Part shown: positions 1 through 64,000 of the stretch, one piece after another | How positions within the stretch are numbered: position 1 is the first letter of the stretch | Layout of the letters: each line of letters starts with the position of its first letter | Origin: Eledone cirrhosa | Lineage: Eukaryota | Reading direction: 5' to 3' | NCBI GenBank assembly: GCA_964016885.1 | Contig: OZ024762.1 | Span: 9,114,001-9,178,000, forward strand | DNA length: 64,000 nt | Made by a program: the position numbers and the translations under genes | The notes under the pieces: generated by a model | Databases searched by the model: none | Told to the model about the DNA's origin: nothing | Seen by the model: only the letters and a program-made list of their open reading frames with translations

Positions 1-14160: not shown

Positions 14161-14760
14161 CAGGTCACCAGTTGGTGCTACTGGTAACATGTATCCCAGT
14201 ACAACCTGTCCCATGGTCGGGTCGTTGGCGACTAAACTGGCAACCCCACCAAGGTTCCTTGGTGAGGAGGGTGACTTTGGACATCCTGCAGGACTAAAAA
14301 CAAAACTTGTCAAAGCAGCTCTTAAGAGTCAATGGCCATCCAAAATCACCGGGAGAGATGACCCCTTAGCCTTTGTCAAGGCAGAAATCTAGGAGAAGGA
14401 AAACTCTGGTATAACACCTGCAGCCCTGATGGTATCCAATGATGTTGACTTGTTCTTCTTTTTGGTAAATATCATCTTGGTTAAGAGAGTGGGACTGGCT
14501 TTGTGCAGTGCCTTTGCTCACTATAAAAGCTTCACGGCACAGGCATTGCTTTATATCTGGAGATCTCTCTGCACTTGTCGTCACATGGTACAATGGGCCC
14601 AGCACTATGTGTCAATAATTGTCACAAGTGTAGTGTTTGTACCAGAGTTTTCAAGGCCCTGGCTGGACTAAAAAGTCACACTTGTTCAGCGGATCGGTAG
14701 GGGTTCTCCTACATGGATATAAAGTAGTGGCCGTACTCGAAAACGAGTTGGCAGCCACCA
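14161..14760 (+). mobile_element. Non-autonomous RTE-derived element (5' UTR-like region plus zinc-finger 3' end)
   Basis: 3' part homologous to 35234-35452, which encodes CSVCTRVFKSLAGLKSHTRSAHR*; followed by a simple-repeat tail. Confidence 0.65.
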
Positions 14761-14946
14761 TGTGTGTACCTATATGTGTGACTGTGTGTGTGTATGTGTA
14801 TTTATGTGTGTGTGTATGTATATAAGTGTGTGTGTATTTATGTATGTATGTATGTATAGTTAGGTATGTATATATTTGTGGATATGTGTGTGTGTGTGTG
14901 TGTCTATTTATATGTGTGTGTGTCTGTATGTATGTATGTGGGGACA

Positions 14947-15281
14947 TAGAAATAATCGGGCTGGATACCCGATTGCACGGTTAAACCACTGGGAGTGAAG
15001 GACCCCTAGTCAGGGCATTCTTCTAGAAGGCAACTCAGGAAACTGGGATAACTCCGATATAAAACCTGCGGCTCAGTATTTACCGATGATGTTGATCTTT
15101 TCTTCTTTTCGGGTTATAGCTACTGTCGCTCAGGGAGTGGGATTGGCTCAGTGCACAGTCTTTTCTCACTTTAAAAAAATCTTCACGCACAGGCATTGCA
15201 CGATGGAATTAATTGATAATTATTAATAATGTTATATCGTGCAATGGCCATACTCGATAACGAGGGGGCAGCCATCATCAT
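14947..15281 (+). mobile_element. Short retroposon sharing its 3' end with the RTE element; second copy at 20055-20397 (-)
   Basis: Reverse complement of 20055-20397; ends TGGCCATACTCGATAACGAGGGGGCAGCCATCAT then (TGTA)n. Confidence 0.75.
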
Positions 15282-15350
15282 GTATGTATGTATGTATGTA
15301 TGTATGTATGTATGTATGTATGTATGTATGTGTGTGTGTATGTATAAAAT

Positions 15351-15620
15351 CGAGGGTCGACTGAAAAGTTCATAGGCTGACCAAGATGCTCTCATGAAAT
15401 GGCCAAATGAGGTTTAATTTTTAACATAGTCCCTGAAAAGAAACAATGCAGTTATAAAGAAAAAGAGTTGTAATTAATGCATGCAAAATTTCAGAGCTCA
15501 AGCATCGCTCGTTCATAGTCAGCTTATGGGTTTTCCATGGACTATGTTAAAAAATAAACCTCATGTGGTCATTCCATGAGAGTATCTTGGTAAGCCTATG
15601 AACCTTTCAGCCAACCATCG
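15351..15620. mobile_element. Tc1/mariner-type MITE
   Basis: About 80-bp imperfect TIRs starting CGAGGGTCGACTGAAAAGTTCATAGGCT; TA at the right flank. Confidence 0.75.
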
Positions 15621-15659
15621 TAATTGTATGCAATGAGTAAGGTTGGGTTTGCCTCACTA

Positions 15660-18200
15660 AAATCTAGTCTAATATGTCATCAAAAAAGCTATGACAATAG
15701 TTATACATAGAATAATAAAGAATAGATTTGAGCCTCGGAAGTGAATAATTATACATAATATAGTAAATAATACATTTGAGCCAACGATAAAAGTAGTTAA
15801 ATAGATTTGAGCCAGAAAGGACAATAGTTATGCGAAATATAGTAGATAATAGATAGATTTGGGCAAGGATGACAATAGTTATACATAATATAGTAAATAA
15901 AGATGGTTAAGTGTAGTAGAGTAGTCAACAGACTTGAGCCAATGATGACAATAATTATACGAAATATTGTTCATAATGGATTCGACCTAAGGATGAAAAT
16001 AGTTACACATAGTCTAGTAAATGGATTTCAGTCGACGATATATATGATATAGTAGTCAACTAAATAATAGATTTGAACCAAGGATTACAATAGTTATAGG
16101 TAGGCTAGTAAATAATAGATTTGAACCAAGGATTACAATAGTTATAGGTAGGCTAGTAAATAATAGATTTGAACCAAGGATGACAATAGTTATAGGTAGT
16201 CAACTAAATAATAGATTTGAACCAAGGATTACAATAGTTATAGGTAGGCTAGTAAATAATAGATTTGAACCAAGGATGACAATAGTTATAGGTAGGCTAG
16301 TAAATAATAAATTTGAACCAAGGATTTCAATAGTTATAGGTAGGCTAGTAAATAATAGATTTGAACCAAGGATCACAATAGTTATAGGTAGGCTAGTAAA
16401 TAATAGATTTGAACCAAGGATCCCAATAGTTATAGGTAGGCTAGTAAATAATAGATTTGAACCAAGGATTTCAATAGTTATAGGTAGGCTAGTAAATAAT
16501 AGATTTGAACCAAGGATTTCAATAGTTATAGGTAGGCTAGTAAATAATAGATTTGAACCAAGGATCACAATAGTTATAGGTAGGCTAGTAAATAATAGAT
16601 TTGAACCAAGGATCACAATAGTTATAGGTAGGCTAGTAAATAATAGATTTGAACCAAGGATTTCAATAGTTATAGGTAGGCTAGTAAATAATAGATTTGA
16701 ACCAAGGATTTCAATAGTTATAGGTAGGCTAGTAAATAATAGATTTGAACCAAGGATCACAATAGTTATAGGTAGGCTAGTAAATAATAGATTTGAACCA
16801 AGGATCACAATAGTTATAGGTAGGCTAGTAAATAATAGATTTGAACCAAGGATCACAATAGTTATAGGTAGGCTAGTAAATAATAGATTTGAACCAAGAT
16901 TAGTAAATAATAGATTTGAATAGGTAGGCTAGTAAATAATAGATTTGAACCACGGATGACAATAGTTATAAGCAGGGCCGCTGCCAGAGTATCTGGCACC
17001 CTAGGCGAGGTTAGATTCTGTCTCACCCATCCTCGGAAAATATCAATTTCAAAATTTATAAACAATAAATTTAAAAAAAAAATTGTTTCTACATTTATTT
17101 GTCCCTGTATGAAATAAACCTTGATACAAAACGACCCTCAATTAAACTAAATTTATTTATCTATTTATTTTTCAAAATTGTTATTGATTTGAAAAAATCC
17201 GACCCTGAAATCAGCCCCCTAGGTGGCTGCCTAGTTTGCCTGTATGGTAGCGCCGGCCCTGGTTATAAGTAGGCTAGAAAATAATAGACTTGAACCCATG
17301 ATAGAGTTAAACCAATGATTACAATAGTTATAGCTAGGCTAGTAAATGATAGATTTGAACCGAGGATCACAATAGTTATACGTAAGTTAGAAAATAATAG
17401 ATTTGAACCAATGATCACTATAATTGCAGGTAGGCTAGTAAATAATAGATTTGAACCTAGGATCACAAGAGTTATACGTAAGTTAGAAAATAATAGATTT
17501 GAACCAATGATCACTATAGTTATAGGTAGGCTAGTAAATAATAGATTTGAACCAATGATCACAATAATTGCAGGTAGGCTAGTAAATAATAGATTTGAAC
17601 CAATGATCACAATAATTGCAGGTAGGCTAGTAAATAATAGATTTGAACCAATGATCACTATAATTGCAGGTAGGCTAGTAAATAATAGATTTGAACCAAT
17701 GATCACTATAGTTATAGGTAGGCTAGTAAATAATAGATTTGAACCAATGATCACTATAATTGCAGGTAGGCTAGTAAATAATAGATTTGAACCAATGATC
17801 ACTATAATTGCAGGTAGGCTAGTAAATAATAGATCTGAACCTAGGATCACAAGAGTTATAGGTAAGTTAGAAAATAATAGATTTGAACCAATGATCACTA
17901 TAGTTATAGGTAGGCTAGTAAATAATAGATTTGAACCAATGATCACTATAGTTATAGGTAGGCTAGTAAATAATAGATTTGAACCAATGATCACTATAAT
18001 TGCAGGTAGGCTAGTAAATAATAGATTTGAACCAATGACCACTATAATTGCAGGTAGGCTAGTAAATAATAGATTTGAACCAATGATCACTATAATTGCA
18101 GGTAGGCGAGTAAATAATAGATTTGAACCAATGATCACTATAATTGCAGGTAGGCTAGTAAATAATAGATTTGAACCAAGGATTACAATAGTTATAGGTA
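15660..18200. repeat. 48-bp minisatellite, degenerate at the left end and interrupted by a hAT MITE
   Basis: Unit CTAGTAAATAATAGATTTGAACCAAGGATCACAATAGTTATAGGTAGG. Confidence 0.95.
16973..17261. mobile_element. hAT-type MITE inserted in the minisatellite
   Basis: TIRs CAGGGCCG / CGGCCCTG; perfect 8-bp TSD GTTATAAG (16965-16972, 17262-17269). Confidence 0.9.
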
Positions 18201-18949
18201 ATATATAATGTAGGAAATAAAAAAAAAAGTGAACGACAAGTTAGTAACGTTCTTAGCCAGAAAGATAAAAGGCAAATTTTTTCTCGGTGAGAAATAATGT
18301 TGTTTTGTAAATAACGATTTCTAATTTAGGCATAAGGACAACAATTTGTATGGGTGTATGTGCGTGTGTGTGGTGGGGGAAGGATTCGATTATATCGACC
18401 TCAGCACCTGACTGGTAACTTATTTTATTGATTCCGGAAGCATCAAAGACAAATTTGTCATTGGTGATAATGAAATATATCGTTTGTATATAATGCTAAT
18501 TACAATAGTGTGTTGATGCGGGTAATATATACATATATATAATAATAATAATAATAATGATAATAATAATAATGATAAACAGATAAGAACAACAATAATG
18601 AATAATAAAAATAGCGTTCAGAAGAATATCTATCGATGTGTATTAGTGATGGTCTCGTCGAGGGTCTGTGCGTGTATATATATATATATATATGTGTGTG
18701 TGTATATATATATGTGTGTGTGCGTTTTTTCGTGTGTGTATATATATATATGTATATATATATGTATGTGTATATATATGTGTGTATATATATATATGTG
18801 TGTGTGTATATGTATATATATATGTATGTATATATATATATGTATGTATATATGTATATATATATGTATATATATATGTATGTATATATATATACATATG
18901 TATATATGTGCATGTGTGTGTATATGTATATGTGTGTGTGCGTTTTTTC

Positions 18950-18997
<48 letters not shown>

Positions 18998-18999
18998 AC

Positions 19000-19032
<33 letters not shown>

Positions 19033-19136
19033 TGTGCAGATATATATGTGTGTGTATATATCTATATATATATGTATGTATATATATATATATATGTATG
19101 TATGTATATATATGTATGCATATATATATATGTATG

Positions 19137-19189
<53 letters not shown>

Positions 19190-19276
19190 ATGTATATATA
19201 TATATGTATGTATATGTATATATATATGTATGCGTATATATATATATGTATGTATATATACATATGTATGTATATA

Positions 19277-19309
<33 letters not shown>

Positions 19310-19352
19310 GTATATATATATATACATATATATATGTATATATGTATATATA

Positions 19353-19406
<54 letters not shown>

Positions 19407-19785
19407 TATACATATACACACACACATGTATGTTAAGTTATATTGGCGTATATCAATATATATCCAAGTGAAGATTATCCAATAGGGTGCGCACAGGACA
19501 AAGAGAATGGGCAGTCCTCTCTCCTCAGTCAACCCCTGGAATTCACTACGGTTTCAGTAGATTATCGTTAACCCTTTCATTCCACTGCACATTGGGACAC
19601 AACAAAACAAGTAGAGGCAAGTTATGTTTTAGGCAAGTCACACACATACACACACATATATGGAAAAACAAAAGTAGGTTTTGAAACATGCACTGGGTGA
19701 CATATATATATATATATATATATAAACGCATATACACACACGAACACACACGCACACACACACATAGACACATACACACACACAT

Positions 19786-19816
<31 letters not shown>

Positions 19817-19860
19817 CATATAGGGAAAACGAAAGTAGGGTTCGAAACATGCACTGACTG

Positions 19861-19899
<39 letters not shown>

Positions 19900-19977
19900 T
19901 ATATAAACGCATACACATACACGAACATATACATACACACACAGACACAGACACACACACACACACACACACATATA

Positions 19978-20043
<66 letters not shown>

Positions 20044-20054
20044 TATATATATAT

Positions 20055-20394
20055 ATGATGGCTGCCCCCTCGTTATCGAGTATGACCATTGCACGATATA
20101 CCATTATTAATAATTATTAATTCATTCTATCGTGCAATGCCTGTGCGTGAAGATATTTTTTAAAGTGAGGAAAGACTGTGCACTGAGCCAATCCCACTCT
20201 CTGAGTGACATTAGCTATAACCCGAAAAGAAGAAAAGATCAACATAATCGGTAACTACTGAGCCGCAGGTTTTATATCGGAGTTATCCCAGTTTCCTGAG
20301 TTGCCTTCTCCTAGAAGAATGCCCTGACAAAGGCTAGGGGTCCTTCACTCCCAGTGATTTAACCGCACGATCGGGTATCCAGCCCAACTATTTC

Positions 20395-20397
<3 letters not shown>
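20055..20397 (-). mobile_element. Short retroposon, copy of 14947-15281
   Basis: High reverse-complement similarity by eye. Confidence 0.75.
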
Positions 20398-20437
<40 letters not shown>

Positions 20438-20553
20438 CATATACATACACATGCATCCATGTATATACACATATACATATATATATATACATATGTACAT
20501 TTGTATATACATATTTACACACCTTTGGATGGCCGTTGACTATTATGAGTTCT

Positions 20554-20639
<86 letters not shown>

Positions 20640-20740
20640 CATATATATATACATATATATATATATGTATGTATATACATATATATATATATGTATATAT
20701 ATATATATGTATGTATATATATATATATGTATGTATATAC

Positions 20741-20774
<34 letters not shown>

Positions 20775-20988
20775 GTATGTATATATGTATATATATATAT
20801 ATATATATGTATGTATATATATATATATATATATGTATGTATATACATATATATATATATATATGTATGTATATACATATATATATGTATGTATATACAT
20901 ATATATATATGTAATACATTATGAAGAGAGAAGAAACATTTAGATATAATTAGTAATAAAATGTATCATACCTAAACTGCTCCTAAAT

Positions 20989-21076
20989 TCCTCGACTACG
21001 TAGTTTCGTGGCATAAACAAAAACAATATATCAAAGATATAGAGTCCCTGCGAGGTCTGCCAACTTATCAAGAGGA
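20989..21076 (-). ncRNA. Hammerhead ribozyme, U3-A8 variant (inverted copy)
   Basis: Reverse complement of 21780-21867. Confidence 0.75.
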
Positions 21077-21779
21077 TACCTCATTTTACTAGTCTCAAGA
21101 ACGCGTCTACACGACGTGAGAAAGAATCCCAAAAGGCGGAGGGGGAGATAGTCACGCGATATAACGGTCGAGAAACAGAGCTAAGCCTCCTATAACCACG
21201 AAGAAAATACCACGGAGGCGGAGGGGGTATTCATATCGAGGCCGTAGAAGAGGTAGTGAAGAAGGCGAGAAGTATGAGTAATGGAAGCTTTCCAGTTGTC
21301 CCCACATTATCCTAATTATATCTAAATGTTTCTTCTCTCTTCATAATGTATTTTTAACTCTGATACTGGTTCAGTCTGGTTCAAACTGAATTGGTCTGTC
21401 CCAGTCATTCATTGAGCAACATCGGTGAAGTTGGCACCCTTAACTCACAGTTGGGTGCGGATGCATTCATGTATATATGTGTGTGTCCGCATGTATCTGT
21501 GTGTTTCTAAATATATTAATAACTCCCTCTGGTCGAGCAATCTTTGAGGTGTGGGGAAAACTGGAAAGCTTCCATTACTCATACTTCTCGCCTTCTTCAC
21601 TACCTCTTCTACGGCCTCGATATGAATACCCCCTCCGCCTCCGTGGTATTTTCTTCGTGGTTATAGGAGGCTTAGCTCTGTTTCTCGACCGTTATATCGC
21701 GTGACTATCTCCCCCTCCGCCTTTTGGGATTCTTTCTCACGTCGTGTAGACGCGTTCTTGAGACTAGTAAAATGAGGTA

Positions 21780-21867
21780 TCCTCTTGATAAGTTGGCAGA
21801 CCTCGCAGGGACTCTATATCTTTGATATATTGTTTTTGTTTATGCCACGAAACTACGTAGTCGAGGA
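21780..21867 (+). ncRNA. Type I hammerhead ribozyme, U3-A8 variant with a large loop II
   Basis: TCCTC-TTGATAA-GTTGGCA..TGCCAC-GAAA-CTACGTAG-TC-GAGGA; predicted cleavage after 21862. Confidence 0.8.
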
Positions 21868-22370
21868 ATTTAGGAGCAGTTTAGGTATGATACATTTTAT
21901 TACTAATTATATCTAAATGTTTCTTCTCTCTTCATAATGTATTTTTAACTCTGATACTGGTTCAGTCTGGTTCAAACTGAATTGGTCTGTCCCAGTCATT
22001 CATTGAGCAACATCGGTGAAGTTGGCACCCTTAACTCACAGTTGGGTGCGGATGCATTCATGTATATATGTGTGTGTCCGCATGTATCTGTGTGTTTCTA
22101 AATATATTAATAACTCCCTCTGGTCGAGCAATCTTTGAGGTGTGGGGACAACTGGAAAGCTTCCATTACTCATACTTCTCGCCTTCTTCACTACCTCTTC
22201 TACGGCCTCGATATGAATACCCCCTCCGCCTCCGTGGTATTTTCTTCGTGGTTATAGGAGGCTTAGCTCTGTTTCTCGACCGTTATATCGCGTGACTATC
22301 TCCCCCTCCGCCTTTTGGGATTCTTTCTCACGTCGTGTAGACGCGTTCTTGAGACTAGTAAAATGAGGTA

Positions 22371-22458
22371 TCCTCTTGATAAGTTGGCAGACCTCGCAGG
22401 GACTCTATATCTTTGATATATTGTTTTTGTTTATGCCACGAAACTACGTAGTCGAGGA
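22371..22458 (+). ncRNA. Type I hammerhead ribozyme, U3-A8 variant (second tandem copy)
   Basis: Same sequence as 21780-21867; predicted cleavage after 22453. Confidence 0.8.
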
Positions 22459-22847
22459 ATTTAGGAGCAGTTTAGGTATGATACATTTTATTACTAATTA
22501 TATCTAAATGTTTCTTCTCTCTTCATAATGTATTTTTAACTCTGATACTGGTTCAGTCTGGTTCAAACTGAATTGGTCTGTCCCAGTCATTCATTGAGCA
22601 ACATCGGTGAAGTTGGCACCCTTAACTCACAGTTGGGTGCGGATGCATTCATGTATATATGTGTGTGTCCGCATGTATCTGTGTGTTTCTAAATATATAT
22701 ATATATGTATGTAAATACATATATATATATATATACATATTATATATATACATATTATGAGCCTTCCCAAGTATAACAATATATATACATACATATTTAT
22801 ATATATACATACATACATATATATAATTAAATATATATATATATATG

Positions 22848-23205
22848 ACTAGCAGATTTACCCGGCGTTGCTCGGGGTTTGAAATTATGCTAAGAATATA
22901 CAGCTAGGAAGTAAAAGAAGAAAATTATTTGTCCCCAATCTGTCAAAATAAGCAGTCTATTTATAAGGATTGTCAATAAAGTTGGTTATCTCCCTTACAT
23001 CAATCTTGCTACCGATAATTTTGATATCGATTTTTTACTGCTCAACGTGGGTCGATTGGAAAAGTTTTTGTGATGTGACCATTTTAGCGACCCGTGCAAC
23101 GTGCACGGAAAATTTGCTCAAATTCGGTTAGTAATTGTAAAAGCCTTAGGTATCCAAAGTTGTACACAGACACACACACATCCTCGCTTTTATATATATA
23201 AAGAT
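22848..23205 (-). mobile_element. Non-autonomous Helitron-like element
   Basis: Minus strand starts TC.. and ends ..CTAG with subterminal hairpin CCCGAGCAACGCCGGG; a similar end occurs at 446-474. Confidence 0.6.
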
Positions 23206-23579
23206 ATATATATATATAATATATATATACTGTAGTATAAGTTTGGTAGAAATATCCAAGGGTAAGAGCACACAGTCCATAGGACGAGTTAAGTATAATA
23301 ACTTACAACAGTGACACAAACACCTACTTAAGTTTCGTTGAGTTATGCACGTAAACTCATTCAGCCTGTTAGATAAAAAGAGAAGCCATCTTTCTTTATA
23401 TAACAGGCTGAATGAGTTAGTGTTTATGTCACTGTTGTAACTAATTATTTATCTATCTAAATATCTATCTATCTATCTCTCTGTCTGTCTGTCTGTCTCT
23501 ATGTCTGTCTGTCTGTCTATCTATCTATATCTCTTTCTCTCTCTCTCTCTCTATCTCTCACTCTCTCTCTCTCACTCTC

Positions 23580-23631
<52 letters not shown>

Positions 23632-24076
23632 CACTATATATGCATATATATATAATTAGTTACAATAGGGAAATATACAAATTGTATATCTCACTATTAC
23701 AACAACAACCATTACTGCTACTGCTACGATTAGAACTACTACTACTACTACTACTAATAATAATAATAATAATACTACTACTCAAAACAACAGCAAATAT
23801 ATCATTGTGCAGGTTTGACTGTCGATCGAACCCGAGACTCCGGCAGCAAAAGTACTATGACAATAACAAACAGTAAATGAAACACGTTGTTTATCTTCTG
23901 GGCAGCGGGGAGATCAATGGAATCAATATCTCTCCAGTGATGTCATTATTTCACCATTTGATTGGGTATCGATCTAACTCACCTCGTATGTTCAGGAAGA
24001 ACAATAAGTCTTTAAACTTCAAAGAATTTATATTTTTTTAATGCACAAAAGACAGTGAGTATTGAAAATAAACTAC

Positions 24077-24276
<200 letters not shown>

Positions 24277-24343
24277 GTATATATATTTATATTTATATAT
24301 TTATATATATATATATATATATATGTATAAAGGTATATATATT

Positions 24344-24437
<94 letters not shown>

Positions 24438-24598
24438 TATATATATATATTTATATATATATATTTATATATATATATTTATATATATATATATATATAT
24501 AAAGGTATATATATATTTATATATATATTTATATATATATAAAGGTATATATATATATATATATGTGAGAAAAACCACAGACCCTCCATCTCAACTCA

Positions 24599-24636
24599 CC
24601 TTTTGAAAAGCAGAAGAACTGCGAAACCGGTAAAGG
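24599..24636 (+). ncRNA. Minimal type I hammerhead ribozyme, U3-A8 variant
   Basis: CCTT-TTGAAAA-GCAG-AAGAA-CTGC-GAAA-CCGG-TA-AAGG; stems I and II perfect; palindromic ACCGGT. Confidence 0.75.
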
Positions 24637-24768
24637 AACCAAATAAATATATATATTTTAAAAAAAAATAAGACTTCAGTTGCATTTTCGATTTCATCCC
24701 TTTTTCTTTATACTTCCACTCGTGTAGGACACCTCGGTTATTTTTCATTTTGTAAAAAAAACCCTCAC

Positions 24769-24911
<143 letters not shown>

Positions 24912-24938
24912 AAGGTATATATATATATATATATATAT

Positions 24939-25022
<84 letters not shown>

Positions 25023-25350
25023 GTATATATATATATATATATATTTATATAAAGGTATATATGTGTGTCTATGTATGTCTGTCTGTGTGGGTATGTGTGT
25101 GTGTTTTTAGATGTTTAGATTTATGTATACGCACAGACACGCACACACACATGCACATATATATGTCAATCTTTCTCTCTCTATATGAGTGTGTATATGT
25201 GTATTTACATATATATATATATATATATATATATGTTTATCCTGGATTCAATCGGAGGTAACCACAGTAAGTAAGGTACTCAATACATAGCAGAGTGTAT
25301 AAATATTTAATATAGAAACGGCTTCGACAGGATCGGAACTGTTTCATTCG

Positions 25351-25400
25351 GGCTACCTGATGATTTCTCCCGAATGAAACAGTTCTAGTCCTGTAGAAGT
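25351..25400 (+). ncRNA. Hammerhead motif (family A) with an upstream inverted copy (25258-25352)
   Basis: GGCTAC-CTGATGA-TTTCTCCCGAAT-GAAA-CAG-TTCTAGTC-CTG-TA-GAAGT. Confidence 0.7.
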
Positions 25401-25638
25401 GATTTATGTATATATATATATAACAACTAGAAATTGATTAACATATAAATAAACATATGAAACAATCACAGGGGATAATGTTTATTTATATGTTAATCAA
25501 TTTCTAGTTGTTATAAAATGCTCGGACCTATTCATTAGAATCTTGGAGCTTATTTTACGGGTGATATGGTGCATGCCTTTCTGGCATGACACCCATAATT
25601 TTGATTTAGATAAAATTCTCTTTGATTTATCTTAATTT

Positions 25639-25669
<31 letters not shown>

Positions 25670-25889
25670 CATTTGATTTATTGATTTATTGATATTTTAT
25701 CTGAGTGTCCCGAATCTTCCAGATCGTAATTTTTCGGTCGTATGGTTGATTTTAGACATGTTCTATGTGTGTCGGTATTTTAACGATAGTTATAGCTCTG
25801 ATTTATCTGAATTATTGAGCCCTCTGCCGCTCATTTCGAATTTTGTTTATCGTGAACTCGTGCGCCGATTTTTCGATACTCGATTATTC

Positions 25890-25930
<41 letters not shown>

Positions 25931-25956
25931 TATTGAGCAAAATTTAATGTATAAAA

Positions 25957-26018
25957 ATCTGACGAACGAATGAAAACGTTTCTTTCGTATTCGCCTCATT
26001 CGGGAAACCTCTGGTAAT
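25957..26018 (+). ncRNA. Hammerhead-like motif with weak stem I
   Basis: CTGACGA-A-CGAATGA..TCATTCG-G-GAAA-CC-TCT-GG-TA; stem I only ~2 bp. Confidence 0.45.
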
Positions 26019-26048
26019 GAGGTAATTATATTGTATTGATTTTTATAC

Positions 26049-26155
<107 letters not shown>

Positions 26156-26424
26156 GTAGTCACGATATCCCATATGCAACCAATGGTTGCATGAGCTAAC
26201 AAACGCCTCAAGAAATACATGCTATTGGTGTTAGTTATATCTTCAGGAGAGTGAGTATATAAATGGTTGAAAGAGAATTTGCATAAAGTCTAGTGGGAGA
26301 AAGGAGAGAAAAATAAAGTAAAGTAAAAACATGAAAGGAAAGTGATAGAGAGGAGCTAACTCTGGTATGAAAATATTTCTCACATGGAAAATACCTGGGC
26401 AATATATATATATAATATAGGAAT

Positions 26425-26474
26425 GGCTTCTACAGGACTAGAACCGTTTCATTCGTGAGAAATCATCAGGAAGC
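26425..26474 (-). ncRNA. Hammerhead motif (family A)
   Basis: Minus strand GCTTC-CTGATGA-TTTCTCACGAAT-GAAA-CGG-TTCTAGTC-CTG-TA-GAAGCC. Confidence 0.8.
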
Positions 26475-26487
26475 GCTGATATATGAG

Positions 26488-26560
<73 letters not shown>

Positions 26561-26644
26561 GTCGATTGACTTTCGTCAAATCGGACCGAGGAAACAATGT
26601 TTCCATTGGTCTTTCCAATTACTAATACTATCTATCGGTCGCAA

Positions 26645-26776
26645 CTCCAGGTAGAAGGAACAACGTGATATAAAGTGTCTTGCCCAAGGACATAACGCAT
26701 CGCCCGGTCCAGCAATCGAACTCAAAACCTCACGATTGAGAGTTCAATTCTCTTACCACTCAGCCACGCGCCTTCA
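26645..26776 (-). mobile_element. CORE-type tRNA SINE head fragment
   Basis: Minus strand GGCGCGTGGCTGAGTGGTAAG..GAGTTCGATT..GTCCTTGGGCAAGACACTTTA. Confidence 0.7.
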
Positions 26777-26965
<189 letters not shown>

Positions 26966-27071
26966 GTAGAACACTGGAAGGTAATTGGAAGGTAATATCC
27001 GTAGTGGTAGAGCACTCAGTCCATGGGACGAGTTAGGTAGAAGTGGTTACACAACAGTTAGTTCACCATAC

Positions 27072-27109
27072 CGAGAACAATTGTTTCACCTTAGCGGATC
27101 TTCAGCTCG
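27072..27109 (-). ncRNA. Minimal type I hammerhead ribozyme
   Basis: Minus strand CGAG-CTGAAGA-TCC-GCTAA-GGT-GAAA-CAATTG-TT-CTCG; palindromic ACAATTGT; downstream region related to 23245-23315. Confidence 0.7.
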
Positions 27110-27296
27110 TAATGGACATGGTTATACGGAACAGGAAGGACAACCGTACGAACGCGCATGCGCAGAAACCGGTCACTTCACACAGACAATACTAAAATGC
27201 GTACGATATGTGTAAGGGAGATAACTGCAAAAGTCCGAAAACTTTTTAGTTGATAAGAAAATGATGATGTTGTTGTAATGATCATATCCGGAACTT

Positions 27297-27364
<68 letters not shown>

Positions 27365-27564
27365 TATATTTCTTTCCTCTTTCTTCCCCCCTTTTCACTA
27401 TCTTTTCTTTCCCTCAAGGCCTTTTAATCGATAAAAGGCCTTGAGCGCGCTGCTGATCAATTTCGATGTTCTGTTTTAAGCGCCGAAACATCAATGACCC
27501 GCAGTTATCAGCTGATGAAGAGCTCCTTTTCTTCTCTTGTTTACGTCCATATTACTATCTTACA

Positions 27565-27608
<44 letters not shown>

Positions 27609-27650
27609 TATGTATAAAGAGAGAGAGAGAGAATTGTGATATAATACTTC

Positions 27651-27694
<44 letters not shown>

Positions 27695-27847
27695 GAAAAG
27701 AGTCAGGACCCCGACGGCTGAGCTCCGGCCGTTTCGACAGCTAGACTCATACTTCCAGGTGTATCTGGGGCACTTTATTCCTTGCGGGACTCACTACACA
27801 CTCTCTCCAAGTTTGAACAGTCAATTTTTCCCAAAGAATGAGAGAGA

Positions 27848-27885
<38 letters not shown>

Positions 27886-59169: not shown

Positions 59170-59396
59170 TTCGAATGTCTCAGAAAAGAATTGCTGGACA
59201 GATTTTATGGGCAAAACCAACCGACAAGAAATCCAGAGGTAGACCCTGAGCAAGATGGTTGGATAACATCCAAAAGCTTGGTTGGTCACGCTTGGAGATC
59301 CAGCCCGATCAGATGGAGACGGTTGCTTCTGACAGGACCGACTGGAAGGAGTGTTTGAGGACTCTGGCCCCACGACCCTCTCAGGAATAAGTGGGT
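59170..59396 (+). pseudogene. RTE-clade LINE ORF C-terminus
   Basis: RMSQKRIAGQILWAKPTDKKSRGRP*ARWLDNIQKLGWSRLEIQPDQMETVASDRTDWKECLRTLAPRPSQE*. Confidence 0.8.
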
Positions 59397-60232
59397 GAAG
59401 GAGTGTTTGAGGACTCTGGCCCCACGACCCTCTCAGGAATAAGTGGGTGAAGGAGTGTTTGAGGACTCTGGCCCCACGACCCTCTCAGGAATAAGTGGGT
59501 GAAGGAGTGTTTGAGGACTCTGGCCCCACGACCCTCTCAGGAATAAGTGGGTGAAGGAGTGTTTGAGGACTCTGGCCCCACGACCCTCTCAGGAATAAGT
59601 GGGTGAAGGAGTGTTTGAGGACTCTGCTCCCACGACCCTCTCAGGAATAAGTGGGTGAAGGAGTGTATGAGGACTCTGCTCCCACGACCCTCACAGGAAT
59701 AAGTGGGTGAAGGAGTGTTTGAGGACTCTGGCCCCACGACCCTCTCAGGAATAAGTGGGTGAAGGAGTGTTTGAGGACACTGGCCCCACGACCCTCTCAG
59801 GAATAAGTGGGTGAAGGAGTGTTTGAGGACTCTGGCCCCACGACCCTCTCAGGAATAAGTGGGTGAAGGAGTGTTTGAGGACTCTGCTCCCACGACCCTC
59901 TCAGGAATAAGTGGGTGAAGGAGTGTTTGAGGACTCTGGCCCCACGACCCTCTCAGGAATAAGTGGGTGAAGGAGTGTATGAGGACTCTGCTCCCACGAC
60001 CCTCTCAGGAATAAGTGGTGAAGGAGTGTTTGAGGACTCTGGCCCCACGACCCTCTCAGGAATAAGTGGGTGAAGGAGTGTTTGAGGACTCTGGCCCCAC
60101 GACCCTCTCAGGAATAAGTGGGTGAAGGAGTGTATGAGGACTCTGCCCCCACGACCCTCTCAGGAATAAGTGGGTGAAGGAGTGTATGTTGGACTCTGCC
60201 CCACGACCCTCTCAGGAATAAGTGCGTGAAGA
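59345..60232 (+). repeat. 52-bp minisatellite (~17 copies) made from the RTE 3' terminus
   Basis: Unit GAAGGAGTGTTTGAGGACTCTGGCCCCACGACCCTCTCAGGAATAAGTGGGT. Confidence 0.95.
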
Positions 60233-60601
60233 ATAAGAAGAAAATAAAATGGAGGACAAGTAAAATCCATCGTAGTTGCGCAATTGAGACCTCGTTTGAC
60301 CGGTAAACAAGAGGCTCGGATTTCAATATTTGCTCCTACAATTTTTATATGCTTCGATTCCTAATTTGATGTTTATATTCACACATATGGTCACTTCCCT
60401 TCCAAATGTTCTGCGTGTGTATAGATATATATATATATGTGCGTGTGTGTGTGAGTGTTTGTTTGTGTGTGAGTATGTGTGTGTTTGTGTGCGTGTGTGT
60501 GTGAATGTAAGGTAGATCAAACGAAATATGCGACATCTTCAAAACAATATGTAGGTTGCATTCCTTTATGGTCACATTTTTATGATGTGTGTGTAGGTAT
60601 A

Positions 60602-60663
<62 letters not shown>

Positions 60664-60797
60664 TACATTATATTATGTGTATATAATATCTGATTTACAC
60701 ACAAACAACTTATTCAGATCACCGATATTGGCTCTCATAGAAAAATATCATGCATATATACATACATGTATATATCTCATATGTATGTGTATACATG

Positions 60798-60860
<63 letters not shown>

Positions 60861-60931
60861 ATGTATATATCTATGTATATATTGTGTATATAAATATATA
60901 TGCGTGTGTAGCTCACTCTCTCTCTCCCCCC

Positions 60932-61018
<87 letters not shown>

Positions 61019-61089
61019 ATCAGATTTAGATATAGCATAAAAATGACAGTGGACAGTACTGGACTGATTGGTATTCAAGAAGTGACACT

Positions 61090-61165
<76 letters not shown>

Positions 61166-62082
61166 AAGAAAGAGAGAAAGAAAGAAAGAAAGTGAGAGAG
61201 AGAGAGACAAAAAGTAAACGTAAAAACTGATAAACCAATAGAGAAGACGATAAAAGAGGAAAAAAATGGCGAGACAAACAACCTAACAGAGACTTTAGAA
61301 GACGCAGTTAGAGGGGATCAAAGAATAGCGAGATATTCTTCCCTTACTTTTGACAGGTTAAAATATACCTTTTGATCCTTTCTTAACACACTCCTTATAA
61401 AAACATGTGTCGGGCTCCCTAATTTTTATTCTATTTTTATTTTTATTTATTTATTTTTTATTTATTTTTTTTTATTTTTTTTTTAGGTTTTCTCTTGTCC
61501 ATTTTATTATTACTAGCATCACTACCATCAGCACCACTGCCTCCCACGACCCATCCCCACCACCAGATGACAAACACCACCACCACCACATCACAAACAC
61601 CACCACCACCACCACACCAGAAAAAACACCACCCTACCGCCCACACACACCACCACCACCACCACCACCACCACCATCACCACATTAGAAACACCGCCAT
61701 CACTTCACAAACACCACCACCACCACCACCACATCAGAAACACCGCCACCACTTGACAACCACCAGCACCCACCACCGCCCACCAGCATCATCACCACCA
61801 CCACCACACATCACAGACACCACCAAACCACCCTCACTAACACCACCACTACACCACCGCCACATCACAAACGCCGCCACCACATTACCACCACCACCAC
61901 CACCACCACACCACCACCACATCACCATCACCACCAACACATCACAAACACCACCACAACGACCACATCGCAATCACCACCACCACTGACCCCTATGTAT
62001 TATAAAACCATCTCTTATGTTTATCACGTTCTCTCCTCTGTTGACCATTTCCCAATATCTGCAAATTCCTCTTTCTTCCTTC

Positions 62083-62134
<52 letters not shown>

Positions 62135-62364
62135 TGTGTGTCTTTTTATTTTTATATACACACTGACATACTTACATATACATATATAGATTCATACACA
62201 CATACTTATATTGTGCTCGTATCTGTGTGTGTATATATATATATAAGTATATATTTATATTTATACGAGGATCGGAATTAAGAGTATTCCGCAGTTCACA
62301 GTAATAATAATAATATTAGTTCAAAGAGGAATAGAGAATTTTCTTGTGAGCTCAAATACAAATA

Positions 62365-62457
62365 TAAATATATTACACAAAGGGAAGTGTGTTACACAGT
62401 GATAATCCTTTACACACATCTAACTGTGTAACACACTTCCCTTTGTGTAATATATTT
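62365..62457. repeat. Inverted repeat (~35-bp arms) next to (TA)n
   Basis: ATATTACACAAAGGGAAGTGTGTTACACAGT and its reverse complement. Confidence 0.85.
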
Positions 62458-62498
62458 ATATATATATATATATTTATATATTTTTATATATTTTTACA

Positions 62499-62679
<181 letters not shown>

Positions 62680-62782
62680 GTTTATATGTTTATTTATATA
62701 TATAAATATATATATATATGTTTATATATATATATATATATATATGTAAAAATATATAAATATATGTAGATAAATATATATA

Positions 62783-62854
<72 letters not shown>

Positions 62855-63192
62855 GTTCTATAAAAAAAACAGTGGATATAGAGAAAAGGTGAAATTGGAA
62901 ATAGCACGGAAAATATATTTTAGGGTCTGTTTTTTTTTTTTTTTTTTTTCTTTGATTCGTCAAAGTGAAATTATTGAAAAAATGAGAGGGACAATTCTTT
63001 AAAAGAGAAGTTTTAAAATGTACATAAAGTATATAAAGTATTACCGGTTTCGATGCATTATTAAAATTCATCTTCTCAAATGTTGAGTATTACAATTAAA
63101 AAGAATTAATAGGAATTAAAAACTAAAAATTAAAGATTTAAAATTAAGTGTTGGAGTAAGTTTTTTTCCATCTTCCTTGCTCAGAAGTGGCC

Positions 63193-63709
63193 TCGTAAGG
63201 ATGAAAGGCAAAGGTAACCTCAGCGGGATTTGAATTCAGAACGTAAAGGACTATAACTCTATGCTTGCAAAGCATGTTGTCTGACGCTCTACCAATACTG
63301 CCAATCCACCGCAAACGTTAAATAATTGTTTCTACTTTTGGCACAAGGCCAGCAATTACCCCAGTGCATTACTGGTACTTTATTTTATCGACCCCGTAAG
63401 GATGAAAGGCAAAGTTAACCTCGGCGGGATTTGAACCCAAAACGTAAAGGGCTATAACTCATTGCTGGAAAGCATGGCGTCCGATATTCTACCGATACTG
63501 CCAATCAACCGCACTCAATTAAATAATTGTTTCTACTTTTGGCACAAGGCCAGCAATTATCCCAGTGCATTACTGGTACTTTATTTTATCGACCCCGTAA
63601 GGATGAAAGGCAAAGTTAACCTCGGCGGGATTTGAACTCAGATCATAAAGGGAGGTAAATCTATGCTTCAAAGCATGGCGCCCGACCCTCTACCGATACT
63701 GCCAATCCA
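63193..63709 (-). mobile_element. Three tandem tRNA-SINE copies
   Basis: Repeated AAGGATGAAAGGCAAAG..GATACTGCCAATC. Confidence 0.85.
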
Positions 63710-64000
63710 TAAATAATATCTGTTAGAGTGGCGATCACCGTGGTGATGGCGGGGCATGATATCTGGCTGTGGCGAGAGGGAAGATGATTTTGTAGGGAGA
63801 TGAAACTAGGGTCAGTTGTAGAAATTATTAATTAACTCGTAATTATTTCTGTCTCGATAACAGCATTAATTAATAAAAATCCCCAGTGGTTGGCCAACTT
63901 TTTAATTGGTTCTTAATTAGCAATTAGTTGATTGTTTCTTAACGAGGAAGTTGAACTTCAGATTTCAACAAACCAAAAAATAAATAAAATAAATAATAAT

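Follow-up and report, generated by a model that had tools for sequence, protein, structure and literature searches.

The question raised by this locus is what kind of element consists of a 591-nt unit repeated in tandem next to an inverted copy of itself, with a hammerhead motif in each unit, and how such an arrangement could have arisen. The locus lies in a 64,000-nt stretch of the Eledone cirrhosa genome (hereafter, the window). The reading that we prefer, with a probability of roughly 0.8, is an insertion of a high-copy non-coding hammerhead family, likely a non-autonomous derivative of Penelope-like elements, or PLEs (a non-LTR retrozyme), mobilised in trans and primed at two sites, S and L.

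The layout is summarised in Table 1, where unit position 1 is 21863, the first base after the predicted cleavage site. The first-pass annotation described a 591-bp tandem with an inverted head of about 394 bp, a lone difference between the units and identity of the head to unit 2, and all of this holds, except that the right end is situated at 22698, not at 22696; it named neither the class (PLE-derived retrozyme) nor the two fixed ends. The single mismatch between the units of the direct array is at 21558/22149, and the inverted head is 100% complementary to unit 2 with one mismatch to unit 1. The GC content of the unit is 42%, below 50% as in non-LTR retrozymes. The coding capacity is nil, the longest stop-to-stop frame in the element being 86 aa, and an ORF with RT and GIY-YIG endonuclease, the mark of an autonomous EN+ PLE, is absent from it. 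The (TA)n flanks mask any target-site duplication. Loose TA ends at 21351 and 21516, that is, at both the S and the L ends, are present in run X1 (assembled contigs of unspecified kind).

Table 1. Features of the 591-nt element and its flanks, in window coordinates.
Feature	Position	Strand	Remark
Target tract, left (TA)n microsatellite	20401..20910	.	(AT)n beside 138/139 sampled 3' ends of the family
Inverted arm, 394 nt	20913..21306	-	from 5' truncation at unit position 279 to the 3' S end at 80-81
Hammerhead copy 3, within the inverted head	20989..21076	-	C17 at 20994
Central junction, 5 nt	21307..21311	.	joins the two 5'-truncated arms
Direct arm, 1,387 nt = 2.35 units of 591 nt	21312..22698	+	from 5' truncation at unit position 41 to the 3' L end at 245
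165-nt tail, S site to L site	21943..22107; also 21352-21516 and 22534-22698	+	
Predicted conserved hairpin closing the 165-nt tail	about 22033-22096		
Motif directly after the L site	21523..21537; also 22114-22128	+	common to subfamily B and family C; weakly like Neptune-type PLE start
Predicted pseudoknot 5' strand, UGAGGU	21773..21778	+	pairs with ACCUCG at 21800-21805; covariation only across the clan
Type I hammerhead 1	21780..21867	+	C17 at 21862; stem I 21780-84/21863-67; U3-A8 core 21785-91; branched stem II 21792-21848; GAAA 21849-52; palindromic stem III 21852-61
Predicted hairpin hiding the stem I 3' strand	21863..21933	+	stops 9 nt short of the S site (21942)
Type I hammerhead 2	22371..22458	+	C17 at 22453
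Target tract, right (TA)n microsatellite	22699..22846	.	

The hammerhead string ascribed earlier to each unit is found in both expected positions of the direct arm, and a third copy, in the inverted head, had been missed. The core strings are UUGAUAA, GAAA and UC, with a Watson-Crick 3-8 pair. The U3-A8 core, taken initially for an atypical one, is conserved in 246 of 248 sampled copies, but it is not new, as it has been published for Schistosoma PLE hammerheads. Stems I, II and III with the G10.1-C11.1 pair have 97–99% of cells paired per helix, and 98.4% of cells are paired across 86 distinct family sequences; two-sided changes within the family are seen at 2 of 33 pairs and at none of the six pseudoknot pairs. 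What had been called an expanded loop II is instead a branched stem: within the 44 nt, a short stem leads through an asymmetric internal loop to a 13-bp interrupted hairpin. The loop's 5' strand is complementary to the bases immediately upstream of stem I, and covariation across the clan described below suggests that these two strands pair as a pseudoknot, which would stabilise the ribozyme.

Computed folds do not yield the hammerhead. Folded as a circle, the unit is more stable than its shuffles (-173 vs -139 +/- 6 kcal/mol, 40 shuffles), but in this fold the hammerhead is not formed, stem I being locked in a hairpin at positions 1-71. The minimum-energy fold of the isolated hammerhead region also differs from the hammerhead (z 0.42; -19.1 vs -22.7 kcal/mol without the pseudoknot energy). 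The alternative hairpin would switch the ribozyme off in the monomer, and only its inner part is present in the A/B consensus fold. A local Rfam scan of 21312-22090 yielded ten matches at E<=10, with hammerhead among none, and for the whole window the best 150 of 438 Rfam matches were all microsatellite-driven miRNA.

The same shape recurs in other families, forming what we call a clan. Seventeen hammerhead families are present in at least two loci; four of them have a pseudoknot run of 5–8 bp, formed by differing sequences, and a representative with an 8-nt palindromic stem III and a 50–57-nt stem II, while in the other 13 the run is at most 4 bp. Over 20 groups, the mean run is 6.05, compared to 4.03 in shuffles (the maximum of 1,000 being 4.7) and 4.40 with swapped partners; the respective p-values are optimistic, since the groups share ancestry and the windows to be searched were set once the first cases were known. 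In one of the 20 groups the run is only 3 bp. Stem III covaries too, with six different palindromic 8-mers across the clan, which fits dimer pairing: the ribozymes could pair with each other through stem III. The canonical-core pattern of the same shape has 14,403 matches genome-wide (control, 180). Family C is not accompanied by an ORF of its own, and comparison of the clan hammerheads with PLE 3' UTRs revealed no tie. The clan provides natural C3-G8/U3-A8 and pseudoknot variants overlooked by common descriptors and Rfam, and it may already be contained in the supplementary alignments of PMC4209133 and PMC8557442 and in Repbase. One clan copy, of family F, with a canonical core, a long stem II and an 8-nt palindrome, is situated in the window at about 3700-3830 and ends in (TA)n.

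To count copies, we used a family pattern in which position 3 may be C or U and position 8 may be G or A. It yielded 6,833 exact matches in the 3.0-Gb microsatellite-rich genome and none when reversed; hence the copies are not due to chance. A DNA search with the unit produced 1,237 candidates; of the 40 that were scored, those matching the full unit are 98–100% identical. An older subfamily, B, has a 580-nt unit, about 73% identical, and 1,823 candidates. The core, the stems and the pseudoknot strands are kept above the background between the 591-nt family and subfamily B, with 49 of 55 positions identical vs 388 of 536 elsewhere (p=0.006).

The 3' ends of the copies lie at two fixed points, unit positions 80 (S) and about 245 (L), that is, 165 nt apart, whereas the 5' ends are scattered. 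The whole genome contains at least 2,485 S junctions with TA and at least 1,644 L junctions, the S:L ratio meaning little as the two patterns are unequal in strictness; the controls yield none. We examined 93 loci, selected for near-identity or an intact hammerhead, so that the sample leans young; four of them have no arm at >=86%. The 91 insertions comprise 46 simple two-armed, 42 single-armed and three complex ones. Among the two-armed insertions, 44 are L+S, none is LL or SS, and two have another end (43 of 45 L+S if one duplicate is removed), and the single-armed ones are divided almost equally (21 L, 20 S, one other). All 24 head-to-head neighbours on C1 54-105 Mb, one of them already in the sample, are L+S. 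An apparent LL pair in that region was resolved as two separate insertions. The subfamily B loci, for which a looser alignment was used, include nine L+S, one LL and five with an unresolved end.

The cleavage site is read through in 126 of 137 arms, at least twice in 69 of them. In 16 of 45 two-armed insertions each of the arms is longer than a unit, and arms reach 5.8 units. Two further candidate regularities were rejected. The number of 5' ends in positions 1-20 after the cleavage site is 12 vs 5.6, but other bins are equally high. A hairpin before each end, considered as a general RT signal, holds for A and B and partly for C and F, and fails in the ORF-bearing families.

These data bear on the possibility that the element is a satellite-like repeat, spread and homogenised at the DNA level, with a vestigial hammerhead and with homogeneity partly due to assembly polishing. 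The units are indeed in tandem, and polishing could smooth near-identical ones. Still, the arrays are short and dispersed, stop at fixed points on the 3' side and at variable ones on the 5' side, and are flanked by (TA)n; families encoding RT and GIY-YIG have the same layout; the loose TA ends in run X1 are at both sites; and 98 heterogeneous sites are still present in the assembly. We consider this explanation very improbable and already largely refuted.

The assignment to non-LTR retrozymes relies on comparison with known systems. Animal retrozymes were proposed to be non-autonomous PLE derivatives (bioRxiv 10.64898/2026.07.22.740005). The metazoan non-LTR retrozymes co-occur with PLEs, and their mobilisation by PLEs via circular RNA was suggested; as here, they are non-coding tandems with a type I hammerhead per unit and GC below 50% (PMC7229834; bioRxiv 10.64898/2026.07.22.740005). 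The 591-nt unit is above the 150–450 bp range of PMC7229834 but inside the range of 51–972 bp of bioRxiv 10.64898/2026.07.22.740005. The element described here has an inverted arm, while the word "inverted" does not occur in the main text of PMC7229834. Retrozymes have canonical motifs, whereas the 591-nt family combines a branched stem II, predicted to be pseudoknotted, with the U3-A8 core.

The resemblance to EN+ PLEs (PMC8557442, PMC3846280, PMC11167929) covers partial tandems, an inverted 5'-truncated copy, a tail at one end and (TA)n targets. In these PLEs, as here, the hammerhead is near the 3' end; the tail is the interval between two RT start sites. The 591-nt element differs in having no ORF and in the tail of 165 nt rather than 30–40, with the strict S+L pairing and single-haplotype arms being quantified here. 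PLE minimal hammerheads, including that of Schistosoma Cercyon (PMC4209133), also are type I with a 5-bp stem I, G10.1-C11.1, a palindromic stem III and U3-A8 covariation. U3-A8 is found in about 1,300 Schistosoma PLE hammerheads, for which a dimer model and circular templates were proposed in the same paper. The hammerhead considered here differs from them by its 57-nt branched stem II, the 8-nt palindrome and the predicted Watson-Crick pseudoknot to the 5' flank. A base-paired contact of the stem I and stem II regions is predicted in about 40% of hammerheads and was shown to raise activity (PMC3088659); the contact predicted here instead links the sequence 5' of a type I motif to the stem II internal loop, in an animal mobile element.

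The novelty claimed by the first-pass annotation was thus overstated, as the U3-A8 core, the tandem and inverted layout and the two RT start sites had already been published for PLEs. The paired use of S and L, the 165-nt tail and this hammerhead clan were not found in a literature search that covered openly accessible main texts. What seems new is the branched stem with its pseudoknot covarying across the clan, the 165-nt end spacing, the one-S-one-L pairing and the single-haplotype arms.

Several PLE families are present in the same genome. The ORF-bearing ones have two ends too, 88, 68 and about 45–60 nt apart, and there is an ORF-bearing family with its own U3-A8 hammerhead. A blastn comparison of the unit with 50 GIY-YIG, 15 Neptune-type and 30 family-P loci produced no meaningful nucleotide similarity apart from inserted copies, and this counts against a PLE partnership. 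A modest likeness connects the motif following the L end with the beginning of the Neptune-type unit (p=0.009 for A and 0.0025 for B, not significant for C and F), and this is the best lead to the partner enzyme. The Neptune-type PLE (L218 and related loci) has 65,238 candidate matches and only a degenerate hammerhead-like sequence near the 3' end; no Pfam match was found for it. PLE family P is very young (931 candidates, copies about 100% identical), with an asparagine-rich insert and two alternative long ends, and it also has no Pfam match. A fragment at window positions 38645-39064 is 78% identical at the protein level to the C-terminal part of family P. Another one, at 24563-24781, is the 3' fragment of an RT/GIY-YIG PLE family (the 938-aa frame in L101) and carries a short U3-A8 hammerhead at 24599-24636.

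Two chimeric insertions join the 591-nt family to other PLE families. In L273:2396-5758 (G000:C2, about 140.926-140.929 Mb), a 591-family arm and family P face each other head to head, and in L058:1866-3030 such an arm meets one of the L101 PLE family in the same orientation, at a short palindromic junction. One chimera partner family has an open frame of 1,121 aa. Both chimeras are L+L, counter to the S+L rule.

We now consider how the two arms could be formed. The PLE enzyme nicks and extends both strands of AT-rich DNA and initiates internally at two RNA sites, the interval between which is the genomic tail (PMC11167929). By analogy with this biochemistry, a PLE reverse transcriptase-endonuclease copying the 591-nt element in trans would nick both strands of a (TA)n tract, and each nicked 3' end would prime cDNA at an internal RNA site; the S/L data add that one strand would take S and the other L. 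The two cDNAs would meet head to head, producing the inverted head and the tandem arm. As to the template, read-through multimers would be cleaved by the hammerhead and ligated into a monomeric circle, and each enzyme would run round it more than once (rolling reverse transcription). We give this circular template slightly better than even odds. In L1 twin priming, two target strands prime on one RNA, creating a 5' inversion. In the 591-nt family, unlike in L1, neither site varies, and the two arms cover overlapping parts of the template and are often longer than a unit.

Sequence variants help to trace the template. In 67 young insertions, copies in the same arm diverge by 0.23% and those in opposite arms by 0.26%, compared to 0.89% for copies from different insertions. 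Segregating sites shared by the arms are present in 28 of 33 young two-armed insertions, and none of 182 comparisons at such sites yields a between-arm mismatch (52.1 expected). Among the variants private to one insertion, 19, in 12 insertions, are carried by every unit of an arm, whereas 66 occur in one copy only and four in some copies; eight span both arms. The arm-wide private variants and the low divergence within arms imply that the arrays pass through a single-unit bottleneck and then are re-amplified. A circle is the simplest route to the re-amplification, although template jumping or DNA-level duplication could serve as well. Taken together, the pairing of S with L and the single haplotype of each insertion favour a model in which both arms are primed on the same monomeric RNA, probably a circle. 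Cyclic contigs of about one unit (depth 8; one each in runs X4 and X6) were discarded as evidence for circles, as they carry the family-majority alleles and tandem DNA collapses identically.

The same haplotypes make it improbable that the two arms come from two RNA molecules in one dimeric particle, held together as a protein dimer or as an RNA dimer via the stem III palindrome. The six palindromic 8-mers of the clan, the predicted dimer of the PLE protein (PMC11167929) and the two chimeric head-to-head insertions are consistent with this model, but the absence of between-arm mismatches and the eight private variants common to both arms contradict it unless both RNAs were derived from the same source locus, and the chimeras violate the S+L rule.

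A stronger competitor, though still unlikely, retains the same element and start sites and replaces the circle by an uncleaved linear multimer, transcribed from a young tandem locus; the hammerhead would be dispensable, and the arrays would regrow by template jumping or DNA-level duplication. Reading through the cleavage site needs no ligation, and a young homogeneous source also yields a single haplotype per insertion. With an anole PLE in vitro, uncleaved RNA was used, the hammerhead was dispensable and the start site was equal on both strands (PMC11167929), which counts against the cleavage, ligation and rolling steps of the mechanism proposed above; eight of nine Xenopus retrozyme dimers failed to cleave (bioRxiv 10.64898/2026.07.22.740005). 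On the other hand, the arm-fixed private variants and the length of the longest arms demand a bottleneck at a single unit and re-amplification, the heterogeneous sites recur with the same alleles in only one within-insertion pattern, and the conservation of the hammerhead exceeds the background.

Returning to paired priming on a circle, we would tentatively, at somewhat less than even odds, extend it to a general statement. Inverted PLE insertions may be single events in which both nicked strands prime at two fixed sites on one circular RNA, each enzyme rolling; the family would record this in thousands of copies with starts 165 nt apart, and its hammerheads would be part of a clan not described before, comprising over 21,000 pseudoknotted ones with branched stem II. 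The formation of tandem and inverted copies by PLEs and the role of the hammerhead are stated as open questions in PMC8557442 and PMC11167929. The family is a long-tailed variant with a predicted pseudoknotted hammerhead, and it offers genomic evidence of unusual clarity on the formation of inverted PLE insertions. As it is young and polymorphic with widely spaced starts, the site and the template of each arm can be read, making it a substrate for tests of paired priming and circular templates.

The window contains a second element of this kind. The "300-bp element", to which the first-pass annotation likened the 591-bp one in layout, is in fact a tandem with a 310-bp period, situated at about 50409-51684, and it too has a hammerhead and an inverted head. 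Its hammerhead has a canonical core, cleavage is predicted after 50891, 51201 and 51511, and its two ends are about 35 nt apart. The absence of sequence similarity between the two units, also noted earlier, stands (score 26 vs shuffle means of 31 and 27). A common mobilisation route, suggested at the time, is supported by the same layout, the (TA)n target and the two 3' ends. The tail spacing, from about 35 to 165 nt among families of one genome, suggests start sites defined by the RNA and not by a fixed geometry of the DNA cuts. An array related to the 310-bp element, with at least nine hammerheads, is present in L225.

Other repeats were observed in the window. Type I hammerheads of other families are situated at 35775-35830, 40130-40195 and 40338-40403, two of them forming an inverted pair. 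The sequence from 22848 onward may resemble a Helitron-type 5' end. Minisatellite arrays with a 48-bp period occupy 1535-2290 and 15691-18200.
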